From the NCBI GenBank assembly GCA_964016885.1, contig OZ024747.1:45942001-46006000 (forward strand): a DNA stretch of 64,000 bases. The letters run 5' to 3'. This DNA is from Eledone cirrhosa. Lineage: Eukaryota. The translations under genes and the position numbers were made by a program. The notes beneath the pieces were generated by a model. The model worked only from the letters and a program-made list of their open reading frames with translations, was not told the origin of the DNA and did not search any database. Positions 1-64,000 of this stretch are shown here, in pieces (position 1 is the first letter of the stretch; each line of letters begins with the position of its first letter).

Positions 1-60
1 ACATACATACATACATACATACATACATACATACATACATACATACATACATACATACAT
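1..60. repeat. (ACAT)n microsatellite
   Basis: Perfect ACAT tandem run. Confidence 0.95.
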
Positions 61-154
61 GTGCGTGTGTATACATAAGTCGGTATTAGAAATCCAATAC
101 GAAAGAAAAATACAATAACAGTATTAGTTTAAAGGATGATAGAACAGGGAAAAT

Positions 155-190
155 GTCTTAACATTTCGGACGATTGTCCTTTATTGGAAA
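155..190 (-). ncRNA. Degenerate hammerhead-like motif
   Basis: Minus strand CCAATAA-A-GGAC aatc GTCC-GAAA-TGTTA-AGAC. Same layout as the motifs at 2228 and 12271, but the core is mutated. Confidence 0.4.
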
Positions 191-704
191 AGAGCAAAAT
201 AGAGAAAAGTGGATATACGAGACAGAGAAAAAAAAGGGAAATTGATGAGAATTTTAAAAGATAAACGGAGAAAAGGGAATAGAGGGGACACCTATGTTGC
301 TGATAATCAACCGTCTTTAGAAAAGGAAGTCAGAAAAGGTATTTAAAGGAAGACTGAAACGTTAAATAGTTGATAAAAAGAGAAATGTATTTAGTATTGT
401 TGAAATAAATATACATGTGTGTAAGTGTGTGTGCGCTTATTTGTGAGAGTCGAAAAAACGTTTTCGTACGTTGGAGTGTAGCATTTTTCGAGCAATTATT
501 GTGTGGTGTTATTTTTTTAATGTGTGTTTGTGTGTGTTTGTGTGTGACATAGTTCCTGTGAGTGAGGGTCAGAGTCCAACGAAGTATTACGGACTTGTTA
601 TGGATGGTTGTGGCCGAAGCGACGCGGTTCGGATGACATAGAATTATGAAAATCAAATCATCTGGCGTGCGGCTACGAGTGGGACTGTAAAAGGGAGGAA
701 TTAA

Positions 705-1612
705 TGAAGAGATGTAGATATATGGATGGACATACATATATGACGAGATGTAAATATATGGATGGACATACATACATGGATGGACATACATATAGGACGA
801 GATATAGATATATGGATGGAGATACATATATGAAGAGATTTAGATATATGTAAGGACATACATATATGGATGGACATACATATATGCTAAGATATAGATA
901 TATGGATGGACATACATATATGAAGAGATGTAGATATATGGATGGACATACATATATGACGAGATCTAGATATATGGAAGGACATACACAGATGATGAGA
1001 TGTAGATATATGAAGGGACATACATATATGAAGAGATATAGATATATGGATGGACATACATATATGAAGAGATATAGATATATGGATGGACATACATATA
1101 TGAAGAGATGTAGATATATGGATGGACATACATATATGACGAGATCTAGATATATGGAAGGACATACATAGATGATGAGAAGTAGATTTATGAAGGGACA
1201 TACATATATGAAGAGATATAGATATATGGATGGACATACATATATGAAGAGATATAGATATATGGATGGACATACATATATGACGTGATGTAGATATATC
1301 GATGGACATACATATATGACGATATATAGATATATGGAAGGACATACATATATGACGAGATGTAGATATATGGAAGGACATACATATATGAAGAGATGTA
1401 GATATATGAAGGGAGATACATATATGAAGAGATGTAGATATATGGAGGGACATACATATATGATGAGATATAGATATATGGAAGGACATACATATATTAA
1501 GAGATATAGATATATGGATGGACATACATATATGACGAGATATAGATATATGGATGGACATACATATATGAAGAGATATAGATATATGAAGGGACATACA
1601 TATATGTATGAA
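705..1612. repeat. 36-bp minisatellite (~25 copies)
   Basis: Unit GAAGAGATRTAGATATATGGATGGACATACATATAT, which gives the 12-aa periodic ORFs. The variant GAGATCTAGA recurs at 961 and 1141 (180 bp, 5 units apart). Confidence 0.95.
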
Positions 1613-2007
1613 GTAAATTAGCAGGCATTTTAGTATACCTGTAGTTAATTGTTTTGTCTCTCCACGCTCTGAAGTTAATTCATTCTTTTATCTTTTTATG
1701 GCTGTTTATATAGTATCAGTTCATGGCGGTGAATTATCGGAATTTTAGACGTCGGTTTTTTGTTCCGGCATTTGTAGTTTTTTCCAAATTGAAGGATGAG
1801 TATTTAAACTTTATTTTATTCAGAGTTAAGGCTCTATTGATTTTTCTCTGGATTTCTGTGGATAAATCAATGTCTTGATTTTTTTTTAATTGAGTTTGTA
1901 TTATTTTCCCACATCTTACGTTAATTATTTTTCCATTTTGACGTTATAGTCACTTATATATTATGAAATACTGTTGGCTTCACGCTCGCAATAATTTCTA
2001 TACTTTC

Positions 2008-2068
<61 letters not shown>

Positions 2069-2227
2069 AGGAGGTTATAGTTCACTTGAAGCATTGTGTA
2101 ATGAGGTATAAACGATTGTATATGTATAATAAAGCTAAACTAATGCAGGTATGGCCATAGAATAAAGAATGCAAATGCAAAAGATATTGTTGACAATTAG
2201 TCTTTTACCTTAGATTTTTTTAAATGT

Positions 2228-2262
2228 CCTTAATTTTCGAGATAATATCTCTTCTTCGGAGG
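2228..2262 (-). ncRNA. Minimal hammerhead-like motif (U4C plus extra A) in Penelope 3' UTR
   Basis: CCT-CCGAAGA-A-GAGAT att ATCTC-GAAA-AT-TA-AGG. Perfect 5-bp stem II, AATT palindrome, 3-bp stem I. Confidence 0.6.
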
Positions 2263-3176
2263 GAAGTAAGGCGGTTAAACCAGAGTTCTAAATAGCTTGC
2301 CAAGTCATGCTGACAGGAAATGGTAATGAGTATCTGTTCTATCTCTAATGTCAAAGAGTTAAGGTTAGGTGGATAAAGAGTAGTCTCCCTTTAAAAGGGT
2401 TTTTTTTTGTACATGCCTGTTTAAGTGTGTGGGAGAATGCATGAAGGTGTAAGTATGTGAGTGTGTGTGTGTGTGCGTGCGTATGTGTGTGCGTGTATGT
2501 GGGGGGTTGTAAATATGGGGCTAGAAGCTCTATCAAGTTATAAATTGGGTGTTGAGTTCTAGTCTATTATTGATTGATGGTTGTGTTTTGTCTATAATTA
2601 GTGCTTCCTTAATTCTAAGATTGCCGAGGTTTCTTTCCTTAGTTTCTATCCTAACTGTTATGGTTTTGTCGGTGTTTTTGCATTTGACTAGGTGTTTCTT
2701 AAATGGGGAAGCGTTAGTATTGAGGTGTTCTTTTATTCTTATGTGGAGTGGTCTGGTGGTGCTACCTACGTAGAAGTTGCTGCATTTGTCACACTCTAGT
2801 CTGTATACGACGTAAGCCTGGTGGCATAGGTCTGTGTCGTTGATGGGGCAGTTGGCTAGCCTGCAGCAGTTGTCATGTCTGGTGTAGTGTCTTTTGGTTA
2901 GCTGTCCGCGTAGAGAAGGACCTGAGTGGGCCAGTTGGATATCTAGTCCCTCTCGTCTGATAGCTCTGCGGATAGCTGTTGTTGTTTCGTCACTGAAGTG
3001 TGGGAGCTTCAGGAAGGATGTGTTAGTACCTCGGGTGTGGTGTCCTCTGTTTTTTCTGGCACGGTTTGTGGTGGATGTCGTGTATCCGTTCAGTTTGAGT
3101 ACTTCCAGGAAATGTGTGGTGTGTGTGTCTCGGTCTCTAGCGTCGGTGCATTTGTTCCGGATATGTGTAGTTCGTT

Positions 3177-3180
<4 letters not shown>
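2228..3180 (-). mobile_element. 5'-truncated Penelope-like retroelement (GIY-YIG endonuclease region plus 3' UTR)
   Basis: Minus translation ...CRLANCPINDTDLCHQAYVVYRLECDKCSNFYVGSTTRPLHIRIKEH...NLRIKEALIIDKTQPSINNRLEL: VVY...YVG, R..EH, E and N motifs of the PLE GIY-YIG. Flanked by (TA)n at the 5' end. Confidence 0.85.
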
Positions 3181-3217
<37 letters not shown>

Positions 3218-3508
3218 AACTTTTATATATGGGGTTGCATGTGTGCGTATGTGTGTGTGCGTGTGTGCGTGTGTGTGGATGTGTGTGGAGATCCTGAGTG
3301 AGATCGGGGGTAATCACAGAAAATGAGGTACTCAATACATAAGTAGAGTGAGAACAACAACATTTAATATAGAAAAGGTTTTACGGGACTAGGACTGTTT
3401 CGTTCTTATGAATGTTTATATATGTTTTCATATACACCACACACACATACACACTGTCTCTATCTCTCTCCCTCCTCTCCCTCTCTCTCTCTATATATAT
3501 ATATGTGT

Positions 3509-3555
<47 letters not shown>

Positions 3556-3734
3556 TGTGTATAGTAGATAATGAATGGTGCCGATGATTATTGGGTGGCG
3601 GATTTGTAGTGTCACTAGAATGACCAGTAGAATTCTTTGCAACAGATGACTTGCCTGTTTGTGTATATATACATACATTCGTAAAACATATACATATATA
3701 TATATAATTATATGTTTACGTATGTGTGTGAGTG

Positions 3735-3782
<48 letters not shown>

Positions 3783-4059
3783 TATGGTGAGGATTGTAAT
3801 GGAAAATCTAGCCAAGCAATGAAAGAAAGAGTGCACATATGTTTACCAATCATCTGTTTAATAAACGTGTTCATCTTTTCTTTTCGCTTAATGAGGCCTT
3901 TTTCTGCCAAACAGGATCAGGGTGTGTGTTGCTAAAATATTAATATTTCATGAACCTCAAAATATGATAAATTATATAAAGAAATATCTACATATATATT
4001 CACAACTATATACAGATTTATATATATCTAATATATATCCATACATACGTACTTACATA

Positions 4060-4380
4060 CATGCAAACAGCAGATACATTGATACATACTTACTTACATA
4101 CACACATACACACATACATACATACGTACTTACATACATCCAAACAGCAGATACATTGATACATACTTACATACATACACACATACACACATACACACAT
4201 ACATACATACATACATACATACATACATACATACATACATACATACATACATACATACATACATACATACATACATACATACATACATTCATACATACAC
4301 ACACACATATATACATAAATACATACATACATAAATACATACATATATACATAAATACATACATACATACATGCATGCAC
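4060..4380. repeat. (ACAT)n-rich low-complexity tract
   Basis: ACAT/AC repeats. Confidence 0.9.
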
Positions 4381-4684
4381 AAGTATATTCTGACACACAA
4401 ATGCTTACATATTTATAATTGTATGTGCGTATATTTCAATGAATATTTCATTGAATAAATAAATATTCTCTACCTGAAAAATCAAGGTTTAAGGAAGATG
4501 AGTATCAAATGTTGTCAAAATGCAAATCAAGTAAAAGTTTTATATCATATTTTAATATATTCGATATCATCTCTATTTAGCATAATTGTAAATTGTTAAT
4601 TTTTTAATGTAATTTAATATATCATCCTATTTATCTAACTATCTATCTACCTACCTATATACCCTCCCCCTTCTCTCTATGTAT

Positions 4685-5935
<1,251 letters not shown>

Positions 5936-6008
5936 ATATGTATATGTATATATATATGTGTGTGTGTGTAAATAAATAAATATACATACGTATATATATA
6001 TATATGTG

Positions 6009-6048
<40 letters not shown>

Positions 6049-6690
6049 CGTGTATGTGTGTGTGTGTGTGCGTGTAAATAAATAAATATACATACGTATA
6101 TATATATATATGTATATCTTTGTGTCTTTACTCTTTCTAGCAATCTCTCTCTGTTAGCCTCTTCCTCACCTTTCACTCACTCTCTGTCACTACCTCTCCT
6201 CCTCCCCTTTCTTCCCGTTTGACCTGTCCACAATCCTTTTCTCGCGGGCACTTGGCCAAGCCGGTATGAATTTTTTTTCTCTCTCTCTCTCGCCTGCGAC
6301 TTCACAGAACTTATGTTTACCGAATTCGCAGACCAGACCCCTTCTTCCTCCCGTTAGACCTGTGCGAAATTCCTTCCTTGCTCACATTTCAACCAGGTTT
6401 GATGGTCTTTATTCTCTCATTCACGATTCCACCGAATTTATATTCATAGAAATCTGGGACTTGTTTCCTTCTTCCTCTCTTTCTGCTGCTTAAACCATTT
6501 TGTTTGTTTACCCTAGCGTCCCCTTTATTTACGTGTCCCAACGACTTTTTTTAGCCGTTGCTCGCACCAACCTGAGGTATATGGCCTTTAATGCGACGAA
6601 ATGCCTACGACGGTTGGATGGCCACTGATGAGGACAAACTTTTTCATATGTAACCCATTTGCAGCGCCGCAGCTCCATTATTATCATATT

Positions 6691-6731
<41 letters not shown>

Positions 6732-6829
6732 AGATCAAAAGATGGTTAAAGGAGTTCCATATATTTTATTATGCGCATTTCAAAAACATATCTGCATTGC
6801 TTTATTGTACTACAATAAAACTCACCTCC

Positions 6830-6863
<34 letters not shown>

Positions 6864-6870
6864 TTCTTGA

Positions 6871-6995
<125 letters not shown>

Positions 6996-7391
6996 AGAAG
7001 ACAGCGGGGGGTATCAGCAGCAGAGGTGGTAATAACATAGTAGGGACAAAAATATATAGATAGGTAGATAAAATATAAAGAGTTACCTTCCCTGCCACTG
7101 GTATGCGTTCAATTTAGGAAGCCAACATGGCTCAAATTATGTATGTAAACATTAATTGAAAAGGATGGAAGCGATGAGTTTATATGACTTTTCTTAAAAC
7201 TGTAGGAATCTCATATATAGAAGACTGTGCGGTTGAGTCGTTAGAACGTCGGATGGATTGCTTTGCGGTATTTGTTTTGGCGCTCTGTTCTCTGATTTCA
7301 AATGTTGCCGAGGTCGATAAAAACAGCATATCAGTCAAGTATCGGATCGATTCTTCCGTTATGTATCTTTCTCACTTATATATATATATAA

Positions 7392-7580
7392 TAATTGTTT
7401 CTACTTTTGGCACAAGGCCAGCAATTATCCAGTGTACTACTGGTACTTTATTTTATCGACCCCGTAAGGATGAAAGGCAAAGTTAACTTCGGCGGGACTT
7501 GAACTCAGATCATAAATGGACGTAACTCTATGCGTCAAAGCATGGCGTCCGACCCTCTACCGATACTGCCAATCCACCGC
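7392..7580 (-). mobile_element. tRNA-derived SINE (octopus-type, Nin/Deu-like core)
   Basis: Head GCGGTGGATTGGCAGTATCGG (A box), GAGTTCAA (B box), core TTTGCCTTTCATCCTTACGGGGTCGATAAA...GTACCAG, AAT tail. Confidence 0.9.
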
Positions 7581-7589
7581 AATAATAAT

Positions 7590-7808
7590 AATGGTTTCTT
7601 ATATAGGCACAAGGCCAGCAAATGGGGGGGGGGGCGGATTCGATTAAATCGACTCTAGTGCGTGACTGGTACTTTATTTTATCGACCCGTAAGGATGAAA
7701 GGCAAAGTTAACCTCGGCGGGACTTGAATTCAGATCCTAAAGGGGCGTAACTCTATGCTACAAAGCTTGGTGTCCGACGCTCTACCGATTCTGTCAATCC
7801 ACCGCCCT
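7590..7808 (-). mobile_element. tRNA-derived SINE, longer subfamily
   Basis: Same head and core, with an extra GTCGATTTAATCGA segment. Confidence 0.85.
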
Positions 7809-7822
7809 AAAATAATAATGAC

Positions 7823-7863
<41 letters not shown>

Positions 7864-8865
7864 GGATGAAGTATTAAATTTTTCATTACGTTTATGCTTA
7901 ATACAAAATCAATATGCCTACTGGAAACTACGCATCGAGGCCTTACTCTAGTGAACTTACAGTAACTGGACGTTACAATCCCTATATATATATATATAAA
8001 TTCTATTGACAGATAAATTGCATAAGTTTATTTTAAAAACTACCCGGTTGAGTGCTTAATCGATTTGTGCTATTTATGCAATTTTTTGCATGATACACAC
8101 ATACTGAATTCATTTGCCAAAATCAGGGGGTTTTCTCCTCGTGAATTACACATGTGCTTTTACAAAGCTCTACGTGATTCACAAAGTTGGTGCAGAGCAA
8201 AATACCTGTTGATAACGTGATATTCCTTGGTCGATCATTTTACCAAAAGCTTATAGTTTTAAGCAGACAGTATTATTGATTTAGGTGTCATAGAAACCCT
8301 GCATTTGGATTTTACCATCAATTCCAATGGGTCCAGGTCTGTTTTTATCATTTATTTTGTTTGACCTGTTTAGCTTGATTTGTTTTTTGGCTTAGGTGGT
8401 TAATGCCTTCTTTTTCAGTTTGTATGGCGCTTTAACATATTATTTAGCCCTGGTTTTTTAACTATGGAGCATAACTCTGGAGCATAACTCTGATTTTGCG
8501 GTTCGTTTCGCTTTTTCTACTCGCCGAAATGCGATTCTCGCTGAATTTATATATATATATATATATATTATTATTATTATTATTACAAATCATGTCCTTA
8601 GAATTATTAGATAAAATATATACCATTTCCTCGCCCAATTATCATAATTCACCATATAAAAAATCAATTATACCAGGCTATAAGAATAAAGGCTCCTATG
8701 AAGAATATTTGATAAATAACCGAAAGCGGCTTCTTCGCGGTTGACTACAATAGGGTATTTACCCAACATTTCAACAGCATGTAGAAACTGATTAAATATA
8801 CCGTCAACCATACACAATTAGGTGTAAATTTAAAGTTAGAAGAAACGTGTACATACCGTAATTAC

Positions 8866-8945
8866 ATCTCTACCATTGTTTCGTTCGTATTTTGAGATAT
8901 CCTATTATTAAGTATGAATCTAGAGTAACGAACTCATCAGGATAC
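8866..8945 (-). ncRNA. Type I hammerhead ribozyme
   Basis: GTATC-CTGATGA-GTTCGT...ACGAAC-GAAAC-AATG-GTA-GAGAT. Confidence 0.75.
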
Positions 8946-9527
8946 AAACTCAATAGGACAGTTAATTTTCCAAAGCGATCGCGCCAGAAATAGATTCAAA
9001 CAATGGTTAAGAATCGTAACGTGGCAGTGGTCAAGTTAGAAAGAATGTGATTAGTTGCTTACGGCGAGTAGGCTGGTTGCTAGAAAGCGCAGCTCAATAT
9101 CGCCTAATTGCATCTCAACCCAACGGCAGACTATTAAATATAAAGATTTACATATACATAAAGTCACAGATATATATGTGGCAACCGGTCACGATGTGGC
9201 TCAATGAAGAATTAATAAATTAAATAATCAAAGCAATATATTATTATAAATCATGTCCTTAGAATTATTAGATAAAATACATACCATTTCCTCGCCCAAT
9301 TAGCATAATTAACCATATAAAAAATCAATTAGACCAGGCTATAAGAATAAAGGCTCCTATGAAGAAATATTTGATAAATAACCGAAAGCAGCCTCTTCGC
9401 GGTTGACCCCAATAGGGTATTTACCCAACATTTCAACAGCATGTAGAAACTGATTAAATATACCGTCAACCATACACAATTAGGTATAAATTTAAAGTTA
9501 GAAGAAACGTGTACATACCGTAATTAC

Positions 9528-9607
9528 ATCTCTACCATGGTTTCGTTCGTATTTTGAGATATCCTATTATTAAGGATGAATTTAGAGTAACGAACTTATC
9601 AGGAGAC
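9528..9607 (-). ncRNA. Type I hammerhead ribozyme (G8A copy)
   Basis: GTCTC-CTGATAA-GTTCGT...ACGAAC-GAAAC-CATG-GTA-GAGAT, with palindromic ACCATGGT. Confidence 0.7.
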
Positions 9608-9933
9608 AAACTCAATAGGACAGTTAATTTTCCAAAGCGACCGTGCCAGAAATAGATTTTAAAAATGGCTAAGAATCGTGACGTGGCAGTGGTCAAGTTA
9701 GAAAGAATGTAATATCGACACAGATACTTTTCGTAATAAAAACAAACAAAAATCATCTAGATAAAAGTCAAGCATTAAATTTTAGATATATTTTAGATAT
9801 ATTTTATCTAATAATTCTAAGGACATGATTTATAATAATATATTGCTCTGATTATTTAATTTATTAATTCTTCATTGAGCCACAACGTGACCGGTTGCCA
9901 CATATATATCTGTGACATTATGTATATGTAAAT

Positions 9934-9964
<31 letters not shown>

Positions 9965-9967
<3 letters not shown>

Positions 9968-10089
9968 GCGGAAATGTGGTAAGGAACCAGGTGGACCATA
10001 ACGCACTAAAGTACTCAATACTTAGGGTAGTAGAGTGGGTAATAGAGTGGGTAATAGGAACGAGTAGGACCCATGGGGTCCTACTCGTT

Positions 10090-10093
<4 letters not shown>
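9965..10093. mobile_element. Short (TA)n-embedded element with terminal hairpin
   Basis: GTGGTAAGGAACCAG...GTACTCAATACTTAGGGTAGTAGAGTGGGTAATAGG is shared with 23428 and 46495 (reverse). 19-bp perfect inverted repeat with an ATG loop. Confidence 0.7.
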
Positions 10094-10156
<63 letters not shown>

Positions 10157-10829
10157 ATTGCAGACTTGGCCGTATGTTTAAGATCACTGCACGAACAGGT
10201 GGTCTGGGGTTCTGTCCCGCTGTGAGGTTTCTACTATATACTTAGAATGGCTCTGCCTTGTGAGTGGAATTTGGTCGACGAAAACTGCTGAGGTTCGCCA
10301 TATATATATAATTGTTTGAGTGTGTGTTTGTGTTTCCGCAAATTTCCCATCGACAGAGATACTTTTCGTAGTAAAAACAAACAAAAACCACCTAGATAAA
10401 AGTCAAGCATAAAATTTCAAAATAATCATCAAAGCCTTCAATGGTACATGAGACACTTGAGAATCAAAATGACAATTCTCATCAATAAGAGTAGATATGA
10501 GTTACATGAAGAAGAATGACTATTCTAACTATAGCCGTCTGCACGTTTCACCATTGCTTTAAAATCACATATCTTCGCAGTGGATCATGTCGTGCCAGTA
10601 CCATTACACTTAATGTCTTCTTTTGTAAATTAATGTTTTTGTTCGTCTTTCTTTACTCCTTTATTTCTAGCCTGCAATGTACGTGGTTTCCAAAAACAAA
10701 TTTAACCAACTAAAACATATAATCTCTGCTGCTTAAGCACAATAGACATATATGGAATACTCTTTAAAACTTGGCCATCTTTGTCTTTCAACCAAAACAA
10801 TTTATATACAATATATATATATGTACGCG

Positions 10830-10893
<64 letters not shown>

Positions 10894-12270
10894 CATATAT
10901 ATATATGTGTGTGTGTGTGTATGTTTTTATGTGTGGGTATGCATGCATGTATTTATGTTTCGTTTCTTTATTTATTGACCCTTTCAATAAATAAAGAAAC
11001 GAAACATAAATACATGCATGCATATCCACACATACAAACATACATAACCATGTTCTCCATTTCTAATATCCAAACATCAGCAGTGCAATATATTATCTTC
11101 TCTAGATTAAATAGAAAACTTGTCTGGCCTTTCTAAGCTGGATCAATGTCTCAGCTTGTTATCAAGCAGTGATTTGCATATATCGTCAGCGTATGTATAC
11201 GTGTGTCAGGAGGGAATATGTGTAAAATCGTTAGATAATCATCCTCTTTTTCTTTAGTTATTATAGCAAGCCATAATAGTAATAACAGTATTAATAAGTA
11301 TATCAACATTTCTTTAATCCCCATAAGGTTCGGAATGATACTATACAATACAGGCTATACAATACTCTATCAAACACCATATAAATATTTTTTTTATTTC
11401 CTTCAGTTATTGAACCGTAGACATGCTTGGCCATCACTATGGATGGTTAAGAGGTTTACACCGAAATAAAGTGTTTGGGATTCGATCTTAAACGGTGGCA
11501 TATTGTAAAAGTACCTTATATCAGAGTTTCTGTTTGACTATAACATCGTGAGTGAAATTTGGTAGACAGATAATGTGGGAATTTGGCCATTTATTTTTGT
11601 GTGTGATAAATGATATCCGTCCCTTGGTTTAACTCCACCATCAAGTCCATGGATGCCATTATTTGAGTCGATACTAATTCAACAGCATCACTTTGTCTAT
11701 AGCTGCCTTTAGCAAGGTTTTCTCTTTTGGAAGAATTCAAGTTAGATCTCTAATCAGCATATGCCCTCCTTCCTTCGTTTCACTATTTTCAGAAGCGATG
11801 GAAATGGACCAGAAGTACAATTCAGCTCATCTGTTTAGCCGATTATAATTTTCTACACAAAGGAAAACAGTTACTCCTGAAGTATCGGGGCATCCAAGTA
11901 ATCCAAATTTTGTATATACAAGCTATGGAAGGAAGATTTACGTGGTCGCCCGGCTTGTGATAACATTTCACTCAGAGTATACATCCTCCCTTTAATGAAA
12001 GGATTAAGACATTGGATAATATAGTCGTTGATGTATTTCGTATGAATAAAATCGAAGTTATCATTGCTAGAACACAATTCTTCGAATTTGGCTTTCCTTC
12101 TGTTACCTAACCATTCTATAAAGGGATATATCGAAAAAATAAATCACAGCAAACAGTTAACCATCTGCAGTGATATGTAAAACAAATCTCTTTCAATAAA
12201 GACATCTGCCGGTCTTTAAAATTAACTTCAAAGCGAATAGACCGGCACATTTCCTTTTGAGAGTTCCCTA

Positions 12271-12310
12271 TACTCCGACGAAGGGAATTTTAAGTCCCGA
12301 AATATAAGGA
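12271..12310 (+). ncRNA. Minimal hammerhead-like motif (U4C plus extra A)
   Basis: TACT-CCGACGA-A-GGGA attttaag TCCC-GAAA-TA-TA-AGGA. Stem I is weak. Confidence 0.55.
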
Positions 12311-13538
12311 CGAACATAAAAGAACAAAGTTTACAAGGTAACTATCTTTTTGTTGCCTTCATCTCACCGTCCAATTTGCATTGTTTTTGTCTTCTTACAT
12401 ATATCACTTTCCACATTAGAATTACATGTTCTTAAAGTAAGAAGAGCGAGATATATATTTCTAGATCAGCATTTTCTAAAATGAAGATGCTATGATGGAC
12501 ATAAATAAAATACGTATCGAATGCTCAATTTTATGTATGTTTCTCATTTCTAGATTTAGTTAAACAGTCCTTAATTCTGTATATACAATAGAAATATACT
12601 GGCAACATCACCGATATCACTATCAATAATAACAATTGCAACAGCAGCAGCAGTAGAAACAACAACATCAAGCATTGCGATAATTCATATTATATCCACA
12701 CCAGGTTTGATCTAAACAAAAAACCGTTAAGTGCATTTTGGCTCATATTTCATAAAATGCACAAGATAGTAAATAACTTTGAAAATGCTATCTGATATGA
12801 CACATGATGATAACATAGTAGTGAATACGGGAACAACAATTTTTAGAACATTCTTTTCAGTATGAATGAAATGCATTACCCTCAATACATTCGAAGAGTA
12901 AAATAACGTAAATTATTATTATGACCTTTATACATCCATATCTCTTTGTTGGATACACCATTTACAAGGTAATATTTTATTTATTTTTTCATGAATTTGT
13001 TAGTTTTATGTTTGTGTTTATATATTTTCGTTTCTTCTGTAGATGTCTAATAAAGCTTCGAGCCCTCCAGACACCATTCCTGTCTTAATGGACTCTCTGG
13101 TGCATTAGAAATGCCTAGTAAATGTCACCACAGAAAATGTACAGCTCTCTCGATTTATATTTATATGTTTAAATGGCGAGGTTGACATTTTCTCTTAAGT
13201 GAAAATTTCAATTATTTCACCAATTTTCATAGAGTTTCTAGCTTTGCTTGCATTTAATAATGACATGTTTACGCAAAGAAGTTTCCTTAGATGATTTCTC
13301 AACAGCTATGACCACTCTTCAATCTAAAATATAACCGGTGTCCATAGTAAAACACTTGGCAAATATTCTTATCATCGTGTGCCATCTATAACTGATATCT
13401 GCTTAGTGTCGCCTTTGGCAGTGATATTCAGGCTATACATAAGCTAGTATATAAATAATAATATACACATTCATGTCCATATGCAATTTATATATATATA
13501 TACCTTATGTCTATCTATCCATCTCTCTTTCTCTCTCA

Positions 13539-13570
<32 letters not shown>

Positions 13571-13604
13571 TATATAAAAATATCTGTGTGAGTGTATATT
13601 TATA

Positions 13605-13647
<43 letters not shown>

Positions 13648-13744
13648 TGCATATCTATCTATCTATATATATATATTTATATATATATATATATATAGTT
13701 ATATATATATCAACGTGATTATTTATGTTTATACACACACACAC

Positions 13745-13747
<3 letters not shown>

Positions 13748-13841
<94 letters not shown>

Positions 13842-13848
13842 TGTGTGT
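13748..13848. repeat. (GT)n microsatellite
   Basis: About 45 perfect GT units. Confidence 0.95.
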
Positions 13849-14377
13849 AATACATCCGTCCTTAGAGATGGACAACATATCTTCAATTGGTAGCTTGCAG
13901 CGATTGGCAAGCATCATTGTGAAAGTGAACTAGAGCAATAATTTGGAAGACTGAAACTCTAACAATAATTTCTGTGTGCATTCGATATGTTATCTCTACA
14001 CTATTGTTATAATATTTGTGCCAGAACCATAGAAATATATTAAATGATAAATTCTATTGATATAAATCCATAAGACCAACACTGAATTTTTTTTCTCTCT
14101 TATAGACATCGGAATAATAAAGATTCTTCTTCCTATCTTAAGCTGATAGCAATATATGCCAATGTTGATGAAATATATGCATCTATATTTTCTGTTAAAA
14201 AGATTTCGTGGTATAATGAAGATGTTGATAAGAGGCAAAACCATAGAGAAAAAATACGGCATCAGTTTAAGGCGTTATGTGGAAAATATATTAAAAATAA
14301 CCCCTAATTTTCGGTTCTTTTTTCTGTTTGAATACACTCCATTAGAGATTGAAAATGTTTACGGATAGTGTTACATT

Positions 14378-14487
<110 letters not shown>

Positions 14488-14723
14488 CATAATAATAATA
14501 TAATAATAAATTTGAAGACTAAAATCCAAAGAGGGCTCGATAAGGATAAATAAGGGTGAAAGCAGCGATTCTTTGCTTAAACTTTAATCTGTTATTTTAA
14601 TAAATATTTATATATATATATATATATATACAAACTGTAGAGTGCTTCTTATAGAAACTGTAGAGTGCTTCTTATCCGATAACTGCATTGCTTTATTGTA
14701 CTACAATAAAACTCACCTCCTAC

Positions 14724-14918
<195 letters not shown>

Positions 14919-15259
14919 AGGTGGTATTCAACTAAAAATATATAAATATTTCTTGTAGCGAATTATCCCGAACTCCTAATGAAAGCAATAGGAAATATAT
15001 AAAATAAGCTAGAGACATAAGTCTGGACAAATTCGGCATTATATGTGGCATGTTCAGTTATATAAGGGTATAGAAGAATGAATAGGTCAATCATGGTTCA
15101 ATGTAATGTCTACATTTTTCTTTAAATTATAAAGAGATGTATACAAGATACATGAAAGCACATATATAAAAGAAACAACCACATATACGCAGCCTTAGAT
15201 ATACACATAAGAATATCCTATCTGTATGGCATGAATGTATGCATACTAATATATATGTT

Positions 15260-15316
<57 letters not shown>

Positions 15317-15385
15317 TATGAAGAGAGAAGAAACATTTAGATATAATTAGTAATAAAATGTATCATACCTAAACTGCTTCTAAAT

Positions 15386-15475
15386 TCCTCGACTACGTAG
15401 TTTCGTGGCATAAACAAAAACAATATATCATAAAGATATAGAGTCCTTGCGAGGTCTGCCGACTTATCAAGAGGA
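15386..15475 (-). ncRNA. Type I hammerhead ribozyme, U3-A8 variant
   Basis: TCCTC-TTGATAA-GTCGGCA...TGCCAC-GAAAC-TACGTA-GTC-GAGGA. Confidence 0.8.
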
Positions 15476-15963
15476 TACCTCATTTAACTAGTCTCAAGAA
15501 CGCGTCTACACGACGCGAGAAAGAATCCCAGAAGGCGGAGGGGGAGATAGTCACGCGATATAACGGTCGAGAAACAGAGCTAAGCCTCTTATAACCCCGA
15601 AGAAAATACCACGGAGGCGGAGGGGGTACTTATATCGTGGCCGTAGAAGAGGTGGTGAAGGAGACGAGAAGTATGAGTAATGGAAGCTTTCCAGCTGTCC
15701 CCACACTTCAAAGATTGCTCGACCAGAGGGAGTTATTAACAATATATTTAGAAACACACAGATACATGCGGACACACACATATATACATGAAGTGAGTTA
15801 AGGGTGCCAACTTCACCGATGTTGCTCAATGAATGACTGGGACAGACCAATTCAGTTGAACCAGACTGAACCAGTATCAGAGTTAAAAATACATTATGAA
15901 GAGAGAAGAAACATTTAGATATAATTAGTAATAAAATGTATCATACCTAAACTGCTTCTAAAT

Positions 15964-16053
15964 TCCTCGACTACGTAGTTTCGTGGCATAAACAAAAACA
16001 ATATATCATAAAGATATAGAGTCCTTGCGAGGTCTGCCGACTTATCAAGAGGA
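15964..16053 (-). ncRNA. Type I hammerhead ribozyme, U3-A8 variant
   Basis: Same motif in the second tandem unit. Confidence 0.8.
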
Positions 16054-16582
16054 TACCTCATTTTACTAGTCTCAATAACGCGTCTACACGACGTGAGAAA
16101 GAATCCCAAAAGGCGGAGGGGGAGATAGTCACGCGATATAACGGTCGAGAAACAGAGCTACGCCTCTTATAACCCCGAAGAAAATACCACGGAGGCGGAG
16201 GGGGTAATTCATTGAGCAACATCGGTGAAGTTGGCACCCTTAACTCACAGTTGGGTGCGGATGCATTCATGTGTATATGTGTGTGTCCGCATGTATCTGT
16301 GTGTTTCTAAATATATTGTTAATAACTCCCTCTGGTCGAGCAATCTTTGAAGTGTGGGGACAGCTGGAAAGCTTCCATTACTCATACTTCTCGGCTCCTT
16401 CACCACCTCTTCTACGGCCTCGATATAAGTACCCCCTCCGCCTCCGTGGTATTTTCTTCGGGGTTAAAAGAGGCTTAGCTCTGTTTCTCGACCGTTATAT
16501 CGCGTGACTATCTCCCCCTCCGCCTTTTGGGATTCTTTCTCACGTCGTGTAGACGCGTTCTTGAGACTAGTAAAATGAGGTA

Positions 16583-16672
16583 TCCTCTTGATAAGTCGGC
16601 AGACCTCGCAAGGACTCTATATCTTTATGATATATTGTTTTTGTTTATGCCACGAAACTACGTAGTCGAGGA
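16583..16672 (+). ncRNA. Type I hammerhead ribozyme, U3-A8 variant
   Basis: Stem I TCCTC/GAGGA, palindromic ACTACGTAGT stem-loop III, GUC cleavage triplet at 16665-16667. Confidence 0.8.
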
Positions 16673-17056
16673 ATTTAGAAGCAGTTTAGGTATGATACAT
16701 TTTATTACTAATTATATCTAAATGTTTCTTCTCTCTTCATAATGTATTTTAACTCTGATACTGGTTCAGTCTGGTTCAACTGAATTGGTCTGTCCCAGTC
16801 ATTCATTGAGCAACATCGGTGAAGTTGGCACCCTTAACTCACAGTTGGGTGCGGATGCATTCATGTATATATGTGTGTGTCCGCATGTATCTGTGTGTTT
16901 CTAAATATATTGTTATATATATATATATATATATATTTTTATAAGTTGAAAAAAATGAAAACGAAATTTCATTTCTCACTCTTAGTATGGCACTTACTTA
17001 AATGTAAGTATGTATGTACACGTACATACATATATGTATACAGACGTACAGTAGCA

Positions 17057-17123
<67 letters not shown>

Positions 17124-17279
17124 GCATACAGGTACACATACATATATGCACGCATCAGTTTAGCGGACGCTTATTATAACGCCGCTTTGTTCGTTTGTAA
17201 ACAAACTGAACAGCCTGAATTTATGCCATACGGTGTTAAGGCAACCACGTCACCTTTTTGTTCAACACTGACACAGGAA

Positions 17280-17320
17280 CGATGTACTAGTTTCAAGCTT
17301 GTTAGCTATCATCAGCACCG
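17280..17320 (-). ncRNA. Minimal type I hammerhead ribozyme
   Basis: CGGTG-CTGATGA-TAGC taacaa GCTT-GAAAC-TA-GTA-CATCG. Confidence 0.8.
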
Positions 17321-17468
17321 TTTACCCATCTGCCAGTTTTCAACTTATCGTTTTCGGTATGCCTGACCGATTTAACTCACTCAATATGCAAATTAGGCTG
17401 CTCATCCGTTAATTTTCATAAGGAAAGTATATACTTTCGAATGTTCAACTATCTGGCAGATGGGTAAA

Positions 17469-17509
17469 CGGTGCTGATGATAGCTAACAAGCTTGAAACT
17501 AGTACATCG
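17469..17509 (+). ncRNA. Minimal type I hammerhead ribozyme
   Basis: CGGTG-CTGATGA-TAGC taacaa GCTT-GAAAC-TA-GTA-CATCG, with palindrome ACTAGT. Confidence 0.8.
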
Positions 17510-17666
17510 TTCCTGTGTCAGTGTTGAACAAAAAGGTGACGTGGTTGCCTTAACACCGTATGGCATAAATTCAGGCTGTTCAGTTTGTTTACAAACGAAC
17601 AAAGCGGCGTTATAATAAGCGTCCGCTAAACTGATGCGTGCATATATGTATGTGTACCTGTATGCG

Positions 17667-17742
<76 letters not shown>

Positions 17743-17780
17743 TGCTACTGTACGTCTGTATACATATATGTATGTACGTG

Positions 17781-17818
<38 letters not shown>

Positions 17819-17856
17819 ATTAAATAAATGGAAAACTATATTTATAAAACCATATT

Positions 17857-17922
17857 TATTTCATTATATATATTTCGGGGATATCATATTAACAATATGC
17901 TATGCCTTCATCAGACAAAATA
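17857..17922 (-). ncRNA. Type I hammerhead ribozyme at Penelope 3' end
   Basis: TATTTTGT-CTGATGA-AGG...CATATT gtt AATATG...CCC-GAAA-TATATA-TA-ATGAAATA. Confidence 0.7.
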
Positions 17923-19357
17923 CAATATAAACAGTTTTATAGATAAATATATTCGACATACCGTAATAAACATCAACTTCATTTGAAGAGGTTCACTCTA
18001 GCAGTGAAAATACAGAGAGAAAGAAAGAGAGAGAGAAAAGAGGGAAATAAGAAAGAAAGAAAGACAAAACGAAGAAAAGGAAGAAAAAGAAGAAAAAGAA
18101 GAAATGCATGGGACAAAATAGAGAGATGGAAAAATAGATAAAGCGAAGAGCTTCATGTAAAGAGACCGAAAGATATATATATATATAGAGAGAGAGAGAG
18201 GAAATAGAGATAGATACATATATAAATATAGATATAGAAAAATTAGGTAGTGGGAGGTCATTTTGAGTAAGTGTATCAATGATGCATTTATTTATTTATT
18301 TATTTATTTATTTGTTTATTTAGCTCAAGTATTAATGTAAGGGAGATATATAGAGATATATAGAGAGATATAGAGAGAGAAAAATTTAAAAATAGCCAGA
18401 CATATTCGAGGCGTAGAAAACCCTATGTTTTAATGTATTAGTATTTATAAAACTTACACTATATTGTAAATATCAGTATTCCTGAATGAAACAAGTATTC
18501 ACAATGCGTGAAAATTCATTATCTTATGTTTAGTTTTTAAAAAAAATTCATATGTCTATGTGAATCCAACTGATTCACTCCGCAAATTCAAAGTTACCGG
18601 AAATCATTCTCAATGTGGTATAAAAATTTGAGCGTATTATTATTCTTGCGATTACTCTACAAGATTATCTATCAAGCAGAAATAGAGAGCAGATTTCAAT
18701 ATACTAATCGAAAATATATATTATATTATAAGCAGAGATAACAATAATAATGATAATAAGTAAAAATATATAAAAATATAAAAATATAGAATAGAAAACT
18801 AAAAAAGAATATTACGAAAGAATATTACATAATAAAAATATTGCATATTAAAAATACTACGTATTAAAAATATTACGTATTAAAACTTTACATATAAAAA
18901 TATTAAAAATATTAAAAATAAAAATTTACATATAAAAAAAATTTACATATAAAAATATTAAAAATATTAAAAATAAAAATAAAATAAAATAAAAAATAAA
19001 AATATAAAAATATTATAGAATACTACAATACTAAAAGAATAAAAATAAAAATAAAAATAAAAATAAAAATAAAAATAAAAATAAAAATAAAAATAAAAAT
19101 GAAAATAAAAATAAACCACAAAGAACAACCCTTCAAGGTTAATTGACAATATATTGCCAAGTTCACTACAAGACAAAGCCAAAAATTATCTATCAAATCA
19201 CATCTAGCAAGGAATATCGCAAAAAAGATTATGATGTCCAATAATGTCTACATATGTTCCTATATTTAATATATAAGTTTATCAAGTGTAAGGTTAATTC
19301 AGAAAATTTGGAGCATCGGCTTTTAGGGTAGCTTAATTTTTCATGAGGAATGTTTAG

Positions 19358-19455
19358 ATAAAAATAAAAATAAAAATAAAAATAAAAATAAAAATAAAAA
19401 TAAAAATAAAAATAAAAATAAAAATAAAAATAAAAATAAATAAAATAAAATAAAC
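19358..19455. repeat. (TAAAAA)n tracts inside Penelope 3' UTR (also 19037-19112)
   Basis: Hexamer/pentamer tandem repeats. Confidence 0.9.
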
Positions 19456-19569
19456 AATAAAAAGAGTAAAAAGAGGGAATCAAAGATTTAGGAATCAAAA
19501 GATTTATCGGCTAGTTCTCATATAAATATAAATCAAACTAAATATACTACATTTTAAATTTAAATTTAT

Positions 19570-20522
19570 ATTTAAACGTTGAGTTTAATCTATGTTTGCA
19601 ACAACTGAATAAATTTGTCCGTAGGTTAAGGGAATTTTTAGATTTTAGTATAAAGAATATCTCCTCTGCGCAGAGGTCACATGTCTCAGAGGATGAATTA
19701 AAAGGAATCCCTCTTGAGACTATATTCCAAGCCGTCGAATATCTAACGTTATCTAGCTTAAGTTGCCAGAGTACACCTGATAGTGCCGTTGAAGATTTTT
19801 TATTTGGATCTGTGAAAGAATTCTTGTGGTTATTATAGCGAAGTTTAAATTCCGTCGATGTGGAACCGACGTAGTTAAAAGAATTAGAGTCAGTATTTTA
19901 CATTACAATTGTATACTATATTTTTAAGTAAGCAGTTGTTATTTAACGGACATTTAGATCTATCTCTACAGTTACATTTGTTAACTTGTATATTATTTAT
20001 GCTATTATCAGTAGGTTTTAAGTTCCTATTATTTATTCTATTAATATTTTGTGCTAAATTTTTGGTGGATGAGTAGGTTAATTTAATTGTATGCCTATTG
20101 AAGATTGAGTGGTACCTATGTGTTCTAGGGAAGCGATTATCAAGAGCTTTGAAAAATAATTTAGCGATGTGGGTTTTAATGTTTAGTGAGAAAGGGGGGG
20201 CAAACCAAATTATGTTCCTAGTTCTATTTCTTTTTTGTCCTTTGGAATTATTGTAATGCTTTCTATTATAGTTGTTAATGTTGTTGCCATAATTAAAAAA
20301 GTTGTTACTTTGTTTAGTTTGTTTATCATTATCTATGTACACAATCTTATCAGCATACCCTGCCCTAGCTAGTGCATCATTATAGTATTGGGCCTTTTCG
20401 TCAAAAATCTTTCTATTCGACGAGATCCTAGAGATACGTTTTTGGACTGAGTTTACTATAGTGTTTTTGACAGATCTGGGGTGGTTAGAGTTAAAGTTGA
20501 CATAGTTTAAGTTTTCATTCAA
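19570..20522 (-). pseudogene. Penelope RT C-terminal/linker plus GIY-YIG endonuclease remnant
   Basis: YVNFNSNHPRSVK...RNIIWFAPPFS...IFNRHTIKLTYS...CNCRDRSKCPLNNNCLLKNIVY, stop, then YVGSTSTEFKLRYNNHK...CDLCAEEIFFIL...LNLRTNLFSCCKH. Confidence 0.9.
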
Positions 20523-20619
20523 TATTGTAAATATACTCCAAGTATTTGTCGAGTGCTTTTATATCAGTTATAAATATTTACTAGTTGTAACCCAACAATT
20601 TTAAATATAACTTTACATG

Positions 20620-20718
<99 letters not shown>

Positions 20719-20744
20719 ATATGTATATATATATTTATATAGGG

Positions 20745-22403
20745 TTGGCAGTATGGATAAGCTCACACTGCTTGAAAATGCTCCTCACAGCATGTGCCTC
20801 AAATAGCCTTTGGCAACCATGTTAAACTTCTGGCCTCCCCATGTGGCTTAACATGTATACTCAGTGGGACCGTCCCTACTTACAGGAGAAGAAGCGTAGA
20901 TGGGTTCTGGAGCCTTCAAACCAGTGCTGCGGGTAGATGGAACTTGTCATCCTAGGAGGGCAGTCCATCTAAGAGGAGGCAAACTCTGAAATGAAACCTC
21001 AGCTGCCTTGCGGCTATACGCACTTATAGGAATGGCTTCGGGAGTAGACACGAAGGATAAATCCAGAGCTGCATTCACTAAGGCAGTTCGATGTTATCTC
21101 GAACCTCATTCTGGCATCTCCTGGGGTGCAGAGAGAGGTGATTGGCAAGTGCCAATCTCCTATAAAACTCTACCCAGGCTTGCACCCTGGAAGGTCACCC
21201 CAGTGTCGCCTCACCGCGGTGGCAAAACACATGATTGGTGTATGAGCAAGTTGTCAGGAGCTCCTTTCCACGGTGTGAGAGACCGTTGTACTTCACTGGA
21301 CAGCTAGTACCTGCCTCAAGCTGGGTAGCCCCAGGCCAGGTAGCCCCAGGCCAAGTAAGTGCTTTGCCGTTACAGCCCACCTACTCTACTGGGTGAGTGG
21401 GGCTTAGGGATATTAATATATTGAGTCTTGGGCTTTAATGCATTGTATTACTTTACGCGCCAGAAGATGATCTCCAACTTGATAGGTTTGCGGCCGAGTG
21501 CTACTTGGCTGGGATGAAAGTCAGAGCTGCGTAGACTTAGTCACACGCCATCTTAACGAACTCTACACCGTGCACTCTACATGTAGATGGAGTTTCACAG
21601 AAATAGGTAGAGGTATACAACTATTTCGGAGCCGTATACACGAATGATTCAATTCAATTCAATATATTTGGCAGAAAATAAAACATAGATGCTTCAGATG
21701 CCGTGTAAGGAGGGGAGAGGGGCAACATTTAGACAGTCGGAAACACAGTGGTCCAACACCGGTCCAATTTCGCCTTGAATTGTTGCGTGGTTGGCGCGTT
21801 GACTACTTCTTCTGGAAGCCGATTCCAGGGTCCAGAGATGCGGATCGAGAAAGCAGCTTTCCGGAAGGTAGGAGGCTCAATTAAGTGCAAGAACTGCAAG
21901 AGCTGATGCACCAGCTTCAGCCTTCGGTCATCACAAGAAGGGAGGTAGGGGTAAAATCGTAACTGGTTATATTCAATTCGGTATTCGTGCCAACCCTTCC
22001 CGCTACAAGCAGCCGAATTGGAGTTCCGCCAAATGGTCTTTGGATTAACGTTACTAGAAAGAGTGCGTAGCTTGAAAATCAGGGATTCACTTCAGGTAGA
22101 ACCGCTACTTCTCCGAACTGAGAAATCACAACTTAGATATTTCGAAAATGTAGTTAGAATGTCTCAGGTAAGAATCGCCAGACAGTTGTTAAGGGTAAAA
22201 CAACCGGCAGGAGCCCCAAGCGTAGACATCGAGCAAGACGGTTGAATAACATCCATGAGCACCGTTCGACTCCTTTGGGGATGCAGCCGGATCAATTGGA
22301 GATGTTTTCTTTTGACTGGACCTACTCGAAGGCATCATTGAGTCCGATGTCCTCATAATCATTCCAGGAATAAGTGGGAAAAGAAGGAGAAGAAGAAGAA
22401 GAA
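20745..22403 (+). mobile_element. Internally deleted RTE-clade LINE (5' region plus 3' RT remnant), interrupted by CR1
   Basis: GMKV...LHVDG...VEVYNYFGAVYTN (21511-21645) and LQAAELEFRQMVFGLTLLERVRSLKIRDSLQVEPLLLRTEKSQLRYFENVVRM, followed by a (GAA)n tail. The 5' boundary is uncertain. Confidence 0.7.
21656..21970 (-). mobile_element. CR1/L2-type LINE 3' fragment
   Basis: FRKAAFSIRISGPWNRLPEEVVNAPTTQQFKAKLD C-terminus, (ATTGA)n tail, ATTCAATTC on both sides. Confidence 0.8.
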
Positions 22404-23051
22404 CAACAACAACAACACCAACAACAACACCAACACCACCACCACCAACAACAACAACAACAACAACTAAGGAAAAACATGATGTTAAAATAAAGTTTAT
22501 TTAATGATAAATTATTGGCAAAATTGAAATAAATTTTCAACGAGACATTAATTATTTGTTGTAAATAATTGTAAATTTTAGGAAAAAAAAAAGAAACCAG
22601 TTACTAATCTAATATCATTAGAAAAGCTAACATTTTTTCAATTAAGACTTGATACTTAGCGAAAGTAATCTTAAACTACAGATGAATGTGTTACAAATTC
22701 TGTTGAGAAATATATGGATGGGCAGCACATGAAAAACAAAACAAATTGGCTTCATATATGAAATTAATAAAGTACTTCAAAAGATTTGGCTTTTGTTTAT
22801 ATTTAGATTTGTGTATTCAATAATATTAGAAATATAAACAGGTACACACATATGCATACACACATACATATATATATGAGGTAGGGTTCGAAATTACCCA
22901 AGTCCATCTCAACGGCAGATGACCATGGAGTTCTGTGTCCTTCGTTTGTATTTTTTTTTAATTATCTTTTAAGGTTTCCCCTTAAAAACTTTTCGTTTTT
23001 CGTCGTTTTACTTCCGTTCGTTGTCTAGTTCTTTCTTTGTTAATTTTCTGA

Positions 23052-23094
<43 letters not shown>

Positions 23095-23387
23095 TCGAGT
23101 TGCTCACACACATGTGCTTCGAGTTTTCCTATTCGGTATGTTGTTTCCCGTTTTTTTCGGTGTTTTTTTTCTTCCCTTTTCAACTTCTGTTATATATATT
23201 TTTCTCCCCTCACCCTCAATAACTTCCTTTAGTTATTGACGCACTGGGGTTAGATATCTCGTCTTTAATGCGTAGAAATATCCATGATCCCCAGCAGACA
23301 ACTCAGGAAGGAAAGTTTTCTCCCGCTCGTGCTTTCCTCTTATTTATAAGTACACCTTACCCAGCAACTACACAGCTCCTGTTTCTT

Positions 23388-23426
<39 letters not shown>

Positions 23427-23428
<2 letters not shown>

Positions 23429-23631
23429 CGAAGGAGGTGTGGTAAGGAACCAGATGGACCATAACGCACCAGAGTACTCAATACTTAGGGTAGTAGAGTG
23501 GGTAATAGGAAAATGATTGACCCCGACAGTAGAGCTCAAGCCGTTTCGACGGCTATTTCTGGACCCCAGACTTCCAGAAATAACCGTCGAAACGGCTTGA
23601 GCTCTTCTGTCGCGGTCAAACATTTTCCTAT
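23427..23631. mobile_element. (TA)n-embedded element with ~58-bp inverted repeat
   Basis: Same family as 9965 and 46495. Arms 23505-23562 and 23572-23631. Confidence 0.7.
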
Positions 23632-24394
23632 ATATATATATATATATATATATATCCCAAAACAAATGGCATATATATAAACATATCAAGCATTAACAGG
23701 AAGTTATTCGCAATTTGCAAAGAATGTAAGAACATACAATTACAAAAATCAGTATATTTAAATCTAACAACAATATTCAATAATTATCAATACTATCTCA
23801 TACATATTCCAGTACGGCTTCAGAAATATGTTTCACCATTAAATGGTGAAGTTCAATTGTCAATCGTATATGGAGTTACTAAAAATCCACTGCGTCTTAG
23901 CATTATCTCTGTGGCGTGAATAGATAAGTTGATAGCTAGAAATAACAGCCAAAACCCTTTCAACACTACAAGGCTCAACTAAAATAATATTTAGCAGCAT
24001 ATCTATATTACTAAAAAGAATAAAGATATCGTGTCTGAGAAAATTTCAAGCACAGTTCGAGTGTATATGTGCGTACGCGCGTGTGTGTTTTCCTGTATCA
24101 GTCTATATATTTATATTTAACATTCTAAACGCATATATAGAGTCGGGTCCATTTACATCAAAATTGTGAAGTAGTGATTCGGTATATAGACATTCATGAA
24201 ATAATTACCATTGTGAAATATGTCTTTGGATTGATATGAGACCGAAATATATCTGAACACCATCATAGCCACAATCTAGTGACTGAGACAGAGTAAAGGA
24301 ATAATATACATTTTTGCCGCATTGGACAGTGAAAATGTTCTGGGTTTATTCTTCAAAAGGATAGTTTATTATACCTGATTCAATATTTCGCAAT

Positions 24395-25985
24395 AACCTA
24401 TAATCATTCTTTCAGAAGATCTGATAAAAAAATCTTCTACTTCTCTTTCACATCTTATATGGAACTTAAAAAGCAAGAATATAGACTATTCAATATCTTG
24501 GAAAACGATTTCAAGGCACATGCGTACCAAAATATCGCTTTATCAAAATTCTGTAAATTGTGTATCGAAGAAATTTTTTATAGAATTAACTGTCAAAACT
24601 CTATTAATCTCAGGACAGAATTATTTTCTTCTTGCAGACATCGCCAAAATTCTACATTCAGAACTATGTGTAATTTATAATATTCCTATAAATCTTCAAA
24701 ATTATCCTATCTTCTTTAACAATTTAAATTTTTAATATTTTTAATATTTTTAATATTTTTTAATATTTTTAATATTTTTAATATTTTAATATATTAATAT
24801 TTCTAAATGGTAATATCTTTAATATTTGTAGTACTTTCACCTTTCAGCAAACATTTGTTTTAATATTTATATATATATATTTATTTATATATATATATAT
24901 GTGTATAGATATTTATATATCTTTAATTCTTACATTATATTTTTCCAATGACACCATCTAAAGCTATTTTTAAACGTAGATTAATAACCATTAACTGACA
25001 TTAGAAAAATGTATCCTATTTTAAACATTCACACTTCTTTCGACTAAATAATTAATCAATCTCACACTAACTCTTAAAAAAATTATAGATTAACAAACAA
25101 AATTGAAGTTATCTTTACTTTCTCAATCATATACACTTATTACATTATGATATAAGTAACTCCGTTAAATTAAAACATTCTCGAAGCCGAACAAGATATT
25201 CAAATATATAAATTCATATGTTAACTACCTATTTATTTACATAAAATACAAAATCAACGTCCCTCGTAACTCATATTATAAACAACCACCTGAAACTTGA
25301 ACTACCTATTTATTTATTTATCTACATAAAACACAAAATCAACTCCCTCGTAACTCATATTATAAACAACTAATAATTGCAAATTATCTCTTTACAAAAA
25401 ATAAATATGCTATTATTAAATATATATATATTTATATATTTAACCCACTACAATATTGTAATAAGATAAATACTTATAAACATAATTCTCCATATAAATA
25501 TATACATAATATAGGTAAATATTCAAATTTTTCCCCCAAAATTAACGTATATAAGTGGTCTTCTTTTTCTTTTTTCCTTTTATTTTTTATTTTTCTTTTT
25601 CTTTCTTTATCTCCTACTAATATATCTAAACTTTCCATAGCGTTTAAAATAACGGTTTTTCAATCATATAACTCAACCTCATTTACATATTCATTTGCAT
25701 ACTCATCCTAACATTTTTGAAAAATCCGTTCTTTAAATTCAACTGATAAGGTATGTTTCCTTGGGTATGTCAACGTTTATAAAACACACTTTGTATTTTA
25801 TCTGATGAAAGCGAACCAAAGTGTTTTGGTACCCTTGAAATATATATAATAGAATAAATATGGTTTTATAAATATATTTTCCATTTATTTAATATCATTG
25901 AATATTTACTCCAGAAATGTATCGAGTGCTCTGAATCAGTTATAAACATTTATATTTATTGAATTTCCAACAAATTAAATATCCC
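24395..25985 (+). mobile_element. Penelope-like 3' fragment (endonuclease C-terminus, 3' UTR, HHR)
   Basis: HSFRRSDKKSSTSLSHLIWNLKSKNIDYSISWK / KAHAY...CKLCIEEIFYRIN...INLRTELFSSCRH. Same family as 17.8-20.6 kb. Confidence 0.85.
25794..25856 (+). ncRNA. Type I hammerhead ribozyme at Penelope 3' end
   Basis: TATTTTAT-CTGATGA-AAG...CCAAA gtgt TTTGG...CTT-GAAA-TATATA-TA-ATAGAATA, with an 8-bp stem I. Confidence 0.75.
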
Positions 25986-26870
25986 TTCTACTTATATATA
26001 TATATATATAATTCATATATATATATATTATTTATATTATTATATTATATATGTGTGTGTGGGGGTACATATACTATAAGCACAAATACAGACACAGATA
26101 TATGTGTTACTGTTACTGTTAAACTGAAAATGATTATGTTGATGATAAATGAATATTGATATTTACAAATTGCCTTTCTATAGACATTCCCATAGACATG
26201 ATAATCTGCAAACATTGAGAGAGGAAGCAATTATGGTGTCTACAGAAGGCTTAAAAACAATGTTAAAGAAATATGCTAGTTTAATATTGAGTCACAAAAA
26301 AGGTCAAAGAACACAGTTACATTTAATTCAAAATTAATAACATTGTCTGGCAACGCTAATGGAATCTACGCGGACAAATAAGATTTTGATAGAACCATAA
26401 TGGAAACATAACATAGTTTGCTAATCATGAAATTTTTAGTAACAAACTTGCATAACTTCATTTTCAAAATCACTTGGAAGAGATGCTTTTTATGTCCCCA
26501 TAATTATTAATCCTTTCTACTCATTCAATCTTCAGTTTTTGTCATATTTCTACTCATATGCTGTTTCTCTTTTGTCTATTTATTTTCTAACTATATTCTT
26601 CTTGCAATCAATATATTTTTGAAAATTGTTTTTGTTCCACTTTTTTGCAACTAGTTTATATATATTGCCCTCAATTCCGAAACATTTCCTTGACAAGTGG
26701 CAATGCATAAGCAATGATATTTGTAGGAACTCGCACACGGATGATATAAATAAGTTTACTATTCAACATGAATATTTTAAGTCTTTGTTTTGAGCAATGT
26801 AGAACATATGCTGTAGAGTGTATGTATACACACATGCCAACATATATGCCTATATACATAAATACGTACA

Positions 26871-27060
26871 TAATTGTTTCTACTTTAGGCACAAGGCCAG
26901 CAATTACCCAGTGCATTACTGGTACTTTATTTTATCTACCCCGTAAGGATGAAAGGCAAAGTCAACCTCGGCGGGATTTGAACTCAGATCGTAAAGGGAC
27001 GTAACTATGCTTGAAAGCATGGCGTCCGACCCTCTACCGATACTGCCAATCCACCGCCCT
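26871..27060 (-). mobile_element. tRNA-derived SINE with 16-bp target-site duplication
   Basis: Full-length copy. TAAATACGTACATAAT at 26859-26874 and 27062-27077. Confidence 0.9.
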
Positions 27061-27504
27061 TTAAATACGTACATAATGGCCGCATCTCAGTTTTGAGAAT
27101 TGCCACGCCTTGACCTTTTTTTCTTATATATGGTTGGCACGGAAATGAATTTTTGTAGCCTACCAAGAACTTAGATCCCTTTCTGAATATGCTGCAACGA
27201 GAGAAAAACTAAAAAGCCATGCTCAATCAACACACGTGAAAGTCGTTTAAATCAAGTGATACCTGTAATTGAAGCGTTTTAATTGAGAAAGACCTTGCAC
27301 TGGACCAATCACACTTTCTGAACAACGATGACAGTTATCAAAAAATAATAGAACTATATCATTGGCTGCCGTCGAGTCGCGGGTTTTAAATCAGAGGTTT
27401 TCTTCTAGAATGATGTCCTAACAAGAGCTAACCACACGCTCGGACACTGAGTATTTCATTTCACCGCGCATACGTACATACATATGTACTTACATAAATA
27501 TATG

Positions 27505-27582
27505 CAGGGTGTCCCAAAAGTTACTAGACGATTTTACATATAATATAATTTAAAATAGTCTAGTGACATTTGGGACACACTA
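27505..27582. mobile_element. Tiny Tc1/mariner-type MITE-like hairpin
   Basis: CAGGGTGTCCCAAAAGTTACTAGAC...GTCTAGTGACATTTGGGACAC imperfect terminal inverted repeats. Confidence 0.55.
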
Positions 27583-28731
27583 TACATACATACAAACAAA
27601 CATACCTTGCAAATAATGTGTATAGTATTGTAAACATTGAGGTTTTCTATGTTTCCTTATGCGTTCTTTACTTATCATTTTTCTTGCTACAACATTCATT
27701 ATAGCTTGCTCTTCTGGGTTTTTGTCCTTATGATTTTCTGCCAATCTTACTTCTTTCCCGGTGTTGCCCAGAGGCTTGAACATTTGTTTATCCTTCTGAC
27801 TTTGATTTTGATATATACACTATTATCTTGATATGTATTTGTCAGAGTATTTTGTCATATTTCTGTAACATATTAGCTATAGGTACAGCGTGTGTATATA
27901 TACAATATTTTCATGTTAGGTGTTTAAGTGTCAACATATTCTCCATAGTAAGTCAAATATGGTGATATTTCTGTTCTTTTAGATATGAATTAATCAAGCA
28001 AAAATAACATCTTCATTTCTGTTATAGAGAAAATGTGTAGTATGTGGTGATATTAGTATATTTCTTTATTACTGTGGGTCAGTAAGTTCCTAATGAGATA
28101 TTGATCAAGTATTGCTAAAATCAGACCTTGTGGTAAAACATTTCGTTCAGAGCTTTTAAGTAATTGTTGGCTTTCATAACTGCTCATTATATAAAAAAAG
28201 TATCTAGAAATAAAAGTCAACATTTCTGTCTGGGATATAAAGATTTGTTTTACATTTTCGCAAACAACGTAACGATATTCTCAATGGACGCGCTTACAAT
28301 ATTTGAATATTGAACCGTCGTGTCATTTAATTTGAATATGAACCGTCGTGTCATTTAATTTGAAAAGTGGAGCAAAGTAAAAGGAGAATAGTGAATTTGG
28401 AGTGTCAATCCCTTGTGATTTTTTTTTTGATTTTTTCTATACCGGACTTACAGTTTTCCAGGATTTATACTCACTTTTTTTTTTTCCTTCAAAAGGATGG
28501 AGGTGTTTTATCTCCTCATGAAACTGACATTACTTAATTATGTTCGTCATCTATGGCTTATTCATATGTATTATTTCATATGTATTATTTCAAATGGTAA
28601 AATCAAAACAAACTCTAAAAGTACATTAGAGAAACAAATAGAAAGAACCCCCTTTCTTAATGTTAAAGATTGGATAGAGATTAGTGTGGAAATGGAAGCA
28701 CCAATTGAAACATAAGTTTTAAATCTCCGAA

Positions 28732-28920
28732 GCGGTGGATTGGCAGTATCGGTAGAGGGTCGGACGCCATGCTTTCCAGCATAGTTACGTCCCTTTATGA
28801 TCTGAGTTCAAATCCCGCCGAGGTTGACTTTGCCTTCCATCCTTACGGGGTCGATAAAATAAAGTACCAGTAATGCACTGGATAATTGCTGGCCTTGTGC
28901 CTAAAGTAGAAACAATTATT
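28732..28920 (+). mobile_element. tRNA-derived SINE
   Basis: A box, B box (GAGTTCAAATCC), core and tail. Confidence 0.9.
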
Positions 28921-29496
28921 TCATAACTCTATAGAACTTTTAGAATGTTTGTGCAGTGTTCTGTGTCCAGCCAGGTTTGTACAACAGGTAAGAAAAATGA
29001 TGATTCGGTGGCGGTTTTTTCTGATAGGAGCTTCTTCCACGTCGGAAGTCCGAAGTGTGTTTTCTTGTCTTCTTCAATACTTTCAGAAACGGCTTCGGAG
29101 ATTTAAAACTTATGTTTCAATTGGTGCTTCCATTTCCACACTAATCTCTATCCAATCTTTAACATTAAGAAAGGGGGTTCTTTCTATTTATTTTACTGTA
29201 CCTATCAGTCTAGGTAAAAATTCAATACTTCTATGTGTATATGTACCCTTCCTCATTTTATGCATAATGGGTATTTCTTCTCTAGTCCAGCGATAGAAAT
29301 TTAGGTCCAGAACGCAGAAATTAGTTTTCTATTTTGCAATCTAGACAAACAACTTTCTTAGCTTCCAATTTATATTATGATATTATGTATATTATGGGTA
29401 TTATGTATAATATATATATAATGTATATTAGTATGCAGGATATCCGTATATAAAATATCAAGGAAAACAATACTCAATTTTCGCATTTTTGTCCGA

Positions 29497-29580
29497 GCGC
29501 CCGATGAGAGGCCAATTTTGAAGAGGCGCCTCTACGATACGCTGGTGGCTATCACTGGAGCCCGAAACCTAAGGTCGCGC
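29497..29580 (+). ncRNA. Hammerhead candidate (U4C) with branched stem II
   Basis: GCGC-CCGATGA-GAGGC...GCCC-GAAAC-CTAAG-GTC-GCGC. Confidence 0.55.
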
Positions 29581-29857
29581 ATTCATGTTAAGTCTATGAA
29601 ACTTTATAACTATAATGTATATTATATATATTACGGTATAATATTATGATATTAGTATGTACAGGAACATACATATATGTATACAGACGTACAGTAGTAT
29701 GCATGTATATATACATATATGCACACATATATATATGTACGTATGGATTCACCGAACATTTATTATAATGCTCGGTGCGTTTGTAAACAAACATCCCGTA
29801 TTAAGCCGTAGTGTCTAGCAACCATCGTTGCTCGTTTGTTCAACACTGACAAAAGAA

Positions 29858-29898
29858 CGCTGTACTAGTTTCAAGCTTGTTAGCTATCGTCAGCAACG
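29858..29898 (-). ncRNA. Minimal type I hammerhead ribozyme
   Basis: CGTTG-CTGACGA-TAGC taacaa GCTT-GAAAC-TA-GTA-CAGCG. Confidence 0.8.
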
Positions 29899-30277
29899 TA
29901 TACCTTCCTGCCAGATTGTTGAACGTATATACTTACCTTATGCATATTAACGGCTGAGTAGCCCAATTTGCATATCGAGTGGGTTAATCGGCCGGGTGCA
30001 CCGAAAACGATAAACGGAAAAAATGAAACGAAATTTTATTTCCCACTCTTAGTACGGCTGTTACTTAAATATAAGTATGTACACGGACATACATATATGT
30101 ATACAGACGTACAGTAGTATGTATATATATATACATACATGCACACATATATATATGTACGTATGGATTCACTGAACATTTATTATAATGTTCGGTGTGT
30201 TTGTAAACAAACATCCCGTATTAAGCCGTAGTGTCTAGTAACCATCGTTGCTCGTTTTTTCAACATTGACAAAGGAA

Positions 30278-30318
30278 CGCTGTACTAGTTTCAAGCTTAT
30301 TAGCTATCGTCAGCAACG
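30278..30318 (-). ncRNA. Minimal type I hammerhead ribozyme
   Basis: Same motif, with loop II taataa. Confidence 0.8.
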
Positions 30319-30572
30319 TATACCTTCCTACCAGATTGTTGCTCGGTTGTTCAACACTGTACGTCTGTATACATATATGTATGTACGTGTACATACTTAT
30401 ATTTAAGTAACAGCCGTACTAAGAGTGTGAAATGAAATTTCGTTTCATTTTTTCCGTTTATCGTTTTCGGTGCACCCGGCCGATTAACCCACTCGATATG
30501 CAAATTGGGCTACTCAGCCGTTAATATGCATAAGGTAAGTATATACGGTCAACAATCTGGCAGGAAGGTATA

Positions 30573-30613
30573 CGTTGCTGACGATAGCTAATAAGCTTGA
30601 AACTAGTACAGCG
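30573..30613 (+). ncRNA. Minimal type I hammerhead ribozyme
   Basis: CGTTG-CTGACGA-TAGC taataa GCTT-GAAAC-TA-GTA-CAGCG. Confidence 0.8.
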
Positions 30614-30901
30614 TTCCTTTGTCAGTGTTGAACAAACGAGCAACGATGGTTGCTAGACACTACGGCTTAATACGGGATGTTTGTTTACAAACACACCGAG
30701 CATTATAATAAATGTTCGGTGAATCCATACGTAGATATATATATGTGTGCATGTATGTATATATATATATACATACTACTGTACGTCTGTATACATATAT
30801 GTATGTACGTGTACATACTTATATTTAAGTAACAGCCGTACTAAGAGTGGGAAATGAAATTTCGTTTCATTTTTTCCGATTATGATATTACTTATTTCTA
30901 A

Positions 30902-31092
30902 CCGGTGGATTGGCAGTATCGGTAGAGAGTGGGACACCATGCTTTCCAGCATAGTTACGTCCCTTTACGGTCTGAGTTCAAATCCCGCCGAGGTTCACTT
31001 TGCCTTTCATCCTTACGGGGTCGATAAAATAAAGTACCAGTAATGTACTGGTTAATTGCTGGCCTTGTGCCAAAAGTAGAAACAATTATTTA
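30902..31092 (+). mobile_element. tRNA-derived SINE
   Basis: Full-length match to the family. Confidence 0.9.
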
Positions 31093-32099
31093 TTTCTCTC
31101 TATAATTTTATTTCTGTCACCGAGTCTAGTTTTTGAAAATTGTCTGATAATTCTGTTGTATTTACTTCTAAGATTGTTCTTCTATTCCTGTGTGTTGTAT
31201 TTTATCAGTGTTATTTAATCCAAAATACTTATATGGGCTGTTCTATAATAAGTGACTGATTTCACTTAATTATTAAGTGAAGGTTTCATAATTTTGCTTA
31301 TTCTTAAAGTACCTTTGACACAATTCTCTAATCTCATAGCCATGGGCATATTACTACTGAATTTAAGATAAGAGTATAGATTTCTAAATAGTGATTTTAA
31401 CAGTGTGTGCAAATTCACAACTATTAGTATTGTTCTCATTGCACTCTATATTTATGTTCTATTTTATAATCCATTCTCAATTTCCATTGTGATCAATATT
31501 CTTATTTTATAAGTTGTCTCAACGAAACTGCATTTGTTTTTTATGTATCTTTCCATGTTCGGTGAATTCGTTTTTGTTTTTATCAGAATGCTGAAACATT
31601 TGTTTCAAAGTTATTATTAAAGCTGTACTTATTTAACCGAACTTTCTGGCATCTCTTTGTTTCAAATGTTTATTCACTTACATGGATATTTGTTTAATTT
31701 AACTCTTTTCCTTTCGTTTGTATTTTCTTCATGTTTAATTTTCCTTCTATGATGTGTATCATAGTAGACTCCATCTTTATAGTTCACCTATTCACGTTAT
31801 TTATCCTATTGAAGTTTGGGTTAATCTGCTTACTCAGGGGTATTATGAACATTATCATTATTGTTAATGGTTTGTACAGACATGTTATTGTAAGCTCCCG
31901 TAAGTTTGTTGTTTTTCTCACATTTCATTCTCACATTATTATGATTTGAAACTTCCTTTGAGTTCTGCTTCGTTCCCAAATCATGCTGAGTGTCAACCTC
32001 GCTCCTGAGGCAAAATTTGATAATACATACATTTTACAATCAATTGTCACGCAAATGATGCCACAAAGGCAAAACAACAGTAAATATCCTTGCAAAGTT

Positions 32100-32700
32100 T
32101 TTAAATTGATAATGCCCTTCTCGTGACATGGTCAGTGCCAATAAGCACTATTTTTTCTATTTCTGGCAGAGATGGCTCTCCAGGTATCCGGTCCAAATAT
32201 ATTTCAGTACCCATTTTTATCATTCCACGTACACTGACTAACATTGGCATTGTACAGGCCTTAAGAAGCCACATTTTCTCAATTTCAATTGATTTCTATA
32301 CTTACTGAGCTTTTCGATCTATTTCGAGGAGGTGTTACAATATGATGGAATGCTCCTGTCAATTAAGAAACATGTTTTCTCTTCATGGTCCTTCACAATT
32401 ATATCAGGTCTGTTGGCCTTGATTATTCTGTCAGTAATCACAGGGAAATCCCAGAGGATGTTTGCCTCTCACCTCCTGTTAATGCATCTGTGCGATGGTT
32501 GTACAACTTCCCTCTGTTTTCAGACCATAAACCCTGCACATTACCCAGTGTCGGTATTACCCCGCTCTATCATGCCTCACTTTATATTCCTGGGCGGCTA
32601 ATACCTTACAGCCAGAAACCAGGTGATCTATGGTTTCAACATGCTCATCCCAGAATTGACACATTTGGTCAACGATTTAAGACGTTGTGTCGAGACACGA
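32100..32700 (-). mobile_element. R4/Dong-like (RLE) non-LTR retrotransposon 3' remnant
   Basis: ETIDHLVSGCKVLAAQEYKVRHD (CCHC region) and WDFPVITDRIIKANRPDIIVKD...TCFLID...EKLSKY restriction-like endonuclease motifs, with stops and frameshifts. Confidence 0.85.
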
Positions 32701-32721
32701 AGCAAAATTATTAATGATAAC

Positions 32722-32972
32722 AATGGTTTCCACTTTTGGCACAAGGCCAGCAATTACCCACTGCATTAGTGGTACTTTATTTTATCGACCTCGTAAGGAT
32801 GAAAGGCAAAGTTAACCTCGGCGGGATTTGAACTCAAAATGGAAAGGGCCGTAACTCTTTGCGTCAAAGCATGGCGTCCGACCCTCTACCGATACTGCCA
32901 GTCCATTATTAATGATAATAATGGTTTCTGATTTAGGCACAAGGCCAACAATTTTTGGGGGAGTGAAAGTCG

Positions 32973-33010
<38 letters not shown>

Positions 33011-33552
33011 TGTTTCTACTTTTGGCACAAGGCCAGCAATTACCCTAATAATAATAATAATAATTGTTTCTACTTTTGGCACAAGGGCCAGCAATTACCC
33101 TAATAATAATAATAATAATTGTTTCTACTTTTGGCACAAGGGCCAGCAATTACCCTAATAATAATAATAATAATTGTTTCTACGTTTGGCCGAAGGCTAG
33201 CAATTATCCCAGTATATTACTGGTACTTTATTATATCGACCACGTAAGGATGAAAGGCAAAGTTAACCTCGGCAGGATTTGAACTCAGAATGGCAAGGGC
33301 CGTAACTCTATGCTGCAAAGCATGGTGTCTGGCGCCCTACCGATACTGCCAAACCACCAATAATAATTGTTTCTACTTTTGGCACAAGGCCAGCAATTAC
33401 TCAGTACATTACTGGTACTTTATTTTATCGACCCCGTAAGGATGAAAGGCAAAGTTAACCTCGGCGGTATTTGAACTCAGACCGTAAAGGGACGTAACTA
33501 TGCTGGAAAGCATGGCGTCCGACTCTCTACCGATACTGCCAATCCTCCAGCT
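32722..33552 (-). mobile_element. Cluster of three SINEs plus tandemly repeated SINE 3' ends
   Basis: Copies at ~32722-32905, 33170-33358 and 33363-33550. Tail units (AAT)n-TGTTTCTACTTTTGGCACAAGG at 32920-33160. Confidence 0.9.
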
Positions 33553-34091
33553 TTAATAATAATAACAATAATAATAATAACAATTCCACCTAAAATTACG
33601 CTTTGTCTAATTTCGTACATTTTATGAATTTTTAATTGTCACTGATTGATTAGTCCAACCGAAATAGAGCGAGTGGTAAAATAGATTACATAAACGAAGC
33701 AATCATCCAAAATAGCAACGAAATTCAGACAGCTCACTTGAATGAGAAACAAATTAAAATTGACGCAGGTGGTGCGATGATGTTAGATACACCGAAACCA
33801 TTGTGTTCAATACTGATATTAACTGATCCGGGTATCTAATGAACCTGTTCACGAACATCAGTTGTGCTATTTACAAGTTAATATCAACTGTTGAAAACTT
33901 CATAACAATTTATATATTCAGCTGTTGTTAAATCATATATATCTATGTAGTTATCTTATGGCATAGAGCGCCCTTGTGGCAAATAAAGAAATATATCTTA
34001 TGGCATAGTAGTAATGGTTAAACATTCTATATTTGACAAATTATAATTTAAATTTCGTCGTTGTTGACCACAATTAATCATTAATTAATAT

Positions 34092-34385
34092 AATTGTTTT
34101 TACTTTTTGGCACAAGGCCAGCAAATACCCAGTGCATTACTGGTACTTTATTTTATCGACCCCGTAAGGATGAAAGGCAAAGTTAACCTCGGCTGGATTT
34201 GAACTCAGAATGGCAAGGGCGATAACTCTAAGCGTCAAAGCATGGCATCCGACCCTCTACCGATACTGCCAATCCACCGCCATTATTAATCAATTTGTCT
34301 TTCTACCTTACAGGGTCAATAAAATAAAGTAGCAGTAATACACTGGGATAATTGCTGGCCTTGTGCCAAAAGTAGAAACAATTAT
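34092..34385. mobile_element. SINE (-) joined to a partial SINE (+)
   Basis: Full copy 34092-34280, opposite-strand 3' half 34293-34385. Confidence 0.85.
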
Positions 34386-34885
34386 TAATCAATCATTAAT
34401 TAATATAATGATATGTTATCTTAACTACGGCTATATTTTTAATTAGTTAAAATGTCTATGGAATAGCAGGTGTGGTAGCGGTTTTAGTGTAAACGAATAT
34501 AATGACAAATAGTATTTAGTTTCGGTGTTCTACTTTCCAAGTTCAAAGTCTGCCTCCACTAAAATTGTCTTTCGTAAATTCAAGATCAAGAGATTAAGTA
34601 CTACGTTAGATCGATAAGGATTACATAAGCAATACTGCTTATGTAATACCAATTGTATGACTTCATTATCTCTGGTGAACTCACAGATTAGTTATAAATT
34701 TAGTTACAATGCTCTGTGATATCTACTCCAGTTTTCAGGCCTCTGTCGAAATTCAAAATTAACTTTATCTTTCATCCTTTCAGTGTTGAAAAATAAAGTA
34801 CTTAAATTATATGACGTCGATTCGTCTATCATCCTTCTCTCTCATTCTCGCAGATTTGAGTACTGTCGATGAGATAGCCTTTCGT

Positions 34886-34919
<34 letters not shown>

Positions 34920-37134
34920 TGGGAAAAAAAGGAGCGTATCTTTATAGTCTCTCATCAAAATTTTATGGCTAACTGATACCGCTTGTCAAAGAAATCCTCG
35001 ACCGTCGTTTGAAATGTTTGTGCAAAAGAACTGTACCAAGGAAATCTATTTAAATATTTATTCTTAATACAGCAAGGTAAAATCTTCAAATCATAATTCT
35101 AGCACCGTGTCTCGATTTGAAATCCTGTCATGACTGACTGTTTTATTTAGAAGTAATCATTTCACATAATAAGACAAGGAGAGGGCCTAGTCGATTAAAT
35201 CACCTCAAATATTGTCAGTCATTTTATTTTGGTGACAAATTTATCCTCAGAAGCTAAAGGAAACGGGGTAAAACGGCAATGCATTTTTTTCCGACACTCT
35301 AACAATATCAGTCTACCACCTTTTAATTAATACGTATCTGAGGTGATTCACTTGACTATATAACTTACTAATTTACTTTTCATCTTTTAGGTCTGCTTGC
35401 CATGAGGGCAGTGGATTGCTTTGCAACATTTAGTTACAGCCCTTTATATTCGGGGTTCAAATCCTGTCTATGTCAACTTTGCCTTTCATCCTTCCGATGT
35501 AGGTAAAATAACGTACCTGTCAATTTAATAGACTTCTTCTTCTACCAAATTGTTGGCATTCGGTCTACATAAGAAATCCGTATTGCACTTGCCATAAGTA
35601 ACGGAAACTAAGGATCAAAATCGAAGACATAATCGAAATATTTAACATAATGAAACATTGCTATGGAATTCTATTTTTAATGCGTGAAATTTCCACGAGT
35701 CTCACTGGTCATTGTTATTGTGTTCAATACAAAAACAGCTAAACAACCTGGCACCAGAACCCTGCAAAAGAATGTTCAATACCATGACGATGGCACTTTT
35801 AGACTTTCCTTTAATTAACTTGACAAAATCATGACTAGTTTTAAATTCAAAGACATCCGTTTTAAAACAATGTTTTTTTTTGCTTTTTTCAAACATATAT
35901 AGAATATCGTAATGTTGTTAGTTAGAGAACAATATTTCGTTTATATGGGTTCTGTTTGGAAATACCACCAAAGTATTTTTTTACGCTATTGGCCCATAAC
36001 ATAAAATAGAACATAAGAATATATTAAGGTAAAAATCAGTTGACTATCGTTCACGCTGAGTAAGATTTCGACCATATGATTAGCAAAATAAACCTTTTTT
36101 TCTATGTTTGGTTATTGTGCTTCACTGTTAATTATTCTTTCGATTCTCTCATATGTGCGAAATGCTACAAAGACTCAGTTGGATTTTGATCGTATCTAAA
36201 TATTAACAAAACATTTTATGCTCCACTGTACACATTTATATAATCCACTGCCGCAAAATATGAATTTGAAATGATTTCCATTATTGGAACATGACAATAA
36301 ATTGATAGGCAGGAGGGGACGTCGAATTATTAGACTCAAAGTACTTGAAAGGTACTTATATTATCAACTTCAGAATGATCAAAAGCTGTGATCACTGTAG
36401 GGAGATTTGAAATTAGAAATTAATGAAAACCAGCAAAATACCGCAGGACATTTTCTCCTCTACTCTAAAGACCTTTACAGCTACTGCCATCTTGTAAGAA
36501 TTGGTAATAACATGAACAAAAATAAACAAAAAAAACCAGCGACAAAAATATTGATGATCGTTTTTTATTTCTTTTTGCCACGAATACAACTGATGAGAGG
36601 AAACTGCTATAAGGAAACATTGCTAGACAATGAGTGTTTTACATAGCATCGAGTAAAGAACAGTATACAATAAGAAGAAAAGACAGGCCAGTCACTTGGG
36701 GCTACTCAATGAGCACCATAGATCCAGGATTACACAGACATCCCAATTACCAAAGGCAAATATATTTACTTAGCTTTGTTCTCCAGCCTACAGTTGCAGG
36801 CTGAAAATAAACCCAGTCACATCAGCCATACTTACTTACCATTCTCAACTGCTATTCAGTAAATCTACTAGAGATAATTGTAACTGTTTCTATAATGTTG
36901 CTGTGTTCTATTGCGCACCTTAACGTTCTGGTTTCCAAATCTTGCTGAAGTGACCTTTGACTTTTACCCTTTCTAGATCGATACTATTCAAGTTGTGGGC
37001 CAAATATAATCAACTTTCGCACTCCGCACATTGCAATTTTGAATTCACTTTATCTATTGTGTGTATGCAAGGGACTTTATAGTACAAAATAAGAAATTGT
37101 TAATCTTTTTTCTGTACAAATCATGAACAATATA

Positions 37135-37136
37135 TT

Positions 37137-37195
<59 letters not shown>

Positions 37196-37222
37196 TATCA
37201 TTACCACCACCACCACCATCAC
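37135..37222. repeat. (CAT)n/(CAC)n microsatellite
   Basis: Trinucleotide run. Confidence 0.95.
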
Positions 37223-37454
37223 CAGAAAAGAGACTTGTGAAAATTTACTGGCCAAATCACATAAACTAATATACTATAACACTGCATAAACAATTTCTTC
37301 TGCAGCCTAGGGTAATTCAAATAATCACTGCATATTTAATGTTGGTTCTTATTACAATTAAACTTTCTTATACACATATTTGTGTATGTATATGTCTGGA
37401 ACTCTTCTCTCGCTATCTCTCATTATATAAATATATATATATATAATGAAAGAT

Positions 37455-37571
37455 ATGATCTGAGTTCAAATCCTGCCGGGGTTAAATTTGCCTTTCATCC
37501 TTACGGGGTCGATAAAATAACGTACCAGTAATGTACTGGTGAATTGCTGGCCTTGTGCCAAAAATAGAAAC

Positions 37572-37577
<6 letters not shown>
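37455..37577 (+). mobile_element. 5'-truncated SINE
   Basis: B box through tail. Confidence 0.85.
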
Positions 37578-37602
<25 letters not shown>

Positions 37603-37609
<7 letters not shown>

Positions 37610-37984
37610 TAAAATAACAGATTAAAGTTTAAGCAAGAATCGCTGCTTTCACCCTTAACGGGATCTTCTGAAACTAACAAAGTCAATCTGTAAACGCAGA
37701 AGTGGATATTTCAAAAGACGTTGCAACGGGAGGAAGACAGGAAGACGATAACGTTCCCTGGCAAAGAACGGGGAAAAACGAATATAATACGTTTATTCCC
37801 GTTCTTTGCCAGGGAACGTTTCCACGAACCAAAGTATCGTCTTTCTGTCTTCCTCCGGTTGCAACGTTTTTTGAAATATCCACTTCTGCGTTTACAGATT
37901 GACTTTGTTAGTTTCAGAAGATCCCGTTAAGGGTGAAAGCAGCGATTCTTGCTTAAACTTTAATCTGTTATTTTAATAAATATT
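37603..37984. repeat. ~380-bp near-perfect palindrome of a dispersed TA-associated repeat
   Basis: Arms flank loop 37781-37789. The arm sequence also occurs at 48530-48695 and 14551-14608. Confidence 0.85.
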
Positions 37985-38066
37985 TGGTCTACGGTTCTTA
38001 TATATTTGATATATATTTATCCTTATCGAGCCCTCTTTGGATTTTAGTCTTCAAATTTATTATTAT

Positions 38067-38118
<52 letters not shown>

Positions 38119-38199
38119 ACATATATACACAGAGATATCCACGGTAAGTTGTGGGGTCTATTCTGCATGAAGAACTCAATGTAATCCATATGTTGAAAA

Positions 38200-38840
38200 T
38201 GTTGTGGGTTAAGATAAATCCCGGAAAACAATAAAACATTAAAATGAAAACAGAGTCATGATATAAGTTAAAACAATGAAATAAAAAATCAAACTATCAT
38301 GGAACACCATTCTACAAAGAATTCCATATCTTGGGAACAGGAGGGAATGCAGATTATGTTCGGGGGAGATCTTGGAAATTACTAAATCTAAGGACGATTT
38401 ATTAAATAAAAGACAGGAACTGATTATAGTTTGTAATCACATTATAAGAAGAACATTTAAATACTATAAACCTAATTAAATATTCTAAATAGCAACTCAC
38501 TATAATTCTATATAGAGTAACATTTGTTAGTACCCCTTTCCCCTAATTATATGCATTCATGCTTATCTTTTACCTTTTAATGTTTTAGCTTCCTTAGGTT
38601 TATGTGTTAATGACTAAAGGCAACAAGATACACAACCACCCGTAATTGCATGAGTAGATATATATCTATGTATGTATTATATGGGAATATATTTGTGTAT
38701 GTGTATATATATGTGTATATAGAGTCCATAACACCAATCAAACCCCCTTTATAGCTCTGAAGAATTCTACGGTTACGTAAGGAAGAAACATTGTAAGCCA
38801 ATAAAAATCTGTTGATGTTGTAGACGCTCTTGTGTTCTTT
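38200..38840 (+). mobile_element. Penelope-like 3' fragment with HHR
   Basis: IKLSWNTILQRIPY...CRLCSGEILEI...LLNKRQELIIVCNH endonuclease C-terminus, then UTR and HHR. Confidence 0.75.
38754..38798 (+). ncRNA. Hammerhead motif (extra A after core)
   Basis: GCT-CTGAAGA-A-TTC TACG gtta CGTA ag GAA-GAAAC-ATT-GTA-AGC. Confidence 0.6.
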
Positions 38841-38843
38841 ATC

Positions 38844-38952
<109 letters not shown>

Positions 38953-39361
38953 TGTGTGTGTGTCTGTCTGTATGTGTGTAGATATATATGTGGGTATAGG
39001 TGTGTATGTGTAGATATAGATATGTATAAATCTCTGTGCATATGATTATGTGCACATGTGTAAATGTGTATTTGTGTTTGCATCTATCTGTGTGTATGTA
39101 TATTTTTGGTTGAGTATCAATGTAACTATACCTCTCTATATATAGTGTGGATATATGCACTTTGTGATCTATGAAATTTATGCGTTTTGACTATGTCAAC
39201 ATGTATTTATCTGAGTTTGATTATTTATACATAAACATACTTGATAGTATTTTAGAGAGTATCATACGCTGTATTATACTAAGTGCAATTTACCACACCG
39301 TACTATATTGTGTTGGTTATATTATATTATTGCATTACTGTATTTCATTATCTTATAATAA

Positions 39362-39550
39362 GGCGGTGGATTGGCAGTATCGGTAGAGGGTCGGATGCCA
39401 TGCTTTGAAGCATAGAGTTACCTCCATGTATGATCTGAGTTCAAATCCCGCCGAGGTTAACTTTGCCTTTCATCCTTCTGGGGTCGATAGAATAAAGTAC
39501 CAGTAATGCATTGGGTAATTGCTGGCCTTGTGCCAAAAGTAGAAACAATT
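39362..39550 (+). mobile_element. tRNA-derived SINE
   Basis: Full-length, with ATTATCTTA on both flanks. Confidence 0.9.
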
Positions 39551-40949
39551 ATCTTATTATAATTTTCATCTTTTAATATACTATCTTTCCTAGCCATAAC
39601 CTTAATTTATATTCACCTAAAAACTCCATACAAGACTAATCATCATTTATTTTTACATTCCTTTTAAATTTCACTCTACCAGATACATTCAACTATCAAT
39701 TTGACAATCCCTTTCTTCGTAATAGATTTTTTATGGAAATTCTATTATTAACACCATTCAACCATTCCTTTCAAAGGGTCATGACCTCAACTAAATTGAA
39801 TTACTTTTCATCTTAACATCATGTGAAAAAAACAATTTGATTGGTTAGTTCTTCAACTACCTCCAAATAAGGACAAGATACTAACATACTACTAATTTTG
39901 AATAAAATTATTATTGCTTTTGAAAACAGCTGGTGATATGCATGTAAGTAAATATTCTCTTTATCTGATATTTTGTAACTAACCTTACATAGATCAATAA
40001 CGAAGTATAGCTACAATGTATTATCATCATCTAGAAACGATCGTAAAGCAGTGAAGTATATCTCTAGTAACTTGATTTTTATTTCATTGTTTTAACTTAT
40101 ATGTACATATATATGTGTATATAAATGTATATATATGTACATATATATACATCAGGTCACACCTGACTGCTACTGGTAACATGTAACCCAGTACAACCTG
40201 TCGCATGGACGGATTATTGGCGACTAAATCGGCAACCCACCAAGTCTACTTGGTGAGGAGGGGTATTTTGGACACCCTATAGGACAAAATCCAAAACCTG
40301 ACAAAGGGAAATTTTGAAATAAAACATGCAATTGATGTGTTTACTGGTTCCTGGCTTAGGCTTGTCAGCAGACAATAATCACTGAAACTTAGAGAGTGGT
40401 GCCCGTGTAGTACAAGCGTTTGCCACTATAATCCAATGATGTACAGATGTCTCTTTTGTGATCTTCTCATCTGTCTTTTTTAAAGCTGAAAGTGGTATGG
40501 CGATGGAGGAATGGTGACGTGTGCAGACCTGACCAGTTGGAAGCATATAGTTGCACATCTACACATAGGTGGCAGGGGTCTTATCATAGCATCGTTGTTA
40601 TCCCTCCTTGTGAGAGGGACTGACTATGTTGTTTTCATACATAAATTGACCACCATATCAACGCCAAACTTTAGACATTTCTATGCTTTATATATTCCTT
40701 CTGTCATTACAACAGCAGAGGTCCGACGAGATTTTGATTCCAGAGTCGGACCAGATCGATACAGATCGAACCTTGAGCTGATCAATAGCGAAAAGTGCGT
40801 CACCAACCAATAAATGTAATGAAGACTTAATAAACCATCCTTACATTATTATATTACACTCTGTTTAGCTCTACACCTCGCCACTGACTTGAACCTAAAC
40901 ATCGAGTGGTCACTTGGGTGAACTTACAGTAACTTCACATTACAGTCCC

Positions 40950-42860
<1,911 letters not shown>

Positions 42861-43527
42861 TACGCGTGTATGAATGCATATATCAATAAATCACAAACAC
42901 ATGCTCACACATACTTCAAAGAGATAAACATCTATACTCATTCACAAAAATGTTATATACACTCTGATGAAATATGATTCACACGCAATAGGTGCACATG
43001 ATCTCAATTATAACTTGATCAGGAACACATAATCACGTATACTTATACGTATACTGAAACAATATATGACTTTTCCTAGACTCATGAACATCTAACACAA
43101 TGCTACACAAACACATTACCTCATATAAGAAAAGACATAGAATTATATTGAGATCTATACACCGAATTTGTAAATACATAGTCCATGATGAAGTAACAAG
43201 TTTACATACATACGCCATTATTGCACTGATCTATATTAATAATATATAACTTTTTCACATTTCATTGCCACCTAATAGTTTATGTTCTAGACACTGACTG
43301 CAATTTATATTCCAAAATAGTTTTGTGAATTCTGATATACTGACCTATATGTATGTATATGTGTGAGTGCGTGATGTCACTGTGAGTAAGTTTTGTTATT
43401 TATGTTATGGTTTTCTAATCTATTGAACTAACCGTTATTAACTAGAGTCTGTCTTACACTGACAGTAGTAGCAACAAGAAAATCACTACAAAACATACGT
43501 TTTTATACTATGAGAATCAACTGGAGG

Positions 43528-43657
43528 AATACATGTTCATAAAACAATACATGTTCATAAAACAATACATGTTCATAAAACAATACATGTTCATAAAACA
43601 ATACATGTTCATAAAACAATACATGTTCATAAAACAATACATGTTCATAAAACAATA
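43528..43657. repeat. 18-bp tandem repeat (~7 copies)
   Basis: AATACATGTTCATAAAAC. Confidence 0.95.
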
Positions 43658-44304
43658 GATGTAACGCTCCCAACCAAACATCATAGAAGATATTACTAAA
43701 ATACCAGGATGAAAAACATCCTCATCAACTTGAAACTACAAACTAGCAAACGACAAAACGTATTTAGAAGAAGAATATAATATACAAATGTTTAATGTAA
43801 ACATGAATGTTGTGAAATTCATGATTCAAACTTTTACATCGGCCAAACATGTACGTCATTTTCCAGCTGATTGAGCGTGCACTTACAAGAAGCTATCGTA
43901 ACCCATTAGTATACAGTACATGCTAAAGTTAGATAGAAAAAATAAACAATAGTTGATAACACTGTAGTTCTTTATAGAATGCCACATAAATTGAGAATTT
44001 CAAGTATGGAGGTTTTACAAATAAAAACAAACTACAGACCAAACATGAACAGATATACTATACGTGAAATAAATACTAACCGATGAATAATTCTAAAATT
44101 CTGTGTCCATGATTTCAATAGTATTCCCAGGATACTTTGCAATCATTGCAAAGCACTACTGCAATCAATCTTTTTTTTCTGTAGATGAGAGTGTGAAAGA
44201 AATGCAAAAAGGTAACATCTTACGAATGTCTACGTACAAAGGCATGACTCTAAGTATTTTCACGTTATGCTTATCAGATTAAACAATTATAGTTATAAAT
44301 GGGA

Positions 44305-44672
44305 TTCCTCTGAAGGGCCTTTGGAGTAACGTTACTCGATAAAGTGCGTAGTTCGGAAATCAGAGAGTCACACCAGGTAGAGCCACTACTTCTCCCAGTT
44401 GAGAGATCACAGCTCCGATACTAAGGTTATGTGGTTAGAATGTCTCAGGAAAGAATCGATGGACAGATTTTACGGCGAAAACCAGCCGGCAAGAGACCCA
44501 AGGGTAGACCCCGAGCAAAATGTTTGGATATCATCAATGAGCTTAGCTGGTCAGACTTGGGGATCCAGCTGGATCAGCTGGAAACGGTTGGCTCTGACAG
44601 GACCCACTTGAGGGAGTCTTTGAAGACTCTGCCTCCGCCACCCTCTCAGGTATAAGTGGGTGAAGAAAAAGA
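44305..44672 (+). mobile_element. RTE LINE 3' fragment
   Basis: VTLLDKVRSSEIRE...VEPLL...VVRMSQERIDGQILRRKPAGKRPKGRPR. Homologous to 21980-22400. Confidence 0.8.
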
Positions 44673-44680
44673 GAACAAGT

Positions 44681-44766
<86 letters not shown>

Positions 44767-45040
44767 AATTTTTTATCCACATGACCTCTACCGACCAATC
44801 AAAATTGTTTTGACCAAGAATTTTTGCTGGAGTCACTTTTTTAACATAAAAACAATCTTGGCGCAAAATCAACTTTTTACATTCACATGACCTCTACCGA
44901 CCAATCAAAATTGTTTTGACCACAAGCATTTTTGCAACACAAAAATAACGCTGGAGCCACTTTTTTAACATAAAAACAGGTAGAATTACCAAAACTAATC
45001 AGATCAGAGCAAACAGCACGGACACTCTATCTCAAAATTA

Positions 45041-45078
45041 TTTTTGAAAAGCATTTAGAAATGCGCAACCGGTAAAAA
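45041..45078 (+). ncRNA. U3-A8 hammerhead homologue (GAAA mutated to GCAA)
   Basis: TTT-TTGAAAA-GCATT taga AATGC-GCAAC-CG-GTA-AAA. Confidence 0.55.
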
Positions 45079-45195
45079 CTTAAAAACTTAAAACCACAAC
45101 TGAATACTAACCCATACAATCACTAATACTCTTTTATTCCTAATTAAACCATTTTTCAACTGTGAACAATTTGTCAGCATTTTCTATTCCGTTTA

Positions 45196-45243
<48 letters not shown>

Positions 45244-45653
45244 AGTGAACAGTTTAAAAACAAATTACATAATCACACACCTATGCTCTAGTATACATTA
45301 ACATGTTTTAAAACATAATATAGCTGTAAACAATAAGCTGACATTCGGAAAATATCAGAAATATAAAGGGCGGGAATTGAATCACACCATGATTAGGTCA
45401 CGTACACAGCAGATATACTTTTTTAGGCATGTGATTAAGGTTACCTGTTCAAATGTCTGGTCCGATTCTCGTCAACAGATTTATAGTTAAAACTCTTTGA
45501 TGTCTAATTGTTGTTTACAGATTTGATGTCACATGTATTTTTATTTTAACTATTAGTTTATAATACACACACAGACACACACACACACACACACACACAA
45601 GTATGCTCTCTCTCACTCTCTCTATCTATCTCTATCTATCTCTATCTCTCTCT

Positions 45654-45705
<52 letters not shown>

Positions 45706-45789
45706 TATATATATGCATGCATATGTATATCTATATCTATATATATATATATGCATGCATATGTGTATGTATATATATATATAAATATG

Positions 45790-45855
<66 letters not shown>

Positions 45856-45909
45856 TGCATATGTATATATATATATAAATAAATATATATATATATATGC
45901 ATGCATATC

Positions 45910-45972
<63 letters not shown>

Positions 45973-46386
45973 ATTTATATACAAAAACTCACGTACATAT
46001 TCATACCTAAACCATACACTTAAATAAAAAGGTAAAAGATATATATCAAAGACGATTTGTGAGAAAACAACATCTCATTCTAAGGGATCTAAGTGAATTT
46101 CGTTAAATGCCATCTATTGAAGAATGTCTACTCGTATGAAACTTGATTCGACCAACAAATGACAAATACTGGAAGATAATAACTGGAAGATAATAATTAC
46201 TAAATTAATGGTTTCTAATTCATGCACGTGACTAATAAATTTGTTTAGGGAAGAATGTCGATTATTTCGCCCCCAGTAATCGAAACGCAATGCAGTTTGT
46301 AAAGAATTTATGCATTAAAAAAATATATATTAATTATAGGTGATGTGACGCTTTTAGTTGTTTGGGTTGAAATATATATATATATG

Positions 46387-46692
<306 letters not shown>

Positions 46693-46896
46693 GATGGTCC
46701 AGCTAATTGTCAAACATTTCCCTGAGTCGGTCTCTTTCGTTGTTCTGGTCCTAGCGGCTCGCATTTTGGTCGCTGGCTTCAATTTGCATAGCTGTCTAAA
46801 CGTAAAATTCCTTATTGAGTGCTTTTGGCTGCACTTCCCGACAGCATTCCTTAGCTTGCCCGCAACCAGAGCTTCGATTATGCTGTACTACCTTCT

Positions 46897-46981
<85 letters not shown>

Positions 46982-47142
46982 CTCGTAGTAGCAATTGGTG
47001 ACCAGCTTTAGATGTTGACAGGTTAAGCATGAATGATTCCATCCAATGGTTGAATGTAAGTGGTCAGAAGGATGGTGGTGACTATGGGACTACAGAACCA
47101 ATGGACAGGCCGAAATAATGGGTCTGCTAGAATTAGAACAAG

Positions 47143-47234
47143 ACATATCTGAAGAACGTTCGAATGCAGAATCAGGTTCGATATGGAACAGATCCTGCCT
47201 CAAGCCGGTCGACGGAGAAACATAAGTAATTTGT
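47143..47234 (+). ncRNA. Hammerhead candidate
   Basis: ACATAT-CTGAAGA...GAAAC-ATAA-GTA-ATTTGT. Stem II is imperfect. Confidence 0.4.
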
Positions 47235-47279
47235 TAATAAATTGTGGTTTGATGCATTACTGATTCCTCGTCCTTTATA

Positions 47280-47325
<46 letters not shown>

Positions 47326-47334
<9 letters not shown>

Positions 47335-47744
47335 TAAACAAATAATGAATAAACAATGAAACAGTTCCTTATATTAAACAAAAAAAGTTCATTATTTAAC
47401 GATCGTTTCTAGGATATATATGTGTTAGAATTGGCATGCATATTCAACAGATCTATGTACAAAATTATACAAAATTATACAAACTATCAAGATTAAATAT
47501 ACATACCAACACATATATACGCCGTCTTCAGAAATAATCTGAAGACGGCGTATATATGTGTTGGTATGTATATTTAATCTTGATAGTTTGTATAATTTTG
47601 TATAATTTTGTACATAGATCTGTTGAATATGCATGCCAATTCTAACACATATATATCCTAGAAACGATCGTTAAATAATGAACTTTTTTTGTTTAATATA
47701 AGGAACTGTTTCATTGTTTATTCATTATTTGTTTAATATTTTAT
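47326..47744. repeat. Palindrome with 207-bp arms and a 5-nt loop
   Basis: 47326-47532 is the reverse complement of 47538-47744, with no mismatch seen. Confidence 0.95.
47391..47538 (-). ncRNA. Type I hammerhead with long stem II
   Basis: ATTATTT-CTGAAGA-CGGCG TATATATGTGTT...AACACATATATA TCCTA-GAAAC-GATC-GTT-AAATAAT. 7-bp stem I, palindromic ACGATCGT. Confidence 0.65.
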
Positions 47745-47875
47745 CTTGACTCTGTATACCGTTTATCTTTCACCGAAAGTGATTTTTCATTACATCTCTT
47801 CTTTCCATGATATCCGGAATACATTGAGTTCTTCATACGGATTGGACACTACCGTAAACTCTTGGTAGATTTATC

Positions 47876-48410
<535 letters not shown>

Positions 48411-48879
48411 ATATATATATAATATTAGTTCACGACTTCATTTATACCATAAACGTAGTTTTGTCTTTGCGTGTAATTGTTCTCAACGCTCCAAATAATG
48501 ACGTATTATCTTCGTTTTTTTTCTTTCATTGCCAGGGAACGTTTCCACGAACCAAAGTATCGTCTTCCTGTCTTCCTTCGGTTGCAACGTTTTTAGAAAT
48601 ATTTACTTCTGCGTTCACAGATTGACTTTGTTAGTCTCAGAAGATCTCGTTAAGGGTGAAAACAACGATTCTTTGCTTAAACTTTAATCTGTTATGTTAA
48701 CAGATTAAAGTTTTTGAAATGCGCATAATAAAATATATGGAACTCCTTTAACCATCTTTTGATCTTATATTATATATATATATATATATATATTTGCTCT
48801 ACGGTTCTTATATATTTGATATATATTTATCCTTATCGAGCCCTCTTTAGATTTTAGTCTTCAAATGTATTATTTATTA

Positions 48880-48910
<31 letters not shown>

Positions 48911-50273
48911 ACCTCCACAAAGTACAATCCGACTCCTACATCGCTGTAAGGTGATTTTGTTTGCACAACCTGGCGTCTGCTGAGAAGGTGTCATGCCGAA
49001 AAAATTAATATTTCCTCGTATTCAGCAGCTAAATTAGGACGTTGAACATATTGCCAAGTGTGGAACTTGCTGTAATGGTCTCATTTACGGAGTGCAAGAA
49101 GCCTAACTATTCCTTGCGCAACAAACACAATTCAATGCAAATGAAATATGATTTGAAGTTGCAAGCTGAAATGTGAACTGCAAATCAAAGTTACACATAA
49201 TAGTTTGTGGTTTTAATATGTGTATAAGCTCGGGATCTGCGAAGTTTCTAAGCGGAACTAAAGTGATTTTCAGTGCAACACGATTTTAGAGAGGAACACT
49301 GGAAACAGCCGACTATTCTAGCATCCTCATCGACGACCGCTAGAAGTGCTAGAAGCGCTAGAAAGAAAAAGAAACACACAGTACATTCCTATTCTACTAT
49401 TGTTGAAAACCTTGTTAGAAACGTTCTTGTGAAAATACAATAGTATATATAGATTAATCTAAATACTAAAGGTTTAAGGCAAATTTATATTGTTGCAAAT
49501 ACATGTCTGAAACTAAATATTTACCCAAAACTGTGTCTATCTTGCTTGAATTTCAAGCATTATGAAAATAATATGTTTGGAGAGTTGAGATGTGAAACAA
49601 GCTAACCAGATATTGGCCCTGTGCACAGACCCACCAATGTATTACGAACTCATTGAAAGTATCATGAGAATACACCCTAGAACAGTTGCTAAACCGGAAA
49701 CTAACCCTTTGATTCTCGCTCATAATAGATTCCTACGCTTTAAAACAGTTTTTCACCCTTACACTTCAGAAATGGGAGCCACATATTTTGTGTAGGTAAA
49801 AATAATTGTAAATATTTTGTAGTGCTGTAGAAACTTCGAAACTGTACCGTAATCTTCTGTGCAGAAGGTTGTCGGGCGGTTTCTCTGCCTTCGTCGATTT
49901 ATTATATGGAACTAAACGCTTCACGATTATGTGTTTAGAGAAATATATCAAAACATCTCTAAAACTTGTTCAATTATCAACGAACTGAAATAAGAATATT
50001 TAATTAATCCAACACTCATCCTTCTTATAGCTAGCAACCATATTCCAAGAATTATCTGTGAATTTGGAACTGTGTATATGTTTCCATGCATGTATGAGTA
50101 AGTCTGTAGATATCTATGTGCAAAAGCAGAAAAGTGCACTTCATTTATTTCTAGGCCTGCATACTGGGAAATTGGCAAAAATAGCGAGAACCATGCAAGA
50201 TTGTTTTGGAGCATATATATATGTTCTTCCAGTTTTATACAAATAGGTAGAGAGAAAAAGGGTGGTGAGAGAG

Positions 50274-50274
<1 letters not shown>

Positions 50275-50345
<71 letters not shown>
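50275..50345. repeat. (GA)n microsatellite
   Basis: Perfect GA run. Confidence 0.95.
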
Positions 50346-50350
<5 letters not shown>

Positions 50351-50534
50351 AGAGAGAGATTAGGTTTCTAACATAGACACAAGACTCATTGGAATTTTGA
50401 CAAAATCAACTAGGTGGATATGTATGCATGATTGCATGCGTGCGTGCGTCTGTGTGTAGGTATGCATCTTATTGTATCTGGATGTGGATAATTTGAGTTA
50501 TATATCCGCATGTTTTGCATCTGTACATGTGTAC

Positions 50535-50725
50535 ATGTAGAATTTTTGGAATGTTTTATATAATTTCAATGCTCTATTAATGGATTGTACTTGTAATTTC
50601 CTAACTAGTCGTGTTCTTTCTGGTTCTGTGAAGCCCAGCTTCTCGGGATTTGTACTGAGACAGTCACTAACGTATCCTGGCGCCCCGATAATCGCAGATA
50701 CAATTCTGCATCTAATAACTGCATA
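50535..50725 (-). mobile_element. RLE-type non-LTR retrotransposon C-terminal remnant
   Basis: IIGAPGYV...EKLGF...RKLQVQSI...KTFQKF resembles the C-terminus after the RLE domain. Confidence 0.5.
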
Positions 50726-50763
50726 TACACATTTACAGATAAAACATAAACATATGCACATGG

Positions 50764-52505
50764 ACACATATAACTCAAAACATCCACATGTACACATATA
50801 ACTCAAAACATCCACATGCACACATATAACTAAAAACATCCACATGTACACATATAACTCAAAACATCCACATGCACACATATAACTCAAAACATCCACA
50901 TGTACACATATAACTCAAAACATCCACATGTACACATATAACTCAAAACATCCACATGTACACATATAACTCAAAACTTCCACATGTACACATATAACTC
51001 AAAACATCCACATGTACACATATAACTCAAAACATCCACATGTACACATATAACTCAAAACTTCCACATGTACACATATAACTCAAAACATCCACATGCA
51101 CACATATAACTCAGAACTTCCACATGCACACATATAACTCAAAACATCCACATGTACACATATAACTCAAAACATCCACATGTACACATATAACTCAAAA
51201 CATCCACATGTACACATATAACTCAAAACATCCACATGCACACATTTAACTCAAAACATCCACATGTACACATATAACTCAAAACATCCACATATGCACA
51301 TATAACTCAGAACTTCCACATGTACACATATAACTCAAAACATCCACATGCACACATATAACTCAAAACATCCACATGTACACATATAACTCAAAACATC
51401 CACATGCACACATATAACTCAAAATATCCACATGTACACATATAACTCAAAACATCCACATGTACACATATAACTCAAAACATCCACATGTACACATATA
51501 ACTCAAAACATCCACATGTACACATATAACTCAAAACATCCACATGCACACATATAACTCAGAACTTCCACATTCACACATATAACTCAAAACATCCACA
51601 TGTACACATATAACTCAAAACATCCACATGTACACATATAACTCAAAACATCCACATGCACACATATAACTCAAAACATCCACAAGCACACATATAACTC
51701 AAAACATCCACATGTACACATATAACTCTAAACTTCCACATGTACACATATAACTCAAAACATCCACATGCACACATATAACTCAAAACATCCACATGCA
51801 CACATATAACTCAAAACATCCACATGCACACATATAACTCAAAACATCCACATGCACACATATAACTCAAAACATCCACATGTACACATATAACTCAAAA
51901 CATCCACATGCACACATATAACTCAAAACATCCACATGCACACATATAACTCAAAACATCCACATGTACACATATAACTCAAAACATCCACATGCACACA
52001 TGTAACTCAAAACATCCACATGCACACATATAACTCAAAACATCCACATGTACACATATAACTCAAAACATCCACATGTACACATATAACTCAAAACATC
52101 CACATGTACACATATAATTCAAAACATCCACATGTACACATATAACTCAAAACATCCACATGCACACATATAACTCAAAACATCCACATGTACACATATA
52201 ACTCAAAACATCCACATGTACACATATAACTCAAAACATCCACATGTACACATATAACTCAAAACATCCACATGCACACATGTAACTCAAAACATCCACA
52301 TGTACACATATAACTCAAAACATCCACATGTACACATATAACTCAAAACATCCACATGTACATAAATAACTCAAAACATCCACATGTACACATATAACTC
52401 AAAACATCCACATGCACACATATAACTCAAAACATCTACATGTACACATATAACTCAAAACATCCACATGTACACATATAACTCAATACAACCACATGCA
52501 CACAT
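50764..52505. repeat. 28-bp minisatellite (~62 copies)
   Basis: ACACATATAACTCAAAACATCCACATGY. Confidence 0.95.
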
Positions 52506-53389
52506 ACAACAACATTCATAACTCCACACACTTGTACGCATGCAGATATGCAGACATATCTACCTAGTTGATGTTGTCTAAATTCCAATGAGAGAGTCTT
52601 GTGTCTATGTTAGAAACCGACTCTCTCTATTGGTAAAAATTCATAAAATCATAAAACCAGAAGAACATACATACATACATACATATATTTGTTCCAAAAC
52701 AATGTTGCATGGTTCTTGCTATTTTGTATGGTAAGACTAACGAGTCTTGACACTTAGCAAATTGAAAGAGCCAAGAGATGTACAAAATACGACATTCTTG
52801 GAATATTCTTAACAAAAGCCTGTTTACGTTTATCTTGTTCTTTCATATACATAATTTAGAACCAGCTTAATAGGGGAAGAAATAATATATTTAGTTCATC
52901 AATAATTAACAGAAAGAAACGTCTTCTATATCGGTAACATAGCAATCAACATAGCGATGAAAACAACATATAAACAAGAATACAACTACAGCAACGCTAA
53001 GCTTTATATTTACACAAGTTAACATTAGTAATAATTCAGAGTAAGAGTGAATGAGGATGGTCAATGTAAAGCTCAAAAGTATAAAAACAAAAAATATGGT
53101 AGTTGTGGTATTGGGTGTTGAATATAATTATCTCCCTTGATTAGAATTAGATTTGCTGCCAATCAAAAGTGTTTTGGTACAACCAATCTATATTGTATAT
53201 ATTTCTGTTTGCTTGATTGTTTAATGACAACATCTGGACGCAGGTAAAATCAGCGTCACACAATGAACTATACATTGGTACACACATGTGCCTGTGTGTG
53301 TGTGTGTACGCCTTTATGTATGTATCTATGTAGATATTATATAAATATGCATATTATATCTGTATATGTATAAGTACACACACACACAG

Positions 53390-53833
<444 letters not shown>

Positions 53834-55129
53834 TCGAAAGATGCTAGAAATAACAGAACTATATATATAAACCATGGCTGCAAATCACTTCTAAATTTGA
53901 AGGATGATTCCTTAATTCCAGGGATTCGTATTCAATTAGTAAATTGCAATGAAACAATTGGGTCAATCCATAGAAATAACCTTCAGTAATCACTGGAATG
54001 TTTTATTGTGTAATAGCTCATTTCTACTGCTGACACTCCGTTATATTAGGCACAAGTGGAATGGATCTCCGTCGGTTTCGACAATTAGCCTTTCTGTTCT
54101 TTGTCCAACTGAAAAGCCTGCTCATGAAACTAACGTATAAACGGCTAAGCATTCCAGAGACAATGGAATCCACCTGGAAATTTAATGCGTCAGAGTGTAT
54201 GACATGGCTTAACCTTTGAATAAATTTTGCTTAAAGTAATTATTCTATCGGTAATAGAATTCGCCTACGCCATCATTTAAGATACTAGTAATCGCTGTAA
54301 AAGTCTCCAACAAATTATATTATATAATAGGAACACTGTATGTATCACTGTGTGTATACTATTTAGAATAAATACACTCTGCCCCAATATTTATCAAGTT
54401 TAGAATTGGCACACCGTGTCCATGCGTGTTGTAAAAGTCAATTAAAAGAGTTGGCTTCAGGAAAATCATCCACCCGTTAAACATTACATGAGAAAGGACC
54501 CCATGATGATCCTGAAGCCATTCACAGAGCTTGCAAAGCAACCTCTTGCTTTAGTAAGGAAATTCGACTTTAAAATGCTAGTTTCCGCTGCCTTTTAACA
54601 TTGTGTTCCTAGATGTAGAATTCCTTGGAAACACACGGAAGTGGTCACTTGTGGAATAAATTTTGAATATATGTTTACTTAAGTAAGGTCTGACCCAGAA
54701 CTAAAAACCCTATGTTATTAACAAACCAGTTCTGGAGACAACTGCTATGGGATGTAGAGTACTCTTAGGAATTTAGTTTGGCACAGTACCATTTTTGTCA
54801 AGTCATAATCTTAATTATTTCCTCTGAAAATGCCGCGTATGTTGTTCATAGCTTTAACTAATTACATTAGCAGTGTAAAGAGTACGCTATGCTGCTTCAG
54901 TCTTTTTTTTTTTTTTTTCAAAATTCATAAAACACAATTAAATGTATAAATGAAATGATATGACTTTGATATGGGAAAAATATTACCAAATTTTGACATA
55001 CCAATGGCTTAACCTCTGCTTTAGTGTTTAGCATAGTTTATGATGATGTTGCTAATGGTGATAAAGATGAAAAGGAAAACGAAAACTAGGAAAAAGAGGA
55101 AGTGTAGAAGGACTAAGAGGATGACTGTA

Positions 55130-55622
55130 ATAATGGTTTCTCTTTTTGGCACAAGGCCAGCAATTATCCTAGTGTATTACTGGTACTTTATTTTATCGAC
55201 CCCATAAGGATGAAAGGCAAAAGCCACAAGGCCAGTAATTTGGGGAAGGGAAAATCGATTAAATCGACCCCAGTACGTCACTGGTACTTTATTTTATCGA
55301 CCCCGTAAGGATGAAAAGCAAAGTTAACCTCGGCGGGATTAGAACTCAGATCATAAAGGGCCATAGCTCTATGCTGCAAACCATGGCGTCCGACCCTCTA
55401 CCGATACTGCCAATCCACCGCCCCTTAATAATCTTAATAATAATGTTAATAATTGTTTCTATTTTTGGCACAAGGCCAGCAAATACCCCAGTACATTACT
55501 GGTACTTTATTTTATCGATCCCGTAAGGATGAAAGGCAAAGTTGACCTCGGCGGGATTTGAACACAGACCGTAAAGGGATTTAACTCTATGCTGGAAAGC
55601 ATGGCGTCCGACTCTCTACCGA
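55130..55622 (-). mobile_element. Three tandem SINE copies or fragments
   Basis: ~55130-55220 (partial), 55225-55420 and 55449-55622. Confidence 0.85.
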
Positions 55623-55718
55623 TTGTTAATAATGAATTGTCACCTTCATCTATCACTCTCTCTTTCTACTCAACCACATTAATTATAATATCAATAATAA
55701 TAATTATTGTAACGACAG

Positions 55719-58700
55719 TAGTGGTGGTGGTGTTGGTGGTGTTGGTGGTGGCGTTGGTGGTGTTGGTGGTGGTGTTGGTGGCGTTGGTGGTGTTGGTGGT
55801 GTTGGTGGCGTTGGTGGTGTTGGTGGTGTTGGTGGTGTTGGTGGTGTTGGTGGCGTTGGTGGTGTTGGTGGTGGCGTTGGTGTTGGTGGTGTTGGTGGTG
55901 TTGGGGGGTGTTGGTGGTGTTGGTGGTGTTGGTGGCGTTGGTGGTGTTGGGGGTGTTGGGGGGTGTTGGTGGTGTTGGTGGTGGCGTTGGTGGTGTTTGT
56001 GGTGTTGGTGGTGGTGTTGGTGGTGGTGTTGGTGGCGTTGGTGGTGTTGGTGGTGGTGGTGGCGTTGGTGTTGGTGGTGTTGGTGGTGTTGGGGGGTGTT
56101 GGTGGTGTTGGTGGTGTTGGTGGTGTTGGTGGTGTTGGTGGCGTTGGTGGTGTTGGTGGTGTTGGTGGTGTTGGTGGTGGCGTTGGTGTTGGTGGTGTTG
56201 GTGGTGTTGGGGGGTGTTGGTGGTGTTGGTGGTGTTGGTGGTGTTGGTGGTGTTGGTGGTGTTGGTGGTGTTGGAGGTGTTGGTGGTGTTGGTGGTGGTG
56301 GTGGCGTTGGTAGTTTTGGTGGTGATGGTGGTGTTGGTGGTGTTGGTGGTGTTGGTGGTGTTGGTGGTGTTGGGGGGTGTTGGTGGTGTTGGTGGTGGCG
56401 TTGGTGGTGTTTGTGGTGTTGGTGGTGGTGTTGGTGGTGGTGTTGGTGGCGTTGGTGGTGTTGGTGGTGTTGGTGGTGGCGTTGGTGTTGTTGGTGTTGG
56501 TGGTGTTGGTGGTGTTGGAGGTGTTGGTGGTGTTGGTGGTGTTGGTGGTGTTGGTGGTGGTGTTGGTGGCGTTGGTGGTGTTGGTGGTGTTGGTGGTGTT
56601 GGAGGTGTTGGTGGTGTTGGAGGTGGCGTTGGTGGTCTTGGTGGTGTTGGAGGTGGCGTTGGTGGTGTTGGTGGTGGCGTTGGTGGTGTTGGTGGTGGCG
56701 TTGGTGGTGTTGGTAGTGTTGGTGGTGATGGTGGTGTTGGTGGTGTTGGTGGTGTTGGTGGTGGCGTTGGTGGTGTTGGTGGTGTTGGTGGTGGCGTTGG
56801 TGGTGTTGGTGGTGTTGTTGGTGGTGTTGGTGGTGGTGTTGGTGGCGTTGGTGGTGTTGGTGGTGTTGGTGGCGTTGGTAGTTTTGGTGGTGATGGTGGT
56901 GTTGGTGGTGTTGGTGGTGTTGGTGGTGGCGTTGGTGGTGTTGGTGGTGGCGTTGGTGGTGTTGGTGGTGTTGTTGGTGGTGTTGGTGGTGGTGTTGGTG
57001 GCGTTGGTGGTGTTGGTGGTGTTGGTGGCGTTGGTAGTTTTGGTGGTGATGGTGGTGTTGGTGGTGGTGGTGGTGTTGGTGGTGTTGGTGGTGGCGTTGG
57101 TGGTGTTGGTGGTGTTGGTGGTGGCGTTGGTGGTGTTGGTGGTGTTGTTGGTGGTGTTGGTGGTGGTGTTGGTGGCGTTGGTGGTGTTGGTGGTGTTGGT
57201 GGCGTTGGTAGTTTTGGTGGTGATGGTGGTGTTGGTGGTGTTGGTGGTGTTGGTGGTGGCGTTGGTGGTGTTGGTGGTGGCGTTGGTGGTGTTGGTGGTG
57301 TTGTTGGTGGTGTTGGTGGTGGTGTTGGTGGCGTTGGTGGTGTTGGTGGTGTTGGTGGCGTTGGTAGTTTTGGTGGTGATGGTGGTGTTGGTGGTGGTGG
57401 TGGTGTTGGTGGTGTTGGTGGTGGCGTTGGTGGTGTTGGTGGTGTTGGTGGTGGCGTTGGTGGTGTTGGTGGTGTTGTTGGTGGTGTTGGTGGTGGTGTT
57501 GGTGGCGTTGGTAGTGTTGGTGGTGTTGGTGGTGGCGTTGGTGGTGTTGGTGGTGGTGTTGGTGGTGTTAGTGGTGGTGTTGGTGGCGTTGGTGGTGTTG
57601 GTGGTGTTGGTGGTGTTGGTGGTGGTTTTGGTGGCGTTGGTAGTTTTGGTGGTGATGGTGGTGTTGGTGGTGTTGGTGGTGTTGGTGGTGTTGGTGGTGT
57701 TGGTGATGTTGGTGGTGTTGGTGGTGTTGGTGGTGATGGTGGTGATGATGGTGTTGGTGGTGTTGGTGGTGTTGGTGGTGTTGGTGGTGTTGGTGGTGTT
57801 GGTGGTGATGGTGGTGTTGGTGGTGTTGGTGGTGTTGGTGGTGTTGGTGATGTTGGTGGTGTTGGTGGTGATGGTGGTGTTGGTGGTGTTGGTGGTGGCG
57901 TTGGTGGGGTTGGTGGTGTTGGTGGTGTTGGTGGTGGCGTTGGTGGCGTTGGTGGTGTTGGTGGTGTTGGTGGTGTTGGTGGTGTTGGTGGTGGCGTTGG
58001 TGGTGTTGGTGGTGTTGGTGGTGTTGGTGGCGATGTTGGTGATGATGGTGTTGGTGGTGTTGGTGGTGTTGGTGGTGTTGGTGGTGTTGGTGGTGGCGTT
58101 GGTGGTGGCGTTGGTGGTGTTGGTGGTGTTGGTGGTGTTGGTGGTGTTGGTGGCGATGTTGGTGATGATGGTGTTGGTGGTGTTGGTGGTGGTGTTGGTG
58201 GCGTTGGTGGCGTTGGTGGTGTTGGTGGTGTTGGTGGTGTTGGTGGTGATGGTGGTGATGATGGTGTTGGTGGTGTTGGTGGTGGTGTTGGTGGCGTTGG
58301 TGGCGTTTGGAAGTGTTGGTGGTGTTGGTGATGTTGGTGGTGTTGGTGGTGTTGGTGGTGTTGGTGGTGTTGGTGGTGATGGTGGTGATGATGGTGTTGG
58401 TGGTGTTGGTGGTGGTGTTGGTGGCGTTGGTGGCGTTGGTGGTGTTGGTGGTGTTGGTGGTGTTGGTGATGTTGGTGGTGTTGGTGGTGTTGGTGGTGTT
58501 GGTGGTGTTGGTGGTGATGATGGTGTTGGTGGTGTTGGTGGTGGTGTTGGTGGCGTTGGTGGCGTTGGTGGTGTTGGTGGTGTTGGTGGTGTTGGTGGTG
58601 TTGGTGGTGTTGGTGGTGTTGGTGGTGTTGGTGGTGTTGGTGGTGGTGTTGGTGGCGTTGGTGGCGTTGGTGGTGTTGGTGGTGTTGGTGGTGTTGGTGG

Positions 58701-60772
58701 TGATGGTGGTGATGATGGTGTTGGTGGTGTTGGTGGTGGTGTTGGTGGCGTTGGTGGCGTTGGTGGTGTTGGTGGTGTTGGTGGTGTTGGTGGTGTTGGT
58801 GGTGATGGTGGTGTTGGTGGTGTTGTTGGTGGTGTTGGTGGTGTTGGTGGTGATGGTGGTGATGATGGTGTTGGTGGTGTTGGTGGTGGTGTTGGTGGCG
58901 TTGGTGGCGTTGGTGGTGTTGGTGGTGTTGGTGGTGTTGGTGGTGTTGGTGGTGTTGGTGGTGTTGGTGGTGTTGGTGGTGATGGTGGTGATGATGGTGT
59001 TGGTGGTGTTGGTGGTGGTGTTGGTGATGTTGGTGGTGATGGTGGTGATGATGGTGTTGGTGGTGTTGGTGGTGTTGGTGGTGTTGGTGGTGTTGGTGGT
59101 GGTGGTGTTGGTGGTGGTGTTGGTGTTGGTGGTGTTGGTGGCGTTGGTGGTGTTGGTGGTGTTGGTGGTGTTGGTGGTGTTGGTAGTTTTGGTGGTGATG
59201 GTGGTGATTGTGGTGATGATGGTGTTGGTGGTGTTGGTGGTGTTGGTGGTGTTGGTGGTGTTGGTGGTGTTGGTGGTGATGGTGGTGTTGGTGGTGGTGT
59301 TGGGGGCGTTGGTGGTGTTAGTGGTGTTGGTGGCGTTGGTGGTGTTGGTGGTGTTGGTGGTGTTGGTGGTAGTGGTGGTGTTGGTGTTGTTGGTGGTAGT
59401 GGTGGTGTTGGTGGTAGTGTTGGTGGTGGTGCTGGTAGTGTTGGTGGTAGTGGTGGTGTTGGTGGTGTTGGTGGTGTTGGTAGTTTTGGTGGTGATGGTG
59501 GTGATGATGATGTTGGTGGTGTTGGTGGTTGTGTTGGTGGCGTTGGTGGTGTTTGTGGTGTTGGTGGTGTTGGTGGTGTTGTTGGTGGTGTTGGTGGCGT
59601 TGGTGGTGTTGGTGGTGTTGGTGGTGTTGGTAGTTTTGGTGGTGATGGTGGTGATGGTGGTGTTGGTGGTGTTATTGGTGTTGGTGGTGGTGAGGGTGGC
59701 GTTGGTGATGTTGTTGGTGGTGGTGGTGGTGGTGGTGGTGGTGGTGGTGGTGGTGGTGGTGGTGGTCGTGGTGGTGGTGGTGGTGTTGGTGGCGTTGGTG
59801 GTGTTGGTGGTGTTGGTAGTTTTGGTGGTGATGGTGGTGATGGTGGTGTTGGTGGTGTTGGTGGTGTTGGTGGTGATGATGGTGTTGGTGGTGTTGGTGG
59901 TGTTGGTGGTGTTGGTGGTGTTGGTGGTGTTGGTGGTGATGATGGTGTTGGTGGTGTTGGTGGTGTTGGTGGTGTTGGTGGTGTTGGTGGTGTTGGTGGT
60001 GTTGGTGGTGGCGTTGGTGGTGTTGATGGCGATGGCGGGATGATAGTTTTCATGGTGTAGTTGGTGTTGGTGGTTTTGGTGGTGTTGGTGGTGTTGGTGG
60101 TGTTGGTGGTGGTGGTGGTGGCGTTGGTGATGGTGGTGTTTGTGGTGTTGGTGGTGTTGGTGGTGTTGGTAGTGTTGGTGGTGTCGGTGGTGTTGGTGGT
60201 GTTGGCGGTGTTGGTGGTGTTGGTGGTGTTGCTGGTGATGGTGGTGTTTGTGGTGTTGGTGGTGTTGGTGGTGTTGGTGGTGGTGTTGGTGGCGTTGGTA
60301 GTTTTGGTGGTGATGGTGGTGTTGGTGGTGATGGTGGTGTTGGTGGTGTTGGTGGTGTTGGTGGTGTTGGTGGTGTTGGTGGTGATGGTGGTGTTGGTGG
60401 TGGTGTTGGGGGCGTTGGTAGTTTTGGTGGTGATGGTGGTGTTGGTGGTGATGGTGGTGTTGGTGGTGTTGGTGGTGTTGGTGGTGTTGGTGGTGTTGGT
60501 GGTGATGGTGGTGTTGGTGGTGGTGTTGGGGGCGTTGGTGGTGTTAGTGGTGTTGGTGGTGTTGGTGGTGTTGGTGGTAGTGGTGGTGTTGGTGGTAGTG
60601 TTGGTGGTGGTGGTGGTAGTGTTGGTGGTAGTGGTGGTGTTGGTGGTAGTGTTGGTGGTGGTGGTGTTGGTGGTGGTGGTGGTAGTGTTGGTGGTGGTGG
60701 TGGTGGCGGTGGTAATGTTGGTGGTGTCAGTGGTGTTGGTGGTGTTGGTGGTGGTGGTGTTGGTGGTGCTAG
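55719..60772. repeat. 5-kb (GGTGGTGTT)n compound satellite
   Basis: 9-bp unit built from GGT/GTT triplets, with GGC/GAT/AGT variants and local higher-order duplication. Confidence 0.95.
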
Positions 60773-60903
60773 TGATTTTCTGTTGTTAATGATGAGATTG
60801 ATAATTTTGATGGCAACAAGAGAGGCAATGACTAAGAAATTAAAATGATGCATATACATATAAACACACACACACGCACACACACACACATATGTATATA
60901 TAC

Positions 60904-61000
<97 letters not shown>

Positions 61001-61010
61001 CATATATACA

Positions 61011-61041
<31 letters not shown>

Positions 61042-61329
61042 GTGTATATATATACATATCTATATCTATATATACATTTATATATATATGTATGTATATA
61101 TATACATATATATACATATATATCTATATATGTATGTATATATATATACATATATATATATAGACTGAGTGCGTGAAATGTTTGAGAACATGGCTCCATC
61201 ATGTTAAGGGGTGGGGAAAGATGTTAAAAAGACAATTGAAATGATTGTTTGAAGCTATTTCTATTGATAAATATGTGATAGTGTTGTTGTTTTTGTTATA
61301 GTATTGATATTGTTGAAGGAGATGATAAT

Positions 61330-63720
61330 GATGGTAGTGTTGGTGTTGGTGGTGGTGGTGGTAGTGTTGGTGTTGGTGGTGGTGGTGGTGTTGGTGGTAG
61401 TGGTTGTGGTGGTGGTGTTGGTGGTGTTGGTGGTAGTGTTGGTGTTGGTGGTCGTGGTGGTAGTGGTGGTGTTGGTGGTAGTGTTGGTGGTGGTGGTGGT
61501 GTTGGTGGTATTGGTGGTAGTGTTGGTGGTGGTGGTGGTGGTGGTGTTGGTGGTGGTGGTGGTAGTGTTGGTGGTGTTGGTGGTAGTGTTGGTGTTGGTG
61601 GTCGTGGTGGTAGTGGTGGTGTTGGTGGTAGTGTTGGTGGTGGTGGTGGTGTTGGTGGTATTGGTGGTAGTGTTGGTGGTGGTGGTGGTGGTGGTGTTGG
61701 TGGTGGTGGTGGTAGTGTTGGTGGTGTTGGTGGTAGTGTTGGTGTTGGTGGTGGTGGTGGTAGTGGTGGTGTTGGTGGTAGTGTTGGTGGTGGTGGTGGT
61801 GTTAGTGGTGGTGGTGGTGGTAGTGTTGGTGGTGGTCGTGGTGGTGGTGGTGTTGGTGGTGGTGGTGGTGGTGGTGTTGGTGTTGGTGGTGTTGGTGGTG
61901 GTGGTGGTAGTGTTGGTGGTGGTCGTGGTGGTGGTGGTGGTGGTGGTGGTAGTGGTGTTGGTGGTGTTGGTGGTGGTGGTGGTAGTGTTGGTGGTGGTGG
62001 TGGTGTTGGTGGTGGTGGTGGTGGTAGTGTTGGTGGTGGTCGTGGTGTTGGTGGTGTTGGTGGTGGTGGTGGTGGTGGTGTTGGTGTTGGTGGTGGTGGT
62101 GGTGGTGGTGGTAGTGTTGGTGGTGGTCGTGGTGGTGGTGGTGGTGGTGGTGGTGGTAGTGGTGTTGGTGGTGGTGGTGGTGGTGGTGGTAGTGTTGGTG
62201 GTGGTCGTTGTGGTGGTGGTGTTGGTGGTGGTGGTGGTGGTGGTGGTGTTGGGGGTGTTGGTGGTGGTCGTGGTAGTGTTGGTGGTGGTCGTGGTGGTGG
62301 TGGTGGTGTTGGTGGTGGTGGTGGTAGTGTTGGTGGTGGTCGTGGTGGTGTTGGTGGTGGTGGTGGTGGTGGTGGTGGTGGTGGTGGTGTTGGTGTTGGT
62401 GGTGTTGGTGGTGGTGGTGGTAGTGTTGGTGGTGGTCGTGGTGGTGGTGGTGTTGTTGTTGGTGGTGGTGGTGTTGGTGGTGTTGGTGGTGGTGGTGGTG
62501 GTGGTGTTGGTGTTGGTGGTGTTGGTGGTGGTGGTGGTAGTGTTGGTGGTGGTCGTGGTGGTGGTGGTGGTGGTGGTGGTGGTAGTGGTGTTGGTGGTGT
62601 TGGTGGTGGTGGTGGTAGTGTTGGTGGTGGTCGTGGTGGTGGTGTTGGTGGTGGTGGTGGTGGTGGTGGTGTTGGGGGTGTTGGTGGGGGTGGTGGTAGT
62701 GTTGGTGGTGGTCGTGGTGGTGGTGGTGGTGTTGGTGGTGGTGGTGGTAGTGTTGGTGGTGGTCGTGGTGGTGTTGGTGGTGGTGGTGGTGGTGGTGGTG
62801 GTGGTGTTGGTGGTGGTGGTGTTGGTGGTGTTGGTGGTGGTGGTGGCAGTGTTGGTGGTGGTCGTGGTGGTGGTGGTGGTGTTGTTGTTGGTGGTGGTGG
62901 TGTTGGTGGTGTTGGTGGTGGTGGTGGTAGTGTTGGTGGTGATCGTGGTGGTGGTGGTGTTGGTGGTGGTGGTGGTGGTGGCGGTGTTGGTGGTGGTGGT
63001 GGTGGTGGTGGTGTTGGTGGTGTTGGTGGTGGTGGTGGTAGTGTTGGTGGTGGTGGTGTTGTGTTTTGATGGTGGTGGTGTTGGTAGTGTTGGTGTTGGT
63101 GGTGGTGGTGGTGGTGTTGGTAGTGTTAGTGTTGGTGGTGGTGTAGTATTGGTGTTGGCGGTGTTGTTTTGATGGTGGTGGTGTTGTGTTGATGGTGGTC
63201 GTGATGGTGTTGGTGGTGTTGTGTTGATGATGGTGGTGATGGTGTTGGTGGTGTTGTGTTGATGGTGGTGGTGATGGTGTTGGTGGTGTTGTGTTGATGG
63301 TGGTGGTGATGGTGGTGGTGGTGTTGTGTTGATGGTGGTGGTGATGGTTTTGTATTGATGGTGGTGGTGATTGTGTTGGTGGTGTTGTGTTGATGGTGGT
63401 TGTGATGGTGTTGGTCGTGTTGTGTTGATGGTGGTGGTGATGGTGTTGGTGGCGTTGTGTTGATTGTGGTGGTGATGGTGGTGGTGGTGTTGTGTTGATG
63501 GTGGTGGTGATTGTGTTGGTGGTGTTGTGTTGATGGTGGTGGTGATGGTGTTGGTGGTGTTGTGTTGATGGTGGTGGTAGTGTTGGTGAGGGGGGGGGGG
63601 GGTAGCGGCGGTAGGGTTGGTGATGGTGGTGGTGGCGGTGGTAGTGGCAGTGATGATGTTTGTCATAGTGTTGGCGATTGTAGAGTTGGTGTTGGTGGGT
63701 ATGGTGTTTGTGGTGATGGG
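61330..63720. repeat. 2.4-kb (GGT)n-rich compound satellite
   Basis: GGT runs broken by GTT/GTA/GTC. A ~35-bp subunit GTGTTGTGTTGATGGTGGT... at 63170-63580. Confidence 0.95.
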
Positions 63721-64000
63721 GTGCTGAGATTGGGCGTTGAGGGTGGAGGTGATGCGACATAAAAAGACATTTGAATGAAACATAGTCACATTGATTGAGG
63801 ACGCTTGAAAAGACAATAGACTGAGAAGCTTTGAAACTATGCCGTGCCGATTGAAAATGCAGCAAACGATGATTGCATTAATTATGGAAGGTTAGAAACA
63901 CAATAGTATCAAATAAAAACGTTAAAACCCAGTCTAGAATTTGCTGTAAATATGACCATATCAATAGTGAATATTAAACATATAATATTAAATACATAAT

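What the first reader, a model, noticed from the sequence alone, without database searches (positions are those of the whole stretch)
15311..16913. 595-bp monomer carrying a hammerhead with a compensatory U3-A8 core
Seen: three copies of TCCTC-TTGATAA-stem II-GAAAC-TACGTA-GTC-GAGGA. Established: C3 and G8 form a Watson-Crick pair in the active HHR, and U3-A8 preserves it. A double change in otherwise perfect stems argues for selection on function, and CUGANGA searches would miss it. The element is ORF-less, tandem plus inverted, and sits in (TA)n.
Basis: partly seen in the sequence, partly recalled or inferred. Interest (0 to 1): 0.8.

Follow-up and report, generated by a model that had tools for sequence, protein, structure and literature searches.

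The report
Penelope-type retrozyme with U3-A8 hammerhead
This stretch is one copy of an abundant, protein-free repeat that carries a hammerhead self-cutting RNA motif with a U-A core pair already known from Penelope-like jumping genes; it is likely copied around the genome by such an element's enzyme, and whether the RNA really cuts itself is untested.

Summary
Observation confirmed; the novelty claim is not. Three identical type I hammerheads lie in one insertion made of two head-to-head arms (about 1.5 and 1.2 copies of a 595-bp unit) set in (TA)n. UUGAUAA is the family norm: 6,042 exact matches in the genome, 0 with CUGAUGA. The 45 core and basal-stem positions are unchanged between subfamilies about 17% apart, so this is not local decay. 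U3-A8 is already in print for natural hammerheads (2011) and Penelope-like elements (PLEs, 2014). It is also the majority core among this genome's minimal hammerheads (19,735 of 29,874). This scan found U3-A8 PLE hammerheads before on other DNA. Best reading: a non-autonomous PLE, that is, a non-LTR retrozyme. The more useful result is mechanistic. The family has two fixed 3' ends 164 nt apart. Two-armed insertions use one of each (70 of 71 typed). All units of an insertion look copied from one template (0.2-0.3% apart, against 2.2% between insertions). An autonomous PLE in the same genome follows the same rule. Cleavage, expression, circular RNA and the partner enzyme are not shown.

The parts
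15311..16209 (-). Left arm, about 1.5 units (unit positions 224-595, then 1-544 with a 17-bp deletion). Ends at the family's 'B' 3' end, 80 nt after the predicted cut, against (TA)n.
16204..16915 (+). Right arm, about 1.2 units (positions 1-595, then 1-118). Ends at the family's 'A' 3' end (B plus a 164-nt tail, a few bases more in this copy) against (TA)n.
16204..16209 (.). Head-to-head junction; the two arms overlap by about 6 nt
16583..16672 (+). Type I hammerhead motif. Stem I TCCTC/GAGGA; core UUGAUAA 16588-16594 (U3, A8); stem II 16595-16653; GAAA; stem III palindrome 16657-16666; predicted cut after C16667 (GUC).
15964..16053 (-). Identical hammerhead; predicted cut between 15969 and 15968
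15386..15475 (-). Identical hammerhead; predicted cut between 15391 and 15390. In the predicted fold of the left-arm transcript its stem III palindrome pairs with that of the upstream copy (dimeric form). Double cleavage would release a 578-nt monomer.
16748..16915 (+). 'Tail': the stretch between the two alternative 3' ends, present at only one end of two-armed insertions
15249..15313 (.). (TA)n target tract, left. A target-site duplication cannot be read inside it.
16916..16936 (.). (TA)n target tract, right

Best explanation
The stretch is one insertion of a young, high-copy, non-coding repeat with a type I U3-A8 hammerhead motif in each 595-bp unit, most likely a non-autonomous Penelope-like element (non-LTR retrozyme) mobilised by the RT/GIY-YIG protein of an autonomous PLE. 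Shown by sequence: the motif; about 6,000 hammerhead copies; dispersal in (TA)n; two fixed 3' ends, B (cut+80) and A (cut+244); one of each in two-armed copies; near-identity of all units within one insertion. Inferred: (1) Read-through of a tandem arm gives an RNA in which two hammerheads pair through their palindromic stem III and cut after GUC. (2) The released monomer is ligated into a circle. (3) A PLE protein, probably as a dimer, nicks both strands of a (TA)n tract and primes reverse transcription at A on one strand and at B on the other, on the same RNA. (4) Each cDNA can run past one unit length. (5) The two cDNAs are joined head to head. The class assignment is about 0.88 likely. The circular template is about 0.5 likely, against an uncut multimeric transcript.
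For: Family norm U3-A8: 6,042 vs 0. Core and basal stems 45/45, B end 24/24 and A end 27/28 unchanged between old and young subfamilies, against 457/550 outside the hammerhead core and stems. Stem III works as a duplex, not a hairpin, and pairs between tandem copies in the predicted fold, as described for PLE hammerheads (PMC4209133). Two-armed copies: 70 A+B, 1 B+B, 0 A+A, with 9 untyped and 2 cut by locus edges, in 149 loci; 27 of 27 typed in the 56 position-ordered loci. Divergence within an arm is 0.31%, between arms 0.23%, between insertions 2.17%. 29 of 90 arms span two or more cut sites; the longest arm is 2.9 kb. An autonomous element in the same genome (L117) has a 938-aa frame with RT and GIY-YIG matches, a U3-A8 hammerhead, (TA)n targets, a pyrimidine-rich B end at cut+82 and an A end ending TTTCTAATATAT (ours: TTTCTAAATATAT). 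It shows 12 of 12 typed pairs A+B, 3 untyped. Tandem/inverted structure, a one-sided tail and TA bias are PLE hallmarks (PMC8557442, PMC3846280, PMC11167929).
Against: No autonomous partner with alignable sequence was found. The unit had no blastn match to the PLE body of any of 50 GIY-YIG loci; one locus holds a separate family insertion. No other family shares its stem III, and 14 tail-motif loci held family sequence and no PLE frame. 5' ends do not pile up at the predicted cut: 6 of 237 at positions 460-469, 4.0 expected, p=0.21. There is only a broad, post-hoc excess just downstream (18 vs 8.4 at 470-490). In the one PLE reconstituted in vitro, hammerhead cleavage was not needed for insertion and uncut RNA was the main template (PMC11167929). 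Eight of nine predicted Xenopus retrozyme dimers did not cleave in vitro (bioRxiv 2026.07.22.740005). PLE minimal hammerheads cleave poorly. The free MFE of a single copy mis-pairs the core. Single-template identity would also follow from an uncut multimeric transcript of one source locus. One B+B insertion exists (L196).
Confidence: 0.85

Rival explanations
1. Same class of element, but the hammerhead is a passenger. The template is an uncut multimeric transcript, and the motif is kept as a protein-binding or folding signal, or cuts only rarely.
For: No sharp 5' ends at the cut site. In the autonomous family, 19 of 35 arms begin 61-72 nt upstream of the cut, about 30 nt after a TATA box, so uncut transcripts are copied. 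HHR mutants insert normally in vitro (PMC11167929).
Against: This family has no comparably sharp 5' end, and its arms run through up to five units. Without a step that regenerates length, arrays would shrink with each round (inference). The catalytic positions, not just the stems, are unchanged between subfamilies.
Confidence: 0.4
2. The unit is only the pseudo-LTR plus tail of an autonomous PLE not yet found, and the copies are its truncated insertions.
For: The autonomous L117 family does leave many short pLTR-only insertions with the same two-armed form.
Against: Units follow each other directly, with no ORF between them. In 150 family loci the three PLE-protein matches were short pieces in three loci; they were read as neighbouring insertions and not traced further.
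Confidence: 0.08
3. A DNA-level repeat (satellite, MITE or Helitron-like) that happens to hold a hammerhead-like motif.
For: Tandem and inverted arrangement; insertion at TA.
Against: Fixed 3' ends with variable 5' truncation, no terminal inverted repeats, arrays of only 1-5 units dispersed over many contigs. Hammerhead positions are conserved beyond background.
Confidence: 0.04
4. Local decay of a canonical CUGAUGA hammerhead.
For: None found.
Against: 6,042 vs 0; U3-A8 also in the older subfamily.
Confidence: 0.01

Closest known systems
Metazoan non-LTR retrozymes (Cervera & de la Pena 2020, PMC7229834; Li, Clavereau & Pollet, bioRxiv 10.64898/2026.07.22.740005)
   Same: Non-coding tandem units, each with a type I hammerhead; GC under 45% (41.8%); thousands of copies; proposed mobilisation by PLEs through circular RNA.
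   Different: U3-A8 core; 59-nt stem II; 595-bp unit (above the roughly 300 bp of the 2020 paper, within the 51-972 bp of the 2026 preprint); mostly short two-armed insertions in (TA)n with two fixed 3' ends. Expression and cleavage not shown here.
Minimal hammerheads of PLE pseudo-LTRs, U3-A8 variant of Schistosoma Cercyon elements (PMC4209133)
   Same: U3-A8 core, short stem I, palindromic stem III suited to dimers, G10.1-C11.1 pair, bulged stem II as in the D. virilis variant.
   Different: Longer palindrome (10 nt) and very long stem II; sits in an ORF-less unit; high sequence uniformity.
EN+ Penelope-like elements, with tail and two RT start sites (PMC11167929, PMC8557442, PMC3846280)
   Same: Partial tandem plus inverted 5'-truncated arm; tail at one end only; AT-rich or (TA)n targets.
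   Different: No RT/GIY-YIG frame; tail of 164 nt rather than 30-40 nt. The one-of-each use of the two ends is near-absolute here, whereas in vitro no strand difference was seen for the Anolis element.
Natural U3-A8 hammerheads (Perreault et al. 2011, PMC3088659)
   Same: Same covariation, described as natural and previously shown active in vitro.
   Different: The context of those examples was not read; here the motif lies in a PLE-type repeat.

Membership tests
Type I hammerhead ribozyme | Core boxes (3)UGAN(8)A and GAAA, with positions 3 and 8 paired | tested here: met
   UUGAUAA and GAAA; U3-A8
Type I hammerhead ribozyme | Three helices, helix I open-ended, NUH triplet | tested here: met
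   5-bp stem I, bulged stem II, GUC. The constrained fold is -22.5 against -23.6 kcal/mol free.
Type I hammerhead ribozyme | Self-cleavage after NUH | not testable with these tools
   No assay. Genomic 5' ends show no sharp peak at the cut.
Type I hammerhead ribozyme | Match to an Rfam hammerhead model | tested here: not met
   No hammerhead family at E<=10 on 16540-16720; the long stem II and variant core probably explain it (inference).
PLE-type dimeric hammerhead | Short palindromic stem III that pairs between tandem copies | tested here: met
   Hairpin +1.5, duplex -12.9 kcal/mol; paired between copies in the left-arm fold
Non-LTR retrozyme | Tandem non-coding units, each with a type I hammerhead | tested here: met
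Non-LTR retrozyme | Expressed as monomeric linear and circular RNA | not testable with these tools
   No RNA run was offered
Non-LTR retrozyme | Sequence kinship with the pLTR of an autonomous PLE | tested here: inconclusive
   No alignable partner in 50 GIY-YIG loci. End architecture is shared with L117. Only 50 of 150 listed hits, out of 10,597 candidates, were fetched.
Penelope-like insertion structure | Fixed 3' ends, 5' truncation, partial tandem plus head-to-head inversion, tail at one end | tested here: met
   222 of 239 arms end at A or B; 70 of 71 typed two-armed copies are A+B
Autonomous PLE | ORF with RT and GIY-YIG | tested here: not met
   Longest stop-free frame 129 aa; no significant match to PLE frames

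The most novel reading that the evidence does not exclude
The family is a genomic record of how PLEs integrate. A dimeric PLE enzyme primes one strand of a (TA)n target at the tail's end and the other strand at the tail's start, on a single hammerhead-made RNA circle, and both cDNAs roll round it. This would turn the long-noted 'tail at one end' and tandem/inverted structure into a strict, testable rule, and would give the retrozyme hammerhead a defined job that the autonomous partner, copied from a linear transcript with a fixed start, does not need.
Probability: 0.35. Interest if true: 0.62.

Novelty: new member of a known kind. Interest (0 to 1): 0.33.

Why it matters
The U3-A8 core itself is known and matters little. 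What has value is a young family of thousands of copies, with a likely autonomous partner in the same genome. Its insertions obey a near-absolute one-A-end, one-B-end rule and derive from one template each. That offers a ready system to test two open points: whether retrozymes move through circular RNA using PLE enzymes, and what the PLE tail and hammerhead are for. It also shows that searches fixed on CUGANGA would miss about two thirds of the minimal-hammerhead motifs counted in this genome.

Tried and rejected
Rfam scans found no hammerhead: whole window (150 of 238 rows listed, all simple-repeat hairpin hits) and 16540-16720. Expression: no RNA holder listed. Contigs of four runs laid on the unit showed the same two end points and the tandem joint, but say nothing on RNA. 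Partner search: relaxed stem III patterns returned only family copies; blastn and tblastn against 50 GIY-YIG loci showed no shared sequence; 14 tail-motif loci held family sequence only. A Pfam accession recalled for a PLE domain is not in the library. Single-position variant counts cannot show selection within the young family, because position 7 is as invariant as 3 and 8. A sharp 5' end at the cut site was not found. One head-to-head join of this family with an L117-type tail (L049) was judged too weak to prove shared machinery. Three B+B calls were partly alignment breaks in diverged copies; with a trimer query one remained and is real. In the autonomous family, L208 has two A-ended pieces 3.3 kb apart with no family sequence shown between them; it was treated as two insertions and left out of the 12-of-12 count. 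A paper on exchanging the 3-8 pair, recalled from memory, is not held. Target-site duplications cannot be read inside (TA)n.

Full report
OBSERVATION. The window holds three identical 90-nt motifs TCCTC-TTGATAA-(59 nt)-GAAAC-TACGTA-GTC-GAGGA at 15386-15475 (-), 15964-16053 (-) and 16583-16672 (+). They belong to one insertion, 15311-16915, between (TA)n tracts. A minus-strand arm (15311-16209) and a plus-strand arm (16204-16915) meet head to head with about 6 nt of overlap. The family unit is 595 bp; the window's units are 594 and 578 bp because of a 1-bp and a 17-bp deletion. The longest stop-free frame is 129 aa, and the unit's frames give no significant match to PLE loci. Rfam does not detect the motif.

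THE RIBOZYME MOTIF. It is a type I hammerhead with a 5-bp stem I, U3 and A8, a bulged and extended stem II, and GUC at the cut. Forced into the hammerhead form, a single copy folds at -22.5 kcal/mol, against -23.6 for a free fold that mis-pairs the core. Stem III is the palindrome ACUACGUAGU: +1.5 kcal/mol as a hairpin, -12.9 as a duplex of two copies. In the predicted fold of the left-arm transcript the two palindromes pair with each other, and double cleavage would release 578 nt. This dimer-type design is what Cervera and de la Pena describe for animal PLE hammerheads (PMC4209133, parts 1-2 of 4 read).

IS U3-A8 THE NORM? Yes. The 20-mer with UUGAUAA has 6,042 exact matches in the 3.0-Gb genome (reversed control 0), and the CUGAUGA form has 0. 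Single variants are equally rare at positions 3, 7 and 8 (12, 9, 13), so invariance within this young family reflects common descent as much as selection. Better evidence comes from an older subfamily. Column by column, 45 of 45 core and basal-stem positions match the young unit, against 457 of 550 elsewhere (Fisher p=0.0005). The two end regions are also kept (24 of 24, 27 of 28) (84 aligned segments from 30 loci). For the genome's other, short-stem minimal hammerheads a degenerate pattern gave 29,874 matches (control 404). Of these 19,735 are U3-A8, 209 C3-A8 and 221 U3-G8, which leaves about 9,700 C3-G8 by subtraction. These are copy counts from a handful of families, not independent events. 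They show that positions 3 and 8 covary and that U3-A8 is ordinary here. No C3-G8 ancestor of this family was found, so the pair was probably inherited.

IN PRINT. Perreault et al. 2011 report natural U3-A8 covariation and earlier in vitro activity (PMC3088659, one passage seen). Cervera and de la Pena 2014 report about 1,300 U3-A8 motifs in Schistosoma PLEs. Tandem non-coding units with type I hammerheads are the non-LTR retrozymes (PMC7229834, passages and Discussion). A 2026 preprint links them to PLE pseudo-LTRs and found cleavage in only 1 of 9 dimers tested (bioRxiv 10.64898/2026.07.22.740005, parts 1-3 of 5). Six literature searches listed no paper that, by title and abstract start, describes this family. 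No supplements were read, and these may list related motifs. The host looks like an octopus-type cephalopod; that is recalled from a SINE-like repeat and was not tested. Earlier notes of this scan reached the same reading for U3-A8 motifs in other genomes; none matched this sequence.

INSERTION ANATOMY. I fetched the 56 loci that hold the first 100 motif matches on contig C1. Arms have variable 5' ends but two fixed 3' ends, both against (TA)n: B at unit position 544 (cut+80) and A at about 113-118 (cut+244). The 164 nt between them form a tail. In this sample 27 of 27 typed two-armed junctions join one A arm and one B arm (one is a local duplicate; 3 more are untyped), and single arms split 13 A, 13 B and 1 untyped. 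Over 149 loci, including similarity-selected and older copies, the count is 70 A+B, 1 B+B, 0 A+A, with 9 untyped and 2 cut by locus edges; the B+B case is real. Units within an arm differ by 0.31% and between arms of one insertion by 0.23%, against 2.17% between insertions (segments at least 94% identical, duplicate locus L044 dropped from the within-element counts). So each insertion appears copied from one template. 29 of 90 arms pass through two or more intact cut sites; the longest arm is 2,907 bp. At 1.8 motifs per locus the family has roughly 3,400 insertions (inference). Tandem/inverted structure, a tail at one end and TA bias are known PLE features (PMC8557442 and PMC3846280, passages). 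The tail lies between two RT start sites in the Anolis element (PMC11167929, parts 1-2 of 4).

PARTNER. The genome is rich in GIY-YIG frames (10,597 candidates, 150 scored), of which 50 were fetched. L117 has a 938-aa frame matching RT (below Pfam's cut-off) and GIY-YIG. It carries a DKG motif and a CxxxxCxxC linker of the type that PMC8557442 attributes to Neptune and Nematis. It has a UUGAAAA (U3-A8) hammerhead, inserts in (TA)n, and has a pyrimidine-rich B end at cut+82 and an A end at cut+150 ending TTTCTAATATAT. In 17 loci of that family, picked mostly as opposite-strand pairs, 12 of 12 typed pairs are A+B, with 3 untyped. 19 of 35 arms begin 61-72 nt before the cut, about 30 nt after a TATA box, which suggests a linear uncut transcript with a fixed start. 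This makes an L117-like enzyme a plausible partner, but no alignable sequence links it to our unit, and other searches found no partner.

MECHANISM AND LIMITS. Most likely: dimer-dependent cleavage of tandem transcripts, ligation to a monomer circle, and two-site target-primed reverse transcription by a PLE protein at (TA)n, with head-to-head joining of the two cDNAs. All of these steps are inferred. For a circle: multi-unit arms, single-template identity, and no sharp 5' end like that of the autonomous family. Against, or neutral: 5' ends are not enriched at the cut (6 of 237, 4.0 expected). There is a post-hoc excess at 470-490 (18 vs 8.4) and a broader one at 200-290 (67 vs 36), which sampling and TA microhomology may partly explain. 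An uncut multimer from one source locus would give the same identity pattern, and in vitro PLE insertion does not need cleavage.

VERDICT. A real, conserved feature and a new member of a known kind. The U3-A8 core is not new. The strict two-end, single-template pattern is the part worth following. Interest 0.33.

Noticed in passing
window 16940-17785: Directly beside the element lies a second two-armed hammerhead repeat of another family, with a canonical CUGAUGA core (17281-17319 minus, 17470-17508 plus) and an internal (TA)n. Its two arms also stop at different 3' ends.
   Followed up: partly
window 29660-30870: A related C3-G8 family (CUGACGA core) in tandem at 420-bp spacing plus an inverted arm; motifs at 29859-29897, 30279-30317 (minus) and 30574-30612 (plus).
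   Followed up: partly
window 5098-5942: 3' fragment of the autonomous L117-type PLE, with its UUGAAAA hammerhead at 5759-5796.
   Followed up: partly
window 9529-9606 (minus): Hammerhead-shaped motif with a long stem II and a mismatched C3-A8 core, probably a decayed copy of another family; a similar long-stem U3-A8 motif lies in L163.
   Followed up: no
G000, listing: One short-stem family (stem II beginning GATGAATTTT) appears mostly as U3-A8 but supplies many of the U3-G8 rows. It may record a switch between C3-G8 and U3-A8 through a wobble pair.
   Followed up: no
G000:C1:5738326-5752444 (L216): A C3-G8 retrozyme-like array of 31 listed tandem 466-bp units plus one inverted copy.
   Followed up: partly
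L049:3020-3160: Head-to-head join, with no TA between, of this family's arm to an L117-type tail fragment; 1 of 56 loci.
   Followed up: partly
L198-L214: 5' ends of short autonomous-PLE arms cluster about 30 nt downstream of a TATA box, marking a probable transcription start 72 nt before the hammerhead cut.
   Followed up: partly
window 55721-63576; 50728-52510; 704-1606: Long minisatellites: 9-bp unit (856 copies), 28-bp unit (64 copies) and 36-bp unit (25 copies).
   Followed up: no
window 19550-20558 (minus), 24333-24732, 2536-3222 (minus): Frames that by eye resemble decayed PLE RT/GIY-YIG pieces; they gave no tblastn hit with the L117 protein at E<=1e-3.
   Followed up: no
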